Source of the DNA: Gemmatimonadaceae bacterium
GTDB taxonomy: Bacteria > Gemmatimonadota > Gemmatimonadetes > Gemmatimonadales > Gemmatimonadaceae
Length of the DNA: 64,000 bases
Direction of reading: 5' to 3'
NCBI GenBank assembly: GCA_035273165.1
Contig: DATEPP010000139.1
Coordinates: forward strand, 158 to 64,157
Part shown: piece after piece, positions 1 through 64,000 of the stretch
Numbering within the stretch: the first letter of the stretch is position 1
Layout: each line of letters opens with the position of its first letter
Notes under the pieces: generated by a model
Databases searched by the model: none
Seen by the model: only the letters and a program-made list of their open reading frames with translations
What the model was told of the DNA's origin: nothing
Made by a program: the position numbers and the translations under genes

Positions 1-411
1 ATGCGTTTGCTTCGCTCCGTCGATGACGAGCGGGGGCTCCATGCGTACGCGCCGGGCAAGTGGACCATCAAGGAAGTCATCGGTCATCTCTCCGATGCCG
101 AGCGTGTGTTCTCGTATCGTGCCCTCCGTTTTGCTCGCGGCGACGCGCAGCCAGTCGCCGGCTTCGACGAGAATGCCTACGTCCCGGCCGGGCGCTTCAA
201 CGAGCGCCCGATCGGTGATCTCGCCGACGAATTTCAGGCAATTCGATCCGCGACGGTCCACCTCTTTCGTCACCTCGACGAGGAGGAGATGGCAAGGCGC
301 GGTATCGCCAACAGCAACCCGATCTCCGTTCGTGCGCTCGGTTTCGTCATCGCCGGACACGAGCGCCATCACGCGAAGCTTCTTCGGGAGCGCTACGGAA
401 TCGGTGGCTGA
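1..411 (+). CDS. DinB-family protein (5' end may lie outside the window)
   Basis: ORF 1..411. DinB-like helical-bundle pattern with His residues (IGHLSDAE ... GHERHH). GC3-rich codons. Confidence 0.75.
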   Translation: MRLLRSVDDERGLHAYAPGKWTIKEVIGHLSDAERVFSYRALRFARGDAQPVAGFDENAYVPAGRFNERPIGDLADEFQAIRSATVHLFRHLDEEEMARRGIANSNPISVRALGFVIAGHERHHAKLLRERYGIGG

Positions 412-443
412 TCGTTAGGCACGAGGGCGCATTTGGAGGTCCC

Positions 444-860
444 ATGAGCATTCGGAGCACACGGGAAGGAGACACGGTCACCGTGACCATCGAGGGGCAG
501 CTCGTCGCCGGCAACCGCCAGCAGCTTCGCGAGGCGGTGCTCCCCGAGATCGACCGCGGCGCGCGGCATTTCGTCATCGACTTCGCCGATACGGGCTACA
601 TCGACAGCGCCGGCCTCGGCGCACTGGTCTCGCTCTCGAAGCGGATCCGCGAGGCCGACGGCACCCTACGCCTGACGAATCTCAACGAGGACATCCGCAC
701 GCTCTTCGAGCTCACGAAGCTCGACACGCTGTTTACGCTCGGCGGCGGCGAGGGCCTGGCCGATTCCGGCGTCACCGCGAACCTCACCCCGAAGCCAAAA
801 CCGGCCGGCGGCGCCAAAGCGCCCCCGCACGACGCCGACGACGTTCGGCCCGGGGCCTAA
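444..860 (+). CDS. STAS-domain anti-sigma-factor antagonist (SpoIIAA-like)
   Basis: 138 aa. Motif FVIDFADTGYIDSAGLGALVSL is typical of STAS/SpoIIAA. The TAA stop lies inside an octamer copy (855-862). Confidence 0.8.
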   Translation: MSIRSTREGDTVTVTIEGQLVAGNRQQLREAVLPEIDRGARHFVIDFADTGYIDSAGLGALVSLSKRIREADGTLRLTNLNEDIRTLFELTKLDTLFTLGGGEGLADSGVTANLTPKPKPAGGAKAPPHDADDVRPGA

Positions 861-875
861 CGGGAGGCGACGCCG

Positions 876-1028
876 ATGATCCGGAAGCTCAAGGACGGCC
901 GCTACCGCCTCTACTCCCGCAAGAAGGACCCGAAGACGGGAAAACGGCGCAACCTGGGCACCTTCCGTACCCGCGCTGCCGCCGAGAAGCACGAGCGAGC
1001 CGTCCAGTTCTTCAAGCACGGCGGTTAG
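876..1028 (+). CDS. Small conserved basic protein (50 aa)
   Basis: Not in the ORF track (<60 aa). I translated ATG 876 to TAG 1026-1028: MIRKLKDGRYRLYSRKKDPKTGKRRNLGTFRTRAAAEKHERAVQFFKHGG. Good codon bias. From memory it resembles a widespread small-protein family. Confidence 0.5.
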   Translation: MIRKLKDGRYRLYSRKKDPKTGKRRNLGTFRTRAAAEKHERAVQFFKHGG

Positions 1029-1242
1029 GCACCGGGTACTCGCTAGGCAGACGCTGCCCCCCGCCAGTGGGGACCTAACGAGATCGCTTGTTATGCAGGA
1101 TCGCCCTTGCTCACGCTCTGAGCGCGGTTAGGTTTCCGTCGACGCGAAAAAAGTGCGTCGACGCGCGTGACCAATCAGGTGGTTGGGTGGGTCCTTTCTC
1201 GCGATAGCGCAGCAACGCGATCAACCTCAGACATCCGAACAC

Positions 1243-1494
1243 ATGCCACGCACCGCAAAAGGCCGCGGCCTAACGCCCGGCATCAGCCGCATCGATCAGC
1301 CCACCACGAGAACGCATGGGTATTTCGTGCGCGTCGGGTATCGCAAGACGACGAAGGGATGGCGGCCCAAGGCGAGCGCGTTTTTCGGTGACGCGAGCCA
1401 TGGTGGCAAGACGTCCGCGCTGCGGGCGGCGGAGCGGTGGCTCAAGCAGACGCGCCGCACCTCGACCAAGAGTCGCGGCGGCCGCGCCGCCTGA
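1243..1494 (+). CDS. Hypothetical basic protein, possibly AP2-like DNA-binding
   Basis: Internal ATG of ORF 1183..1494. The pattern GISR..THGYFVRVGY..KGWRPKASAFFGD..GGKTSALRAAERWL resembles bacterial AP2-type domains. Weak call. Confidence 0.4.
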   Translation: MPRTAKGRGLTPGISRIDQPTTRTHGYFVRVGYRKTTKGWRPKASAFFGDASHGGKTSALRAAERWLKQTRRTSTKSRGGRAA

Positions 1495-1638
1495 CGAGTG
1501 CCCCGGGCGCGTCCGCCGTTAGGCGGCGTGCCCGGTCTGTTCGGCCACCTCCTCACGGTCAGCTGTGAGGTGTGTCACACTTCGCGCCGCGGCGCGACTC
1601 TCGCATCGACCGTTACCAGTCGAGTCCACTCTCCTGGT

Positions 1639-2070
1639 ATGAAGCTCACTCGCTGGGTCGCACTCTCTGCCGCCGTCATCGTCATCAGCGGCGGATGCTC
1701 GCGTTTCCGTCACGCTGGCATCCCCGGTTTTGCCGTCAAGCCAGCCGCAAGTCGCCCTCCTTCGACCGCGACGCTCGCGTCGCAGTATGGCTGTACCGCC
1801 GAGCAGGTGGCCGCCAACTGGCAGACGGCTCGCCTCGCGATCGCACGGCCGGGAACCCCGATCTGCAGTGTCCTCGGACGCTACGGCGAGCCTCTGTCCG
1901 TGGCCAGGAACGCCGCTGCCGACATGCAACTCGTCTCGATGCTCTATCGCCAGCCGAACGGCCGATACTACAACGCGACTTTCGTCTACTACGACGACAC
2001 GAAGGTCAATCGCCAGCTCAAACGGCCAATCGGGCGCTGGATTGTGGACCGCGTGACCGCAACACGCTGA
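1639..2070 (+). CDS. Putative lipoprotein
   Basis: ATG 1639 within ORF 1498..2070. N-terminus MKLTRWVALSAAVIVISGGCS has a signal peptide and lipobox-like Cys. Confidence 0.55.
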   Translation: MKLTRWVALSAAVIVISGGCSRFRHAGIPGFAVKPAASRPPSTATLASQYGCTAEQVAANWQTARLAIARPGTPICSVLGRYGEPLSVARNAAADMQLVSMLYRQPNGRYYNATFVYYDDTKVNRQLKRPIGRWIVDRVTATR

Positions 2071-2236
2071 TCCCGCGCCTTTCCATTGGCCCCAGGACGC
2101 ATCCGGCTCGTCCCCGTGCGTCGCATCCCCTCACGAAGACGCTTGCCCCGCGCAGAACCCGGCCCTACTCTAGCACGTAGTGCCGGTACGCGTTGGCGTT
2201 CCCACCAACGTCCGCGTTTGGCGAGAGGTCCGTGCT

Positions 2237-3004
2237 ATGATGCGCCTCTGGGTCGAGTCTTATTCGAGAGCGACGCCCGTCAGTTCGAGCGCCGTGGTCA
2301 GTGTCGTTACCCACGCACTGCTCATCGGCGCCGCCGTCGCGAGCACCAGTCGGCCGGCGAACGTCGACGGCGATTGGATCGAGAATCGCGCCTACTACCT
2401 CCCGCCGCCGAACCGGATGCCGTCGCAGCAAGCGTCGGGCGAAACCATCAAGTATGTGGAGCTCGCCCCCGAGGGTGTGGGGTCTGGCTTCGGCGCCGGT
2501 GAACTGGGCTCGGATCACCCCGTCGTGCACGAGCTCTCGGAGAACCCCGGTGATCTCGGCAGGGATACAACCAGCTCCGACAAGGCACCACAGCTGGCGG
2601 GTGCGGATTCCGTCTTCACACAGCTCGAGGTCGACTCGACCGTCTCCCGCTATCCGGGTAGTGCCGCGCCCGCATATCCGGTCGAGATGCTCAAGCAGGG
2701 CGTGCAGGGCTCGGTTGTCACGCAGTACGTCGTCGACACCACTGGCTTCGCCGATACGACATCGCTCAAGATCATGAGCACGACGCACGAGCAGTTCTCC
2801 GATGCCGTGCGTGCCGCGCTGCCGTACATGCGTTTCTTCCCCGCCAAAGTCGGCGCCAAGAAAGTCCGGCAGCTCGTCGAGCAGGAGTTCAGCTTCAAGA
2901 TCGAACAGGCGGCGAGTCAGACGACGACGCCCGCAGCGCAGACGTCAGCGAAGAAGCCCGGGCTCGACAAACCGCTCCAGCCGCAGCGCAGTCCCAAAGG
3001 ATGA
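2237..3004 (+). CDS. TonB-family energy transducer (TonB C-terminal domain)
   Basis: N-terminal TM segment, Pro-rich linker, and C-terminal YPVEMLKQGVQGSVVTQYVVDTTG...FFPAKVGAKKVRQLVEQEFSF typical of TonB_C. Confidence 0.7.
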   Translation: MMRLWVESYSRATPVSSSAVVSVVTHALLIGAAVASTSRPANVDGDWIENRAYYLPPPNRMPSQQASGETIKYVELAPEGVGSGFGAGELGSDHPVVHELSENPGDLGRDTTSSDKAPQLAGADSVFTQLEVDSTVSRYPGSAAPAYPVEMLKQGVQGSVVTQYVVDTTGFADTTSLKIMSTTHEQFSDAVRAALPYMRFFPAKVGAKKVRQLVEQEFSFKIEQAASQTTTPAAQTSAKKPGLDKPLQPQRSPKG

Positions 3005-3076
3005 CGGCGCGCTGACGCGCGATGGACGCTCCCGCGCGCCGCACTTGCCTCCATCGCGGCGACGTCGAGCGTTAAT

Positions 3077-3457
3077 TTGCGCACCATGCGTCACACGTTG
3101 AAGCTGCACGGGGTCGTCGTCGGCTGGTCCGACCTCGAGCGCATCGAGCCTGACGTCGGCAGAGCCCGCGGGCGATTCCGTCCCGGCGTTGGTTACGACC
3201 TCGTACAACCCATCTTCCGTTTGTTTGCCGAAGCGGTACCGCGCTCCGCCAGCGCGACGCGCGACGAGGCGAAGCTCGAGCGCTATTACAAATCCCGCGA
3301 CTCGCTCGCGCTCGAGCTCGTGGACGCGTCGGGACAGCGGATCCCGACATCGGCGATTCACATCGCCGATTACCGGGGCGACGACAATGGCGATTGCGAG
3401 CTCGACGTCCTCATCGCCGATACCGAGTACTGGTCGCGTCGAACCCCCTCCAGCTGA
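3077..3457 (+). CDS. Hypothetical protein
   Basis: 126-aa ORF with coding-like GC3. No recognisable domain. Confidence 0.45.
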   Translation: MRTMRHTLKLHGVVVGWSDLERIEPDVGRARGRFRPGVGYDLVQPIFRLFAEAVPRSASATRDEAKLERYYKSRDSLALELVDASGQRIPTSAIHIADYRGDDNGDCELDVLIADTEYWSRRTPSS

Positions 3458-3541
3458 AGCGCGCGCGCAGAACTTGCCCCTCCTGGCTTCTGCAGGCTCG
3501 AACAGGAGGTTCGTATTTACTCGACATCACGTTGGCCGAGC

Positions 3542-4303
3542 GTGCTCGGCGCGTCGCTACTGCCGTCGGTACTGTTTCTCGCGCCGATGGCCGGAGCTCA
3601 GTCGTTAGGCACCGCCCCGGGCTACCTCGACTATCTCTCGCTGCTGGGCACTCCGATCGCCAGCCTGCCTCCGCTCGCGACCTACGCGATGTTCGGTGTC
3701 GCGCAACAATCGCCGCAGTTGGTCGCGCGCTACGGGTACGTTCCCGACGTCGATCGTCCTCTCGCTCCGGCGAGTGGCGGACACGAAGCACGCAGCCTCG
3801 ACAGCTTTGGGCTCACCGGCATTGTTCCCGCCGGTCTCGACGGCACGATCACACTGACCGCGGGCCTCTCCAATGACCGATGCCGTGGATGCTCGGGCAG
3901 CGCGTTCATGGCCGCGATCGGCGGCGACCATCGCCTGACCACGATTTCCATCGATGCCGCGACCGCGACGCGTTTGACCATCGGCGTCAACGGCGAGATT
4001 GGCGTCGGTCATCCGGTCACCGGGGTGACGTGGAGCGCCGATGTCGGTGTGCCGCTCGCGCTCGCCTTGGGACCGGCGACGGGGACCTCGATCATTCCAT
4101 TCGTCACCCCCGGTTTCGCGGGGTTCGTCAGTCGCGACCCGGCGGGAAGCGGTACCTATGCGGCGGCGCGTCTCCTCGTCGGGGCCGGCGTCGCGCTCTT
4201 CAACGCGAAGAGCGCGCTCGGCGCGAGCGCCGGATTCCAATACGTCTTCGTCGACCGGACCGAGCTCCAGTTCGGCATCGCCCTCTCCCTCGGCGGCCGC
4301 TGA
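3542..4303 (+). CDS. Secreted or outer-membrane hypothetical protein (Gly/Ala-rich beta-strand pattern)
   Basis: Signal-peptide-like N-terminus (LLPSVLFLAPMAGAQS). Alternating-hydrophobicity pattern ending QFGIALSLGGR. Confidence 0.5.
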   Translation: MLGASLLPSVLFLAPMAGAQSLGTAPGYLDYLSLLGTPIASLPPLATYAMFGVAQQSPQLVARYGYVPDVDRPLAPASGGHEARSLDSFGLTGIVPAGLDGTITLTAGLSNDRCRGCSGSAFMAAIGGDHRLTTISIDAATATRLTIGVNGEIGVGHPVTGVTWSADVGVPLALALGPATGTSIIPFVTPGFAGFVSRDPAGSGTYAAARLLVGAGVALFNAKSALGASAGFQYVFVDRTELQFGIALSLGGR

Positions 4304-4334
4304 CACGGGTTGATTAGCATCAACTGACGTTCCG

Positions 4335-7300
4335 CTAGTGGAAATCGTGGCGCTGGGCGTACTCCGCGCCGACCTCCGCCTTGAGGCCGCGAAACTCCTC
4401 GCCGCGAATGTTGACCACGCCCTGCTCCACCTGCAGCGTTCCACGCACGAGGAGCAAGGGTGTGGTCGAGATCAATAATGCCTGTCGCTCGAATCGCTTC
4501 GGTGTCACGACGACATTCACCGTCCCCGTTTCGTCCTCGAGTGTGAGAAAGACGAATCCCTTGGCCGTGCCTGGCCGCTGCCGGCAGATCACGAGGCCGG
4601 CGCTCGCGATTCGCTCACCGTCCTTTCCGTCCGTCACGAGCTGCCGTGCGGTCCGGACGCCGTTAGGCGCGAGCAGCGGCCGCAGATGCGACATCGGATG
4701 TCCATTGAGCGAGATGCCGGTCATGCGATAGTCTGCTTCGGTCAGCTCGCCCGGCGACATCGTTGGAAGTCCGGCGGTGCGCGCCGCCGTGCCGAGGTCG
4801 CGCCGGCGGCGGGGCGCCAACGGTCCCGCGTCGCCACGCAGCGCGTCGAGCACCTCCCATAACGCCGCGCGCCGCTTGCGGAGATCCGGCTCGTCGGGCA
4901 CGAAGCCATCGAAGGCTCCCGCTTCCGCGAGCTGGCGCAGCGTCCGTTGATCGAAGCGCGTCCGCCGCGCGAAATCCTCGATCGACCCGAACGGTCCCGC
5001 CGCGAGCGCGCCCTCGACGATCTCCTTCGCCTTCGGTCCGAGCCCGCGCACCGATCGCAGGCCGAGCCGGACGGCGGGTGCTCGCGAGCCCTCTGGTTCG
5101 CGCTCGAGCGTCGCATCCCACCGCGAGTGGCGCACGTCCACCGGTCGAACCTTCACGCCATGACGCTTCGCGTCTTCGATCAACGTGCCCGGCGCGTAGA
5201 AGCCCATCGGCTGTGCATTGAGGATCGCCGCCGTGAACTCGGGCGCGTAGTAATGTTTCAGAAACGCTGATGCATAGACGAGCAACGCGAACGACGCCGC
5301 GTGCGATTCCGGAAAGCCATAGTCGGCAAATGCGTTGATCTGATTATAGATCCGAAGCGCCGTTTCCTCGGCGATGCCATTGCTCTTCATTCCGTCGATG
5401 AGCTTTGCACAAATTGCCGCCATCCGCTCGCGGCTCCGCTTGTGCCCCATCGCGCGACGGAGCGTGTCGGCCTCGCCCGCTGAGAACCCGGCGCACGCGA
5501 TCGCCACCTGCATACCCTGCTCCTGGAAGAGCGGCACGCCTAACGTACGTGCCAGGATCGGCTCCAGCGACGGATGTGGATACTCGACCTTCTCTTCGCC
5601 CGCGCGCCGCCGCAGATAGGGATGCACCATGTCGCCCTGGATTGGCCCCGGACGAATGATCGCGACCTCCACGACCAGATCGTAGAAGCACCGCGGCTTG
5701 AGTCGCGGCAGCGTGTTCATCTGCGCGCGACTCTCCACCTGGAAGACGCCAATCGTGTCGGCCCGGCACAGATCCTCGTAGACCGATTGGTCGTCCATGT
5801 CCAGCTGCGCCAGATCCACCGTGATACCGCGTGTCTGCCGCACATACAGCAGGCAATCCTGGATCAACGTCAGCATCCCCAGACCGAGCAGATCGATCTT
5901 CACCAGTCCCACCGGATCGAGATCGTCCTTCTCCCACTGAATCACCGTCCGGTCGGGCATCGACGCTGGCTCGATCGGCACCACCGTCGACAGCGGCTCG
6001 GCCGTGAGCACGAAGCCGCCGACATGGATCGACCGGTGCCGCGGTACCTGATGCAGTCCATCCACGATCTCGGCGAGCGCTCGCACCCGCTTGTCCGCCG
6101 GATCCAACCCCGCGTGCACTAGCGGTGACTGGCGGTCTTCCGCCGATGTCGAGATGGCGGTCGTCGGATTGCGACGCTCGTTATGCGTTTCCTTCGCGTA
6201 CGGATCCATGTACTCGGGCCGCGTCGGTGATTGGTGGCTGGTGGCTGGTGCCTGGTGGAACCGCCGATTCTGTTGCACCGTGTCGTGACCCGTTTCACTT
6301 CCGTAGGGCTCGTACCCGGCGTTAGGCCGCGGCCGATCCGCCGTCGTGAGATGTTTTTTCCCCTTCGGCGCCAATTTCGATCTTTCGCCGTCTCGCGTCC
6401 CGCGTCCCGCGCCCCCCATCCCGCGTGCCGCCTCTTTCACTTCCCGCGACTCCAGCGTCGCCGACGTGCCCGGCATCATCTGCTGCCCGAACGCGCGCGC
6501 GATCACCTCTTCCGCTGACTCATCGCCCTCCTCTCCGGCTGCGCCTAACGAGCCGCCGCGCAGCGCTTCAGCCGTCGCGCGCGCCGAGAACCGGTCACTC
6601 AGCATCGACAGTCGGTCCGCCTGCTCGACGGAAAATCCCAGCACGCGCGCGGCGTCCCGTACCGCCGAGCGGCCCCGGTAGGTGATCTGCTCGCAGACCA
6701 TCGCCGCGTGCTCGCGCCCGTACTTCTCGTAGACGTACTGGATCACCCGCTCGCGCTCACGATGCGCGAAATCGATGTCGATGTCCGGCGCCTCGCGCCG
6801 CTCCTCACTCAGGAACCGCTCGAAGAGCAGTCCGAGACGAATGGGATCCACCGCCGTGATGCCAAGGCAATAGCAGACCGCGGAGTTCGCCGCCGATCCA
6901 CGACCCTGACAGAGAATCCCCTCGCGGCGCGCGAAGCGCACGATGTCCCACACGATGAGGAAGTATCCCGCCAGCCCGAGCCGGCGAATCATTCCCAGCT
7001 CGTGTTCGACCTGCCGGCGATGCGCTTCCGTCGGAAAGACATCCTCGCCTCCGTCGCGCTGCTCCGCTCCCCAGCGTTCCTGTGCCCCCTGGATCACCAG
7101 CCGCTCGAGATACTCGTCGGCGGTCACCTTCGGCGGCAGCGGAAAGGCCGGCAGCGCTGGCTCCAGCTGTTCCATTCGAAAGGCACAGCGTTCGGCGATC
7201 GCCCGCGTCGCGATGATTCCCTCCGGTGCGTGCTGCCAGCGCCGTCGCATCTGCGCCGCGCTCTTGAGATACCACTCACCGTTAGGCCGGAGCCGCGTCC

Positions 7301-8054
7301 CCATTGTATCGAGCGTTTTATCGTGCCGCAGGCACGACAAAACGTCGTGCACGATGCGATCGCGTGCCCGCGCGTAATGCACGTCGTTCGTCACGACCCA
7401 CGGGAGATCGAGCGCGCGCGCGACGTCGATCAGGCCGCGCACCGTCTCGCGCTCTTCCGCAAGTCCGTGATCCCAGCATTCGATGGCCACGCGACCATCG
7501 AATACGTCTTTTATGATCGCCGCCGCTTCACACGCGCCGTCGAGATCTTCGTTCGCCACGAGCGACGGCACCCAGCCGCGGGGGCACCCCGTGAGCGCGA
7601 ACAATCCGCGCGCGTGCCGCGCCACGAGGTCGAGCGACACCGACGGCTCTCCCCGCGGATTGTCCATGCGCGCCCGGGTGATGAGCGTGGAGAGATTTCC
7701 GTATCCCTCGCGCGTTTCGGCGAGGAGAAGCAGATGAGTGGCTGGTGATTGGTGGCTGGTGGCTGGTGGTTGGTCACCAGTCACCAGCCACCGACCACCA
7801 GTCACCGTCAGCTCCGCCCCAATGATCCCTTCGATCCCCACCTCGCGCGTCGCCTGCGCGAACCGCACCGCCCCTCCGAGCTCGTCGTGATCCGTGAGCG
7901 CGAGCGCGGGCAGTCCGAGATCGGCCGCCCGCGCCGCCAGGACTTCCGGCAACGCCGCGCCGTCGAGAAGAGAAAAGCAGGAATGACAGTGCAGCTCGAC
8001 GTAGTCGTTGGCTCGGGCCGATCGCGTCAATCGAACCACCCCTGCACCCACCAT
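4335..8054 (-). CDS. dnaE2: Error-prone DNA polymerase III alpha subunit DnaE2 (ImuC) carrying in-frame repeat insertions
   Basis: PHP motif YVELHCHSCFSLLDGA, polymerase core (GVPLFQEQGMQ, HVGGFVL), C-terminal OB fold. Lies downstream of imuA-imuB. Start ATG 8054 was chosen just after the imuB stop; the longest ORF reaches 8141. Confidence 0.9.
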   Translation of the reverse strand: MVGAGVVRLTRSARANDYVELHCHSCFSLLDGAALPEVLAARAADLGLPALALTDHDELGGAVRFAQATREVGIEGIIGAELTVTGGRWLVTGDQPPATSHQSPATHLLLLAETREGYGNLSTLITRARMDNPRGEPSVSLDLVARHARGLFALTGCPRGWVPSLVANEDLDGACEAAAIIKDVFDGRVAIECWDHGLAEERETVRGLIDVARALDLPWVVTNDVHYARARDRIVHDVLSCLRHDKTLDTMGTRLRPNGEWYLKSAAQMRRRWQHAPEGIIATRAIAERCAFRMEQLEPALPAFPLPPKVTADEYLERLVIQGAQERWGAEQRDGGEDVFPTEAHRRQVEHELGMIRRLGLAGYFLIVWDIVRFARREGILCQGRGSAANSAVCYCLGITAVDPIRLGLLFERFLSEERREAPDIDIDFAHRERERVIQYVYEKYGREHAAMVCEQITYRGRSAVRDAARVLGFSVEQADRLSMLSDRFSARATAEALRGGSLGAAGEEGDESAEEVIARAFGQQMMPGTSATLESREVKEAARGMGGAGRGTRDGERSKLAPKGKKHLTTADRPRPNAGYEPYGSETGHDTVQQNRRFHQAPATSHQSPTRPEYMDPYAKETHNERRNPTTAISTSAEDRQSPLVHAGLDPADKRVRALAEIVDGLHQVPRHRSIHVGGFVLTAEPLSTVVPIEPASMPDRTVIQWEKDDLDPVGLVKIDLLGLGMLTLIQDCLLYVRQTRGITVDLAQLDMDDQSVYEDLCRADTIGVFQVESRAQMNTLPRLKPRCFYDLVVEVAIIRPGPIQGDMVHPYLRRRAGEEKVEYPHPSLEPILARTLGVPLFQEQGMQVAIACAGFSAGEADTLRRAMGHKRSRERMAAICAKLIDGMKSNGIAEETALRIYNQINAFADYGFPESHAASFALLVYASAFLKHYYAPEFTAAILNAQPMGFYAPGTLIEDAKRHGVKVRPVDVRHSRWDATLEREPEGSRAPAVRLGLRSVRGLGPKAKEIVEGALAAGPFGSIEDFARRTRFDQRTLRQLAEAGAFDGFVPDEPDLRKRRAALWEVLDALRGDAGPLAPRRRRDLGTAARTAGLPTMSPGELTEADYRMTGISLNGHPMSHLRPLLAPNGVRTARQLVTDGKDGERIASAGLVICRQRPGTAKGFVFLTLEDETGTVNVVVTPKRFERQALLISTTPLLLVRGTLQVEQGVVNIRGEEFRGLKAEVGAEYAQRHDFH
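6226..6258. repeat. Heptamer array GGTGATT GGTGGCT GGTGGCT GGTGCCT GGTGG inside dnaE2
   Basis: Direct reading. Encodes HQAPATSHQSP on the coding (minus) strand. Confidence 0.85.
6394..6432. repeat. (GCGTCCC)n-type array inside dnaE2, giving a G-quadruplex motif on the coding strand
   Basis: cgcgtcccgcgtcccgcgccccccatcccgcgtgccgcc. The complement carries at least four G3+ tracts. Confidence 0.8.
7738..7806. repeat. Imperfect palindrome of (GGTGGCT)n / (AGCCACC)n heptamers inside dnaE2
   Basis: Left arm gtggctggtgattggtggctggtggctggtggttgg, centre ggtcacc (7772-7778), right arm ccagtcaccagccaccgaccaccagtcacc. In-frame. Confidence 0.85.
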
Positions 8055-9847
8055 TGATCGTCCATCCGATCGAGGTAGAGCACGAAGTCCCCGAACGCAC
8101 TCTCGCAGCGCCAGTAATCGCGCCGATAACCGTCGTCCCACCAGTCGCCGGAGAGCCGCTCCGGCCCGACGGCGCGCTCGATCGTTAGGCGCCGGCCCCG
8201 CCAGGTCACGGTGCGTGGCACGCCGTCGTCGCAGAGGACGAACACCGACTCCGGTGACTCGAGCAGCCGGATGGCGGGGTCGGCGCCCGCGGGCGCCGTC
8301 CCCAGGGCCGTGTTGCTGGAGGAGGACGCCAGCGACGGAGCATCCTCAGCCGCGTCCGCCCACGTCCCCATCCGCTCCGGGACATGCGCGTCGCGCGCCA
8401 CCGGCCTAACGACGACGTTCGGGCCCAGCTCGGCGCGCAGCCGCGCGAGCGCGGCATCGACAGCCGCTCCATCGCGCCACGTCGCGTCCAGCAGCTCGCC
8501 TTGCTCTCCGGAGAGCGGCGCCGCGGCGACGACTGCCACCCCGACTCCGATCGCCGGCGCCGTCAACGACCAGTGGTCGAGCAGAGCGCGGCAGCGCTCG
8601 AACAGGGGAGCGGAGCGGGCCACGGGGCGGGGGAGTCGAATTTCGCGCGTCACTGTGTGCGCCCGCGCGAGCGCGTTCGTCGGCAGCGCTCCGCGGCGGT
8701 CGTCGAGACTGATCGTGATCGACAGCGCCGCCACCGCCTGGCCGCGGCTGGCCAGCTGTGTCGTTAGGCGATCAAGCGCCGCGCGCACGAGAAAGAGAAT
8801 CGGCTCCATCGTCGTCGCCGCCATCGGCAGCTCCGCCTCGACCGCCGGGAAGTCGACGACACGCGCCAGCACCGGCCGCCTGGAATCCTCTCCCCGGGCC
8901 AGACGCCAGGCGCCGAGGCCTTCCTGTCCCCAGCGCCGCTCTACGTCCTCTGCTGACAGCGCGGCGAACGAACCCACGTTGCGTAGCCCGAGCGCCTGCA
9001 GCGCCAGCCGCAGCTCGTCGTCCATCGGCACGAGCGCCAGCGGTGCCGGCGCGAGATACGCCGCGTCGTGGCCATGCGGCACGATGCACACGAGCGACCG
9101 ATCGTCTCCCTGCTGAAAGGACGTTCCCGCCCACGTCGCCGCGCGAGCCGCGACGCACGAATCCGCGATCGCCACGCGCGATCGTGGATGCCAGCGTGCC
9201 GCGATACGCCGAAGCGTGTACGCCAGCTCCCGCTCGCCGCTCCGGCCGCCGAATCCCGACGCGCCGACCCACCACATTCCGGGCACCCCAGCGACCGGCG
9301 TGATCTGAGGGCTCGCCTCGAGCAGGAGCGCGGTCATCTCCGTCGTCGCTGCCGCGACCGCGACGTCATCCCACGGGTACTCGTGCAGCTCGGCGCAGAT
9401 CGCACGCGCCTCGGCGATCGTCATGCCTGCGCGAATGCCGGCTCGCCCCGCCGCTGCCGACACGGCACGCAGCCGTCGTCGCCCCGCGATCGCCTTCGGT
9501 CCGCCGAGCTCCGTCAGGACGATCGGCGCGTCATCCCAATGTCCCGGTAGCGATGGCGCGTTCGTCCAGGGGCCCGAGGTGGGACGGAGTGTGGAGATCG
9601 CCGGCGCCGAATTCGGGCTCGGCGCAGCGGCGCTTCCGGGCGAGAACGCGTCCAGCGCCCCCTGCTTCGTTAGGCGCGCCGGCTCCATGGCCCGGAACGG
9701 GAGCATGAGTTGCACGTCGCTCGCTCCCAGGTCGCCCCGTCTGGCGGCGCGCCACACCGCGCCGATCGGGAACCTCGGGATGCGTACACAGGCGACGCGC
9801 CACTCCAATTGCACAGCTGACCTCCACGGTTCGATGAATGCCTCCAC
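8027..9847 (-). CDS. imuB: ImuB, Y-family-polymerase-like mutasome subunit
   Basis: 606 aa. N-terminal ACVRIPRFPIGAVW is typical of the ImuB/DinB-fold start. Position between imuA and dnaE2. GTG start at 9847. Confidence 0.85.
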   Translation of the reverse strand: MEAFIEPWRSAVQLEWRVACVRIPRFPIGAVWRAARRGDLGASDVQLMLPFRAMEPARLTKQGALDAFSPGSAAAPSPNSAPAISTLRPTSGPWTNAPSLPGHWDDAPIVLTELGGPKAIAGRRRLRAVSAAAGRAGIRAGMTIAEARAICAELHEYPWDDVAVAAATTEMTALLLEASPQITPVAGVPGMWWVGASGFGGRSGERELAYTLRRIAARWHPRSRVAIADSCVAARAATWAGTSFQQGDDRSLVCIVPHGHDAAYLAPAPLALVPMDDELRLALQALGLRNVGSFAALSAEDVERRWGQEGLGAWRLARGEDSRRPVLARVVDFPAVEAELPMAATTMEPILFLVRAALDRLTTQLASRGQAVAALSITISLDDRRGALPTNALARAHTVTREIRLPRPVARSAPLFERCRALLDHWSLTAPAIGVGVAVVAAAPLSGEQGELLDATWRDGAAVDAALARLRAELGPNVVVRPVARDAHVPERMGTWADAAEDAPSLASSSSNTALGTAPAGADPAIRLLESPESVFVLCDDGVPRTVTWRGRRLTIERAVGPERLSGDWWDDGYRRDYWRCESAFGDFVLYLDRMDDQWWVQGWFD

Positions 9848-10517
9848 CCCCTTTCTCCACGACGATGGTCATGCGTCTGGTAGGTGGAGGGTGGTCTCGG
9901 GGCGCAGAGTGCGGGACGCGTGCTGCGGGACGCGGGACGAGGGACGCGGGGAGTCTCGAGTCACGAGGAGTCAGCGCATCCCGCGTCCCGCGTCCCGCGC
10001 CCCGCATTACGCGCAGTCGCACCGCGCCGCCGAGGAGGGAGGTGTGCCCTTCCTCCCCGGCGATGACGAGGGCGGCTCCCGATTCACGCGCGAGCCTCGT
10101 TAGGCGCACCGCCACGGCGCGCGACAACATCGGCCCCGAATCGATCACCACGAGCGCGAACGCACCGCACCGCAACAACACGTCGGCACACCACGCCGCG
10201 CGCGAAGGGTCGCGCGGCCGGATCATCCATAATCCTTCGCTGCCGAGATGCGCCCAGTCGCGCGGCGCGAGCGTACGTGTCGCGTCGATGTACGCCACCC
10301 ACCCCGCTGCGTCCAGCGTGCGTGCGACGATCTGACGCAGCAGCGTCGCTTTGCCACTCCCGCGCGCGCCGACAACCTCCGTCAGTCGCCCACGTGGCAA
10401 ACCTCCACCCACCAGCCGCGCATCTAGTGCTTCCACCCCTGTCGGCAGGGCGCTTCCCTCGACACTGGGTGCGGAGAGAGGGTGGGGGAGGAGGTCGACG
10501 AGAGACTGTGGAAGCAT
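9531..10517 (-). CDS. imuA: ImuA (RecA/SulA-like mutasome subunit) with in-frame repeat insertion and a long C-terminal overlap of imuB
   Basis: Walker-A-like GARGSGKATLL and RecA-fold pattern. ATG 10517 was preferred over TTG 10595. The frame only stops at 9531, 316 nt inside imuB. Confidence 0.7.
   Translation of the reverse strand: MLPQSLVDLLPHPLSAPSVEGSALPTGVEALDARLVGGGLPRGRLTEVVGARGSGKATLLRQIVARTLDAAGWVAYIDATRTLAPRDWAHLGSEGLWMIRPRDPSRAAWCADVLLRCGAFALVVIDSGPMLSRAVAVRLTRLARESGAALVIAGEEGHTSLLGGAVRLRVMRGAGRGTRDALTPRDSRLPASLVPRPAARVPHSAPRDHPPPTRRMTIVVEKGGGGIHRTVEVSCAIGVARRLCTHPEVPDRRGVARRQTGRPGSERRATHAPVPGHGAGAPNEAGGAGRVLARKRRCAEPEFGAGDLHTPSHLGPLDERAIATGTLG
9911..10005. repeat. Inverted (GGGACGC)n / (GCGTCCC)n heptamer arrays inside imuA, with G4 motifs on both strands
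   Basis: 9927-9951 reads GGGacgcGGGacgaGGGacgcGGGG. 9978-10005 reads atcccgcgtcccgcgtcccgcgccccgc. In-frame in imuA. Confidence 0.85.
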
Positions 10518-10589
10518 CGGAGTTTGGTCGGGAATCACTCCCGCGACCGCCGAGACTGCCGCGACGCGAAGGGGCGAATAAGCTATCCC

Positions 10590-10604
10590 GAACAAAAACC
10601 GAAA
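10590..10604. promoter_or_regulatory. Candidate LexA (SOS) box, GAAC-N7-GAAA
   Basis: gaacaaaaaccgaaa lies in the imuA/yggL divergent region and resembles the alphaproteobacterial GTTC-N7-GTTC direct-repeat box. The LexA motif of this lineage is unknown to me. Confidence 0.2.
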
Positions 10605-10697
10605 GCAAGAAGGAGGCCTTCCCCCGAGAGCTTGACGGTGATTCCGGCTCGCGCCACGCTACACAAGCCTGCAATACCGCACCGGCAAGGAGGAAGG

Positions 10698-11021
10698 ATG
10701 GATCATCTCACCCCCAGGACCACGCTCGGCTTCTCCATCCGCTTTCAGCTGGCGGCCGGTCTCGGTGAAGACGGCGCGCTCGAGCTCTGGGATGATTTCC
10801 TTGCCGGACCGCTCGGCGGCCGCGGACTGACCTCCCACGCCGTGGATGAGGAGACGAGCGGCCTCGCGCGACTTCTCTATCGTCCGAATGCGAACGCCAC
10901 CGAAGACGATCGACGAGCCGTCCGCGAATGGGCCCGCCGTCGCGGCGAAATCGCCGACTACGACATCGGTCCTCTGACGAGCCTCGGATCACCGCCGCCT
11001 AACGTGAACATCACTTCCTGA
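10698..11021 (+). CDS. yggL: YggL-family (DUF469) 50S ribosome-binding protein
   Basis: ATG 10698 is preceded by aaggaggaagg. LGFSIRFQL...ELWDDFLAGPL...RRAVREWARRRGEI matches the E. coli YggL pattern. Confidence 0.65.
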   Translation: MDHLTPRTTLGFSIRFQLAAGLGEDGALELWDDFLAGPLGGRGLTSHAVDEETSGLARLLYRPNANATEDDRRAVREWARRRGEIADYDIGPLTSLGSPPPNVNITS

Positions 11022-11057
11022 CCTAGAGTCGCTCCTTCTCCGTCGCTGCGTTTGTTC

Positions 11058-12179
11058 TTAGAGGAGCGCGAGCTGCTCTGCTGATCGAGGCGGAGTCGCT
11101 CGACGCGGCTCGGCACCGCTGTCCTCCTCGCCGCCGTCACCGATGTGCCCGAACGGAACTCCGTAGCGGGCGCAGATCCGCTTGAAGTACGCCCGCAGCC
11201 CTTCGCGATAGCGCTCACCCACGGCGTAGCTTCGCGCATACGTCGCGCGGTAGCGTGACGCGAGCTCCGGAAACTCCTGCTCGATGAAGGGGAGATACCG
11301 CTGCCGCGCCGCCGACTGCAGCCGAAGCGCGCACGCATTCACGTACGTCGCGCCACGCTCCGCCACGGTCCGGACCAGCTGATCGAGCTGCTCCGGCCCA
11401 TCCGTGATTCCCGGCAACACTGGCATCACGTTGATCCCGACGTCGATGCCATGCTCCCGCAACCGCGCCAGTGCCCGCACTCGTGCCTCCGGCGTCGGCG
11501 CGCGTGGCTCGAGTCGCCGCGCCAGATTCCGGTCGAGTGTGATCAACGACAGATGGATGGTGATCTCCGAGCTGCGCGCAATGCGACGCAGAAGATCGAC
11601 GTCGCGCGTGACGAGAGGACTCTTCGTGATGATCACGATCGAGAGGCCCGCGTGCTCGGCCAGCACCTCGAGCACGCTCCGCGTGACACGGAAGCGACGC
11701 TCCGCCGGCTGATACGGATCTGTCGCCGTCCCGATGACGATGCTCTCGTCGCCGAGCAGGGCGAGATGCCGGTCGGACCCATGGCGCAGCGCGCGCCGGA
11801 GCACCTCCGCCGCGTTCTCCTTCACGAAGATCCGCCGCTCGAACGCCAGCCACGGTGGCATGGAGTCCATGTCACGTCGCAATCCGTCGTGTTCCGGGTT
11901 CGCGGTCGCGGCGCGCTCGAGAACGTATCGATGTGCATAACGAGCGTAGCAGTATGCACACCCGAAGGCGCAGCCAACGTATGGGTTGATGGACCAGAAG
12001 CCCATCCCCGTCACCTCGGGCCCGTTCAACACACCGCGCGCGACCGAGCCGTAGTAGTTGATATCTTTCTGCTCCCCGATCACCGGCAGCACGCGCACGC
12101 CGAGCGCGGCGTCGGCGAAGAGCGCGCCCTGTTTCGCGCGCCGGAGGGCGGCGGTTTCCGGGGACAATGCGTTTCTCAT
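11058..12179 (-). CDS. Radical SAM protein (SplB/COG1533-like)
   Basis: CxxxCxxC cluster motif YVGCAFGCAYCYARY. Roughly 370 aa from ATG 12179. Confidence 0.8.
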   Translation of the reverse strand: MRNALSPETAALRRAKQGALFADAALGVRVLPVIGEQKDINYYGSVARGVLNGPEVTGMGFWSINPYVGCAFGCAYCYARYAHRYVLERAATANPEHDGLRRDMDSMPPWLAFERRIFVKENAAEVLRRALRHGSDRHLALLGDESIVIGTATDPYQPAERRFRVTRSVLEVLAEHAGLSIVIITKSPLVTRDVDLLRRIARSSEITIHLSLITLDRNLARRLEPRAPTPEARVRALARLREHGIDVGINVMPVLPGITDGPEQLDQLVRTVAERGATYVNACALRLQSAARQRYLPFIEQEFPELASRYRATYARSYAVGERYREGLRAYFKRICARYGVPFGHIGDGGEEDSGAEPRRATPPRSAEQLALL

Positions 12180-12180
12180 A

Positions 12181-13731
12181 GTGAACAGACCCGATCTACC
12201 GAAGATACACCGAAGACGCAAGTACCTCGCCGCGATCGTTGCGGGCGTGGTTGCCGCCATCGGCGTCTGGATGCTTTCGGCACCGCCCGGGCCCGGCCTC
12301 GACCCCGACGCCGCATCGTATCTCGGTGCCGCCGAGTCGGTTGCTCAGGGTCATGGTTATCGGATCCCGATCTCCGACTGGCACTCCGCCGACACTACAT
12401 CGGCTCTCGCGCACTTTCCGCCGGGCTATCCCACCGTCCTCGCCGCCGCGATAGCCGCTGGCGCGACCCCGGCGCACGCCGCGCGTCTCGTCAGCGCCGT
12501 TGCGGCGTTCGTGACGATCGCCGTCGCCACCGCGCTGGTCACGAGCGTCGCTGGCCTCCTCGCCGGCGTCCTGCTCGCCGCCGCGCTCCTCGTTATGCAC
12601 GCGATGGTGATCGTTCACCTGTCCGTGCTCAGCGAGCCGCTCTTCCTCGCCTGCTTCGTCTGCGCCGTCGCCGCGATGGAGCGATACCGGCAGGCGCCTA
12701 ACGAGGCGGCACGTCTCAGCGCGGCAGCGCTCGCCGGCGCAGCCGCCGCGGCCGCCGTCCTCGTACGCTACGCGGGCATCGCGGCGGTCGCCGCTGTCGT
12801 GCTCTGGGTGGCCGCGCCGCCCGCGCCGATCCGCATCCGCGCACGACGTGCGCTCGTCGCCGCTCTTCCGGCGGTCATCTTCTTCGGCGCGTGGGTCGCG
12901 CGATCGTACTTCATGAGCGGTCCCCGCTCCATTCGAGCGCTCGGGCCGTACGGTGGACTCGGCGAGACGCTCGCGACGGGATTCTCGACGTTGGTCGCCT
13001 GGCTCGTTCCTCTGACCTCGGACGATGCGCTGCCTGGCCGGAGCTGGATTGCACTGTGCCTTCTTGCCGGAATGGTGTTTCTCGTCGTCCGCGGCGCGTT
13101 CGCTGCGCGCCGCACGCCGGCCGCTGGGGTGCTTGCCGCGTTGTCGACCCTCGCCGTCTGCTACGTTGCCCTCCTCGTTGCTTCACGCATCCTCGCGGAT
13201 CCTGGCATCCCGTTCGACGAGCGAATTCTCGTACCGCTCTTTGTCCTCGTCGCCATCGGTGTCGCTGTCACGCTCGCAACATGGTGGCGCACTGCCGGTC
13301 GAGTGTCGCGCGCGGCCGTCGGGACTCTCCTCGTCGCCTGGTTCGGCGCGTCGTTCCGCGCATCAGAGGACGATGTGGAATGGATGCTCGAGAACGGGTC
13401 CGATTTCGCGCAGGCGCAGTGGACGGCGTCGCCGGTCCTCGCCTGGACGCGCGCGAACGCCGCGCGGCGTCCACTCTACTCGAACTGGCCGGCGGCGATC
13501 GTGTTCCATCTGCACCGTCCCGCGCACGAGGTGCCTAACGACTCGACCGTCAAGCTGCTGCGCGAGTTCGCCGACACGGTGCGGGTACGGAAGGGCATCG
13601 TGGTCGCGTTCGACCAACCGAGCCCGGACCAGATCGGCGTTACAGCGCTCGCCCGCGCGCCCGGGCTCCACGCCGCCGCGCGGCTCGCGGATGGAACTGT
13701 CTTCGTCCCCGAGCTGCTGCCGGTTCGTTAG
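12181..13731 (+). CDS. Polytopic membrane glycosyltransferase-like protein (ArnT/PMT_2-like)
   Basis: More than 10 predicted TM helices. N-terminal GYRIPISDWHSADTTSALAHFPPGYP loop is typical of GT-C enzymes. GTG 12181 is an uncertain start. Confidence 0.55.
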   Translation: MNRPDLPKIHRRRKYLAAIVAGVVAAIGVWMLSAPPGPGLDPDAASYLGAAESVAQGHGYRIPISDWHSADTTSALAHFPPGYPTVLAAAIAAGATPAHAARLVSAVAAFVTIAVATALVTSVAGLLAGVLLAAALLVMHAMVIVHLSVLSEPLFLACFVCAVAAMERYRQAPNEAARLSAAALAGAAAAAAVLVRYAGIAAVAAVVLWVAAPPAPIRIRARRALVAALPAVIFFGAWVARSYFMSGPRSIRALGPYGGLGETLATGFSTLVAWLVPLTSDDALPGRSWIALCLLAGMVFLVVRGAFAARRTPAAGVLAALSTLAVCYVALLVASRILADPGIPFDERILVPLFVLVAIGVAVTLATWWRTAGRVSRAAVGTLLVAWFGASFRASEDDVEWMLENGSDFAQAQWTASPVLAWTRANAARRPLYSNWPAAIVFHLHRPAHEVPNDSTVKLLREFADTVRVRKGIVVAFDQPSPDQIGVTALARAPGLHAAARLADGTVFVPELLPVR

Positions 13732-14363
13732 GGATCCAGGGTCATGCCGACGCGCAGGCCGCCCTCCGGCGCCGGGCGCGCGAAAAAATTGCCGTATCGG
13801 CTGTTGTGCGCGATTCGCCACGTGTGCGCGAGAGCGAGCCCTCCGAAGATCGCCGTGATGCTCGCCTTGTTCAGCTTCGACGTACGCGCCATGAAGTCGA
13901 CGTCCGAGACGCTGCCGGTGCGTCCGATCGTGACGTAAAAGAACGACGTCGCCACGCCCCCGGCGAGCAATCCTCGTTCGAACGCTCCGGCGCGTCGAGA
14001 ATGGTGCGGCGCGTCGAGTAGTCCCTCGTCGATCAGCGATTGCACCGTCAGTCCCGCGGAGGAGAACACGAACTGCTTGCGCGGCTCCGCCGTCGCATCG
14101 ATACCCGAGTAGATCGTCGGTCGGCCTTCGTTGAGCCCGAAGCTCGGTCGGCCGCCCACCGCGTACGCGGCGGCGACGTGCGCTCCCTCGTGCGCGAGAA
14201 TGCTCGAGGCAAATCCCGTGGCGAAGAGCGTCCACCAACGCCGTGCCCCGCCGCCGTTGTGCGAAGTCCCGAGACTGTCGCCTTGTGTTTGCGCTTTGAT
14301 AGCGCGTGGCGCCATGAGTGTGAGGATCGCTGCCAACGTGCAGGTCAGGGTGGCGCGTGACAT
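13728..14363 (-). CDS. Secreted or membrane hypothetical protein with HExxH motif
   Basis: Signal peptide MSRATLTCTLAAILTLMAPRAIKAQ. ILAHEGAHVAAA is a zinc-metalloprotease-like HExxH. Confidence 0.5.
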   Translation of the reverse strand: MSRATLTCTLAAILTLMAPRAIKAQTQGDSLGTSHNGGGARRWWTLFATGFASSILAHEGAHVAAAYAVGGRPSFGLNEGRPTIYSGIDATAEPRKQFVFSSAGLTVQSLIDEGLLDAPHHSRRAGAFERGLLAGGVATSFFYVTIGRTGSVSDVDFMARTSKLNKASITAIFGGLALAHTWRIAHNSRYGNFFARPAPEGGLRVGMTLDP

Positions 14364-14454
14364 CGATCTTCGGTGCAGCCGTCGCCAAGCATGGCCGAGG
14401 CGTCCGTAATTCCTTATGATCTCTAGCGTCCCACCTTCAGGACTTATCAGCTCC

Positions 14455-14745
14455 ATGCGCACCAAGCTCTCCGATCTCGAGATTCAACGTGCCCTCGGCC
14501 GTCTCACAGGGTGGGCTCGTCGGGGCGATACTCTCATGAAGACATATACCTTCGGATCGTTCGCCGATGGTATCGGCTTCGTGAACCGCGTCGCCAAAGC
14601 GGCCGACGCAAGCGATCACCACCCTGACATCGACATTCGCTACACGAAGATCACGTGTACCCTGTCGACTCACGACGCGGGTGGCATCACCGAAGCCGAT
14701 CTCAAACTCGCTGACGAGATCGAGAAGGCCGCGGCGAAGTCATAG
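14455..14745 (+). CDS. Pterin-4-alpha-carbinolamine dehydratase
   Basis: About 96 aa with WAR....L.KTYTF.SF..GIGFVNRVA..A....HHPDI motif. Confidence 0.8.
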   Translation: MRTKLSDLEIQRALGRLTGWARRGDTLMKTYTFGSFADGIGFVNRVAKAADASDHHPDIDIRYTKITCTLSTHDAGGITEADLKLADEIEKAAAKS

Positions 14746-15468
14746 ACCCTCGAAGAGACTTTCCGTCACCGATCGCGGCTGCGAAACGCCCGCCGCGAGG
14801 GCGAACCGCTCCGTCGGCAGCATCGTCAGCTCCTCGAATCGCTTTTCGTGCTGCCGCTGGCTGGCATGGGCGAGGAATGCTTCGCGCTTGGTCGCGAGAT
14901 GTTCCGTCACCGGCACGCGGCAGCTGACGGCAAGGCTCAGGGCTTTCAGCTCCGCCTCAGGAGACGGTGCATCCCAGGCTGCGTAATAGAGCCGGGAAGG
15001 GGAGTGCGGTTCTACTTCGCGCAGCTGGTCGGCGTACTCCGTCGCGAGTCCTGCGAGAAAGAATGCCGCCGTTGCGGCACGCGAGATCGCCCGATGATCG
15101 CGATGCTGGGTCGGTGCGCCCTCTGGGCCGAAGGTGAGCATCACGTCAGGCCGATGCCGTCGCACGAAGTAGACGATCTCGCCAATCAAGCGGTCGGAAT
15201 CCACCTCCTTCAGCACGCCGTCACCGTGACCGGGCGTGGAGAGCGATGCGATGCCAAGGATCCGACTCGCCGCCGCGAGCTCTGTGCGACGCATCGCTCC
15301 GAGCTCGGCCCGAGACGAAACGAGGATGCCGGAGCTTTTTCCGGCATCCCCATCAGTGGCGCAGAACAGATCGACGCGATGTCCAGCTGCCGTTAGCTTC
15401 GCGATCGTCGCACCGGCCACGAACGTTTCGTCGTCCGGATGAGCGAAGACGCAGCCGAGTCGGTACAC
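14740..15468 (-). CDS. PIG-L family (LmbE-like) deacetylase
   Basis: N-terminal VFAHPDDE motif and HRDH downstream. 242 aa. Confidence 0.8.
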   Translation of the reverse strand: MYRLGCVFAHPDDETFVAGATIAKLTAAGHRVDLFCATDGDAGKSSGILVSSRAELGAMRRTELAAASRILGIASLSTPGHGDGVLKEVDSDRLIGEIVYFVRRHRPDVMLTFGPEGAPTQHRDHRAISRAATAAFFLAGLATEYADQLREVEPHSPSRLYYAAWDAPSPEAELKALSLAVSCRVPVTEHLATKREAFLAHASQRQHEKRFEELTMLPTERFALAAGVSQPRSVTESLFEGL

Positions 15469-15491
15469 CGTGGTCCGCCGTTAGGCCGCGC

Positions 15492-16184
15492 CTAGTTGCG
15501 GCGGTTCCCTCCGCCAAGCAGCTGCAGCACCGCGAGGAAGATGTTCAACAGGTCGAGATAGATCTGAACAGCGGCCGGAACGTAATCGTCCTCCCCATAC
15601 GCTCCAGAGCGAACGATACGCCAGGTGTCGAACACCAGCAGGCCGCCGAAGACGAAGATCGTTCCCGCCGCGAGCCAGAGGGAAGCGGTTGGATTGCGGA
15701 AGAACATGTTCAACAGGGACGTCGCGATCAGAACCCAGAGCCCAATCGTGAAAAAACCGCCCCACGCGCTGAAATCGCGCCGGCTCAGCACGGCGTACAG
15801 TGACAGCACGCCGAACGTCGTGAGGGTGAGCAGACCAGCCTGACCAAGGACACCGGGTTGCATCCGCTCATAGAGCACGAGCAGCGGCGATATCCAGATC
15901 CCTTCGATGAACGTGAAGAGAAAGGTGAAGCCGAGGTTCTGCGGGAACGTGCGATGATTGCGCATCGCCATGTACAGCGGGACGAGCGCGCAGATGAACG
16001 TCAGGAAGGGATGCTGCGCCACCGCGGTGAAAAGGCGCGGCTGAGTGACGGCGAAGCCCGCGCCGAGCATGGTGACGACGATGCTCGCAAAGACGAGCGC
16101 GTACGTACGACGCACGAGCGTGGCACGCTCGACGCCGCTGCGGATCGGAAAAGTTCTGACGGCAGGGTTATACGAGAAGCCCAT
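15492..16184 (-). CDS. BAX inhibitor-1/YccA family membrane protein
   Basis: 230 aa with 7 TM helices. C-terminal LDLLNIFLAVLQLLGG is typical of the BI-1 family. Confidence 0.85.
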   Translation of the reverse strand: MGFSYNPAVRTFPIRSGVERATLVRRTYALVFASIVVTMLGAGFAVTQPRLFTAVAQHPFLTFICALVPLYMAMRNHRTFPQNLGFTFLFTFIEGIWISPLLVLYERMQPGVLGQAGLLTLTTFGVLSLYAVLSRRDFSAWGGFFTIGLWVLIATSLLNMFFRNPTASLWLAAGTIFVFGGLLVFDTWRIVRSGAYGEDDYVPAAVQIYLDLLNIFLAVLQLLGGGNRRN

Positions 16185-16258
16185 GGCGAGCTTTAACTCC
16201 GTTGGAGAATTCGACGAGAATATATACCCAGCACCGAGACGAAAGAGCCGGAGCTTCG

Positions 16259-17137
16259 TCAGCTCCGCGGCCGCGGCGCGACTGGCCGCGGCGGTTTCGG
16301 TGGACGGGGCGGCTCCGTCTCCGTTCCCCCCGTGGACTTCAAGAGGGAAACATTGCCGTTCACAGTCTTCAGCGTGATCTCTCGTGACGAGCTTCCGATC
16401 TGGCCATGGAGACGGCGCTTGCTCAACTCTCCCTCCGTGGTGACCGCAAAGTCACTCCGGATGCTGCCGTTCACGGTACGGAGGTCCACCTCGGCCTCGA
16501 GATCCGGTGGTAGCACAGCGGTCATACTCCCATTCACGCTTTCGAGTGTGACCTCCTCGTCGGAGGCAAGCGAGTCGATGACGGCGTCGATGCTGCCGTT
16601 CGTGCTCTTCGCTTCTACCGCTCCAGCCGCGTGGTGAATGTCGATCGACCCATTCACCGTCGCCGCGTCGATGCCACCCGTGACGCCCGAGAGGGAGATC
16701 GATCCGTTCATCGTGCGAGCGTCGACCTTCACCTGCGACGGGAGCTCGACGCGGAACGACGCCATCGCGTTCGTCGACCGCCGCTTGAAGAGGCTGAAGA
16801 TGTCGAGCCAGGAGTGGCCGGAATCGCCGAACGACCCGCTGTCTTCGTCGCAGTCGGAACGGCTGCTGCGCAGGGCACACACGTAAAGTTCGTCGCCGTC
16901 GCGTTTCCAGGCGAACCGGATAGGATCGTTTCGCCCCACCCAGTGAGTGGCGCCCGTGACCCGCGCGAACCGGGTGCTGCCCGCGGCGACGTCGATGCGT
17001 CCGGTTCCAGTGCGCAGGTGGATCGTGGTCCCTGGCTCGAGCTCCGCCTCCCAGCGGAACGCGTCGGGCGAATCGTGCGCCCGGCGTCCGCACGCCATGA
17101 CCGCGAAGAGCGCAAGCAGCGAGAACAGCGTTCGCAT
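16259..17137 (-). CDS. DUF4097-family putative adhesin/beta-helix lipoprotein (paralog 1)
   Basis: Signal/lipobox MRTLFSLLALFAVMACG. Repeated NGSI/VNGS beta-strand units. Confidence 0.7.
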   Translation of the reverse strand: MRTLFSLLALFAVMACGRRAHDSPDAFRWEAELEPGTTIHLRTGTGRIDVAAGSTRFARVTGATHWVGRNDPIRFAWKRDGDELYVCALRSSRSDCDEDSGSFGDSGHSWLDIFSLFKRRSTNAMASFRVELPSQVKVDARTMNGSISLSGVTGGIDAATVNGSIDIHHAAGAVEAKSTNGSIDAVIDSLASDEEVTLESVNGSMTAVLPPDLEAEVDLRTVNGSIRSDFAVTTEGELSKRRLHGQIGSSSREITLKTVNGNVSLLKSTGGTETEPPRPPKPPRPVAPRPRS

Positions 17138-17231
17138 GACTCCCTCTCGTCGTGACGCCAGAAAGATCTCACACAAAGGGCGCGTCCCGCCATACGGCGA
17201 GACGCGCCCCCGGGATTCCTGACAACTGCCG

Positions 17232-18023
17232 TCAGCCGCGGCGTCGCAGCTCGACGTTGCCGTTTACCGTCGACAGCCGGATGCGACGCCCGCCGCGCCC
17301 TAACCGCGCCCGAAGATGCCGCGGATCGAGGCGCCCGTTGATCGTGACGGGATAGTCCGTCTGGAACCGACCGTTCACGGTGCTCAGTTCCACGTCCGCG
17401 TCCAGATCGCCTGCGAATTCCGCGATGACGGTTCCATTCACGGTCGAGAAGTTCAGATCGTCGTCGTTGTCGAAGCGACCCATGCGCGCCGTGACGCTGC
17501 CGTTCACCGTCGACGCGTTCACGGGCCCACCCGAGGACGTCGCCTCCACCTCGCCGTTCACCGTCGTTGCCTCGACTTCCGATGTCGCCCCATCGACGCT
17601 CAAGGCGCCATTCACTGTCGACACCCCGACTTTCACACCACGCGGAACAGCGACGCGAAAGCTCACGCTCACGTCGTTGTTGCGTACGTTGTGCGACTCG
17701 TAGCCCCGCTCGTCGCAGTCGGTGCGATCGTTCCAGATCGCGCAGATCACCACGTCCTCTTCGTTGGGGCCGTACTTGTGGATCTCGAAGCGCACCGATT
17801 CTGGATCGCTGCGGCGCCACTGCTTCGTCGCCGTGACCTCGACGCGATCGCTGTTCGACGCGACGACATTGATCTCGCCGCTCAGGTTGCGGACGCGGAT
17901 CCAGTGACCGGACGGCACGCGTCCCGACCAGGTGAACGCGTTCTGCTCCGACTGGCGCTGCGCCGCGAGCGGCGACGCGCCGATTACTGAAATGCTCAAG
18001 AGGGCAATTACGCTGCGTCGCAT
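17232..18023 (-). CDS. DUF4097-family protein (paralog 2)
   Basis: Signal peptide MRRSVIALLSISVIGASPLAAQ. Repeated TVNG units. Similar to its neighbours. Confidence 0.7.
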   Translation of the reverse strand: MRRSVIALLSISVIGASPLAAQRQSEQNAFTWSGRVPSGHWIRVRNLSGEINVVASNSDRVEVTATKQWRRSDPESVRFEIHKYGPNEEDVVICAIWNDRTDCDERGYESHNVRNNDVSVSFRVAVPRGVKVGVSTVNGALSVDGATSEVEATTVNGEVEATSSGGPVNASTVNGSVTARMGRFDNDDDLNFSTVNGTVIAEFAGDLDADVELSTVNGRFQTDYPVTINGRLDPRHLRARLGRGGRRIRLSTVNGNVELRRRG

Positions 18024-18072
18024 TCGATTTCCTCTGGCTATTCGCTTAATAGCTGATGACCGATAGCTGCTG

Positions 18073-18870
18073 TTAGTCCCGGTGCATCCTGAGCTGAACA
18101 TCACCGCTGACCGTGGTCAGACTCAGCTCGCGTCCACCCCGCCCGATCCGCGCCTCGATGCGACGTCGGCTCGTCCGTCCGCCGAGCGTCATCTGGAACT
18201 CGGAGTCGAGCTGACCGCTCACGCTGCTCATCGAGAGGTCCGCGTCGAGATTTCGCGGCAGGTCGAGCTTCACGTCGCCGCTCACCGACTTGAATGATAA
18301 CGGTCCGTTTCCGCTGAGGGATTCGACACCGGCGGTGATCTCACCACTCACCGTCCTTGCCTGTATCGACGTCGCGCGCAGGCCCTCGAGCCGGACGTCG
18401 CCGCTCACCGACGCCGCCCGGACGTCGCCCTGTGCGCCGGCGACATCCACGTTCCCGCTCACCGAGCTCGCATCGATCTCGACATTCGAGGGCAAACGGA
18501 TCTCGAGATTCATGCTCGCGTTGCCCCAGTCGTCGTTGTCGTCGTTGCTGTGGTGATGGTAGCCATTGCCGTCGCACTCGTCATCCGCGTCGACGCGAAC
18601 GATGCAGACGATGATGCCGTCGGACGTCTCCGTGACGGCCGCGTTCAGACGGTCGGCTGACCGGCTACTCCCCCGGCGAACGCCAACGATCTCGACGCGC
18701 CCCGATGACGAGGACGTGACCCTGATGTCGCCGTTGATGTTGCGGGCGTGAACGACCTGTCCGGCGCCGAGTCGGCGCTCCCACCGGAAGTCGCCGTCAC
18801 GGCTCTGGGATCGTACGAGCTGGGGAGTGCAGAGGAGTAACGGGAGCGCGAGTGCGGGAGCGATGCGCAT
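18073..18870 (-). CDS. DUF4097-family protein (paralog 3)
   Basis: Signal peptide MRIAPALALPLLLCTPQLVRSQ. Repeated VSGD/VSGE units. Confidence 0.7.
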   Translation of the reverse strand: MRIAPALALPLLLCTPQLVRSQSRDGDFRWERRLGAGQVVHARNINGDIRVTSSSSGRVEIVGVRRGSSRSADRLNAAVTETSDGIIVCIVRVDADDECDGNGYHHHSNDDNDDWGNASMNLEIRLPSNVEIDASSVSGNVDVAGAQGDVRAASVSGDVRLEGLRATSIQARTVSGEITAGVESLSGNGPLSFKSVSGDVKLDLPRNLDADLSMSSVSGQLDSEFQMTLGGRTSRRRIEARIGRGGRELSLTTVSGDVQLRMHRD

Positions 18871-18911
18871 AGCTGTGTGTACCGGTTGGGTGGTCCGGAG
18901 TGTGAGGACGG

Positions 18912-19865
18912 TCAGTCGCGACGCGATGAGCCGCGCGTGCTGATGGTGATGTCGCCCGAGAAGGTCTCGGCATCGATGCGGGCGGCGCCCCCGCCAATGT
19001 CGAAGGTGAATCGCTTCGCCTGGCCACTGCCGATGCCGTGCTCGCCCGGGCGCAACGTGATCGGGAAATCACTGTCGAGCGTTCCACTCCACGTCGATAC
19101 CGAGAGCTGAGCGCTCGCGTTGGACGGAATGCCGAGACGGATGTCGCCGGAATGGGCACTGAGCTCGTAGCGGCCGGATGGGTCGATGCTTCCTTCGTAT
19201 GAGAGATCCCCGCTCGTCGTGTGCGCTCGTACGAGCCGTCCGACGGCGTTCGTGAGGTCGATGCTGCCGCTCACCGTCTCGCCCTCGAAATCGCCCTTGA
19301 AATCCGTGAGGCGGATGTCGCCGCTCACCGACTTGATCTGCACATCGCCGATCGCCGTGTGGACTTCGATGTCACCCGAGAGCGTACCGATGTCGACGCG
19401 ATTGGCCGCATCCTCGATCTTGATGTCGCCGCTCTGGGAGCGGGCGTCGATGTCGGCATGTGTTCCGCTCACCGTGATGTCACCCGATTGCGCGCGCGCA
19501 ACGATTCGCGTGCCGATGGGAACGGTGATCTCGTACCGCGACTCGCCGCCGCTACCATACCCTCCGCGCGGCTCCACGGTCACGCGCGACGAGCTGGCGT
19601 CGAGTCGGACGCCGCCACTCTCCGTCGTGGCGTGGATGCGAATCTGGTCCCGATCCCACGCCGTGACGACGATGTCGCCGCTACCGATCGTCAACGACAC
19701 CAGTCCACGGCGGTCGAAGGAGAAGCTCGTGTCGACGTTGGAGCGGTAGTCGCGATCATAATCGCGATGCGACCGCTGGGCGCCAGCCACCGACGTCGCA
19801 AGCGCGAGCAATAACGGCGCGGCCGCGAACGTGGTGAGTCTGGTGAACAGCCGAAGGTTTAGCAT
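18912..19865 (-). CDS. DUF4097-family protein (paralog 4)
   Basis: ATG 19865 with signal peptide MLNLRLFTRLTTFAAAPLLLALATSVAGAQ. Repeated SGDI units. Confidence 0.7.
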   Translation of the reverse strand: MLNLRLFTRLTTFAAAPLLLALATSVAGAQRSHRDYDRDYRSNVDTSFSFDRRGLVSLTIGSGDIVVTAWDRDQIRIHATTESGGVRLDASSSRVTVEPRGGYGSGGESRYEITVPIGTRIVARAQSGDITVSGTHADIDARSQSGDIKIEDAANRVDIGTLSGDIEVHTAIGDVQIKSVSGDIRLTDFKGDFEGETVSGSIDLTNAVGRLVRAHTTSGDLSYEGSIDPSGRYELSAHSGDIRLGIPSNASAQLSVSTWSGTLDSDFPITLRPGEHGIGSGQAKRFTFDIGGGAARIDAETFSGDITISTRGSSRRD

Positions 19866-19876
19866 TGTCGTATCGA

Positions 19877-20731
19877 TCAGCTTCGCGCCGGCAGCATCGT
19901 CGCCGTCCGCAGCAGCTGCACCTTGTTCTCGAGAGCGTTGTTGAGCGACTCCATCAGGAACCGGCTCGCCGGATCCTTCGTGAGCGCGAGTTTGCACTGC
20001 GCGATCGCATCGTCGATCACCTTCAGATTCCGCTCGATGACTCCAACCGTCACCGGGTCCAGCTGCGCGCGCCGGCGATCCACGATGATTCGCAAGCGTG
20101 CTATCTCGCTCGTGTAGACCTGCTCGGCGCTCGGCTTCGCACTCACCAGCCGCGCGCCCGGCGCCGGCGTGACGCTCGCGACGCGCTCGCTCTGGCTGGA
20201 CACCGGCGCCGACTGTTTCGACACCGGCGCCGACTGCCTGGCGCTGTCCACGACCGCTGCCGTGCGAGGTGGCGTGCTCTCCCGTGCCGCGAGATTGGTA
20301 TCCGGAGCTGCCGGCGACAGAGTCGCCAGTGCGCTCGCCGAGCCGGTACTACGAAAGCGAATGGTCAGGTAGTACGTCGAGGCAGCAGTCGCGGCCACGA
20401 GCAGGACCGCCGCCGCGCTCATCGATGCCCAGCGACGCCACCGGGGGCTCGCAACCGCTCCGCGTTCGATGCCACTCGTACCGGCGCGGAGTGGAATCAC
20501 CGGTGCATCGATTCGCCGCGAGATTCCTTCCCAAAGATCCTGGCTCGGAGCCAGCGTTGGAAGGTTCGAGGCATCGATGCGCAGCTCGCGCAGATCCGCC
20601 AACAACGCACCACAGTCGGCGCAGGACAGCGCGTGCGTTTCGAGCGCCGCGCGTGAAGCCTCGTCGACGTCTCGCTCCAGAAGATCCGCGAGACGCTCGG
20701 CGAACACGTCGCACTGAGTCTCTTTGATCAT
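19877..20731 (-). CDS. Anti-sigma factor (zf-HC2, single TM)
   Basis: N-terminal C..F.......H.LSCADC zinc-finger pattern and a central TM segment. 4-nt overlap with the upstream sigma gene. Confidence 0.7.
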   Translation of the reverse strand: MIKETQCDVFAERLADLLERDVDEASRAALETHALSCADCGALLADLRELRIDASNLPTLAPSQDLWEGISRRIDAPVIPLRAGTSGIERGAVASPRWRRWASMSAAAVLLVAATAASTYYLTIRFRSTGSASALATLSPAAPDTNLAARESTPPRTAAVVDSARQSAPVSKQSAPVSSQSERVASVTPAPGARLVSAKPSAEQVYTSEIARLRIIVDRRRAQLDPVTVGVIERNLKVIDDAIAQCKLALTKDPASRFLMESLNNALENKVQLLRTATMLPARS

Positions 20732-21399
20732 CGGTTGAGCGCCTCCCGCAAGAGAAGCCGCGCACGATGGAGCTGCGCTTTCGTCGCGCCCGTCGTCACG
20801 CTCAGCATCTCGGCAATTTCCTCGTGTTTGTAGCCTTCCACATCGTGAAGTACGAACACCCGTCGTGCTCCTGGTGGCAGCTTGCCGATCGCCTGCTCGA
20901 GGTCGAGCAGGTCGCCTGGTGGCAGGGGCATGCCGACCGTTCCGGATGTGCTGCTCGATGAGACCGAGTCCACTCCACCGTTGTCTTCCTCCGAGTCCTC
21001 AAACCGCGACTGCCGCCGACCGTCGCTCTTTCTCGCGTTCAGTACCACGTTCACGGTCATGCGATGCAGCCACGTTCCGAATGAGCTCTCGCCGCGAAAC
21101 AGGTGCAGCTTTTCCCACGCCCGAACGAACACGTCCTGCGTCAGCTCTTCGGCGCGTTGGCGATCGGCAACCATGCGCGCGCATAACGAGAACACGCGGT
21201 TGACATGCTCACGGTAGAGGCGTTCGAACGCTTCGCGGTCCCCCGAAGCGGCACGAGCTACGTCGGAATCGCCGTCGTTCTTCGGAGTTGTCGATGCTTC
21301 GATGATCGCCACTGCCGTCATGGATCGTGGGGTCTCCATCCAGGCACCGGATGAGATACCACGACTGGAGGAAAGGTTTGAATGGAACTCGCAACTCAC
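20728..21399 (-). CDS. ECF (sigma-70 family group IV) RNA polymerase sigma factor
   Basis: Region 2 (FERLYREHVNRVFSLCARMV...DVFVRAW) and region 4 (RRVFVLHDVEGYKHEEIAEMLSVTTGATKAQLHRAR). The start may be internal (21339 or 21321). Confidence 0.85.
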   Translation of the reverse strand: MSCEFHSNLSSSRGISSGAWMETPRSMTAVAIIEASTTPKNDGDSDVARAASGDREAFERLYREHVNRVFSLCARMVADRQRAEELTQDVFVRAWEKLHLFRGESSFGTWLHRMTVNVVLNARKSDGRRQSRFEDSEEDNGGVDSVSSSSTSGTVGMPLPPGDLLDLEQAIGKLPPGARRVFVLHDVEGYKHEEIAEMLSVTTGATKAQLHRARLLLREALNR

Positions 21400-22082
21400 C
21401 GGCCGGCGACGACTTGCAGTAGATCACCGATCCGATCGATGAACCGATCTGGCCGTGCGCCGGCCAACTGCTCCCTCGTGAATGGGCCCCATAGCGCCGC
21501 GACGCTCTCTACGCCGGCCGCATTGCCCGCCTCGATGTCATGCACGGAATCACCGACGAACAGCGCCTCGTCGGGCTCGTAACCGAGGCGTTCCAGCGCC
21601 GTCAGTACGGGCTCGGGATGGGGTTTGTGTCTCGTGCAGGAGTCGCAGCTGACGATGGTTTCGAAGTGTCTCGCGATTCCAACGAGCTCGAGCCCACGCC
21701 GCGCCAACATGTCGCCCTTGCTCGTCACCACGGCCAGGGGATGGCCAGCCCGCTCGAGTGCGGCGAGTGTCTCCGGCACGTCGTCGTAGCAGCGCACGAG
21801 GTTGTCATGGTTCGCGAGCTGATCCTCGCGATAGGCCGCGATCAGACGATCGACCTCGGCATCCTCGGCTGCATAGCGCTGGAACATCGTGCGGAGAGGG
21901 ATCCCGACGCCCGTGAGCCACTCGTCATTGGAAGGAATCACCCGATCGCACTTGGCGAACGCATGGCGCATCGACCCCAGGATGAGGGTGATCGAATCGA
22001 TGAGCGTGCCATCGAGGTCGAAGAGCACGGCGGCCGGTCGCGGAGATTTTCGCCGCTTCGGGGTATGAATGGCCATTCCCAA
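21396..22082 (-). CDS. HAD-superfamily hydrolase (phosphoglycolate phosphatase/PpaX-like)
   Basis: Motif I VLFDLDGTLIDS, motif VTSK, and C-terminal GDSVHD. Confidence 0.8.
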   Translation of the reverse strand: MGMAIHTPKRRKSPRPAAVLFDLDGTLIDSITLILGSMRHAFAKCDRVIPSNDEWLTGVGIPLRTMFQRYAAEDAEVDRLIAAYREDQLANHDNLVRCYDDVPETLAALERAGHPLAVVTSKGDMLARRGLELVGIARHFETIVSCDSCTRHKPHPEPVLTALERLGYEPDEALFVGDSVHDIEAGNAAGVESVAALWGPFTREQLAGARPDRFIDRIGDLLQVVAGR

Positions 22083-22278
22083 AGCTAGACGGTCGGAATG
22101 TCATCGGACGCTGCGGCCGTGTCTCGTTACGCAAACCACTGGACTGGCAGTGACTCCGAGTACAGATTCTGCCCTTACGTAACCCAGAACTCGCATCAAC
22201 CGTCTTTAGCGGCCGGAGCATCCCGGCCCGCTGTCGAGCCGGTGCCGTCCGCGCATTGTCGAAGCGTTTGGCCTCGCT

Positions 22279-22809
22279 ATGACCCTGCTGCTTCTCCTGA
22301 GCGCCACCGCGCTCTCCCTCATCCACGGAACCGATAGCACGCGCGCGTCAGCCTCGAGCTCGACGCCGCGTGCCAGTGCGCCCGTCGCGGCCGACAGCCT
22401 CGTCCTCAACAAGAGTCGGCGCGAGTTGGTCGTGTATTACCGTGGCAACCCAGTGCGCACGTATTACGTCGCGCTGGGCCTCAGCCCGATTGGTGACAAG
22501 GAACGGATCGGCGACAATCGCACGCCGGAAGGGCTCTTCTTCATCCAGGGTAGGAACCCGAACAGCCGGTATCACCTATCGCTTCGGATCTCCTATCCCG
22601 ATGCCACGCATCGCGCCCGGGCCGCCCGGCTTGGCGTCGAGCCCGGCGGCGACATCATGATTCATGGTCTGCCGGCCGAGCAGGCGGCATTCGGAGCGGC
22701 GCACCGCGACTACGACTGGACCAACGGCTGCATTGCCGTCACCAACAAAGAGATCGAAGAGCTCTGGCGTGTGATCCGCGACGGCACGCCCATTCAGATC
22801 AAGCCCTGA
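22279..22809 (+). CDS. L,D-transpeptidase (YkuD) family protein
   Basis: Catalytic motif IMIHG....TNGCIAV. Confidence 0.8.
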   Translation: MTLLLLLSATALSLIHGTDSTRASASSSTPRASAPVAADSLVLNKSRRELVVYYRGNPVRTYYVALGLSPIGDKERIGDNRTPEGLFFIQGRNPNSRYHLSLRISYPDATHRARAARLGVEPGGDIMIHGLPAEQAAFGAAHRDYDWTNGCIAVTNKEIEELWRVIRDGTPIQIKP

Positions 22810-22828
22810 TCTCGCCGCACAGCACGGT

Positions 22829-23344
22829 TCAGTCCGAGCAGCTCCAGCTCGTGCCGCGATTCGGTGCCGGGTTGGCGTAGCCGATCCGCGGCAGGATTTC
22901 GGCGGCTCCCAGAGCGAGTCCCCAGAGTACGATCAGCAACGCCACGAGGTGTCGCCAGGGCATCTGATGGGTGAAGGTTGCCATCGCCGTCCAGACGCCT
23001 CCGACGACGAGCACGAGGACGGCCGCGAGGTAGCCATAGAGCATCGCGCCACAGCTGACGTCGTAAGGCCAACAAACGAGCGAAACCCCGAGCGAGAGGA
23101 CCAGGGTCAGCTGGAAGTAGACGCCAAACGAGGCGCCTGCGGCGTCCTGGCGCTGGCGCTCGCGTCGCACTGTCTCGCGCTTCTGGCGCTGCTCGCTCGG
23201 GGACGGTTCCGGCGGCAGTCCGTCGAATTCGCGCTCGATCTTTTTGAGCTCGAGCGCCCAGTTGATTTCACTCAGCGGAGCCTCCTGCCGTATGGCTGGC
23301 CTGCTGCTGCTATCATCTCGACGGCTTTCCGAGAGCTCTGGCAA
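22829..23344 (-). CDS. Hypothetical membrane protein
   Basis: 171 aa. Charged N-terminal half followed by 3-4 TM helices. Confidence 0.45.
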   Translation of the reverse strand: MPELSESRRDDSSSRPAIRQEAPLSEINWALELKKIEREFDGLPPEPSPSEQRQKRETVRRERQRQDAAGASFGVYFQLTLVLSLGVSLVCWPYDVSCGAMLYGYLAAVLVLVVGGVWTAMATFTHQMPWRHLVALLIVLWGLALGAAEILPRIGYANPAPNRGTSWSCSD

Positions 23345-23542
23345 CCGCTGACCCGATTGGGTCCTAGGGAAACGGAGGCGGTCGCGGCAGCAGTCGACCT
23401 ACAGGGTGGGATGGACGCGGCACCGCGTCGGATTTCAGAGGTTCACGGAGCAACCAAATCGCCACGGCTGCCGTGCCTCGGATCACGCCGTCCCTGTCGC
23501 GTACGAGCGGCCAGCCCGCTTTACCGATAGGCGATTGTCGCC

Positions 23543-24019
23543 GTGCTGGAGCTGAACGGCGAGCGTCGGCCGGTTCGGATGACCACGCAACTTCGTCCGG
23601 TTCCAGTCGTCATTGCCTTGATGACGGCGACCGCATCCGCATTCCCGACTCTCGCGCACGGCCTGGCCACGCTCGACGGCTTTCCGCTCGCCGGCGCGTT
23701 ACAGATCTCACCGGATCAACCCGGTGTCGATTTCGATGCCCTCGAGCGGGCGCGCGCGGTGCTCGTTCAGTCGTGGCGCAATGATCTCACCCCCGACGAG
23801 ATCACTGTGACGCCGCAAGGCGGAATCACCATTACCTGGCGGCGTGCTGGCTGGGCGCTCGAGCTCATCGTCGATCCATTTGCGCTGAGTGCGTTCCGTC
23901 TCGACTCACCGTCGAAGATGGTGGAATGGACCCGCGCCGGATCGGAGGCGACGGTCGCGGATGCCAAGGCGGCGCTGGCGGCAATGGCTGGCGACAGCGC
24001 GAAGAAGGCGGCCTCCTAG
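23543..24019 (+). CDS. Hypothetical protein (possible signal peptide)
   Basis: ORF with coding-like GC3. PVVIALMTATASAFPTLAHG looks like a signal peptide. The start may be ATG 23579. Confidence 0.45.
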   Translation: MLELNGERRPVRMTTQLRPVPVVIALMTATASAFPTLAHGLATLDGFPLAGALQISPDQPGVDFDALERARAVLVQSWRNDLTPDEITVTPQGGITITWRRAGWALELIVDPFALSAFRLDSPSKMVEWTRAGSEATVADAKAALAAMAGDSAKKAAS

Positions 24020-24067
24020 CAGCCCATCCTCGAAGTCGACCCAACGTCCGGTTGCTTCCCGAAGCGA

Positions 24068-24628
24068 ATGCGGCGACGATTAGCAATCGTCGCCTTTTTC
24101 GTTGGAGGATCGCTGAAAGAGATCGTCGAGCGCATTCTCGCGCCGCTTACCGGCCTCCGGATGTGGGGTCTTGGCCGTGAGGCGGACGTCCTCATCGTGC
24201 AGTTTGGTGAGCGTCGTGAGGCGGAGGGTTCCCCCGTCGGCGCTTATACGCTGCGAGTTGCCTGTGCGTGGCGGCTCGCCGGACCGACCGCTTTGCTCGT
24301 CGCGTCCGGCGATCTCTTCACACCAGCAGACGAGAAGGCAGACCTCGAGACGTTCGACTGGGATGTTCGGGGCGCGAGCTGGTGGGACGTACGCATGGAC
24401 GATGTCGGCCGATTGTTAGAGCAACCTGTGACCATCACAACCTTTCTCGCCGATTCGTACGGCGGGGTCCGGCTGGTCGCGACAGGCGGCATCGAACTGG
24501 AGATATTTCCGAACAGCTCGCCGTCGCCGCTCGTCGAGACCGAGTTCTGGCGCCTTGTGCGAGGCGGCGACTCGGAGGATTACGTAACGGTGGGTACGAC
24601 AGGAATCGAGTTGGTGCAACCGACGTGA
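24068..24628 (+). CDS. Hypothetical protein
   Basis: 186-aa ORF with no recognisable domain. First member of a co-directional block. Confidence 0.45.
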   Translation: MRRRLAIVAFFVGGSLKEIVERILAPLTGLRMWGLGREADVLIVQFGERREAEGSPVGAYTLRVACAWRLAGPTALLVASGDLFTPADEKADLETFDWDVRGASWWDVRMDDVGRLLEQPVTITTFLADSYGGVRLVATGGIELEIFPNSSPSPLVETEFWRLVRGGDSEDYVTVGTTGIELVQPT

Positions 24629-24689
24629 GTCGCGTCAGAACTTCCGCTCGAGTCGATCCGTAGTGGCGCAGCCACTCTTCAAGGAGAGA

Positions 24690-24893
24690 ATGACAATGGG
24701 CAAGCCAACCCGACGTTCGCTCGACACCGCGCTCGAACAGATCATTGGCCATCTTCCCGCGGAGCGCGCTCCGGAAGCGAAGCCCGCCGAGAAGCCGAAG
24801 AGCGAGATCGTCAGCCGTCGCGACGAGAGAGGGTTGCCGTACCCTGGCGACTTCCCCAATCCCGCGAGCGATCGTACGCGCGGCTGCTTCTAG
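24690..24893 (+). CDS. Small hypothetical protein (67 aa)
   Basis: ATG 24690 is preceded by aaggagag, and GC3 is high. It competes with antisense ORF 24435..24902. Confidence 0.4.
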   Translation: MTMGKPTRRSLDTALEQIIGHLPAERAPEAKPAEKPKSEIVSRRDERGLPYPGDFPNPASDRTRGCF

Positions 24894-24919
24894 AGCGTCC
24901 ACGTCTACGCGGAGGATCG

Positions 24920-25222
24920 ATGGACAGATATTCGATGGTGGTCGCGCTCACCGGGCAGCTATGTGGAACGCTTCTCCTCATCAGCGTCATCGTCGCATGG
25001 ACGATTCGCCGCCGCTCGCCCGCGGTCACGGCGAACGACGGCGTGCAGCGAATCGAAACGCGGCTCACCGAGATGCAGCAGTCGCTCGACGCCGTCGCCA
25101 TCGAGGTCGAGCGAATCTCCGAAGCACAGCGTTTTGCCACGAAGCTGCTCTCGGAGCGAGGAGTGGTCGCGCCCGAGGCGAATGGTATTCGCGACGGCGC
25201 CTCTCGCGGGGCCGGTCGCTGA
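24920..25222 (+). CDS. Small membrane-anchored coiled-coil protein
   Basis: N-terminal TM segment (VVALTGQLCGTLLLISVIVAW) followed by a helical region. The stop lies 4 nt before the GNAT start. Confidence 0.45.
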   Translation: MDRYSMVVALTGQLCGTLLLISVIVAWTIRRRSPAVTANDGVQRIETRLTEMQQSLDAVAIEVERISEAQRFATKLLSERGVVAPEANGIRDGASRGAGR

Positions 25223-25226
25223 CGGG

Positions 25227-25685
25227 ATGCACGACGAGCCACGCGAGTGGGTTCGCGGGCAGTTCGTGATCTCGACCGATCGCGCCCGACTGGACCTCGA
25301 CGCGGTGCACCAGTACATCAGCACGTCCTATTGGGCGGCAGGAATGCCGAGACGGGTCCTCGAGCGCGCCGTTGAGAATTCGCTCATCTTCGGCATCTAC
25401 GACGGCCCGAGACAGGCTGGCTTCGCGCGGGTCATTACGGACTGCTCGACCTATGCCTACCTCTCGGACGTATTTGTCATCGAAGCCTATCGCGGCCGTG
25501 GACTCTCGAAATGGTTGATGGAGTGCATCCTCGAACACCCGGACCTCCAGGGCCTCCGTCGTTTCGCCCTCTTCACTCGCGACGCCCAGGGACTGTACGA
25601 GCGCTACGGATTTGGCCCTCCGCGGAGTGCCTCCACCTACATGGAGCGTTGGACGCCGAACGTCTACGCACCGCCCGCGACCTGA
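25227..25685 (+). CDS. GNAT-family N-acetyltransferase
   Basis: Acetyl-CoA motif YRGRGLSKWLMECIL and C-terminal LYERYGF. Confidence 0.8.
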   Translation: MHDEPREWVRGQFVISTDRARLDLDAVHQYISTSYWAAGMPRRVLERAVENSLIFGIYDGPRQAGFARVITDCSTYAYLSDVFVIEAYRGRGLSKWLMECILEHPDLQGLRRFALFTRDAQGLYERYGFGPPRSASTYMERWTPNVYAPPAT

Positions 25686-25698
25686 GGGTGGAAACCGC

Positions 25699-25887
25699 GT
25701 GCAGCGACGGATCATCGGCTTTCACACCGACGAGGAAGGGCACTGGGTCGCGGAGCTCGACTGCGGTCACACCGTGCACATGCGTCACGAGCCACCGTGG
25801 CAGAATCGCCCCTGGGTGCTGACGAAGCCCGGTCGGGACGGGATGCTGGGGGTCGTGCTAGACTGTAAGAAGTGCGCACCTTCGTAA
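25699..25887 (+). CDS. DUF3565-family small zinc-binding protein
   Basis: GFHTDEEGHWVAELDCGHTVHMRHEPPWQNRPWV...LDCKKC pattern. GTG start. Confidence 0.55.
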   Translation: MQRRIIGFHTDEEGHWVAELDCGHTVHMRHEPPWQNRPWVLTKPGRDGMLGVVLDCKKCAPS

Positions 25888-26666
25888 TTCACAGCCTGGG
25901 GGAACTGGTCGATCGCGTGACGCCGTCCGAGCCGGACCCGGTAACGGGGCGACGGCGCGACACCGGCGTGTATCGAGGCAGTTCCAACGCGGCCAACCCG
26001 CTGCTCACGAGCCTCGACCGATTGGGTGGAATCGAGCCGCCGCATTCCAAATCGGATCTCGAGGAGCACATTCTCCGCAACTACATCCGATACTCGCGGC
26101 CGCACCTGGGCACCGATCCGGTCAACGATTGGGAACATCTCGTCTCGGCGCAGCACCATGGCGTGCCGACGCGTCTGCTGGACTGGACCTATTCACCGCT
26201 GGTCGCTGCATTTTTTGCGACGCGACCGAACGAGGAGCGCGAGGAGTGCGATCGCGCCGTCTGGCGGCTCGACTGGAAGTCGGTGCACGAGAAGTTCGAG
26301 TTCCCCACGCTCTCGCTCCTCATCAAGGATCTGGACGAGCTGTTCGGCAAGGAAGGTCACTTCACGCCCTGGACGCTGATGCGTCGGGGAGCGCAGCGCG
26401 ACTTCGCCTGCCTGCTCGAGCCGCCGTCGCTCGATCAACGGATCGTGGCGCAGGCAGCCGTCTTCACACTCTGCTCGGAAAAGTCCCGGCCGTTCGACGC
26501 GTTCCTCAGTGATCACGGCCTGGGTAGCGCGTTGACGAAGTACGTCATTCCGGCGAAGGAAGTCGGTCGCCTCCGCGACCAGCTCGACCTCGTCGGCGTG
26601 GACGAGCGGCGACTGTTTCCCGATCTCGACGGAGTGGCTGAGGCCATCCGCCGCTATTACGCATAG
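25872..26666 (+). CDS. FRG-domain protein
   Basis: VYRGSS ... AQHHGVPTRLLDWTYSPLVAAFFA ... DQRIVAQAAVFT are hallmark FRG-domain motifs. Overlaps the upstream gene by 16 nt. Confidence 0.75.
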   Translation: MRTFVIHSLGELVDRVTPSEPDPVTGRRRDTGVYRGSSNAANPLLTSLDRLGGIEPPHSKSDLEEHILRNYIRYSRPHLGTDPVNDWEHLVSAQHHGVPTRLLDWTYSPLVAAFFATRPNEEREECDRAVWRLDWKSVHEKFEFPTLSLLIKDLDELFGKEGHFTPWTLMRRGAQRDFACLLEPPSLDQRIVAQAAVFTLCSEKSRPFDAFLSDHGLGSALTKYVIPAKEVGRLRDQLDLVGVDERRLFPDLDGVAEAIRRYYA

Positions 26667-26768
26667 CGCACTCTTCGAGATCTCCCGCCAGCCCCACGGG
26701 CAAAGGTATCTTCGGGAGCGCAGCAGTTGCTGTGCGGAAAGAGACCTCAGTCGTCGAAGCGCAAGCTC

Positions 26769-27323
26769 ATGGGATTGTTCAGAAAAGAGCGGTCGTCGCC
26801 GCCGCCACGCGCGGAACGGCCGCCGATTGATCGCCTCGACGTGCAGCTCCTGCAGAGCAGCGCCGTCATCCTGTATCACAAGGCGAATCTGCTCGCACAC
26901 GACATCGCCGCGCTCCAACAGTTCGGGTATCGCATTTACACTCTCGATGCCGCGCTCTGGAAGAGCGCCGCGGACTTCCATGCTGCCGCACGGCGGGAGC
27001 TTGCGTTTCCCGACTATTACGCGGCCAACCTCGCTTCGTGGATCGATTGCCTCGGCGAGATCGAGGTGCCTGACGAGGGTGGGGTCGTGATGCAGTTCCG
27101 TCACTTCGACGCGTTCGCGCGGGCCGATCCGCAATTCGCGCACACCCTGCTCGACAGCATCGAATCGGCGTCGCGTCGATTCTTGCTACTTGGACAGAGG
27201 CTGCTCGCGCTCGTGCAGTCGGACGATCCGCGGATTCGATTCGAGCGGATCGGTGCCGTGCCCGTGAACTGGAACCCTCGCGAGTGGCTGGACTCGGACC
27301 GCGGATTGCGGCCCGCCTCCTGA
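26769..27323 (+). CDS. Barstar-family (barnase-inhibitor-like) protein
   Basis: DFHAAARRELAFPDYYAANLASWIDCL aligns with the barstar core [27 protein letters not shown]. Confidence 0.65.
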   Translation: MGLFRKERSSPPPRAERPPIDRLDVQLLQSSAVILYHKANLLAHDIAALQQFGYRIYTLDAALWKSAADFHAAARRELAFPDYYAANLASWIDCLGEIEVPDEGGVVMQFRHFDAFARADPQFAHTLLDSIESASRRFLLLGQRLLALVQSDDPRIRFERIGAVPVNWNPREWLDSDRGLRPAS

Positions 27324-27356
27324 ATCACACTGACTCTTGTCGACGGAGGAGTATCC

Positions 27357-27557
27357 GTGAGCCCGATGCAGCCCGACCGTGATGACGCCCCAACCCCGAA
27401 TGACGAGCCCCGGCGTGGCGAGGAGAGCGGCTCGCAGCCACCCAAACCCAGGAAGGACGAGAGAGCGCCGGACCGGGTCGAGGAGGCGGACCAGGAGAGC
27501 TTTCCAGCCAGCGATCCGCCGTCCTGGTCTCCGCTGGCACCCGGACACAAGCAGTAG
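27357..27557 (+). CDS. Small acidic protein with ESFPASDPP motif
   Basis: 66 aa, GTG start. SFPASDPPSW is a motif I recall from small hypothetical proteins. Confidence 0.45.
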   Translation: MSPMQPDRDDAPTPNDEPRRGEESGSQPPKPRKDERAPDRVEEADQESFPASDPPSWSPLAPGHKQ

Positions 27558-27572
27558 CGTTAGGCGGCGCTC

Positions 27573-27692
27573 GCTGGTGGCTGGTGGCTGGTGGCTGGTG
27601 GCTGGTGACTGGTGGTGAGTGACGGGTGGCGAGTGGCGAGTGAATTCGGAACGAAGCGTTTTCTTACCTAGCACCTAGCACCTAGCACCTGG
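27573..27692. repeat. Composite heptamer-repeat element: (GCTGGTG)x5-7, (GTGGCGA)x2, (CACCTAG)x3-4
   Basis: Direct reading gives 5 perfect GCTGGTG units at 27573-27607 plus degenerate units, gtggcgagtggcga at 27627-27640, and tacctag/cacctag/cacctag/cacctgg at 27665-27692. Lies between convergent genes. Confidence 0.85.
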
Positions 27693-27700
27693 GAGCCCGC

Positions 27701-28057
27701 TCACATCGGCGGGATCGTCAGTACGACGGTGTCGCCCGGGGTGACGACGATCGACTGCGAGACAGGTCCGCGCGGCGTCGCGATCGGGAGGGCCTGAAAG
27801 CGCAGCTCGCGAACGCCGCGGACGACGGTGGCCGGCAGGGTGAAGTAGGCGTTGCTGGTGCCTGTTACCGTACCGAGGCGAATCCGATTGCTGGTCTCCG
27901 GCAGCACGAAGATGTTCATGTCCGGGAAGCCCTGATTCTCGACCTTGAGAACGGTCCGCACCGGCGCCTCCTCCGGCATGTGGCTCGTGTGAGCGCATCC
28001 CGCGCCGGCGACGAGCACGAGACCAAAGGCGGCGATGGTGGGAACGAGGCGTTGCAT
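27701..28057 (-). CDS. Small lipoprotein (paralog of 38220..38600)
   Basis: Only the C-terminal 118 aa of ORF 27701..28669 look real. MQRLVPTIAAFGLVLVAGAGC is a lipobox. Shares the V.NQ.F.DM..(F/Y)V...R.G.V.G.S.A.FTL pattern with 38220..38600. Confidence 0.6.
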   Translation of the reverse strand: MQRLVPTIAAFGLVLVAGAGCAHTSHMPEEAPVRTVLKVENQGFPDMNIFVLPETSNRIRLGTVTGTSNAYFTLPATVVRGVRELRFQALPIATPRGPVSQSIVVTPGDTVVLTIPPM

Positions 28058-28243
28058 TGCGATACTCCTGCCGGCACGAGGCCCGACGCGTTGAGTTCCG
28101 ACGGCGCCGCTGTTCCGGTCGCCGGGTTTGTTAGCTACCATATTCTTCCGCTCGATCGCTGGAATTGTTCCAACCTGCGCGCTGGCAGGCGCAATCTTGC
28201 CTGCGCGCCGATGTTCGTCGCGAACCATTACGGGAGAGCACGC

Positions 28244-28645
28244 ATGCAGCACGGGCTCATGTATCAGGGAAGCTTCGAGAAGAACTATTCGGACTTGGAG
28301 GCTGGGGCCAAGGCGTTTCGTGGCACCGACGACGTCGAACATCGGATTCCGGAATGGCCGGACGACGTCAACGGCGTGAAGATCGGCTACATGGAGAAGT
28401 CCGGGAAGAAGTTCTACGCCGTTCGCGTGCAGTTCGAGGGACACGACATCATTCTCAAGAATCCCGTCCTCCTCGATCAGATGCGGCATCTCGGCAACAA
28501 GCGCTTTGCTCCCGAGCCGACGATGATCACCGACACCATCGCCGAGACGTTGCTCGACGACATGATCGACCGCAATCCGGAGCAGCAGGAGGAACTCGCG
28601 CTCCTCATCAACCGGGTCAACCAGGTGCGGCGCGCGTCGCGCTGA
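28244..28645 (+). CDS. Hypothetical protein
   Basis: ATG 28244 follows gggagag. 133 aa, hydrophilic, no recognised domain. Confidence 0.5.
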   Translation: MQHGLMYQGSFEKNYSDLEAGAKAFRGTDDVEHRIPEWPDDVNGVKIGYMEKSGKKFYAVRVQFEGHDIILKNPVLLDQMRHLGNKRFAPEPTMITDTIAETLLDDMIDRNPEQQEELALLINRVNQVRRASR

Positions 28646-28665
28646 CAGGCGCCGCGCACCTTCGT

Positions 28666-30012
28666 TCACAGAGCGCGCCGGATCTGCTGTGCGGCACGGC
28701 GTCCGGAGGCAATGGCGCCGTGCACGGTGCCCGTTCGCCCTTCGGCGTCGCTCGCTTCGCCGGCGAAGAACAGGGTGCGCCTAACGGGACGCGCCAGCTT
28801 TGCCGGCGCGTCGTTGCCCCCGACGAGCATGTAGCTGTAGGCGCCGCGCGCGTACGGGTCGCTTTCCCAATTGTGAAACCAGGTCGCGGTGACCATGCGC
28901 CGCGCATCGCGACGCGTCAGCCCGAATTGCCGAGCGAGCGCGGCGAGCGCAAGCTCGACTGCCTGATCTTCGCCAACGGCGGAGATTTCTCGCGCGCGTT
29001 TGCCACCGCGCCAGGCGACGAGAATCGGAGCCGAGACTGGATAGGAAGTCCACCAGATGGGAAAATCCGGATCGTCCGTATGGAGGAATCCGAGCCGGTC
29101 CAGGTTCCGATCCTTCGCGCGCCGCGCACAGCGTTCACTCGTCCAGAATGGCTCCCGAACGCGCAACGTTATGCGCGCAACGGCGCCCATCGTCATGCCG
29201 TCGAGCGCGGAGGCTTTGGTCGAGTCGATCGTGAGCGGCGGATCGAACAGCACGGCACCAGGCTCGCCAGGGTTGGCCTGGAGCACGCCTAACGGCAATG
29301 CGATCAGTGCCACTCGCGCCTCGAGACCGCTCGGCATTCCCGACGGCTGTCTCGTCTCGATGCGGACGGTCTGCTTGTCCCAGCGCACGGCGGTCACGAC
29401 CGTTCCGAGTCGGATGCGGTCCCCGATGCCACGTCCGATCCATCTCGCGACCGCGTCGTAGCCACCGAGCACACGGCCGAGCCGGCGCTCGCGGACGTCG
29501 TCGCCAGGGCTGCCACCCTCGGCAAGGGCATGCTCGCTGGCACGCGCCGGGTCCGCGGCGTGAAAGTTCTCCACCCACTGCAGCGCGAATGAGCGAGCGC
29601 GTTGGTCCTGGCGGCCACCAGTATTTAGAGATTGCTCAAACGACCGGTCGGCGCCACTTGCACGGAGTCGCCCCATCGCGGTGGTGAGGCGCTCCCAGAA
29701 ATCGTCAGCCCGGCGGAGGTGACCCCGGTATGACTCCCACCGCTGGCCGTCGATGTCCGCGATGGCAAACGGCGCCTCCCGTGCGATCTCCCGCAGCTCG
29801 GGCGCGCGACCATGCACGAATTCCGCCCCGAGCTCGATCGCGACCGGTAGCGATTCGTCGCCGACGCTGAAGATGCGTCCGCCGACGCGCTCACGCGCTT
29901 CGAGCACGGTGAAATCGATCTCGTGCTCGTGCAGTATCTGCGCTGCCGCGAGACCCGCCACTCCGGCACCGAGAATCGCGACGTCGGTACTTCGCTCGCT
30001 TTCCCTAGACAT
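28666..30012 (-). CDS. FAD-dependent amine oxidase (flavin monoamine oxidase family)
   Basis: Dinucleotide fold VAILGAGVAGLAAA...LEARERVGGRI. C-terminal FFAGEA...GTVHGAI. Confidence 0.8.
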   Translation of the reverse strand: MSRESERSTDVAILGAGVAGLAAAQILHEHEIDFTVLEARERVGGRIFSVGDESLPVAIELGAEFVHGRAPELREIAREAPFAIADIDGQRWESYRGHLRRADDFWERLTTAMGRLRASGADRSFEQSLNTGGRQDQRARSFALQWVENFHAADPARASEHALAEGGSPGDDVRERRLGRVLGGYDAVARWIGRGIGDRIRLGTVVTAVRWDKQTVRIETRQPSGMPSGLEARVALIALPLGVLQANPGEPGAVLFDPPLTIDSTKASALDGMTMGAVARITLRVREPFWTSERCARRAKDRNLDRLGFLHTDDPDFPIWWTSYPVSAPILVAWRGGKRAREISAVGEDQAVELALAALARQFGLTRRDARRMVTATWFHNWESDPYARGAYSYMLVGGNDAPAKLARPVRRTLFFAGEASDAEGRTGTVHGAIASGRRAAQQIRRAL

Positions 30013-30177
30013 TGGAATCGTATCGCAGGCATGAAGCAGACCGATCACGATCGCCTGCGTACAGTAATCGTTCTGACCGCAAGCACACTTCGTTTGTCCA
30101 CGCCCCGCCGGAATGGATCATGCTCGACGACGCATGGTCGATCGAGCGCGGTGAACGGTGAACGGGAGCGAGGGCGG

Positions 30178-31986
30178 ATGAAGGAGAATGGGCGGAAGAA
30201 GAAGGGCGGCGCGGAGGCGCAGTCGTTCACAGTCAGCGATGCAATCGTGCAGCGACTCGCTGCGTGGGGTGTCCGTCGCATCTTCGGCTTCCCGGGTGAC
30301 GGAATCAACGGTGTGCTGGGCGCGCTTCGCCGCGCGGGCGACCGGATCGAGTTCATCCAGGTAGCACACGAAGAGCTCGCCGGTATGGCGGCGTGTGCAC
30401 ACGCGAAGTTCACGGGCGAGCTCGGTGTCTGCCTGTCGACGGGCGGACCCGGATTTATACATATGCTAAACGGCATGTACGACGCGAAGCTCGACCACAT
30501 GCCGCTGCTTGCGATCGTTGGCCAACAGGCGATGGCGGGGATCGGCGGGAGCGAACAGCAGGAAGTCGATCTCCTCCCGCTCGCCAAGGACGTCGCCAGC
30601 TCGTATGTCGAGATGCTTGGCAAGCCGCAGCAGGTGCGACATGTGATCGATCGCGCCATGCGCGTTGCCCTTGGGCATCGCACGGTCACGTGCGTCATCG
30701 TGCCGCACGACCTGCAACGCGAGCCCTATGAGGAACCCAGGCACGAGCACGCCATGCAGCATTCGTCGGTCGCTCTCTCGAGCCCGCGCGTGCTCCCGCG
30801 CGACGAGGATCTGCGCCGCGCGGCCGATGTACTCAACGCGGGTAAGCGAGTCGCCATTCTTGCCGGCGCCGGCGCGCTCCACGCCACCGATGAACTGCTC
30901 GCGGTCGCGGACCGACTCGGCGCGGGGATCGCCAAGGCACTCCTCGGCAAGGCGGCCGTACCCGATGATCTTCCTTACGTCACCGGCTCCGTTGGCTGGC
31001 TTGGCACACGTGCCAGCAACGAGATGATGAAGCAGTGCGATACGCTGCTCATGGTAGGGACGTCGTTTCCGTATACGGAGTTCTTACCGGAAGAGGGAAA
31101 AGCGCGCGGCGTGCAGATCGACGTCGCCCCGGAGAATCTCGCATTGCGCTATCCGGTCGACGTGGCGCTCGTCGGCGACAGCGTGGAAACGTTACGAGCG
31201 CTGTTGCCACTCCTGAAGGAGCGACGGGACGACGCCTGGCGGACGCGCATCGAACAGTCGGTGCGGGAATGGTGGAAGGAAGCCGAGCGCCACGCCTGCG
31301 CGTCGGCGAATCCCGTCAATCCACAACTGCCCTTCTGGGAGCTCTCGAGCCGGCTGCCTGACGACGCGATTCTCACAGGAGACTCGGGATCGTCAACCGT
31401 GTGGCTCGCACGTGACGTTCGGCTCAGGCGCGGTATGAAGCTCTCACTCTCGGGTGGGCTGGCCACGATGGGTTCCGCCTTGCCGTACGCGCTCGCGGCG
31501 AAGTTCGCGTACCCCGATCGCGTCGTCGTGGCGACGAGCGGTGACGGTGCGATGCAGATGGTCGGCAATGCGGCGCTCATCGACATCGCGAAGCATTGGC
31601 GACGGTGGCGCGACCCAAGACTCGTCGTGCTCGTGCTCAACAACCAGGATCTCAACTATGTGACCTGGGAGCAGCGCGTCATGGAGGGGGAGCCAAGGTT
31701 CGACGCGTCTCAGGAGCTTCCCGACGTTCCCTATGCTCGTTATGCAGAGCTGCTGGGGCTGCGCGGCATCCGCGTCGAGACGCCGGAACAGGTTGGCCCC
31801 GCCTGGGACGAGGCCTTCGCGGCAGACCGCCCCGTGCTCATCGAGGCGATGGTGAACGCCGACATTCCAACCGTGCCGCCCACGCTCCGGCCGAAGCAGG
31901 CCAGGGAATTGGAGCACGCACTAGAGCAAGACCCGGCTGCTCCGGCCATCCGTGAGCAGATGCGGCGACAGGAGATCGGATCATGA
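30178..31986 (+). CDS. Thiamine-diphosphate enzyme (pyruvate oxidase/PoxB-like)
   Basis: N-terminal RIFGFPGDGINGV and TPP-binding GDGAMQM...NN motif. About 602 aa from ATG 30178. Confidence 0.85.
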   Translation: MKENGRKKKGGAEAQSFTVSDAIVQRLAAWGVRRIFGFPGDGINGVLGALRRAGDRIEFIQVAHEELAGMAACAHAKFTGELGVCLSTGGPGFIHMLNGMYDAKLDHMPLLAIVGQQAMAGIGGSEQQEVDLLPLAKDVASSYVEMLGKPQQVRHVIDRAMRVALGHRTVTCVIVPHDLQREPYEEPRHEHAMQHSSVALSSPRVLPRDEDLRRAADVLNAGKRVAILAGAGALHATDELLAVADRLGAGIAKALLGKAAVPDDLPYVTGSVGWLGTRASNEMMKQCDTLLMVGTSFPYTEFLPEEGKARGVQIDVAPENLALRYPVDVALVGDSVETLRALLPLLKERRDDAWRTRIEQSVREWWKEAERHACASANPVNPQLPFWELSSRLPDDAILTGDSGSSTVWLARDVRLRRGMKLSLSGGLATMGSALPYALAAKFAYPDRVVVATSGDGAMQMVGNAALIDIAKHWRRWRDPRLVVLVLNNQDLNYVTWEQRVMEGEPRFDASQELPDVPYARYAELLGLRGIRVETPEQVGPAWDEAFAADRPVLIEAMVNADIPTVPPTLRPKQARELEHALEQDPAAPAIREQMRRQEIGS

Positions 31987-33269
31987 AAGCAGTAGTCTTT
32001 CACGGTATCGGGGACATCCGTCTCGAGGACGTCGCGGAGCCAAAGATCAAGGAGGACACCGACGCCATCGTCCGCATTACGGCGAGCGCGATCTGCGGCA
32101 CCGACCTGCACTTCGTGCGCGGCACCGTGCCTGGCTTGAAGAAGGGAACGATTCTCGGACACGAGGCCGTTGGTGTCGTCGAGGAGATCGGGAAGGGTAT
32201 TCGGAATCTGCGCGTGGGTGATCGTGTCGTTGTTCCATCCACCGTCGGATGTGGGTACTGCTCGTACTGCCGCGCTGGATATTTCGCCAAGTGCGACAAC
32301 GCGAATCCGAAGGGCAATAGAGCCCCAACGGTCTTCTTCGGTGGTCCGGCCGAGAATGGCGGACTGGATGGACTGCAAGCCGAGCTCGCGCGCATTCCAT
32401 TCGCCAACGTCGGCCTCGTGAAGCTGCCCGAGAACGTGAGCGACGATCAGGCAATTCTCATCTCCGACATCTTCCCGACGGCGTACTTCGGCGCTCGGCT
32501 CGCTGAAGTGAAGGAAGGGGACACCGTTTGCATCTTCGGCTGCGGCCCGGTGGGGCAGTTCGCGATTGCGAGTGCACGGCTCATGCGAGCCGGTCGCATC
32601 TTCGCCGTCGATTGCGTTCCGTCACGTCTGGAAATGGCACGCGCACAGGGCGCGGAGGTGATCGATTTCGAGAAGGAAGATCCAACCAAGGTGATCGTCG
32701 AGCTGACGGGCGGCATCGGGGTCGATCGCGTCATCGACGCAGTGGGTGTCGACGCCCAGCACGCGCACGGCGGACCCGCCGGCAAGAAGGCAAAGCAGAA
32801 GGAGTCCGAGTTCGAGGAAGAGGTCCGTAAGGTCGCGCCGGAGCAGCATCCAGCGGGCGAGAACTGGAAGCCGGGCGACGGACCGACGCAAGTACTGCGT
32901 TGGGCCGTCGAAGTCGTCGCGAAGGCGGGATCGCTCGGAATCATCGGCGTCTATCCGCCTACGGTGGAGAGCTTTCCGATCGGGCAGGCGATGGGAAAGA
33001 ACCTCACGATCAAAGCGGGCGACTGCAATCATCGCCGGTACATCCCGAGGCTCGTCGAGCTCGTCGCTTCGGGTGCGTTCGACCCGACGGAGATTCTCAC
33101 ACAGGTCGAGCCAATGGCCGACGTCATCGACGCTTACAAGGCTTTCGATCGACGTGCCGAAGGGTGGATCAAGGTGGAGTTGAAGCCCTCCCGTTCCAGG
33201 CCGAAGGAGAAGCGTCGGGAGGCACCCTCCCGATCGCATCGTCACGCCGAGGGGGAGGCACGCGCCTAA
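31983..33269 (+). CDS. Zinc-dependent alcohol dehydrogenase (formaldehyde-dehydrogenase-like) with basic C-terminal tail
   Basis: GHEAVGVVEEIG and the structural zinc Cys cluster CGYCSYC..C. NAD fold GCGPVGQ. The TAA stop lies inside an octamer copy. Confidence 0.85.
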   Translation: MKAVVFHGIGDIRLEDVAEPKIKEDTDAIVRITASAICGTDLHFVRGTVPGLKKGTILGHEAVGVVEEIGKGIRNLRVGDRVVVPSTVGCGYCSYCRAGYFAKCDNANPKGNRAPTVFFGGPAENGGLDGLQAELARIPFANVGLVKLPENVSDDQAILISDIFPTAYFGARLAEVKEGDTVCIFGCGPVGQFAIASARLMRAGRIFAVDCVPSRLEMARAQGAEVIDFEKEDPTKVIVELTGGIGVDRVIDAVGVDAQHAHGGPAGKKAKQKESEFEEEVRKVAPEQHPAGENWKPGDGPTQVLRWAVEVVAKAGSLGIIGVYPPTVESFPIGQAMGKNLTIKAGDCNHRRYIPRLVELVASGAFDPTEILTQVEPMADVIDAYKAFDRRAEGWIKVELKPSRSRPKEKRREAPSRSHRHAEGEARA

Positions 33270-33273
33270 CGAA

Positions 33274-33738
33274 ATGCCCGGATCGCCATTCCCGGTCGTC
33301 CGCCAGGTCTCGGCCGGAGGCGTGGTCTATCGCCGCGCCGCCGGCCGAGCGGAAGTTGCCATGGTACGCGTGGGCCCGAAGCGTCGCTGGCAGCTCCCAA
33401 AGGGAATCGTCGATGAAGGGGAAAAGCCGGAGGAGACGGCTGTCCGGGAGGTTCGTGAGGAGGCGGGAGTCAACGCACGGATCGTGGCTCCGCTGGACAT
33501 GATCGAGTACTGGTATGTCGGTAACGACCGCGATGGGCGGCGTGTCCGCTTCCACAAGTTCGTGCACCTCTATCTTCTGGTGTACGAGTCAGGCGACGTT
33601 GCCGACCACGACCATGAAGTTGATGAGGCACGCTGGGTGCCGCTGGCGGACGCGACGGCAATGCTTGCGTTCGACAGCGAACGAAAAGCGATGAACCAGG
33701 CGGCCGCCCGCATCGGTGCTGAGCGTCCATCCATGTAA
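33274..33738 (+). CDS. NUDIX hydrolase
   Basis: Nudix box LPKGIVDEGEKPEETAVREVREEAGV. Confidence 0.8.
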   Translation: MPGSPFPVVRQVSAGGVVYRRAAGRAEVAMVRVGPKRRWQLPKGIVDEGEKPEETAVREVREEAGVNARIVAPLDMIEYWYVGNDRDGRRVRFHKFVHLYLLVYESGDVADHDHEVDEARWVPLADATAMLAFDSERKAMNQAAARIGAERPSM

Positions 33739-33813
33739 CTGCCCCTGTCCGAAAGCGCGTTCTCGAATAGATTTGGAACGTTCCCCGTCGAGATCGTCGA
33801 ACCTTTCCACACA

Positions 33814-34410
33814 TTGACAATGGATGCGACGACTGCGCTAGCGATATATCGGGCTGAGAAGGACAAGGCGCTCCGAGAGCGCCGCGTTTCGCACGTTCAG
33901 CTCATGGCGGAAGCACAGGAGGCTTTTCGTAAGATGTTGGCGGACGCTCAGTTAGCGAGGAAGGGCGGCCGTCCGAAGGGGAGCACCAATGCCGCCTCCG
34001 CAGCTCCGGCAGCGTCAGTCGTAACGCCGCAGAGCGTGGCAGTAAATACGAGCAAGCTCGTCTTCAAGCCCACGAAGGCTGCACCGTCAAAAGCGCCAGA
34101 GAAGGTTACGCCTCCGGTAGAGGCCTCTTCCAAGATGCGGCCCGCTGCGCAAAAGGCGGCGGCCGGCAAGGTTGCGGCGTCCAAGGTCGAGAAGCGGCCG
34201 GCGGAGAAGCGGACTGCGGAGAAGCCGACTTCAGAGAAGGCTACTTCAGAGAAGCGACGCGCGTCAGCGAAGGCCAAGCCCGCGGCTAAAGCTGCAAAGC
34301 GGACAGCCTCTGCCTCCGCGCCCGCGCGGAAGGGTTCGGCAAAGAAGGCGGCCGCGCCTCGCAAACAGGCGGCCGCGCGAGAGCGGAAGCCCAAGAGCCG
34401 CAAGCGCTGA
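33814..34410 (+). CDS. Histone H1-like Lys/Ala-rich nucleoid-associated protein
   Basis: The C-terminal two-thirds are K/A/P-rich with EK(R/P)xAEK pentapeptide repeats and a KKAAAPRKQAAARERKPKSRKR tail. Confidence 0.6.
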   Translation: MTMDATTALAIYRAEKDKALRERRVSHVQLMAEAQEAFRKMLADAQLARKGGRPKGSTNAASAAPAASVVTPQSVAVNTSKLVFKPTKAAPSKAPEKVTPPVEASSKMRPAAQKAAAGKVAASKVEKRPAEKRTAEKPTSEKATSEKRRASAKAKPAAKAAKRTASASAPARKGSAKKAAAPRKQAAARERKPKSRKR

Positions 34411-34432
34411 CCGGACGCTGGTTCGCATGACG

Positions 34433-34471
34433 GAAGAGCCTCGAGGTTGTACTCGGGGCTCTTCTCATTTT
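34433..34471 (+). terminator. Rho-independent terminator-like hairpin
   Basis: GAAGAGCCTCGAG-gttgta-CTCGGGGCTCTTC forms a 13-bp stem with one G-U pair, followed by tcatttta. Confidence 0.55.
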
Positions 34472-34558
34472 ACCGCCCTGGCGACGGAGCGCTGAATCGG
34501 CGTATGATGCGGCGCCGAACGGCCCTCGGATCCTACCGTCTTCAATCGCCGCCGCACT

Positions 34559-35104
34559 ATGCTCTCGCACTGTCGCCTCGCTGTCGCGCTGACCGTCGCA
34601 CTCGCCTGCGGCAACCGTGATGAGCGGCGGCACGTTGCGGCGGACTCTGTGGCGCCGCCTCCAGCGGCAACACAGACCGCCGCGCCGTCGACCAGCAAGG
34701 AGAAATGTCCGGCGAACGGCCAGTGGTCGGAATGCGCAGTCTTCGACCGATTGGACCACGCGGGCCTCGCTCCCCGGCGGGACAGCAGCGGCATGATCGA
34801 CCTCGCCCCCCTCACGGTGAGAGGGTCGCGTCTGTCAGTGGGCAACTCGGAGCTGGATGTGTTCATCTATCCCGATACCGCCAGCCGGGCGCGGGACGAA
34901 GCGCGCCTCGATCGGAGCAAGTACATCGAGGCGACGGCCGAGCCGACGCTTCGCGGCGAGGCAACGCTGATCCGCAATGTGAATCTTCTTGCGGTGCTGC
35001 GGAGCCAAAACGACCATCAGCGAGAGCGCGTGTCGGATGCGCTTTCGGCAGGTCCGCCGCAGGCGCCGCGCGCTACAACCCTTCCCGATACCAGGGCTCG
35101 CTGA
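34559..35104 (+). CDS. Putative lipoprotein
   Basis: MLSHCRLAVALTVALACG has a lipobox. 181 aa. Confidence 0.5.
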   Translation: MLSHCRLAVALTVALACGNRDERRHVAADSVAPPPAATQTAAPSTSKEKCPANGQWSECAVFDRLDHAGLAPRRDSSGMIDLAPLTVRGSRLSVGNSELDVFIYPDTASRARDEARLDRSKYIEATAEPTLRGEATLIRNVNLLAVLRSQNDHQRERVSDALSAGPPQAPRATTLPDTRAR

Positions 35105-35800
35105 ATGCACCTACGCCGCCTGCCGATCGTCGCGCTATCGTGCGTCGCGACCGCATTGCTCGTCGTTCTCGCGTGTGCCCAGGGGGACGGATCGGGCGAG
35201 GGCAAGGGCACGCCGCTCCTCACGCCTAACGACTCAGAGCTCGCGCGGTCAGCGCCGGACAGCTTCCGGGTCGACCTCCAGACGTCGCGTGGACCGATCA
35301 CGCTCGTGGCGCATCGTGCGTGGGCGCCGCACGGTGTGGATCGCTTCTACTATCTCACCAAACACGGCTACTATGACAGCACCTACTTCTTTCGCGTGAT
35401 CGAGAACTTCGTCGCGCAATTCGGGATCTCTGGCAGTCCGAGCATCTCAGCCGCCTGGCAGAACCGACGCATACCGGACGATCCGGTGCGGCACCCGAAC
35501 ACGCGCGGTACCGTTGCGTTCGCGAGTGAGGGCCCGAACTCGCGGTCCGTTCAGCTCTTCATCAATCTCCGTGACAACCCGAAGCTGGACACTTTCGGCG
35601 GCGGCTTTCCTCCGATCGCCGAGGTGACCTCAGGATTGAACGTGGCGGAGTCGCTCTATGACGGGTATGGCGAAGGCGCGCCGTCGGGGCTCGGGCCGCG
35701 GCAGGAGCTGATCATGGATCAGGGCAACGCCTATCTGCGCCGGTACTTTCCGCAACTCGATCTCGTTCAGCGCGCGACGATCTCGCAGGAATGGCGATGA
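35105..35800 (+). CDS. Peptidyl-prolyl cis-trans isomerase, cyclophilin type (secreted)
   Basis: FFRVIENFVAQFG ... NTRGTVAFA ... NSRSVQLFINL are cyclophilin motifs. N-terminal signal/lipobox. Confidence 0.85.
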   Translation: MHLRRLPIVALSCVATALLVVLACAQGDGSGEGKGTPLLTPNDSELARSAPDSFRVDLQTSRGPITLVAHRAWAPHGVDRFYYLTKHGYYDSTYFFRVIENFVAQFGISGSPSISAAWQNRRIPDDPVRHPNTRGTVAFASEGPNSRSVQLFINLRDNPKLDTFGGGFPPIAEVTSGLNVAESLYDGYGEGAPSGLGPRQELIMDQGNAYLRRYFPQLDLVQRATISQEWR

Positions 35801-37281
35801 ACGTCGGTGTTCGCACCGATGAGCGCCGGCAGCCGCTCAGTGGCGCGAGCGCGCCAGCGAGCGAGGTTGCGCGTGTCGAGCAACGCAGCGCGGCGTTCAA
35901 GAAGGAGCTTGGGCTCGCGGATCTCGTACTACAACAGATCGTCTACGTCGTTGGCATCGTCTGGGTCGGCGCCGCGGCGAAGCTTGGCCAGTCGCATATG
36001 GTCTTCTGGTTGGCGGCGATGCTGTTGTTCTACCTGCCGCAGGCCGCGGTCGTGATCCACCTCAGCCGAGCCCTTCCACTCGAAGGTGGTCTGTACCAGT
36101 GGACCAAGCTGGGATTCGGTGAAGCAGCGGGATTCATGGTGGCGTGGAACCTGTGGATGTACGCGGTGGTGCTCATCTCGAGCATCGGTCTCCCGATCGC
36201 GTCAAATCTCGCCTACGCGTTCGGCATCCCCGGGCTCGCCTCGAGCAAGCCAGTGATCGTCGGAGTGAGCTGCGCCCTGATGGGTACACTGATCGCGCTC
36301 GGCATTCTTGGATTGAGTGTGAGCAAATGGCTGCACAACGCGGGGAGCGTGATGCTCGTCGCCGCGTTCGCGGTACTGATCGCGCTTCCGTTCGTCCAGC
36401 ATGCGCGCGGTGTGCTGCCCCAGTACCATCCGTTCGCGATGGCGATGCCGACGTTCACGCTCCTGAGCCTGAACATCTTCGGTAAGCTCGCGGTCGGGGC
36501 CCTGAGCGGATTCGAGTACGTCGCCGTGCTCGCGGGGGAGTGCCGCGATCCGGAGCGGACGATCGGCCGCGCGACGATGATCGCAGCTCCGATCATCGCG
36601 GTGATGTTCATCCTCGGAACGAGCGCGGTGCTGGCGTTCAGCACGCCGGGACAGGTAGACCTCATCGCGCCCATTCCGCAGACGATCACGCGCGGGCTTG
36701 GCTCGTTAGGCGGGGCAGCGATCGTCGGTCCGATCGTCATCCTGATGCTGACATCGCGGCTCGTCGCCAATTCGAGCATCGTCTTCACCGGCAACACGCG
36801 AATGCCGATGGTGGCCGGGTGGGACCAGCTCTTGCCCGCGTGGTTCACGCGACTGAGCCCGCGCTACCGGACGCCAGTGAACTCGATTCTCTTCGTCGGT
36901 GCGGTATCGCTCGGTTTCGGCCTCGCCGGGATCGCTGGCGTGGGAGAGCAGGAGGCCTTTCAACTGCTGGACAATGCAGCGGGGATTCTTTATGGGCTCA
37001 CCTACCTCGCGCTTTTCGCGCTGCCGCTCGTCGCGGTGGGTCGCGGTGTGAGCAGCTGGCCGCGTGCGTCATGGCCGCTGCGGATTGCCGCGATGGCCGG
37101 ATTCGGGACGACGATCCTCTACGTGATTCTCTCGGTCTTTCCGATCATCGACGTAACGAGCTGGCGGATGTTCGCTCTGAAGATTTCGAGCGTGGTGATC
37201 GCCCTGAACCTCCTCGGCTTCGTCGTGTATCGACTCGGAGGCCGGAGGCGCGAGCAACCGCAGAGTGCGTTCAGCCACTGA
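35791..37281 (+). CDS. APC-superfamily amino acid permease
   Basis: 496 aa with about 12 TM helices and an APC-like N-terminal pattern (LGLADLVLQQIVYVVG). Confidence 0.8.
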   Translation: MAMNVGVRTDERRQPLSGASAPASEVARVEQRSAAFKKELGLADLVLQQIVYVVGIVWVGAAAKLGQSHMVFWLAAMLLFYLPQAAVVIHLSRALPLEGGLYQWTKLGFGEAAGFMVAWNLWMYAVVLISSIGLPIASNLAYAFGIPGLASSKPVIVGVSCALMGTLIALGILGLSVSKWLHNAGSVMLVAAFAVLIALPFVQHARGVLPQYHPFAMAMPTFTLLSLNIFGKLAVGALSGFEYVAVLAGECRDPERTIGRATMIAAPIIAVMFILGTSAVLAFSTPGQVDLIAPIPQTITRGLGSLGGAAIVGPIVILMLTSRLVANSSIVFTGNTRMPMVAGWDQLLPAWFTRLSPRYRTPVNSILFVGAVSLGFGLAGIAGVGEQEAFQLLDNAAGILYGLTYLALFALPLVAVGRGVSSWPRASWPLRIAAMAGFGTTILYVILSVFPIIDVTSWRMFALKISSVVIALNLLGFVVYRLGGRRREQPQSAFSH

Positions 37282-37306
37282 GCCGATGACGTTGCACTGA
37301 CATGAA

Positions 37307-38197
37307 ATGGCGACGCATATGAAGCAAATCGTGATCACGTCGATTGTGCTTTGCCTCGCTGGTGCCTCGTCTGCGCTGGCGCAATCGGCGGCTTCGGCGG
37401 CTGCATGCGACAGCGTCTTGCGCGCGGCGCGCGTGGATTCCGTCCCTGTCACGGCGCGAGCGTATCTGACGCGTCAGGACAGCGATGTCTTGCCCGCTCG
37501 GGTGCGGTTGCTGCTGACCGAGGCAATCTTGTCGCGCTTCGAGACGCCCAAGCCGCTGCAGTTGCAGGTATTCAGTGCGGCACCGGCACAGATGCGGAGT
37601 CTGCGGCGAGAGACACTCGTCGGCGACAGTTTGGCGATTCGCGCGCCGGTCGTGTACGGCTGGTATGCCTTTCCGCTGCGACGCAACGGTACCGTGGGTC
37701 AGGTGGTGCCGATGACTCCGTCGATGGTGCCGGGATTCGATGAGGGAGTCGCGGCTGCGATTAAAGCCACCGTTGCGGACACAATACTGGTGATGCTGGG
37801 GCGTGCGCTGGATCAGGACTCGCTCATGCTCGATTTCCGGATCTCGACCGAACCGGAGGACTCACGCCTTCGCGTGCCATCGGCCACCGTGTTCGCGGCG
37901 ATGTTTCCTCGCCTCCGCCTGGTGGACGCGAGGACGGTGGGTCCGGTTCCGCTCGCAAAGTATCCGCAAGACGAGATCGATGGCGGCGCCGACGGCGAAG
38001 CGCTGCTTCGCGTCGTCGTGGATGGGAGCGGCGCCGCTGTGATTCCAACTATAGAGATACTGCACGCGACGTCGCGGGCGTTCGGGTTCGAGGCAGCGAT
38101 GGCGCTCGCGCGCTACCATTTCACTCCCGCCCACATCGGCGCGTGCAGCGTGCCGCAGGTCGTGCTGGTCCCGTTCTGGTTCTCGTTACGGCCGTGA
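37307..38197 (+). CDS. Secreted hypothetical protein with TonB_C-like C-terminal domain
   Basis: Signal peptide MATHMKQIVITSIVLCLAGASSALAQ. C-terminal YPQDE..GGADGEALLRVVVDGSG...FTPA resembles TonB_C. Confidence 0.5.
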   Translation: MATHMKQIVITSIVLCLAGASSALAQSAASAAACDSVLRAARVDSVPVTARAYLTRQDSDVLPARVRLLLTEAILSRFETPKPLQLQVFSAAPAQMRSLRRETLVGDSLAIRAPVVYGWYAFPLRRNGTVGQVVPMTPSMVPGFDEGVAAAIKATVADTILVMLGRALDQDSLMLDFRISTEPEDSRLRVPSATVFAAMFPRLRLVDARTVGPVPLAKYPQDEIDGGADGEALLRVVVDGSGAAVIPTIEILHATSRAFGFEAAMALARYHFTPAHIGACSVPQVVLVPFWFSLRP

Positions 38198-38219
38198 CCA
38201 GACTGCCTAACGGCAGAGA

Positions 38220-38600
38220 TCAACGGATCGTCGCGGAGCTCTGACGGAGGACAGGGGCGATGGTGAAGTTGATCGTCTGTCCCGGTCCGACGCTCAAGGG
38301 TCCGCTCGAGGCCCGGCCGTTGCCACCGACTGGGGTTGCGATGATTCGAAACTCGTTCGACGGAAAGAACGACGGATCGAGCGTGAAATGCGCGCTCGAG
38401 TTGCCGCCGACATCGCCGATGCGAGTCGCAAGCCCCTCGCTCACGACATAGAGGTCCATGTCGTAGAAATTCTGGTTCTGGACGGCGAGGCCAACAGCCC
38501 CCTGCGTTCCAGCCGGTGCGTTGTTGAAGCCACCGCGGTGACACGCGCCAACCGCGAGAAGGAACAGAAGCGAGCCGGCGACAACGTGCTTCGCGAACAT
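38220..38600 (-). CDS. Small lipoprotein (paralog of 27701..28057)
   Basis: MFAKHVVAGSLLFLLAVGAC is a lipobox. Shares a motif pattern with 27701..28057. Confidence 0.6.
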   Translation of the reverse strand: MFAKHVVAGSLLFLLAVGACHRGGFNNAPAGTQGAVGLAVQNQNFYDMDLYVVSEGLATRIGDVGGNSSAHFTLDPSFFPSNEFRIIATPVGGNGRASSGPLSVGPGQTINFTIAPVLRQSSATIR

Positions 38601-38796
38601 GCCAACATCCTCCGAGAGTTCGGCCGGCGTCCATCTTCTCCGCGTCCTGCACGTTCCCCCGACGTCGCCGGTTTGGGCAGGGACATCGCAGGTGTCGGGC
38701 CGCAGGGGCCCGTCGAACGCGTTTATGGCATTGACACTGTAGTGGCCTCTGCATCACTTACGCGCACCTCGAGCCAACACTGGAGGGCTCTTCGCG

Positions 38797-39606
38797 ATGG
38801 CCCACGCACCACTGCCGCTGTACCGTCGGGGTTTCGGCGAGACCATGCGCCGCGATGCCTGGTGGGTTCAGCCGCTCGTCGTCTTCACGCTGCTCACGAG
38901 CTTCATCGTCTACGCGACCTGGGCAGCGTTTCAAAACGCGAATTACTGGTACGGCTCCTACCTCTCTCCATTCTACTCGCCAGAGCTGTTCGGCAACTCA
39001 CCACACGCGCTGTTCGGGCCGAAGCCGGCGTGGTGGCCATCCTGGCTGGTGTTCTCCCCGGCACTGCTGATCCTGCCATTCCCCGGGCTCTTCCGGGTGA
39101 CCTGCTACTACTATCGCGGCGCGTATTACAAAGCGTTCTGGGCCGATCCGCCGAACTGCGCGGTCGGCGAGCCGCGCAAGTCGTATCTTGGCGAGCGCAG
39201 CTTCCCGCTGATCGTGCAGAACATCCACCGCTATTTCATGTACGTCGCGTTGCTCTTCCTCGTCATCCTCGCGTCGGACGTGTGGAAGGCGCTCTGGTTC
39301 ACGCGTCCGGATGGCGGACGGGAGTTCGGGATCGGCGTCGGCACCCTCGTCCTCGCGGCGAACCTCGTCTTCCTGAGCTGTTACACCCTCGGCTGTCACT
39401 CCTTCCGGCACATCGTCGGTGGCTTTCACGACGAGCTGTCGAAGCATCGCACGCAGCAGGTGGCGTATGACTGCTCGAGTTGTCTGAACCGCTGGCACAT
39501 GCGCTGGGCGTGGACGAGCCTGTTCTCGGTCGCCTTCTGCGACGTGTACGTGCGCCTGTGCGCGATGGGAGTGTGGCACGACTTCCGGATTCTCGGTGGA
39601 CGGTGA
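38797..39606 (+). CDS. Succinate dehydrogenase/fumarate reductase membrane anchor subunit
   Basis: 269-aa polytopic protein immediately upstream of sdhA/sdhB. Conserved His residues lie in TM helices. Assigned by context. Confidence 0.6.
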   Translation: MAHAPLPLYRRGFGETMRRDAWWVQPLVVFTLLTSFIVYATWAAFQNANYWYGSYLSPFYSPELFGNSPHALFGPKPAWWPSWLVFSPALLILPFPGLFRVTCYYYRGAYYKAFWADPPNCAVGEPRKSYLGERSFPLIVQNIHRYFMYVALLFLVILASDVWKALWFTRPDGGREFGIGVGTLVLAANLVFLSCYTLGCHSFRHIVGGFHDELSKHRTQQVAYDCSSCLNRWHMRWAWTSLFSVAFCDVYVRLCAMGVWHDFRILGGR

Positions 39607-39622
39607 CCGGTGATCGGCGATA

Positions 39623-41437
39623 ATGAGTGAATACGAAACCATAGAGCACGACGTTCTCGTCATTGGCGCCGGGGGCGCTGGTCTGCGCGCGGCGATCGAG
39701 GCGGCGGCGAGCGGCGTGCGCGTCGGACTCGTGTGCAAGTCGCTCCTCGGCAAGGCGCACACGGTGATGGCCGAAGGTGGCGCGGCAGCGGCGATGGGAA
39801 ATGTCGACGATCGCGACAACTGGCGCGTGCACTTCGCCGACACCATGCGTGGTGGGCAGTACGTCAACAACTGGCGCATGGCCGAGCTGCATGCCAAGGA
39901 AGCGCCGGACCGCATTCGCGAGCTCGAGGCGTGGGGCGCGCTGTTCGATCGCACGCCGGACGGTCGCATCCTGCAACGCAACTTTGGTGGTCATCGGTAT
40001 CCGCGGCTCGCGCACGTCGGCGACCGCACGGGGCTCGAGATGATCCGCACGTTGCAGGATCACGGCATCCATCGCGGCATCGACGTCCACATGGAGTGCA
40101 CCGTCGTCCGGTTGCTGAAGGACGGGGACCGCGTTGCCGGCGCGTTCGGCTACGATCGCGAGCGCGGCCGCTTCCGTCTCTTCCGGGCGCGCTCGGTCGT
40201 GCTCGCGACGGGCGGTGTCGGGCGGGCATTCAAGATCACGTCGAACAGCTGGGAGTACACCGGCGATGGACATGCGCTCGCCTATCGCGCGGGCGCGGCG
40301 CTGCAGGACATGGAATTCGTGCAGTTCCATCCGACGGGAATGATCTGGCCGCCGAGCGTGCGCGGGATTCTCGTGACGGAGGGCGTGCGCGGAGAGGGCG
40401 GCGTGCTGCGGAACCGGGACGGCAAGCGGTTCATGTTCGAGAACATTCCAGAGAATTACCGCTCGCAGACGGCGGACAACCCCGAAGAGGGATGGCGCTA
40501 CACGCAGGGTGACAAGGACGCGCGGCGTCCGCCCGAGCTGCTGACGCGAGATCACGTCGCGCGCATGATCGTGCGCGAGGTAAAGGAAGGTCGCGGCTCA
40601 CCGCATGGCGGGGTGTTCCTCGACATCTCGTGGATCAAGGAGAAGCTGCCTAACGCGGCGGAGCACATCAAGAAGAAGCTGCCGAGCATGTACCATCAGT
40701 TCATGCAGCTCGCGGGAATCGACATCACGCAGGGGCCGATGGAGATCGGACCGACGACGCACTACATCATGGGCGGAATCCGCGTCGACGGAGACAGCCA
40801 GATGTCGACGGTGCCAGGGCTCTTCGCGTGCGGTGAATGCGCCGCTGGGCTCCATGGCGCGAACCGCCTCGGCGGCAATTCACTGTCGGACTTACTGGTG
40901 TTCGGAAAGCGCGCCGGCGAGCACGCGGCGCGCTTCGCGCGCGAGAACGGCACGTGCGCGATCAACGAGCGCGACGTGACGGCCGCGGCTCGGCAGGCGC
41001 TCGCGCCGTTCGAGCGCAGCGGTTCCGCGGACGGTCCGTATCAGGTGCAGGAAGCGTTGCAGGAGAACATGCAGGATCTCGTGGGCATCGTCCGCACCGA
41101 GCACGAGATGGAACAGGCGGTCGCATGCATCGATTCGTTGAAACGTCGCGCGGCGACGGTCGCGGTCCGTGGCAACCGGGAATACAACCCTGGCTGGCAC
41201 ACCGCGCTCGACCTGGACAATCTGCTGGTCGTGTCCGAGGCGATCGCCCGATCGGCGCTGGCACGGCGCGAAAGTCGGGGCGGGCACTTCCGCGACGATT
41301 TCCCGGACAAGGATCCTTCCTTTGGCACGTTCAACTTCGTCGTACAACAGGAGGGAGACGGCTCGATGCGTTTGTCTCGTGAGGCGTTGTCGCCGATGCC
41401 GCCGGAGTTGTCGGCCGTGATCGAGGAGATGAAATGA
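39623..41437 (+). CDS. sdhA: Succinate dehydrogenase/fumarate reductase flavoprotein subunit
   Basis: DVLVIGAGGAGLRAA FAD fold, HPTG and RLGGNSL motifs. 604 aa. Confidence 0.9.
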   Translation: MSEYETIEHDVLVIGAGGAGLRAAIEAAASGVRVGLVCKSLLGKAHTVMAEGGAAAAMGNVDDRDNWRVHFADTMRGGQYVNNWRMAELHAKEAPDRIRELEAWGALFDRTPDGRILQRNFGGHRYPRLAHVGDRTGLEMIRTLQDHGIHRGIDVHMECTVVRLLKDGDRVAGAFGYDRERGRFRLFRARSVVLATGGVGRAFKITSNSWEYTGDGHALAYRAGAALQDMEFVQFHPTGMIWPPSVRGILVTEGVRGEGGVLRNRDGKRFMFENIPENYRSQTADNPEEGWRYTQGDKDARRPPELLTRDHVARMIVREVKEGRGSPHGGVFLDISWIKEKLPNAAEHIKKKLPSMYHQFMQLAGIDITQGPMEIGPTTHYIMGGIRVDGDSQMSTVPGLFACGECAAGLHGANRLGGNSLSDLLVFGKRAGEHAARFARENGTCAINERDVTAAARQALAPFERSGSADGPYQVQEALQENMQDLVGIVRTEHEMEQAVACIDSLKRRAATVAVRGNREYNPGWHTALDLDNLLVVSEAIARSALARRESRGGHFRDDFPDKDPSFGTFNFVVQQEGDGSMRLSREALSPMPPELSAVIEEMK

Positions 41438-42339
41438 CGGAGAGTGCAGCACCGGCGAAGGCTGGCGCAGGGCGCGCGACTTCCGGGCCCGTGTCGCATG
41501 CGGTCGACGCCTACACCGCCGCGCAGTCGGCGCAGGACGCGGCCGCGGCGCATAGCACGCGCACGTTCAAGATCTGGCGTGGCGAGGGAGGGACGGGGCA
41601 ATTCGTCGATTTCACGACGGACGTCGTCGAAGGCATGGTGGTGCTCGACGCCGTGCACGAGATCCAGGCGAAGCAGGCAAACGATCTGGCGGTGCGATGG
41701 AACTGCAAGGCGGGCAAATGCGGATCGTGCTCCGCGGAGATCAACGGTTCGCCGAAGCTGATGTGCATGACGCGTCTCGATCAGTTGCCCGAGGACAAGC
41801 CAGTCACCGTCGAGCCGATGCGTGCCTTCCCGCACGTCCGCGATCTCGTCACCGACGTCTCGTGGAACTTCCGCGTGAAGCAGAAGATCACGCCCTTCTC
41901 GCCGCGCACGCCCGATGCGCCCGACGGCACCTGGCGTATGTATCAGCGTGACGTCGACCGCGTGCAGGAGTTCCGGAAGTGCATCGAGTGCTTCCTCTGT
42001 CAGGACGTCTGCCATGTCCTGCGCGACCATCACAAGCACGAGGAGTTCATCGGGCCGAGATTCCTGGTCTACGTGGCGGCGCTGGAGATGCATCCACTCG
42101 ACACGGCGGATCGCGTTCCGGAGCTGCGGAAGGACGACGGGATCGGGTACTGCAACATCACGAAGTGTTGCACGAAAGTCTGTCCGGAGCACATCACGAT
42201 CACGGACAACGCGATCATTCCGTTAAAGGAGCGCGTCGTCGACGAGTTCTTCGATCCGCTCGGCAAGCTCGTGAAAATCTTCTCGCGACGTAGCAAGCCG
42301 GACACCGCGCGACCGGAGGCGCGGAAGCCAGAGAGGTAA
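41434..42339 (+). CDS. sdhB: Succinate dehydrogenase/fumarate reductase iron-sulfur subunit
   Basis: 2Fe-2S CKAGKCGSC...C and 4Fe-4S CIECFLCQDVC / C..C...CP clusters. ATGA overlap with sdhA. Confidence 0.9.
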   Translation: MTESAAPAKAGAGRATSGPVSHAVDAYTAAQSAQDAAAAHSTRTFKIWRGEGGTGQFVDFTTDVVEGMVVLDAVHEIQAKQANDLAVRWNCKAGKCGSCSAEINGSPKLMCMTRLDQLPEDKPVTVEPMRAFPHVRDLVTDVSWNFRVKQKITPFSPRTPDAPDGTWRMYQRDVDRVQEFRKCIECFLCQDVCHVLRDHHKHEEFIGPRFLVYVAALEMHPLDTADRVPELRKDDGIGYCNITKCCTKVCPEHITITDNAIIPLKERVVDEFFDPLGKLVKIFSRRSKPDTARPEARKPER

Positions 42340-42342
42340 CCG

Positions 42343-42843
42343 ATGCAACTGAAGCCGATCTCGAGAGAGGGCGTACCGGCCGCGCTGCAGAAGGCGGAGC
42401 GCTACCGACTGCTGAATGATTCATCCGCGGCAGAGAGTATCTGTCTCGACATTCTGCAGGTCGAACCGGAGAACCAGAGTGCCCTCGTGACGCTGCTGCT
42501 CTCGATCACCGATCAATTCGGCGAGGAGCTGCCGGACGGGGTGCATCGCGCGCGGGACGTGCTGCCGCGGCTCAAGGACGACTACAAACGCGCGTATTAT
42601 GCCGGAATCATCTGCGAGCGGCGCGCCAAGGCGCTGCTCCATCGCGCATCGTTAGGCGCCGCGGACGTGGCGGTGGAGTGGTTCCGGGAAGCGATGTCGT
42701 GGTACGAGCGAGCGGAGTCGCTGCGCCCGGCCGGCAATGACGAAGCCATCCTGCGGTGGAATACGTGCGTCCGGCTGCTCGGCCGTCACGAGCCGAGCGG
42801 TCGATCGGCACCCCGCGAGTACGAGCCGGCACTCGAGGAGTGA
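42343..42843 (+). CDS. Hypothetical helical (TPR-like) protein in the sdh operon
   Basis: Starts 3 nt after the sdhB stop. 166 aa, helical repeats. Confidence 0.5.
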   Translation: MQLKPISREGVPAALQKAERYRLLNDSSAAESICLDILQVEPENQSALVTLLLSITDQFGEELPDGVHRARDVLPRLKDDYKRAYYAGIICERRAKALLHRASLGAADVAVEWFREAMSWYERAESLRPAGNDEAILRWNTCVRLLGRHEPSGRSAPREYEPALEE

Positions 42844-42849
42844 GCTGCC

Positions 42850-42873
42850 GGGCGAGGGACGCGGGAAACGGGG
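42850..42873 (+). repeat. G-quadruplex-type motif related to the (GGGACGC)n repeats
   Basis: GGGcgaGGGacgcGGGaaacGGGG, read directly, lies between convergent genes. Confidence 0.6.
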
Positions 42874-42907
42874 CGCGTGAGCAAACGCTAATCCACGCGA
42901 CCGGTTG

Positions 42908-43882
42908 CTAGAACTGGACCCGTTTGGGCGTGTACGGCTCGTCGAGGGCGACGATCTCCTCTGGCGTCAGCTTGAGATCGATTGCGCGCAATGAAGACTC
43001 GAGCTGCTCGATTCGGGTCGCGCCGACGATCGGCGCGGTAACGCCGGGTCGCGCGAGCAACCATGAAAGCCCCACTTCGGCCATCGTGGTGCCGCGCTCG
43101 GCCGCGATGCGTTCAACCGCATCGACGATCGACCAATCGACATTCCCGGCGTAGAGCTTGTCGGCGTAGGGATCGTTGCTCGAGCGCGTCGTGCCGCGCG
43201 CCTCGGTCTCGCGTCGAGGACGAGCAACGAAGCCGCGAGCCAGGGGCGACCATGGGATGATGCCTAATCCCTCCGCGAGACAGAGTGGAATCATCTCCCT
43301 CTCTTCCTCGCGGTAGAGCAAGTTGTAATGATTCTGCATCGAGACGAATCGCGCCCAGCCGTGGCGCTCGGAGAGACTGAGCGCGCGCATCAATTGCCAC
43401 GCATAACCCGAGCTGGCGCCGATGTACCGCACCTTACCCTGATGGATGAGCAAGTCGAGCGCGGCGAGCGTCTCGTCCATCGGGACGGCGGCGTCGAAGC
43501 GATGGATCTGATAGAGGTCGATCGTTTCTATCCCGAGCCGACGCAGGCTTGCCTCGCAGGCCTGGACGATGTGTTTCCGGGAGAGCCCGCCCATGTTCGG
43601 CCGTTGGCTCATCGGGTAAAACACCTTCGTGGCGACGACGATCTCCTCGCGCAACGCCATGTCGCGGAGGGCGCGGCCCGTCACTTCCTCGCTCGCGCCT
43701 AACGAATACATGTCGGCTGTGTCGAAGAAGTTGATTCCCCGCTCGATGGCGAGCCGGAAGAAGGGCCGCGCCGCGTCCTCGTCCAGTACCCATGGCCGCC
43801 ATCGCGACGTGCCATAGCTCATGCAGCCGAGGCAGAGCCGAGAGACGGTAAGGCCGGTCCGGCCGAGGGTCGTGTACTCCAT
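42908..43882 (-). CDS. Aldo/keto reductase
   Basis: MEYTTLGRTGLTVSRLCLGCMSYG ... GINFFDTADMY ... is the AKR signature. Confidence 0.85.
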   Translation of the reverse strand: MEYTTLGRTGLTVSRLCLGCMSYGTSRWRPWVLDEDAARPFFRLAIERGINFFDTADMYSLGASEEVTGRALRDMALREEIVVATKVFYPMSQRPNMGGLSRKHIVQACEASLRRLGIETIDLYQIHRFDAAVPMDETLAALDLLIHQGKVRYIGASSGYAWQLMRALSLSERHGWARFVSMQNHYNLLYREEEREMIPLCLAEGLGIIPWSPLARGFVARPRRETEARGTTRSSNDPYADKLYAGNVDWSIVDAVERIAAERGTTMAEVGLSWLLARPGVTAPIVGATRIEQLESSLRAIDLKLTPEEIVALDEPYTPKRVQF

Positions 43883-43889
43883 CGAGGCG

Positions 43890-44282
43890 TCAGGCCGCGG
43901 CAAGTTGACTGGTGCAGTACGCACACCGGGTCGCGCGGGCGTCGATCGCCTGGCGGCAGAACGGACACTCGCGCGTCGCCGGCTTCTCGTCTCCCTTCGG
44001 CGGTTTGATGAGGGCCAGCGTTAGGCGCCAACAGATCAGGCCGACAATCACGAACTTCAGTAGCACGCTCAGGAAATGGCCATAAGTGAACTGGACCGGT
44101 CCCGACGAGGGGAAGCGCAGATCCTGCCATGCCTTGGTTGGAGCGACTGCATTCACGATCGGCATGATGAAGTCGTTCACGAGCCCCTGAACGACATCGT
44201 TCGTTGCGGCGCCGATCACAACGGCGATGGCAAGCGCCAGCATATTCTGTTTGATGAGGAACGCCCTGAATTCTCTCAGCAT
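43890..44282 (-). CDS. mscL: Large-conductance mechanosensitive channel MscL with C-terminal CxxC...CxxC tail
   Basis: MLREFRAFLIKQNMLALAIAVVIGAA...FIMPIV is the MscL N-terminus. The C-terminus is CPFCRQAIDARATRCAYC. Confidence 0.85.
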   Translation of the reverse strand: MLREFRAFLIKQNMLALAIAVVIGAATNDVVQGLVNDFIMPIVNAVAPTKAWQDLRFPSSGPVQFTYGHFLSVLLKFVIVGLICWRLTLALIKPPKGDEKPATRECPFCRQAIDARATRCAYCTSQLAAA

Positions 44283-44471
44283 GGCTCGCTCCGCCGGTTA
44301 ACGTACCGGTCCGTTGGGGAATCCAGCCATTTCCACTCGAAGGCCGGATAGATACTAGCACGGTTGGCCCTGCGTGCGCTTGCGCGGCGGATGAGCGGAG
44401 CGCAAGCTTGGCGGCAGCCCACGGTCGACCGAGCGTGATCGGCGTTTCAAAGGGGAACCGATAGACGGGGA

Positions 44472-46370
44472 ATGCACGGCGAACGGCATTGGTCTCGGAT
44501 GTCTCTGGCGCGGAAGCTCTCGCTGCTCATGGGCGCGGTGCTGGCCGCGTGCCTCCTCGTGGTACTGGGAGCCGCGTACGAGGTTCTTACGAGGTCGGCG
44601 GTAACGGGCGCCACGGAGAGCCTCCAGCGGGCCACTCGGCAGCTCGCGAGCACCGCCGAAACGAGCATCCGACAATCGTGGGCCCGGTACGACTCCGTCG
44701 CGAGGAATGACGCCGTACGCCTGACAATTACGGGTGCTCCACCCGGCCGCGTGAATGACAGTACGCGAGCGGCCGCGGAGCGTGCGCTGGCGCGGTTGAC
44801 CAGTCCCGTGGACTCAGGGCTACCCGTGGAGCTCTGGAGCGCTAATGGTCAGCGCGTGGCCGTCGTAGGCCTGCCCGAGGGAGTGAGCGAACCCGTTCTT
44901 CCCGAGTCTCAGACGGGTGAAAATATGCTGGGCGGCACGCCCAGCCTCCCGAGATTCGGCATCGACGCTGGTCATGGCGATTCGGTGCAACTCGGACGGC
45001 TGTATGCCTCAGGCGGGCGTGTGTACTTCTGGATCGTGAAGCCGGTAATGGAGCGCGGTCGCGCTGTGGGCTTCCTGGCGCAGCAGCGCCGCATCGCCAC
45101 CAATCCCCAAGCGGAGCGCAACGTACGCGCGCTCGCTGGCGAAGGGGTGAGCATGTTTTACCGCAATGCGGACGGGAGCGTGTGGTCGAGCGTCGGTGGA
45201 GTGCCGTCGCCACCATCGCGTCTCGTACCCAACGATTCGACGCGCGCGACGCGTGGTGCCGGCGAGGAGGTGATTATCGCGCAGGCCCCGATCGGCGGCA
45301 CACCGCTGGTGATCACCATGGAGTCGCGTCTCGGGAATGTTCTCGTGGCGCCGCGGAAGACGCTTCGGAAGCTCCTCCTCGTCGGCCTTGCGCTGTTGAT
45401 TGCCGGAATGGGCGCGGCGCTCCTGATCGGCAAGGATGTCGCGCGACCGATCACCGCGATCGCCGACGGGGCCGAGGCGATTGCGCGCGGTGAATACGAG
45501 ACTCGCGTCGCGGGGGCGGGGACACTCGAGACGGTACGCCTCGCGAACAGCTTCAACCACATGGCGAATGAAGTCGCGGTGGCTCACCGTGCCCTGGAGC
45601 AGAAGACCGCCGACGCGCAGTCCGCGAATCGCGCGAAGACAGATTTTCTCGCGACGGTGAGCCATGAGCTGCGCACGCCGCTCAATGCGATCGCCGGCTA
45701 TACCGAGCTGCTCGAGATGGGATTGCGCGGCCCTTTGACGGACGCGCAGCGTCGCGATCTCGCCCGCATTCGCGCGAGTGGGCAACATCTCCTGGGACTC
45801 ATTAGCGGCGTCCTCGATCTAAACCGCATCGAGCGCGGTCACGTGAGCTATGCATTGGTGCGGATAGCGGTCGAGCCGTTCCTCGCCGAGCTCGATGCGC
45901 TCATATCGCCCCAGGCCGCGGCGAAGTCGTTGACCTTGGAGTACGTCCCCGCACCGAGCTCACTGACGGTGATGGCGGATCGCGAGAAGACACGTCAGAT
46001 AATGCTCAACTTACTCTCGAACGCGATCCGCTATACGCCTTCCGGTGGTCGGATCACGCTTGCCGCGCGCGCCAACGAAGAGGACCGCGTGGAGATCTGC
46101 GTCGAGGATACGGGTCCGGGAATCCCCGAGAGTCGACGCGAGGATGTGTTCGAGCCATTCGTTCAGCTCGATCGCTCGCTCTCCCAGCCGCAGGAGGGAC
46201 TCGGTCTGGGGCTCGCGATCAGTCGCGACCTGGCGCGCGGGATGCGCGGCGACCTCATGGTCAGCGGCAATGCCAAGGGCGGCGCGAGCTTCGTCCTGGT
46301 GCTGCCGCAGGGCAGCGCAGCTGAGCGCGCCGACGTGACGACCAGCGGCGAGACGCCCGCCTATCGCTAG
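44472..46370 (+). CDS. Sensor histidine kinase (periplasmic domain, HAMP, HisKA, HATPase_c)
   Basis: H-box VSHELRTPLNAI, N-box LLSNAIRYT, G-boxes DTGPGI and GLGLGLAI. Confidence 0.85.
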   Translation: MHGERHWSRMSLARKLSLLMGAVLAACLLVVLGAAYEVLTRSAVTGATESLQRATRQLASTAETSIRQSWARYDSVARNDAVRLTITGAPPGRVNDSTRAAAERALARLTSPVDSGLPVELWSANGQRVAVVGLPEGVSEPVLPESQTGENMLGGTPSLPRFGIDAGHGDSVQLGRLYASGGRVYFWIVKPVMERGRAVGFLAQQRRIATNPQAERNVRALAGEGVSMFYRNADGSVWSSVGGVPSPPSRLVPNDSTRATRGAGEEVIIAQAPIGGTPLVITMESRLGNVLVAPRKTLRKLLLVGLALLIAGMGAALLIGKDVARPITAIADGAEAIARGEYETRVAGAGTLETVRLANSFNHMANEVAVAHRALEQKTADAQSANRAKTDFLATVSHELRTPLNAIAGYTELLEMGLRGPLTDAQRRDLARIRASGQHLLGLISGVLDLNRIERGHVSYALVRIAVEPFLAELDALISPQAAAKSLTLEYVPAPSSLTVMADREKTRQIMLNLLSNAIRYTPSGGRITLAARANEEDRVEICVEDTGPGIPESRREDVFEPFVQLDRSLSQPQEGLGLGLAISRDLARGMRGDLMVSGNAKGGASFVLVLPQGSAAERADVTTSGETPAYR

Positions 46371-46555
46371 GGCGGGGAAAGTTCGCGGACGCGAGTCTGG
46401 ATGTGTCGCGTCCGTGCAACACAGTTTGCTGCGCGATCGCGTTCGAGTGAATCGTTCCGCGCAATTTCGTACGAGGCGCGACCTGCGGTAGGTCGTTATG
46501 CCATCGTGAATTGGACCCAGTCGAGATGTCGCGCCGCAGATATCGTTAGACCGGC

Positions 46556-48655
46556 ATGCGTTGCGCAATTACTTTGGACGCCCCACGCACCGGAGATGGT
46601 GTGACCCCCGACGTTCTGGAGCCGCAACACGCGCTCGCGCTCCGCCCCGGAGTAATACTCGCTGATCGCTTTCGTCTCGTTCGTTCCGTCCGCGGAGCGA
46701 GCCCGTTCGCGTTCAGCTATCAGGCGGAAGATCTAACGACGGGCGAATCCGTCGTCGTCAAAGAATTCTTCCCGCGGAGTCTTGTCTCGCGCGCCGCCGA
46801 CGGCTTGTCGGTGCGCCCGCATTCACCCGAATGCGAACGCGACTTCCTTCGTGCATTGCACCGGTACGCCCTCGAGGGCGCGACACTCGCCGAGAGCACG
46901 CATCCGAATCTGGTGCGCGTCCGCGCCGTGGTCGACGCGAACGCCACCGTCTATCTCGTGATGAATCGCCACGAGACACAGCCGCTGGCGGACTATCTGC
47001 GCGCGGCGGGCGGTCGGGTTGCTTCGGCGGACGCGGGGCGGATCATTCAGCATCTACTCTCGGCGCTGCAGGTGCTGCATACGGAGAGCATCATCCATCG
47101 CGATCTGTCGCCGCGGTCGGTGCATGTCGGCGCGGACGGATCGGCGATCCTGCTCGAGTTCAGCGCGCGCCGGCACCTGCCACTGCATGCGACGGATCTC
47201 GCCGCCGGCTTCGCCGCCTTCGAGCAGTACGGGATGCGCGACATCGGCCCGTGGACCGACGTGTATGCCGTCTCCGCGCTGTTGTACTATCTCCTCACCG
47301 GCACCGTGCCGCCGTCGGCGCTCGATCGAGCCGCTGGCGAGGCAATCGTCTCTCCACTCGCCTCCATCCCGGGCGTCGCGCCGGGACTGGCGCGCCTCGC
47401 GCTAAAGGGCATGGCGCTGCTGCCGCAACAGCGGCCGCATGCCGTGTCGGAGCTGCGCCGCCTTCTCGACGGTGCGTTGTCGGAAGCAGCTGCGGCCGCA
47501 CCGCGAAGCACGCCGGTTTCCGCACCCGCGGAGGCTGCCCCGCTCGACATGGCATCGCCCGCCGACGATCCGGCCATCGCTGACTACGACCGGTCGGCGC
47601 CATTGCGTCTCGCCGCCGGCGGGATCGTCGTACCCGGCGAGGAGCGCGGCGTCAGACTGTTGCGCATGTTGGGTGGCGCGGCCTCGCGGCTCCGTCGCTC
47701 GATGACCCCCAGTCCTGCTGCGTCGAGTGAATGGTACGCCGCCACGCCGGACGCTCCGGTTGCGCGTGCCGTTCGGGAGATCGAGCCCGACCCGGCACCG
47801 GTCGTGGAGCGAACGGCTGTCAAAGCGCCCGCTCCAACGTTCGCCGCACCGCCCGTCGCTCCACTGCCGGAGCCGACTCAGTCGCTGCTCGAAGAGGAGC
47901 CGCGCGGACGCGATCTGGCCGCCGAGCTCGCCCTCGCGACCGATTTCATGCATTCGACCGCGCTGGAGCGGGAGAACAGTCGTCGCCGATACAGCATTGC
48001 CGCGATCGCGGGGCTCATCGTCGTTGTCGGGGGGTCATTGGCGCTCCTCGCGCGCAGCAGCCGGGCCAGCGACATCAAGCCGACGGAGCAGAACGTGCCG
48101 GCGGCCAGCAGCGCTGCCGCGCCGAGCGTGACGCCAGGCAGCGGCGACCCGCATGTATCCGTAGAGAGCGGCGCCGTGCAGCAGAGCGCGACACGTGCCG
48201 CGGCTACGCCATCACACGCGGAGTCCGATTCGCCGAGCGCCAAGCACGCGCCCGCCATTGTCCGGCCGACGGCAGCGGCTGTCGCCGCGAACACCGAGCC
48301 CGCGCCCGCGCGCGAGCCGGTGGTACCAGCCGGACGGATGCCTAACGTCAAGATCGCAGTCTCCAGCGCCACTCCGGACCTCAAGATCGTGCCTCCTGAG
48401 CTGCTCGTCGATGCACGCACGCGCCTCACGAACGGCGGCGATCAGGTCGAGCAGGGTGAATACGTCACTGCCCGCCGGACCTTCCGGTCGGCGATTCTCC
48501 AGCTGGACAGCGTGGCCATGCGCTTCCCCGAATCGCAAGCGATCAAGAGCCTGAAGAAGGATCTCGAGCAGGCTGACACTCGCGCCGGGCAGGCGTGCGC
48601 GGCCGAGAACGAGATGCGCAAGCGTCGCGGCGAGCAAGCGAGGGTATGTCAGTGA
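46556..48655 (+). CDS. Ser/Thr protein-kinase-like protein with degenerate catalytic motifs, TM segment and C-terminal extracytoplasmic region
   Basis: Kinase fold (VVVKEF, HPNLVRV, IIHRDLSPRSV, LEFSA). TM segment IAAIAGLIVVVGGSLALLA. Confidence 0.7.
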   Translation: MRCAITLDAPRTGDGVTPDVLEPQHALALRPGVILADRFRLVRSVRGASPFAFSYQAEDLTTGESVVVKEFFPRSLVSRAADGLSVRPHSPECERDFLRALHRYALEGATLAESTHPNLVRVRAVVDANATVYLVMNRHETQPLADYLRAAGGRVASADAGRIIQHLLSALQVLHTESIIHRDLSPRSVHVGADGSAILLEFSARRHLPLHATDLAAGFAAFEQYGMRDIGPWTDVYAVSALLYYLLTGTVPPSALDRAAGEAIVSPLASIPGVAPGLARLALKGMALLPQQRPHAVSELRRLLDGALSEAAAAAPRSTPVSAPAEAAPLDMASPADDPAIADYDRSAPLRLAAGGIVVPGEERGVRLLRMLGGAASRLRRSMTPSPAASSEWYAATPDAPVARAVREIEPDPAPVVERTAVKAPAPTFAAPPVAPLPEPTQSLLEEEPRGRDLAAELALATDFMHSTALERENSRRRYSIAAIAGLIVVVGGSLALLARSSRASDIKPTEQNVPAASSAAAPSVTPGSGDPHVSVESGAVQQSATRAAATPSHAESDSPSAKHAPAIVRPTAAAVAANTEPAPAREPVVPAGRMPNVKIAVSSATPDLKIVPPELLVDARTRLTNGGDQVEQGEYVTARRTFRSAILQLDSVAMRFPESQAIKSLKKDLEQADTRAGQACAAENEMRKRRGEQARVCQ

Positions 48656-49518
48656 TGACGACGCCGGCGTCACCCAACCTGCCGCAGTCGTGTCGCGTGT
48701 TGCTCGGCGCGACAGCCCTCCTTCTCGCCGCAACACCGCTCCGCGCACAAACCGCAATCAAGGCACTGTCGCTCGGCGAAGTCATCGACCTGCGGCAGCA
48801 TGGCGTGTCGTCGCGCCAGATTCTCCGCAGCGCTCGCGAGTACTGCATCGCCTTCTCTCTGGACGACAGCGTCCGTCGCCAGCTCACCGTCGCTGGCGCC
48901 GACACGATGCTCGTCGGCGGATTGAGCAACGTCTGCTCCACCGTCAAGCCGCCGGAAAAGCCGCCGGCGCCGCCGATCGTGGATGACGAGTTCGCGCTCT
49001 CGAGCACGTCGCAGGGCTTTACCTGGACGAATCCGCGCTGCAAGGCGCGGTTCGAGAACGAAGGCGTGCGCATGGAAGACGCGTCGCCCGACGCGCTGTG
49101 CATGGTCCGATATCCGTCGGCCGACATGCCGTCGGACGTGCGTCTCGATCTCGAGATCTCACAGCTCGGGCTCACCCAGCACGGCTCGGTGCTGCTCGGG
49201 TTCGGCCGACAGGATCGGTCGGGCAACTACTACTCGCTGAGCGTGAGCGCGGATCGTCAGGTGGAGCTGTGTTGGAACGCGGATCGTGCGTGCAACTCGC
49301 TCTTCAAGACTGCCTCGGTGGAGGCGGTGCAGACGGATGCGAATGCGACGAACCATGTGATCGTCGAGCTGCGCGGTCAGGAGATCTCGCTTCTCGTCAA
49401 TGACAAGCGGGTCGGCCAGTATACGGCCGACGCGCCGGTCACGGGGAAGCTGATGGTCGGCGTGGGTCCGCAGACGAGCGTCGTGCTCGTGCGTTTGCGC
49501 GCGACACCAATTCGCTAA
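48646..49518 (+). CDS. Secreted hypothetical protein (C-terminal LamG/DUF1080-like beta-sandwich pattern)
   Basis: Signal peptide ...LLGATALLLAATPLRAQ. The start overlaps the kinase stop. Confidence 0.5.
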   Translation: MSVMTTPASPNLPQSCRVLLGATALLLAATPLRAQTAIKALSLGEVIDLRQHGVSSRQILRSAREYCIAFSLDDSVRRQLTVAGADTMLVGGLSNVCSTVKPPEKPPAPPIVDDEFALSSTSQGFTWTNPRCKARFENEGVRMEDASPDALCMVRYPSADMPSDVRLDLEISQLGLTQHGSVLLGFGRQDRSGNYYSLSVSADRQVELCWNADRACNSLFKTASVEAVQTDANATNHVIVELRGQEISLLVNDKRVGQYTADAPVTGKLMVGVGPQTSVVLVRLRATPIR

Positions 49519-51734
49519 TCCGATTCCGCGCGGCGCAGCACGATGAGGGCGAGCGGAACGAGCTCGCCCGCGTCGTTCTTGCGCTCTTGACGTCCCTCCG
49601 CGAGGGCCGCGATCTCGTCGAGGGAGCGCGCGTCGAATTGTCGCGCCCCGGCGAGCGCGGCGAGCACATACTCACCGCCGGCGCCTAACGGGTAGGCGAG
49701 CGCGCGGCGTGCTCGCGACGCCGTCGCCGCAAGCGCGGCACGCTCGTGTCGCGGTACGCGGGCCAGAAGTTCAGTGATTCGATGCGCCAGTCGCGCGCGA
49801 CAGCGCGCACCGGCACGGCTCCCGAGTGAGAGCTCTCGTCTCCCAGCCCAGCGAACCGTCCATGATTGGATGGCGTGCATCGCTCGAGCGATCTCGTCAC
49901 CGCTCGGACGCACCGGCGGTCCGTTGCACGAGACGAGCACACGGGCGACACGAGCAGCATCGAGCGACAAACCGCCGGATTCCGTCTGGGCGAGCACGAG
50001 ACGCTCGTCGCCAGCGCTGAGCACCGCGAGCAGTCCGTCTTCAGGAGCCAGCACCGCTGCGACCACTGGCGACACACCCGCTGGCGATTCCGCGATGTCT
50101 TCCCGGCGCCACCGCTCGAGAACAGCGAGTGAATCGCTCGCTAGCTCCGGTGGCGCGACGGAAGCGGGCGACGGCACGGAATCGAACGTCGGCGCATCGA
50201 GTCCGATGATGGTCGATGCGAGCCGAAGCTTGGCACGGAGACGGGCCTCCACCCGAAGCACGCGCTCGGCGCTCGCGGGCGGCGAGATCGCGTACACATG
50301 AACCTCATCGTGCGGCGAGCCGAGTCGTCGCACACGTCCGACTCGTTGCTCCAGGCGCGCGGGATTCCATGGCAGGTCGAGGTGAATGACGACTGACGCG
50401 TTCTGAAGATCGAGTCCCTCGCTCAGTACATCGGTCGTGACGAGGAGCGTGATTCGATTGCAGTCCTGAGTCGACGGTCGCGCGTTCGGAGTGAATTGCG
50501 CCAGCACCTCGCGCCGGCTCACTCTCCCTCCGGCCACGCGGCCGCCGCGAGCCGTCAGTTCCGCTACACCGCGGCGGCGATTCATGAGCGCGTGCGCAAG
50601 TGAGTGCACTGTTTCGGCGTACTGGCTGAACGCGATGACGCGCGCCTCGGGATGCGAACGGCAAAGGTCCACGATCGCGGCGGCGCGGCACTCGTCCGGG
50701 TCGGGCGAAGCGCGAATGCGAGAGAGGAGAAGCCCGATCGCATCCGCGTGCTCGCGAACGGCGGCAAGAAGAGACGACATTTCCGCGCCGAGACTACCGC
50801 CTAAGGGCGAGAGCAGCTCGGGAAGTGCAAGCTGGAGAGCGCCGTCGATACATGTCCACGCCAGCAACTCGTCGCGAGAGGGCCAACGTCCCGCTTCGAG
50901 TGACGAAGTGAGGGCAAGTGCTTTCGCCAGCCGGCGTCGAAGCCCCGCCATCAGCGCCGCGCGGCTCGACGACCATTGGCGCAGCAATGTGTACGACACG
51001 AGCGCGGCCGCCTCGCCCTCATCGCGCCCGAGAACGGGCGGTGGCAGAGCAAGGAGCTCGTCGAGGAGATCGTCTTCGATCGCGAGAGCAACCCGATGCG
51101 GCCCGACGATGCGAGGCAGTTGGACTCCTACGTCACCGGCGCGGCGCCTGACGACGAATCGCGCCAGCTCATCATCGGTCGCGGCGGCCGCCGCATCGCC
51201 GAGAAAGAGCGCGAGCTCGGCGACGAGATCATCGCGGCGATTCTGGAGTGGCGTCGCGCTCAGGAGCAGCACCCGGGATCGATCGCAGATTCTCGCGAGG
51301 GCGGAATAACGTCTCGTGCGCGGATTCCGGAAATGGTGCGATTCGTCGACGATGACGAGCTGCGGGTCCGAAACCGGAGCCGCGACGCCACGGCTCAATC
51401 GCTCGGCGGAGATGATGGACGCGGTGACACAGGCTCGCGCGGCCGAGTTACGCCAGCTGTCGACGAGCGCGGCGGGCGAGACGATGAGCAGCCGCTCAGC
51501 CGTGGCACCGACAGCCAGCGCGACGAAAGTCTTGCCGAGACCCGTTGCGTCAGCGAGGAGGGCGCCGCCGGCGAATCGCAGCAGCTGGCGGATACGGGCG
51601 ACGGCGCGGCGCTGATGCGGATACAGCGTGAGCTCGCCCAGAACGGCCGCTGGCGGTTCGCCGACCAGAACTTCCCGAGCAATCCGCGCACGAGCGGCGC
51701 TGAGCAGCGCAGCTGCCTCGGACGGTGCGCTCAT
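49515..51734 (-). CDS. SNF2-family helicase/ATPase
   Basis: Motif I ADATGLGKT, II VIVDESHHFRN, III LLSATPLQN, and C-lobe TDVLSEGLDLQ...WNPARLEQRVGRVRRLG. Has a C-terminal extension of about 230 aa of unknown function. Confidence 0.85.
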   Translation of the reverse strand: MSAPSEAAALLSAARARIAREVLVGEPPAAVLGELTLYPHQRRAVARIRQLLRFAGGALLADATGLGKTFVALAVGATAERLLIVSPAALVDSWRNSAARACVTASIISAERLSRGVAAPVSDPQLVIVDESHHFRNPRTRRYSALARICDRSRVLLLSATPLQNRRDDLVAELALFLGDAAAAATDDELARFVVRRRAGDVGVQLPRIVGPHRVALAIEDDLLDELLALPPPVLGRDEGEAAALVSYTLLRQWSSSRAALMAGLRRRLAKALALTSSLEAGRWPSRDELLAWTCIDGALQLALPELLSPLGGSLGAEMSSLLAAVREHADAIGLLLSRIRASPDPDECRAAAIVDLCRSHPEARVIAFSQYAETVHSLAHALMNRRRGVAELTARGGRVAGGRVSRREVLAQFTPNARPSTQDCNRITLLVTTDVLSEGLDLQNASVVIHLDLPWNPARLEQRVGRVRRLGSPHDEVHVYAISPPASAERVLRVEARLRAKLRLASTIIGLDAPTFDSVPSPASVAPPELASDSLAVLERWRREDIAESPAGVSPVVAAVLAPEDGLLAVLSAGDERLVLAQTESGGLSLDAARVARVLVSCNGPPVRPSGDEIARAMHAIQSWTVRWAGRRELSLGSRAGARCRARLAHRITELLARVPRHERAALAATASRARRALAYPLGAGGEYVLAALAGARQFDARSLDEIAALAEGRQERKNDAGELVPLALIVLRRAESD

Positions 51735-54700
51735 GCCGAGAGCCAGGTGAGAAGCGGCGCCAACTCCTCGTGACTGACACCATACGCGTCAAGCGTACCG
51801 TCGAGCAGTGCGTCGCGAAGCTCGCCGTCCGCGAGGGCTCCGCGCATGGCGGCGGTGGCAATGGGCGCGAGGATCGAACGGGCGCGAAGCCAATCCTGAG
51901 GCAACGGAAGGAGCGCCATCGTCCAGCCAAGAAAGCGTCGATAGCCTCCACGCGCCGGCTCGGCGAGAGCGCCGAGCCAGGCTTCAGCGATTGGTGAGTT
52001 CAGGATTGCCGCGAGCGTCCGGGCGTCGTCCTCGTCGGCACAAATGGCGACGTAGCAGCTATTGAGCGGCACCGTTGGATCGCCTGCGTCGAGAATGGTG
52101 GCGCGTGGCGCTCGGCCGAGATCGGCCCAGACAACACGTGGGTGGTCCGTGCGCGCGGCATCCGTGCGGAAGAGAGACCACCAACGGCCAGTGCGGCTGT
52201 CGGCTCGCGCGGCGAGCTGACGACGCCAGGGGTTGAGCCAGCGCGAGGCGCCGGAGGGAAGTCGCTCCATGGGCAGGCCGCGGACGTCGTGTGTCCAGAC
52301 GATATTCTCGTCACCGCCGTCCATGCACCAGGATCGGATGCCTTCGCCGCGGACGACGGGTCTGAGCAGTGCGGTTTCGACGCGCCCCCGCCGGCCATTG
52401 GCGGCGACCACGTCGATGGCGTCGCTCGCTGCGACGGAGGCGCGCCTAACGAGGAAGGCGAGATTGAATCCCGTCTTGACGCCGAGCCGCGGCCGGCCGA
52501 TCGAGCTCTCGGCAAACGGAACGCCGACCGCCCGTAACCGGTCGAAAGCCTGACGGACGTCCGGGGGAAGAATCAGCCATGGACTGCCGGGCGAGTCGTC
52601 AAACGCGAGCTGGCGTCGCGGTAGTCGCCAGCGGAGCGACCCGCAGCCACGATGATATACCGCGGCGAGGATTTCGCCGGGATGATCGTTCGTCGGGCCA
52701 TTCCAGCGCTCGGCAACGATGAGCGACGGATAGACCGCGGCATCGAATGTCGATGGCGCCTCGGCGAGATCCTCGAGCACGGCGACGCGCGTCTCCTCGG
52801 CGAGGAGTCGCCTAACGCCGCCGCCGGCGAGCGCGCGCCAGAGTTTGGCCGGCACGAGAAAGCTCAGCACGGCGCCGGGGCGCAGCAACCGGACGCCACG
52901 CTCGATGAAGAGCGCGGCGAGATCGACCTGCCCGGCGAATCCTGAACCGGCGTGGGCCTGCTCCGCGCCGATCTCCCACCCGCCAGCGCGAAAGACTCGA
53001 TACCGCTCGCGAAGGACTACTCGCTCGCGCGGCGGAATGCGATGGAGACGGACCCATGGCGGATTGCCGAGAACGACGTCGAACCCACCGCGGGCGAGGA
53101 CGTCGGCGAAGTGGACAAGGAAGGAAAAAGGGAGCGCGCCACCACTCGCGAGTCGTCGTCGCTCCAAGCGCAGAGCGGCCGCGCGAGCGCGGAGCGTGCG
53201 CGTGTGCAGTCGTGCGTCGCCTGACGAGTGGTTCCGGTCGCCAAAGAGATCTCGCGACCGGAGCGCTACGAGGATGTCGCGACGCTGAGCGGCAATGCTC
53301 GTGAGCTCGAGATCGATGGTGTCGATCGCGAGTCGCCGCTCCTCACGATCGAGGAGCCTGACGAGCGTCTCCTTGCGGCGGCCGCTGGCGCGCGCGTACC
53401 GCTCGCGGAGTCGCCTCAGCATACCGGCACGAGAGGGTAGCGCGGAGCGATCGGTGCCGACATCGGCGGCGAGTGAATCGCCGACGCGAATGTTGTGGTC
53501 AAGATTGGGCAGAGGCTCGACCCGGCGCGGATCAGACACCTCGGACTCGATGACGACGGACAGCCAGAGGCGGAGCTCGCATAGCCACACCGCCGTCGGA
53601 TTTCTGTCGATGCCGAAGATCGATCGCGTCAACACGTCGCGGCGGACGTCGGCGACGGGACGATCGTCGCCGGAGGCACGGCGCAGTGTTGCGAGCTCCT
53701 CGAGCGCGTACACGAGAAAGGCGCCCGATCCGCACGCAGGATCGAGGACCGTGATCTCTTCGAGACGTTGCCGCCGCGCCTGGCGAACGATCTCCGTCGC
53801 GTTGGCGAGACTGCTGGAGACGCATGTATTCGGTGACAGCGCGAGGACGCGTCCGAGCGCGGCATCAGTAGCGTGCGCAACCAGAGCATGGGGCGTGTAG
53901 AACGACCCGCTGCCCTTTCGATCAGCGGTCGCCATCAACGACTCGAACGCCTTGCCGAGCATCTCGGGATCCACCGCCAGCTCGGCCCAATCGGTTCCTT
54001 CCTCGCGCGCGGTGAATCGGTAGCGGGCGAAGAGATCACCGAAGAGCCGGCCGATCTCGTCATCGGGGAAGTGAACACCGCGCAGGCGTCGCTCGTTAGG
54101 CGTGCGCGCGAAAAGGCCGCCATTGAGAAATGGAATTCGGCCGAGCGCGCGCGCGGCGGGGGCGCGACGGGCGTGTCGCGTGTTGAGCGTGCCGAAAAAG
54201 AGAGGGAGGAGCACGCGTCGATGGAACCCGCCGCCCGAAGTCATACAGGCGTCGAAAGTACGGCTGAGGAAAGCGCGGTCGTCGTCGAGCCATCCTTTCG
54301 CCTCGAGGAAGCAGAGGAAGAGCAAGCGAGAGCTGTACAGCAGCGCGAGCTCGCGGCGTTCCTCCTGCGTGCCGCGGTCGAGCGCGCTGGCGAGGGATTG
54401 AACACGGGTCTCGAGCGAACGATAGAACCGGCGGCTGAGCGCCTCGCGTCCGAGGATCTCGACCCAGCGCTGGTGTGTCAGGACATCGGCATCCGCGCGC
54501 GGATCGGCGACGGCAGCAAGGGTGGCGAGGGTTTCGGCGTCGCTATCGACGACGCGGTCGCGTTGCGCGACGAGCGCGGCAACGCGGGGCGGCCGGCGGT
54601 CTACGCTCCAGGCTGCGATGGCGACGGACGAAGAAGCTGGTTGCGTGGCGAGGACGATCCAGAGCACGTGCGGCGTGTGCTGCGCGAGTCGATGCGCTGC

Positions 54701-54961
54701 CCGACGCATCTGGTCGGCGAGCGATGTGCGTTCATCGAGCTCGAGGAGGAGAGCGCGGAGGGCCCCCGGTCCCTCGATTATGCGCGCCTGCTTCGCCGAG
54801 TCGAGACCGATCTCGCACAGGAGCGAGTCATCGAGCGGCAACGGATGCGCCGCGCAGCCAATCGCGACCGCGATCGGCGTGAGGCTCTCGATGGTGGCAG
54901 CATCGGCGAGGAGTCGCGCCGCGGCGCGCAGCGTACGCACGCGGGCACGATGCTGCCGCAC
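51731..54961 (-). CDS. PglX/Eco57I-like (type IIG-like, gamma-class) N6-adenine DNA methyltransferase, no recognisable nuclease domain
   Basis: SAM motif VLDPACGSGAFL, catalytic GNPPWV. Upstream conserved FLEAKGWL / IPFLNGGLF / FYTPHALV blocks are typical of COG1002/BREX PglX-type enzymes. 4-nt overlap with the helicase gene. Confidence 0.85.
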   Translation of the reverse strand: MRQHRARVRTLRAAARLLADAATIESLTPIAVAIGCAAHPLPLDDSLLCEIGLDSAKQARIIEGPGALRALLLELDERTSLADQMRRAAHRLAQHTPHVLWIVLATQPASSSVAIAAWSVDRRPPRVAALVAQRDRVVDSDAETLATLAAVADPRADADVLTHQRWVEILGREALSRRFYRSLETRVQSLASALDRGTQEERRELALLYSSRLLFLCFLEAKGWLDDDRAFLSRTFDACMTSGGGFHRRVLLPLFFGTLNTRHARRAPAARALGRIPFLNGGLFARTPNERRLRGVHFPDDEIGRLFGDLFARYRFTAREEGTDWAELAVDPEMLGKAFESLMATADRKGSGSFYTPHALVAHATDAALGRVLALSPNTCVSSSLANATEIVRQARRQRLEEITVLDPACGSGAFLVYALEELATLRRASGDDRPVADVRRDVLTRSIFGIDRNPTAVWLCELRLWLSVVIESEVSDPRRVEPLPNLDHNIRVGDSLAADVGTDRSALPSRAGMLRRLRERYARASGRRKETLVRLLDREERRLAIDTIDLELTSIAAQRRDILVALRSRDLFGDRNHSSGDARLHTRTLRARAAALRLERRRLASGGALPFSFLVHFADVLARGGFDVVLGNPPWVRLHRIPPRERVVLRERYRVFRAGGWEIGAEQAHAGSGFAGQVDLAALFIERGVRLLRPGAVLSFLVPAKLWRALAGGGVRRLLAEETRVAVLEDLAEAPSTFDAAVYPSLIVAERWNGPTNDHPGEILAAVYHRGCGSLRWRLPRRQLAFDDSPGSPWLILPPDVRQAFDRLRAVGVPFAESSIGRPRLGVKTGFNLAFLVRRASVAASDAIDVVAANGRRGRVETALLRPVVRGEGIRSWCMDGGDENIVWTHDVRGLPMERLPSGASRWLNPWRRQLAARADSRTGRWWSLFRTDAARTDHPRVVWADLGRAPRATILDAGDPTVPLNSCYVAICADEDDARTLAAILNSPIAEAWLGALAEPARGGYRRFLGWTMALLPLPQDWLRARSILAPIATAAMRGALADGELRDALLDGTLDAYGVSHEELAPLLTWLSA

Positions 54962-55067
54962 GTGGCGGCGACCGGGACCGCGTCGTTGCGAGCCGCGCCG
55001 GAATTACGCCGGATGATTCGGATGCACGCGGATGGCCGACAGCTCCTGGCTGGAGCTCCCGACGCGC

Positions 55068-56225
55068 CTAACGAGACAGATACTCGCGACCTTTCCATCC
55101 GACACGACGCCCGCGGGCGATGGCTCGCGCGATAATGTAAAGGAGCATCGCCGCGCCGAGTGGGGCGGCGAGCGCGTACCAGATCCGTTGACGGAAGCCG
55201 CGGTAGATCAGCGCCCACCAGACGAGGTTCGCCACGGCACTGACCTCGGACCAGACTAGCCACCGGTCCCCCAGGAGTCCGCCGAGCGCCAGCGGCAGAG
55301 CGATCACGGGCGCCAGCGCCATCAGCGGCGCGAGTGGGAGAACGAATGGGAACAAAGCCCGACCCACGCTCCCACCGGGCATCGCGTCGACCCCGCCGGC
55401 GAAGATGTTCTTTCCCCAGCCGGCGATCAGCTCCGCCAGCGTCGCGTACATGTGCGTCGAGAGCTGCGCGTCACCGCGTACGAGTCGCACCCCAAGGCTG
55501 GCGCGGTGGAATCGCTGGGCGAGCGCAAGATCCTCGGCCACCTTGTCGCGCACCGCGGCATGACCGCCGACGGACTCGTACGCTGCGCGACGAACGAGCA
55601 GGAACTGTCCGTTGGCGATGACGTCCTCGGCGCGACGCGCGTTGCTGACGCTCTCCGTGCCGCCGTATCGCGCGAGGAGCATCCAGAAGACCTGAGGCTG
55701 CAGCAGCCGTTCCCAGAAGCTGTGGGTCTCCTGCCGGCCCGCGACGGTGAGCAACGCCACATCGCTGCGCAGCAGGGCATTCACCGCGCGCGACAGTAGG
55801 TCCGGTGCGTGCACCGTGTCGGCGTCGGTGAACAGCAGCAGCTGGCCAGCGGCGACCGCGACGCCGGTCGCGCACGCCCACTGCTTGCCAAACCAGCCGT
55901 TAGGCAGCGGCGGGTTCGGCACGACCCGAAGCCGCGCGTCACCGGCCGCTGCGTCTCGCGCAATGGCTGCGGTGTCGTCGCGCGAGTGGTCGTCGACCAC
56001 GATCAGCTCCAGTGAGGGATAGCGACTGGCGAGGATCGAGCGAACGCACCGGCCGATGTTCCGTGCCTCGTCGCGCGCCGGTACGATGACCGACACCAGC
56101 GGCGCGGGCGACGGCGGGGTGTCGGATTCGTCATCGAGCGACCGCGAGCGACGAACACGCAGCATCGCCAACGGAGGAAACAAGACCCACGGCGCGGTAG
56201 CACCCAGCGCCCATGCGAGCGACAT
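55068..56225 (-). CDS. Family 2 glycosyltransferase (membrane-associated)
   Basis: VSVIVPARDE...LIVVDDHSRDDT...FTDADT motifs with C-terminal TM helices. The TAG stop lies inside an octamer copy. Confidence 0.8.
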   Translation of the reverse strand: MSLAWALGATAPWVLFPPLAMLRVRRSRSLDDESDTPPSPAPLVSVIVPARDEARNIGRCVRSILASRYPSLELIVVDDHSRDDTAAIARDAAAGDARLRVVPNPPLPNGWFGKQWACATGVAVAAGQLLLFTDADTVHAPDLLSRAVNALLRSDVALLTVAGRQETHSFWERLLQPQVFWMLLARYGGTESVSNARRAEDVIANGQFLLVRRAAYESVGGHAAVRDKVAEDLALAQRFHRASLGVRLVRGDAQLSTHMYATLAELIAGWGKNIFAGGVDAMPGGSVGRALFPFVLPLAPLMALAPVIALPLALGGLLGDRWLVWSEVSAVANLVWWALIYRGFRQRIWYALAAPLGAAMLLYIIARAIARGRRVGWKGREYLSR

Positions 56226-57463
56226 CAGTCGCGCCGGCGCTCCGCGATGACGGCCGCCGCCATCTGACCCGTGACGTTCGCCGTCGTCCGAAAGGCGTCG
56301 GGAATCGTGTCGACGCCGAGGAGGACGCCGATCCCCTCGGTTGGCAGCCCGATGCTCGCGAGCACGGGTACCATGGCGATGATGGATCCACCGGGAATGC
56401 CCGGAATGCTGAAGCTGGTGAGCACCGCCGTCGCGGCCGCGGTGAGTACCTGCGCACTCGTTAGGGCGATCCCGTAGAGGCGGGCGATGAACACCGCGCC
56501 CACCGTGAGCCCCATCGCGGCGCCGACGCGAAAGAGCGCCGAGGCGAGCGGTAGGAGGAACCCACTCGACTCGGCGGTCATGCCGAGCCGCCGCTGCGCA
56601 CCCTCGATGAGCGCGGGTAGAGCAGCAAGCGACGTGCGCGAGGAGAAAGCCACTGCTTGCGCGGGAAAGACCGCGCGTGCGAAGCGTTCGATCGGCACGT
56701 GGCCGAAGATCGCTGCCGCGGGATAGAGGACGAGAAGCGCGAATACCGTCGTGGCGATGGCGATGAGCGCGACATACGCTGCGAGTGCGCCGATGGCGAC
56801 GGCGCCAAGCCGGGCGACGAGTGGCAGCGTGAGCGCAAAGACGCCTAACGGCGCGAGGACGAGCACCCAGCGCACGAGACGGAGCATCGCCTCGCCGACA
56901 CCGCGGAAGAACCGGACGACCGGCTCACGCTGCTCGGCGTCGATCGAGAGGAGCGCCAGCCCGAAGAAGACGGCGAATACGATGAGGGGGAGCATGGCTC
57001 CGTCGGCGGCCGCACGAATCGGATTGGCGGGTATGAGATCGGTGAGCCACCGCCCGAAACCGCCGGTCGTCTGGGCGGCGCCATTGGCGAGCGTTCCCGC
57101 CGCACGCGCTCGCAACGCCGCGATCGCCACCGGATCGATGTCGAGACGGGAGAACGCGATCGGAGCGAGAATAGCGCCGACACAACCCGAGAGACAGAGA
57201 AAGAGGAACGCGACAACGAGCGCGCGCGTGCCCATTCGAGCGACGCGAGTCCCATCAGCAGTCGCGATGCCGACGACGACCAGCGACACGACCAGTGGGA
57301 TCACCGTCATCCGAATCGCGTTGACGAAGATCGTGCCGAGCGGCTCGACGTACGCTACGACACGCTCGCTCGTTGCCGTGTTCGCGCGGCTGAGCAGGAG
57401 ACCGAAACCCAGACCGGCGAGGAGCGCGAGTAGGACGCGCGTACTGAGCGAGAGGCGCGACAC
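56225..57463 (-). CDS. Dicarboxylate/amino acid:cation symporter (DAACS/GltP family)
   Basis: 412 aa. Hairpin-loop motifs SSRTSLAALP and IPGIPGGSIIAM. Confidence 0.85.
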   Translation of the reverse strand: MSRLSLSTRVLLALLAGLGFGLLLSRANTATSERVVAYVEPLGTIFVNAIRMTVIPLVVSLVVVGIATADGTRVARMGTRALVVAFLFLCLSGCVGAILAPIAFSRLDIDPVAIAALRARAAGTLANGAAQTTGGFGRWLTDLIPANPIRAAADGAMLPLIVFAVFFGLALLSIDAEQREPVVRFFRGVGEAMLRLVRWVLVLAPLGVFALTLPLVARLGAVAIGALAAYVALIAIATTVFALLVLYPAAAIFGHVPIERFARAVFPAQAVAFSSRTSLAALPALIEGAQRRLGMTAESSGFLLPLASALFRVGAAMGLTVGAVFIARLYGIALTSAQVLTAAATAVLTSFSIPGIPGGSIIAMVPVLASIGLPTEGIGVLLGVDTIPDAFRTTANVTGQMAAAVIAERRRD

Positions 57464-57557
57464 GCGCCAAAGCTACCCAGCACCGATCGTCGAGCAAGGC
57501 AGAAACGAAAAGGGCGTCCACCGTGGACGCCCTCTCGTGTTCGCGCGTGAGACGCGC

Positions 57558-58250
57558 TTAGTGAGACGAGCTGCTCGATCCGCCCGAGCCGCTGGAACCG
57601 CGCGAGCCACTCGAACCACCGCTCGACCCACCGGAGCCCGACGAGCCGGAGGAGCCGCTCGAGCCACCCATACCACCGGACGATCCACTCGATCCGCTCG
57701 AGCCACCCATCCCGCCGCTGGATCCACTCGAGCCCTTCTGCCCACTCTGCCCGCTCTGCCCGCTCTGCCCACTCTGCCCACTCTGGCCGCTCTGGCCGCT
57801 CTGACCACTCTGGCCGGAGCTCGAGCCGGATTTCGATGAGCCGGAGGAACCGGACGAGCCGGACGAGCCGCTGGCGCCGAAGCCGGAGGAGCCGCTTCCG
57901 CTCGACGAGCCGCTGCCTGAGGAGCCATAGCTGCCCGACGAGCCGCTGCCACTGCGACCACTCGTCTGACTGCTGCCGAGCTCCGGATCCGTCATGTCAC
58001 CGTCGCCCTGACGGCCCCGGGTCGCCGAGCTGCCGATGCCCTCGTCACCCTGATTGCCGCGATCCGTGCGGCTCTGCGAGCTGCTGCTGCTGCTGCCCGA
58101 CTGCTGCCCGAAGCCGCCACTCGAACCGCTCGAGCCTGCATTGCGTCCCGAGGTGCCGCTTCCGCTGCTGCCGGACATCGAGTCACTATCAGAACTGCCT
58201 GACGAGCCACTCGAGCCACTCTTGTTGAGATCGTCCTTGCGGTCAGCCAT
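57558..58250 (-). CDS. Ser/Gly-rich intrinsically disordered protein
   Basis: ATG 58250 lies 9 nt downstream of GGAGG. The 230 aa are almost entirely S/G with an (SGQ)n block. Coding status rests on the RBS and ORF length only. Confidence 0.5.
   Translation of the reverse strand: MADRKDDLNKSGSSGSSGSSDSDSMSGSSGSGTSGRNAGSSGSSGGFGQQSGSSSSSSQSRTDRGNQGDEGIGSSATRGRQGDGDMTDPELGSSQTSGRSGSGSSGSYGSSGSGSSSGSGSSGFGASGSSGSSGSSGSSKSGSSSGQSGQSGQSGQSGQSGQSGQSGQSGQKGSSGSSGGMGGSSGSSGSSGGMGGSSGSSGSSGSGGSSGGSSGSRGSSGSGGSSSSSH
57738..57815. repeat. 9-bp tandem repeat (CTGSCCRCT)x8.7 encoding (SGQ)n
   Basis: Direct reading: ctgcccact ctgcccgct ctgcccgct ctgcccact ctgcccact ctggccgct ctggccgct ctgaccact ctggcc. 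Confidence 0.9.
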
Positions 58251-58458
58251 CGTTTGCATCCTCCGAGTGTGATGATCCGCGGCGCAACCATTCTTCAGGC
58301 GCCGCGCCCGCGTATGGATGAGCAGGTACGGTGCCACCTACCGTACTTTCTCGCGAGTTGACCGTGCTCGACCGGCGGTCTACGTTGCGTCGCGTGACGC
58401 GAGCACGACCATTATCTGGAGCAGCGCGGCACCAGCGCGCGCGTGCCGGCCTCGGCTG

Positions 58459-59358
58459 ATGCGTCGCCCTGTGATTCGCGCCGATGCGCGCGTCGCACTC
58501 GTTGCGCCGGCGGGACCACTCGATGGTGAGAAAGATCTCGAGCGAGCGAAAGAAAATGTGCGCTCACTCGGGTGGGTGCCGGTGGTCGGCGCGAACGTGC
58601 TGGCGCGCGTTGGCTATCTCGCTGGCGATGATGGCGCGCGGCTCGCCGATCTGAACAACGCGCTCGTCGACGACGCGATCGATGCCGTCTGGTGCATTCG
58701 CGGCGGATTCGGGGTGATGCGCATTCTCGAAACCATCGATTACGCCGCGCTGCGCCGGCGCCCGAAACCGGTCATCGGGTATTCGGACATCACGGCGCTG
58801 CACGCTGCGATCTCGACGCGCTGCGACACCATCACGTTCCATGGACCGACGGCGCGCGCGAAGTTGAGTGTCTTCTCACGGGAGTCGCTCTGGCGAGCGC
58901 TCGCTGCCGGCGACCCGGCGGGACCGGCGGAGCAGGCGCGCACGCTCGTGCCGGGCCGGGCACGGGGACGCGTCGTCGGTGGCAATCTCGCGATTCTCTG
59001 CGGGCTCGCCGGAACTCCGTACGCGCCGGACTATCGAGACGCCATTCTGGTTGTGGAAGACGTGAACGAAGCAGTGTATCGCATCGACCGGATGCTCACG
59101 CAGCTCCGCCTGAGCGGAGCGCTCGCTGCATGCGCGGGGATCATCTTTGGACAATTCACGGACATTCCGCGCGACACGCCCGAAGAGGCGCTCGGGGCGC
59201 GGACCCTCGATGATGTGCTCGGTGAGACCGCGAGCGCACTCGGCGTGCCTTGCATCGCGGGCGCGCCGGTGGGCCATGTCGCCGATCAGTGGACGCTTCC
59301 ACTCGGCGCCCAGGCCGAGCTCGACGCGGATACGCGAGCGCTGCGTATCTTGGAGTGA
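58459..59358 (+). CDS. ldcA: LD-carboxypeptidase (peptidase S66, LdcA-like)
   Basis: Nucleophile motif IGYSDITALH. N-terminal VALVAPAGP. C-terminal GHV. Confidence 0.8.
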   Translation: MRRPVIRADARVALVAPAGPLDGEKDLERAKENVRSLGWVPVVGANVLARVGYLAGDDGARLADLNNALVDDAIDAVWCIRGGFGVMRILETIDYAALRRRPKPVIGYSDITALHAAISTRCDTITFHGPTARAKLSVFSRESLWRALAAGDPAGPAEQARTLVPGRARGRVVGGNLAILCGLAGTPYAPDYRDAILVVEDVNEAVYRIDRMLTQLRLSGALAACAGIIFGQFTDIPRDTPEEALGARTLDDVLGETASALGVPCIAGAPVGHVADQWTLPLGAQAELDADTRALRILE

Positions 59359-59375
59359 CCCTCACGCACGACAGA

Positions 59376-59741
59376 ATGCCCTCGTACAAGACCGGACAAC
59401 AGCTGCTCGACGAAGCGCGCGCGCGCGTCACGGAGATTTCGGCGCGCGAAGCGATCGCGTTGCGCGCCGCCAAGCCGGACGTGGTATTTCTCGACATTCG
59501 CGAGCAGCCGGAAGTGAACCTCGGAATGATTCCTGGCGCCGTGCATCTCGCCCGCGGATCGATGGAGACGAAGATCGAAGCGCTGGTGCCGCGCGAGAAG
59601 CAAGTCGTGATCTACTGCGCCAATGGCAATCGCTCGGCGTTCGCCGCTGATACCCTCCAGCAGATGGGGTATGCCGACGTCGCCTCTCTCGCTGGCGGGT
59701 TCCGCGACTGGGTGGCGCTCGGCGGAGAGGTCGCTGGTTGA
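59376..59741 (+). CDS. Rhodanese-domain sulfurtransferase
   Basis: Active-site loop YCANGNRS. FLDIREQPE and GGFRDW motifs. Confidence 0.8.
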   Translation: MPSYKTGQQLLDEARARVTEISAREAIALRAAKPDVVFLDIREQPEVNLGMIPGAVHLARGSMETKIEALVPREKQVVIYCANGNRSAFAADTLQQMGYADVASLAGGFRDWVALGGEVAG

Positions 59742-59768
59742 GCGTTTGCTGAATCGACGGGCTGGCCG

Positions 59769-60395
59769 ATGACGACGATCGACGCTCTGCTCGAGCTTCC
59801 CGATGTCCGGCGCCTGCAGGCCGCGCTCGCCGCGCGCCCGGGCATCGCCATCGATGCGAGCGATGGGCTCCGTCGGCTCGCGGCAATCGCGCTCGTGCTG
59901 CGGCCCGGCACGGGGCCGGCCGAGTCCGCGGATCCTGAGCTGCTGATGATCAAGCGGGCCGAGGCGGAAGGTGATCCGTGGAGTGGTCACATCGCCTGCC
60001 CGGGTGGGCGAATGGAGCCGGGCGACCACGATCTCGAGCAGACGGCGGTCCGCGAGACGTGGGAGGAGACGGGAGTCGACCTCGCGCGCGATGGCAAGGT
60101 GCTCGGCGCGCTGGACGACATCAGCCCGCGCACGCCGACGTTGCCGCCCATCATCGTTAGGCCCTACGTCGCCGTCGTGAAGCCCGAGCTCGAGATCGTG
60201 CAGAGCTCCGAGGTGGCGGAGGCGTTCTGGGTGCCGCTCGCGGCGCTCCGGGAGCGAGCGGCATGGGGCACGGCGATGGTGCCGGTCCGCGGCTCAGGAG
60301 AGCGGCAGGTCGAGGCGTTTCGCCACGGCGCGTACACCGTATGGGGACTGACGGAGCGCGTGCTCCGTCAGTTCCTCTTATACCTGGACGGCTGA
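59769..60395 (+). CDS. NUDIX hydrolase (CoA pyrophosphatase-like)
   Basis: Nudix box GGRMEPGDHDLEQTAVRETWEETGV, preceded by LLMIKRA. Confidence 0.75.
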   Translation: MTTIDALLELPDVRRLQAALAARPGIAIDASDGLRRLAAIALVLRPGTGPAESADPELLMIKRAEAEGDPWSGHIACPGGRMEPGDHDLEQTAVRETWEETGVDLARDGKVLGALDDISPRTPTLPPIIVRPYVAVVKPELEIVQSSEVAEAFWVPLAALRERAAWGTAMVPVRGSGERQVEAFRHGAYTVWGLTERVLRQFLLYLDG

Positions 60396-60421
60396 GCGCG
60401 CGCGCTGCTCGCGCGCGCTCC
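60395..60421. terminator. GC-rich hairpin between convergent genes (possible bidirectional terminator)
   Basis: GAGCGCGCGCG-ctgct-CGCGCGCGCTC is an 11-bp perfect stem. There is no U-tract. Confidence 0.4.
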
Positions 60422-60436
60422 CGCTCCTCTCGCCGT

Positions 60437-60853
60437 TTAGGGCTTCGCGACCTCGGCCATGATCGCGAAGACGTTGTCGTCCGGATCGTGGAAGAACGCC
60501 ATCCAGAGATCGTGGTCCGTCATGCGCGCGACGATGTGCGGCTCATCGATGAAATCGACGTTGCGGCTCTTCAAAGTCTGGTGCGCCGCGTTGATGTCCG
60601 GAACGCGGAAATACAACACCGAGCTCGGGTGATCGAACTCCTTCGTCTCCGGCTTGCTCAGCATGAGGCGAACGCCGTCGCAGTCGAAAAAGGCGAGGCC
60701 CGGGAAGGCAAAGAGAAAGCGCATCCCGAGCGTGTCGCGATAGAATGCCGTCGACCGCTCGACGTCCTTCACCGTGATTGCTATCTGGCCGATGTGGGAA
60801 AGCGAGAGCGTAGGTGTCTGCATGGCGGGCGGGGCGACTGGAGAGGCGCTCAT
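60437..60853 (-). CDS. VOC-family (glyoxalase/bleomycin resistance/dioxygenase) protein
   Basis: LSHIGQIAITVKDVERSTAFYRDTLGM is the VOC N-terminal motif. The start is uncertain (60853, 60823 or 60889). Confidence 0.75.
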   Translation of the reverse strand: MSASPVAPPAMQTPTLSLSHIGQIAITVKDVERSTAFYRDTLGMRFLFAFPGLAFFDCDGVRLMLSKPETKEFDHPSSVLYFRVPDINAAHQTLKSRNVDFIDEPHIVARMTDHDLWMAFFHDPDDNVFAIMAEVAKP

Positions 60854-60887
60854 ACGATTCTCCGGTGTTGAAATCGAGGAGCCATCC

Positions 60888-60912
60888 AAATTACTTAGCA
60901 GAGCTAATTATT
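60888..60912. promoter_or_regulatory. Candidate MntR/DtxR-family operator (palindrome TTAGC-AGA-GCTAA in an AT-rich promoter)
   Basis: aaattacTTAGCagaGCTAAttatt lies in the only AT-rich stretch of the window, upstream of mntH. A second imperfect palindrome TTAGGCAAGACTAA lies at 60971-60984. Confidence 0.35.
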
Positions 60913-60989
60913 CCTTTTTCTGAACTCGGGCGCAAGAGGCACCTTGCGTTAAGTGAGCCTCAAGAAAATATTAGGCAAGACTAAATCTT

Positions 60990-62354
60990 ATGGCTCATCC
61001 CGAACGTCTCCCTACCGCTAATACTCCCACGCCCGATCACGGGTGGCGACGCGCACGCGTCGCACCGAGCCTGGCCGAGGTCTATCGAAGCGTTCCGGTC
61101 AGCGACGGACGCTGGTGGAGGAAGATTCTCGCCTTCGCTGGCCCTGGGTATCTCGTCGCGGTCGGCTACATGGATCCGGGCAACTGGGCGACCGATCTCG
61201 CGGGAGGCTCCGCGTTCGGCTACACGCTGCTCAGTGTGATCCTGCTCTCCAACCTCATGGCCGTGCTGCTGCAGGGTCTGGCCTCCAAGCTCGGCATCGT
61301 GACGGGGCGCGACCTCGCTCAGGCCTGCCGTGATCACTACTCGCGCGGCACGAACGTCATGCTCTGGTTGCTCTGCGAGATTGCGATCGCGGCCTGCGAC
61401 CTCGCGGAGGTGATCGGAGCAGCGATCGCGCTCAACCTCCTCTTCGGCATTCCGTTGACGTGGGGCGTCATTCTGACGGCGCTCGACGTCATGCTGGTGC
61501 TCTTTCTTCAGAATAAAGGATTCCGGCTGCTCGAGGCACTCGTCGTCGCGCTCGTGGCGACGATCGGTCTCTGCTTCCTCTTCGAGATCATTCGCGCGAA
61601 GCCTGATCTGGCGGGCGTCGCCGCCGGCTTCATCCCGCGATCCGAGATCGTTCGCAATCGCGACATGCTGTACATCGCGATCAGCATCCTCGGCGCGACG
61701 GTGATGCCGCACAACCTGTATCTGCATTCCTCGATCGTACAGACGCGCCGCTACGAAGAAAGCGCGGCGGGAAGGCGTGAAGCCGTTCGTTACGCGTTCG
61801 TCGATTCGACAATCGCACTCACCTTCGCGCTCTTCATCAACGCCGCCATTCTGATCGTTTCCGCCGCGGCGTTCCACACGCGTGGTCATACCGGCGTCGC
61901 CGAGATTCAGGACGCGTACAAGCTGTTGACGCCACTCGTTGGCACGGGGGCGAGCGCCGTCTTTGCGCTGGCGCTGCTCGCCTCGGGGCTGAACTCGACC
62001 CTGACGGGCACGCTCGCCGGCCAGATCGTGATGGAAGGCTTCCTGCACATTCGCCTGCGGCCCTGGCTCCGCCGATTGATCACCCGCGGCATCGCGATTG
62101 TCCCCGCGGTCGTGACGGCTATCTTGTACGGCGAGAGCGGGACGGCCAAACTGCTGGTGTTCAGTCAGGTGATCCTGAGTCTGCAGCTCTCGTTCGCGGT
62201 ATTCCCACTGGTGCGATTCACGTCCGAGCGCGCGAAGATGGGCGCATTCGTGAATCCGGCCTGGTTGAAGTTCCTGGCGTACAGCGTGGCAGTGGTGATC
62301 GCCGCGTTGAATGCGTGGCTGCTCGTGCAGACCATGCGTGGCTTCGGGGCCTGA
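60990..62354 (+). CDS. mntH: Nramp-family divalent metal (Mn2+/Fe2+) transporter MntH
   Basis: [12 protein letters not shown] signature. About 11 TM helices. 454 aa. Confidence 0.9.
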
Positions 62355-62370
62355 CGAGGCAAGGAGCGCC

Positions 62371-62880
62371 ATGTACAAGCGCATCCTGGTACCGCTCGAG
62401 CACTCGCCGTACGACGAGACGATTCTCGCGCACGTTCGGAAGCTCGCCCTTCACACCGGCGCATCCCTGGTGCTCATTCATGTCGCCGACGGATGGGCCG
62501 CGCGCAACGTGAAGCAGCTTCACCTCCGCGAATCGGAGGAGATGCGCGAGGATCGCGAGTACCTCGAGCAGATCGCCGACTCGCTCGAGAGCGAAGGTGT
62601 CGCTGCCGAGTGCCTGCTCGCCGCGGGGAATCCTGGGGCCGAGATCGCCGAAGCGGCGACACGCGAGGACTGCGATCTCATCGCGATGTCGACGCATGGG
62701 CACCGCTTCCTGCAGGATCTTCTGTACGGCAGCGTCGCCAACGAGGTGCGCCACATCTCACGCGTTCCCGTGCTGCTCGTCCGCGCGGAGCGCCGACCGT
62801 CGGGTCCGCGACCCGCGCTCACGACGGCCGACGAAGCTTCTGGCCGCCCCACGCCGTTGCGAGACGGGAACACGCCGTGA
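62371..62880 (+). CDS. Universal stress protein (UspA family)
   Basis: ATG follows aaggag. MYKRILVPLEHS...DLIAMSTHG...GSVANEVRHISRVPVLLV. Confidence 0.8.
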   Translation: MYKRILVPLEHSPYDETILAHVRKLALHTGASLVLIHVADGWAARNVKQLHLRESEEMREDREYLEQIADSLESEGVAAECLLAAGNPGAEIAEAATREDCDLIAMSTHGHRFLQDLLYGSVANEVRHISRVPVLLVRAERRPSGPRPALTTADEASGRPTPLRDGNTP

Positions 62881-63647
62881 TGATGGTGAAGACCGCGCCG
62901 CCGCTCACCGCGCCAGTCGAGGATTATCTCAAGACCATCTTCGAGATCGAGCGCGCCGACGCGGCGGCCAGCGGACGTCCCGAACATCCACCAGTCGCTG
63001 GCACCAACGAGATCGCGCAGGCACTCGGCATCGCGCCCGCATCTGTAACCGGCATGCTGCGCCGGCTCGCCGAGCAGGGCCTCATCAGCTACGAGCGGTA
63101 TCGCGGCGTGCGTCTGTCCGACGCCGGCCGCCGGGCCGCCCTTCGCACGATTCGTCGCCACCGGGTGATCGAGGCGTATCTCACGAACGCACTCGACTAC
63201 CCCTGGGATCGAGTGCACGAGGAAGCGGAGCGACTCGAGCACGCGGCTTCCGACGAGCTCATCGATCGAATGGCGGCCGCTATCGGTGAGCCGACGACTG
63301 ATCCGCATGGCGCGCCGATTCCGACGCGGGAGGGCACCATGGATGCGAGGCCAGTCCTTGCCCTCGCGGACGTGGATGTTGGGCACGTCGTTCGGATCCG
63401 GATGGTCGGAGATCGCGATCCCGAACGATTGCGCTATCTCGCGGAGCTGGGCATCACGCCGGGTGCTGACGTCCGGGTGGTCGCGCGTGCTCCATTTGGG
63501 GGTCCGATTACCTTGCGCATCGTGCGCGAGGGGAATGAAGGCTCGCGCGTCGCCGGCCGCACCAGCCGCGGCGACCGGGAGAGCGCAATTGGACCGAGTC
63601 TCGCCGCGCAGGTTTTTGTCGAGACCCGTCGCAAGCGCGAGGCGTAG
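62880..63647 (+). CDS. mntR: DtxR-family manganese-dependent transcriptional regulator (MntR-like) with C-terminal FeoA/SH3-like domain
   Basis: HTH (EIAQALGIAPASVTGMLRRLAEQGLI) and metal-site region RHRVIEAYL...HEEAERLEH. ATG overlaps the usp stop. Confidence 0.8.
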   Translation: MMVKTAPPLTAPVEDYLKTIFEIERADAAASGRPEHPPVAGTNEIAQALGIAPASVTGMLRRLAEQGLISYERYRGVRLSDAGRRAALRTIRRHRVIEAYLTNALDYPWDRVHEEAERLEHAASDELIDRMAAAIGEPTTDPHGAPIPTREGTMDARPVLALADVDVGHVVRIRMVGDRDPERLRYLAELGITPGADVRVVARAPFGGPITLRIVREGNEGSRVAGRTSRGDRESAIGPSLAAQVFVETRRKREA

Positions 63648-63702
63648 CCAACGGAACAAAGATTGCCCGAATCCACGCCGAATCCAGCAGCGGAGTCTGC
63701 GC

Positions 63703-64000
63703 GTGGCCCTCGAACGAATTCCGACCGACCCCGACGCGGGGATTCCGGACCTCATCCGGCAGCTTGGCGACGACTCGAAGCGACTCGTGGCCGACGAGGT
63801 CCGGTTGGCGAAGCTCGAGATGAAGGAGAGCGTTCAGCGCGCCGGCACTGGAGCGGTGCAGCTCGCGGTTGCCTTCGGCGTCGGCGTGGTGATGCTCGTT
63901 GCGCTGACGATCTTTCTCGCGACGTTGATCGGCCGCATCGCGGCTGGCCACATGTGGGTCGGCGCGCTCGTCACCGGAATCATCGAGCTCGGGCTCGCCG
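63703..64000 (+). CDS. Phage-holin-family (Holin-X/DUF1469-like) membrane protein, 3' end outside the window
   Basis: Not in the ORF track because there is no stop inside the window. I translated from GTG 63703: VALERIPTDPDAGIPDLIRQLGDDSKRLVADEVRLAKLEMKES...AVQLAVAFGVGVVMLVALTIFLATLIG.... Confidence 0.5.
   Translation, partial: MALERIPTDPDAGIPDLIRQLGDDSKRLVADEVRLAKLEMKESVQRAGTGAVQLAVAFGVGVVMLVALTIFLATLIGRIAAGHMWVGALVTGIIELGLA

Follow-up and report, generated by a model that had tools for sequence, protein, structure and literature searches.

In a soil Gemmatimonadaceae bacterium, a quasi-palindrome of heptamer arrays in an ImuA loop is probably a tolerated, fast-evolving repeat and not a mutagenesis switch

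Does a tandem repeat act as a switch when it lies inside a gene of the mutasome and its unit length is not a multiple of three? This question is raised by a 64,000-nucleotide stretch of DNA (hereafter the window) from a soil Gemmatimonadaceae bacterium, in which an element built of two inverted arrays of a 7-nt unit lies in frame within ImuA. A sequence-only reading of the window had raised the speculative idea that slipped-strand gain or loss of heptamers shifts the imuA frame and thereby turns the mutasome reversibly off and on. Here, the element was compared across 162 Gemmatimonadaceae imuA loci, and it is probably a tolerated, fast-evolving repeat and not an on/off switch of mutagenesis. 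All relatives in this set come from metagenome assemblies, where mis-assembly of repeats can occur; the closest relatives of the window share 88-96% nucleotide identity in the flank (nearest, 95.7%), and sister lineages were used for comparison.

The host gene (imuA; 9531..10595, minus strand; 354 codons as listed, with the ATG at 10517 as the likely start) was assigned using Pfam, NCBIfam, an AF2 model and alignment. Its product matched the Pfam RecA profile (3.9e-16) and, as the top match, NCBIfam ImuA_translesion (5.1e-17), the latter with a score of 62 bits that lies below the curated 150-bit cut-off. As expected for ImuA, a RecA-like ATPase, the gene is located directly upstream of imuB (8027..9847, minus strand; Pfam IMS and IMS_C, codon-position variability) and dnaE2 (4335..8141, minus strand; error-prone DNA polymerase, NCBIfam PRK05672 at 1268 bits), which holds three more heptamer-array sites found by TRF. 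In ImuA, a RecA-like N-domain is followed by the variable loop, by two beta-strands and finally by a conserved tail that is disordered and whose coding region overlaps imuB, the first ~316 nt of which are also read in the imuA frame. In the AF2 model, residues 199-238 form coil (pLDDT ~50) between strands 192-198 and 239-248, and the element is thus predicted to occupy a low-confidence loop that joins the last beta-strands of the RecA-like core as a turn. In the imuA frame, purifying selection acts on the tail, whose KRRCAEPEF segment varies at imuA third positions, and a regulatory disordered C-terminus is known in M. xanthus ImuA (PMC11002988).

The element itself is a variable 111-nt segment (9897..10007, minus strand), delimited by sequence, fold and relatives, with codon V196 on one side and the conserved DHPPP codons on the other. 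In gene orientation, it runs from a G-rich heptamer arm through a spacer to a C-rich heptamer arm. The 5' arm in the mRNA, (GGGRCGC) x ~4.4 (9975..10005, minus strand; TRF and G4 regex), is followed by the loop core GACTCCTCGTGACTCGAGACTCC (9950..9972, minus strand; pattern search and relatives), which is composed of three degenerate GACTCNN units and had a single match within the window (up to 3 mismatches, 0 expected). The 3' arm (9911..9950, minus strand; TRF and inverted-repeat search) is C-rich on the gene strand and reads (GCGGGAC) x 5.7 on the plus strand. Both arms were detected by TRF as period-7 arrays, with 91% matches for the 4.4 copies at 9975-10005 and 75% for the 5.7 copies at 9911-9950, and the inverted-repeat search paired them over 34 nt with 88% complementarity as well as over 45 nt with 76%. 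The sequence-only reading had read positions 9927-9951 correctly as GGGACGCGGGACGAGGGACGCGGGG and had rightly placed the encoded peptide, with its flanks RLRVM ... RRMTIVVEKGGGG, in frame; the near-complement tcccgcgtcccgcgtcccgcgccccgc is likewise present, at 9979-10005 instead of 9978-10005, with a spacer of 27 nt and not 26. The pattern GGGACGCGGGACG (up to 1 mismatch) occurred eight times in the window against 0.8 expected, a number not attained by any shuffle, and its matches were confined to 9927-10003 and to dnaE2 at 6389-6415.

Folding predictions bear out the claimed hairpin potential. As RNA, the element folds with -79 kcal/mol (z -6.0) and as DNA with -48.6 (z -5.65), and no shuffle was equally good in either case; the predicted stem spans ~25-30 bp and lies ~50-160 nt upstream of the imuB start. 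The suggested G-quadruplex (G4) potential on both strands also held, with one canonical motif each (four tracts of at least three G with loops of 1-7 nt, by regex) at 9927-9951 on the plus strand and 9980-10003 on the minus strand, and the hairpin is predicted to compete with these G4 structures. Six such motifs were found in the window against 1.4 expected, three of them within heptamer arrays. The terminator and promoter scan found no U-tract 3' of the stem, which is therefore not an intrinsic terminator, and an Rfam scan of 4000-11500 (E up to 1) returned no known RNA family, only sub-threshold matches to eukaryotic miRNA precursors, i.e., generic hairpins.

As in a contingency locus, the 7-nt unit of the element is not divisible by three and is situated inside the ORF, and either frameshift would cost ImuA the last two core beta-strands and the tail. 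A shift into the imuB frame leads to an immediate stop (TGA at 9871-9869), while the third frame is open for 67 codons. The same TGA prevents an ImuA-ImuB fusion, which had been considered as the outcome of a -7 shift and was excluded. A second candidate, in which the Met of RRMTIVVEK would start a separate tail ORF and render frameshifts harmless, was rejected because this Met is not conserved in distant homologues. However, the N-domain and C-tail of ImuA were found in one frame in 161 of the 162 loci, unlike in classic contingency loci, where many OFF alleles occur among strains. Only one contig is frameshifted (L082, +1), and comparison with L086, its 100%-identical sister, shows a net change of 1 nt amid extensive rearrangement instead of the gain or loss of one 7-nt unit; a further contig (L081) carries an in-frame TAG in imuA. 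Between near-identical contigs, linker lengths differed by multiples of 3 and not of 7. A frequent 21-nt difference among them was at first taken as three-unit slippage, a claim that was dropped because alignment placed the indels in the array flanks with equal unit numbers. The arrays are also short (4-6 units) and imperfect (75-91% matches), and for a slippage switch both the inverted-pair architecture and the inversions described below would be superfluous. Even with the two unusual contigs and the family-wide enrichment of arrays in the imuA-imuB-dnaE2 cassette counted in its favor, the proposed switch is very improbable.

The same two contigs could be taken to indicate an assembly or sequencing artefact at the repeat, as metagenome assembly from short reads is prone to errors at repeats and fold-backs. 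Such an artefact is hardly credible, however, given that arrays at this site recur, nearly always in frame, in more than 100 independent assemblies produced by different projects, and that several independent contigs have identical linkers (22 of 34 contig pairs with at least 99% identity).

Across the 162 loci, the imuA loop ranges from 9 to 261 nt, and different lineages often use different inverted heptamer units in it. GGGACGC, GGGCAGA, CCCCACT, ACTGCGA, GCGCTCG and CAGACCT were all seen at this site, mostly as hairpins; some lineages have one-armed purine-rich arrays that do not fold, and linkers were shorter than 45 nt in 19 of 161 loci. Among the longer linkers, 37% had a hairpin z-score below -3, compared with 0.7% of control coding segments. 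Comparison of imuA between sister strains, as had been suggested, revealed an unstable region in which linkers can differ strongly between contigs with at least 99% nucleotide-identical N-domains, with the hairpin arms co-varying between near-identical strains.

The relatives with GGGACGC-type units are informative on how this variation arises. In seven of nine, the segment between fixed anchors is exactly 111 nt long, and the whole element is present in both orientations, so that variation of this type preserves length, contrary to a switch operated by unit number. The reverse complement of the window element aligns to the element of L087 with 93 identities over 109 columns, including 30/30 positions of the loop and the irregular unit of the arm, and L001 and L083 likewise show an inverted match (91/106). 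Elements of one orientation have the loop core at offsets of 35, 35, 42 and 49 and those of the opposite orientation at 20, 27 and 41; these 7-nt steps imply variable crossover points. As judged from the sequences, the constant length, both orientations and 7-nt steps fit an inverted-repeat-mediated inversion with staggered crossovers. The same steps at constant length could also be the footprints of a slip in one arm that was later compensated in the other, which is the form in which they would speak for a contingency locus.

Taking these observations together, we assign a probability of roughly 0.6 to the reading that the element is a quasi-palindrome of inverted heptamer arrays in a permissive ImuA loop, with no demonstrated function, which is kept by frame-preserving inversion; we infer that the rearrangement proceeds by inversion and that the element is neutral, whereas its anatomy, the permissive loop, the conserved frame, both orientations, the constant length, the 7-nt steps and the enrichment in the cassette are shown by the data. 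The element would then consist of two inverted 7-nt simple sequence repeat (SSR) arrays, a member of a genome-wide class of Gemmatimonadaceae heptamer arrays, and it would persist because the surface loop of ImuA tolerates any peptide and because its rearrangement mostly preserves length and frame. In the main, the element would be rearranged by inversion, through recombination or a template switch from one arm to the other, and the crossovers would fall at different units. Each inversion would preserve the length and with it the frame, flip the spacer, displace it by multiples of 7 nt and change its own reading frame, while the arms would stay complementary throughout. Rarer changes in length would be filtered by selection for an in-frame C-terminal tail. 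One observation is not predicted by pure neutrality: the loop core occurs in relatives in both orientations and all three reading phases at 83-100% identity, where the flanking N-domain is only 85-93% identical, and it is kept although it is translated in four different ways. This frame-independent conservation hints at a constraint at the nucleotide level or at horizontal homogenization.

A loop core better conserved than its flanks, and found in both orientations at one site, would also fit a miniature mobile element (similar to a MITE or a Rickettsia palindromic element) inserted either way into a hot spot in imuA and elsewhere. The reuse of units at several sites of one genome and a 22-nt identical stretch common to the imuA arm and the array at 6389-6431 in dnaE2 add to this possibility. 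Yet the spacer is single-copy in the 64-kb window, and the spacers of the other array sites are unrelated or absent; no conserved terminal sequence other than the repeat was found, and no target-site duplication was visible by eye at 9897 and 10007, where relatives with short linkers are too divergent to serve as a reference for an empty site. The genes around imuA include no transposase, and the constant 111 nt with 7-nt offsets favors inversion in place over repeated excision and insertion. A mobile element is thus quite improbable.

The window holds further arrays of this class, and four of its five array clusters lie inside ORFs of the cassette. The sequence-only reading had counted three repeat insertions there; the clustering stands, but the cassette sites number four (6232-6258, 6389-6431, 7738-7810 and 9911-10005). 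In dnaE2, a zero-spacer hairpin of (GGCTGGT)n and its complement (7738..7810, minus strand; TRF and fold; -62.8 kcal/mol, z -7.85) is in frame in the PHP domain of DnaE2 at residues ~110-134, and residues 100-150 are a hot spot in relatives. A solo array of (CGTCCCG) x 6.1 (6389..6431, minus strand; TRF and pattern search), the minus strand of which carries a G4 motif at 6399-6422, is located in a DnaE2 insertion at residues ~570-584, and the same insertion contains (TGGTGGC) x 3.9 (6232..6258, minus strand; TRF). Within the 64 kb of this genome that the window covers, GGGACGC is used at two sites and GGCTGGT at three. The sole heptamer-array cluster outside the cassette (27573..27690, no strand assigned; TRF) comprises (GCTGGTG) x 6, (GTGGCGA) x 4 and (ACCTAGC) x 3.6, and must be non-coding because ACCTAGC has a stop in all frames of both strands. 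Of the GGGACGC-related units that had been pointed out elsewhere, the dnaE2 array was confirmed as related, whereas the relation of 42850-42873, a G4 motif in the intergenic region between convergent ORFs, is weak because it has only about two GGGACGC-like units.

This distribution extends to the family. Over 80 related loci, 7 nt was the commonest tandem period, and among 214 arrays the modal copy number was four, with 41% having an inverted partner within 150 nt against two arrays with a direct partner. A unit was common to 39% of distant site pairs within a locus, compared with 10% between loci. G4 potential is not the conserved property, since a run of G3 or C3 is found in only 49% of the 214 arrays and many sister lineages have units such as ACTGCGA or CAGACCT at the imuA site. 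The density of period-7 arrays in the imuA-imuB-dnaE2 cassette is ~3 times that of upstream flanks (p 4e-9), while periods 6, 8, 9 and 12 are not enriched, and this threefold enrichment is not accounted for by tolerance alone.

Such period-specific enrichment could be explained if selection kept the hairpins because they tune expression of the cassette, either through the stem of the imuA transcript or, in the DNA, through a cruciform or G4; RNase III or another nuclease, or a roadblock to ribosome or polymerase just upstream of the overlapping imuB start, could be the route. The position of the ~25-30 bp stem relative to that start, the co-varying arms and the loop core conserved as nucleotides in whatever frame or orientation are all consistent with a functional structure. 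On the other hand, the hairpin is not universal, as is apparent from the linkers below 45 nt, the limited share of longer linkers with z below -3 and the one-armed arrays without a fold; neither a terminator U-tract nor an Rfam family was found, and template switching between the arms would explain their co-variation without selection. We consider this explanation unlikely. Clearly unlikely, too, is the broader proposal that heptamer hairpins have a role in the imuA-imuB-dnaE2 operon of Gemmatimonadaceae and are for that reason retained, or formed preferentially, at this place. In one version, they may form a structure-based brake or sensor, either as the target of a double-strand-specific RNase or as an obstacle to replication or transcription through which mutasome output responds to fork stress; in another, the mutasome may act in cis on its operon, which is heavily transcribed, and leave the hairpins as its footprint. 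If either version were true, the flipping ImuA loop would be a built-in, frame-safe hypervariable module and not junk.

The closest known kind of repeat is the heptameric G-rich SSR of Xanthomonas (GGGAATC) and Nostoc (GGGGAYT), which is mostly intergenic (Rehm et al. 2015, PLoS One, PMC4692102). These heptamers are over-represented in non-coding DNA and under-represented in ORFs, and 70-75 convergent inverted pairs have been reported in Xanthomonas (PMC4692102). The arrays described here share with them a head-to-tail 7-nt unit with one G3 tract and a modal number of four units, the recurrence of a given unit at many places in a genome, frequent convergent inverted pairs able to form stem-loops, and a type (single or pair) that is kept between relatives while length varies. 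In contrast to them, the present arrays occur in another phylum, where they are enriched within three SOS-mutagenesis genes and read in frame; they include several unrelated units side by side, only about half of which have G-tracts, and whole-element flips and strain-level turnover are documented. No paper combining Gemmatimonadetes with heptanucleotide repeats, and no report of repeats in imuA, was found in the literature.

Other systems share single features with the imuA element. Tetra- to heptanucleotide repeats in ORFs of Haemophilus and Neisseria are phase-variable contingency loci. They resemble the imuA element as intragenic tandem repeats whose unit length is not divisible by three, so that gain or loss of one unit would shift the frame, but differ from it in that imuA alleles are in frame at 161 of 162 loci and its arrays are short, imperfect, inverted and preserved in length (for SSR contingency loci of H. 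influenzae, see PMC2651432). The Hin and Fim switches also have a segment flanked by inverted repeats that is found in both orientations; for imuA, there is no dedicated recombinase nearby, where the neighbors are yggL, a radical-SAM gene, imuB and dnaE2, and crossover points are variable. Rickettsia palindromic elements, reportedly found by Ogata and colleagues in 2000 to be inserted in frame in protein genes, are 100-150 nt long, have a consensus conserved over their full length and spread as copies. They have in common with the imuA element an in-frame palindromic repeat, a surface-exposed permissive position and a peptide without evident function, whereas only the 7-nt unit is common to the sites described here and the spacer is unique.

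Template-switch mutagenesis of the Lovett type acts at inverted repeats and quasipalindromes, and hairpin-associated minute inversions are said to have been described in chloroplast non-coding DNA by Kelchner and Wendel in 1996. As in such minute inversions, the spacer of the imuA element is recurrently present in both orientations among close relatives, no recombinase gene is nearby and the arms are kept complementary; unlike them, the element is in a translated ORF and its arms are tandem repeats, so that staggered crossovers also displace the loop, by multiples of 7 nt. REPs lie outside genes, share a sequence of 20-40 nt that is conserved throughout the genome and depend on a RAYT transposase. 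The imuA element shares with REPs, BIMEs and REPINs the short, dispersed palindromic repeats and the potential for mRNA hairpins, but it is intragenic and has no consensus beyond the 7-nt unit, and no RAYT gene was found among the neighboring genes of imuA examined.

The bacterial excess of heptameric repeats has long been noticed, unexplained and described as mostly intergenic. The imuA case indicates that heptamers can reside within essential parts of ORFs, and inverted arms with length-preserving inversion are a suggested reason why an unstable 7-nt repeat spares the frame. Structure-prone repeats are concentrated specifically, and family-wide, in an SOS mutagenesis operon. If this enrichment reflects function or mutagenesis acting in cis, it would connect non-B DNA with how induced mutation is controlled; should tolerance be the sole reason, in genes that are rarely expressed and in floppy loops, it would be an example of where selfish or mutational repeats hide. 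For annotation, Arg/Gly/Pro inserts of low complexity in the ImuA, ImuB and DnaE2 proteins of this clade should be recognized as repeat-derived.

The imuA-imuB-dnaE2 cassette lies on the minus strand, with imuA at 10595..9531 (RecA-like and ImuA_translesion best matches in Pfam and NCBIfam), imuB at 9847..8027 (IMS and IMS_C, Pfam/NCBIfam) and dnaE2 at 8141..4335 (error-prone polymerase model PRK05672, 1268 bits), each assignment also drawing on gene order. Within imuA, Tandem Repeats Finder placed two period-7 arrays, one of 5.7 copies at 9911-9950 and one of 4.4 copies at 9975-10005, and a repeat finder returned an inverted repeat of 34 nt that was 88% complementary. On the plus strand, 9927-9951 read GGGACGCGGGACGAGGGACGCGGGG, followed after a 27-nt spacer by its near-complement at 9979-10005, which agrees to within one base with the inverted GGGACGC arrays described in the sequence-only reading. 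Its further proposal, that the segment can form a hairpin or G-quadruplexes (G4) on both strands, was supported by the predicted folds of the mRNA-sense RNA (-79 kcal/mol, z -6.0) and the plus-strand DNA (-48.6, z -5.65), neither matched by any shuffle, and by one canonical G4 motif per strand. Six such motifs were found in the 64-kb window (1.4 expected), three of them inside heptamer arrays. The 13-mer GGGACGCGGGACG occurred eight times with at most one mismatch (0.8 expected), always within the imuA element or dnaE2 6389-6415. No second copy of the spacer was found within the 64-kb window, and the element had neither a terminator-like tail nor an Rfam family.

To place the element in the protein, ImuA was modeled with AlphaFold2 using 32 homologues as input. 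The RecA-like core was predicted confidently and was followed by a strand at residues 192-198 (AVRLRVM), a coil at 199-238 (pLDDT ~50), strands at 239-248 (RMTIVVEKGG) and at 252-262, and finally a tail modeled with low confidence. As the coil falls between two strands, the element is predicted to encode the turn of a beta-hairpin. Further downstream, the imuA reading frame stays open past the imuB start and overlaps imuB for ~316 nt in another frame (9531-9847, minus strand), ending (GTLG*) at the very point at which the conserved core of ImuB picks up again (HWDDAPIV). Across 24 relatives, variation in the segment encoding KRRCAEPEF sat on imuA third positions (0.25 vs 0.02 and 0.04), suggesting that the ImuA tail is worth holding in frame, while the ImuB ACVRIPRFPIGAV-encoding segments and the region beyond 330 nt varied at imuB third positions. 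The overlap thus looks like a real, long dual-coding region, in which a low-complexity ImuB insertion appears to house a conserved C-terminal motif of ImuA. In Myxococcus, the disordered ImuA C-terminus regulates ATPase activity (PMC11002988).

A slipped-strand ON/OFF switch of the mutasome had been suggested, in which gain or loss of one heptamer shifts the imuA frame. In the window, one shifted frame would reach a TGA at 9871-9869 in the imuB frame and the third would run for 67 codons; either frameshift would be null, so such a switch is mechanically possible. However, it was almost never seen. Both anchors were present in 162 loci (80 from genomes, 80 from metagenomes, one further contig and the window), and in 161 of these the N-domain and C-terminal part shared one frame. 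All relatives were short-read metagenome assemblies from species other than the window's own, and the homologues and 80 genome loci were all from Gemmatimonadaceae metagenome-assembled genomes. The sole exception (L082, +1) had a sister contig (L086) with an N-domain 100% identical over 459 nt, and their linkers, the variable segments between the two domains, differed by wholesale rearrangement with a net change of 1 nt, not one unit. L081 (ENA ERZ1761436), whose imuA was closest to that of the window (95.7% in the flank), was in frame but had a TAG in the loop and an ATG two codons further on, so that its ImuA was called as two ORFs. Its linker (1290-1519) was chimeric, with about ten GGGAYGC units without a complementary partner followed by a GGGCAGA-type hairpin.

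The variation observed was of another kind. The linker evolved much faster than its flanks, and of the 34 contig pairs with an N-domain identity of 99% or more, 12 differed in their linkers, the arms co-varying. Among the nine GGGACGC-type contigs, the window element and that of L087 could be aligned solely in reverse complement (93/109 columns; loop 30/30), and the irregular unit seen in one arm appeared, mirrored, in the opposite arm. L001 and L083 formed a second reverse-complement pair with loop variants in common, and together the two pairs point to at least two in-place inversions of the whole element. From V196 to DHPPP, 7/9 of these contigs had exactly 111 nt. The offset of the 23-nt loop core was 35, 35, 42 or 49 nt for one orientation and 20, 27 or 41 nt for the opposite one, with all three reading phases represented. 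From these end states, we infer exchanges that join unit i of one arm to unit j of its inverted counterpart; these would flip the intervening segment, leave total length unchanged and place the loop at 7(i+j-1). Paired compensating slips, one in each arm, could yield identical loop offsets, but would require a frameshifted intermediate and leaves the flips unexplained. Arm exchange, as a single process, accounts for both orientations, the 7-nt steps, constant length and retained complementarity, and also for an unstable 7-nt repeat staying within an ORF.

The loop core itself (GACTCCTCGTGACTCGAGACTCC, 9950-9972) carries three GACTC (GANTC) motifs within 23 nt. Comparing the window, L087, L164, L165, L166, L001, L083 and L163, it was 83-100% identical among lineages with an N-domain identity of only 85-93%, even though it is translated four ways, occurs in both orientations and uses three reading phases. 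This implies conservation or homogenisation at the nucleotide level, which a neutral model does not predict.

Turn length ranged from 9 to 261 nt across the 162 loci. Many lineages again carried inverted heptamer arrays at the turn, built from other units (GGGCAGA/GGGTGGA, CCCCACT, ACTGCGA, GCGCTCG, CAGACCT), some had 8-mers in one arm only, and no arrays occurred in the shortest linkers (RRRQR). Of linkers 45 nt or longer, 37% gave hairpins with z < -3, compared with 0.7% of length-matched N-domain segments. Together with the finding that just 49% of 214 arrays held a G3 or C3 run, this suggests that period 7 and self-complementarity are the conserved properties, not G-tracts. Seven was also the commonest tandem period across the related loci (arrays of at least three copies: period 7, n=123; period 9, n=19; period 12, n=16), with a modal copy number of four. 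An inverted same-unit partner lay within 150 nt of 41% of arrays and a direct partner of only two, and units were shared by 39% of distant site pairs in one locus vs 10% of random between-locus pairs.

The sequence-only reading had placed three repeat insertions in the cassette. The clustering held, but four array sites were counted: the imuA element, 6232-6258, 6389-6431 and 7738-7810, the last a zero-spacer hairpin (z -7.85). The remaining 58 kb of the window held a single further cluster (27573-27690, at least partly non-coding). A related site proposed at 42850-42873 is indeed intergenic and a G4 motif, but its relation to the other sites is weak, with two GGGACGC-like units only. With at most 6 kb covered on each side of imuA per related locus (64 kb for the window genome), loci dereplicated at 95% and neighbouring arrays merged, period-7 sites numbered 100 in the cassettes (428 kb) and 33 in the upstream flanks (421 kb), a 3.0-fold difference (p 4e-9, binomial; 20 vs 4, p 8e-4, paired sign test). 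Periods 6, 8, 9 and 12 showed no such difference. In window-protein coordinates, hot spots were ImuA 200-250, DnaE2 25-50, 100-150, 350-375 and 500-650, and ImuB 450-525 with the imuB/dnaE2 junction, the strongest outside ImuA (maximum 1.5 arrays per kb, 500-nt bin), where the window itself has no heptamer array. The simplest reading of the cassette enrichment is that SOS-type genes, being rarely expressed and having disordered loops, tolerate such arrays; a structural role in mRNA or DNA, or cis-acting mutagenesis, would be a less likely alternative. The DnaE2 insertion of ~150 residues (~515-664; window 6180-6480) separates two stretches matched by Pfam DNA_pol3_alpha. It houses two heptamer arrays that do not complement each other, as well as a patch (gatgttttttcccc) with an unusually high A+T content.

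Among described repeats, those closest to this element are the G-rich heptamers of Xanthomonas and Nostoc (PMC4692102). These are genome-dispersed 7-nt units with four units preferred, which form G4 in vitro and, in Xanthomonas, 70-75 convergent inverted pairs. Most of them lie between genes, and they are under-represented in ORFs. The imuA element shares their architecture and was filed as a variant of this kind, from which the Gemmatimonadaceae arrays differ in location, those repeats being mostly intergenic, and in using many units. The element was not classed among contingency loci, MITEs, REP elements or switches driven by a recombinase. In behaviour it resembles the palindromic elements of Rickettsia, which are in-frame, and the hairpin-associated small inversions of chloroplast DNA.

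Upstream of imuA (10482-12260) lie a divergent yggL-like gene and then a radical-SAM gene. This neighbourhood was kept in the window, L081, L082, L165 and L166, which speaks for a chromosomal cassette inherited vertically within the clade. Dense tandem repeats at 57567-57950 and 58080-58221 (periods 9, 18, 27, 33, 39 and 57; e.g., TCTGCCCAC x 8.4) are unrelated to the heptamer class and probably belong to a repetitive protein gene.
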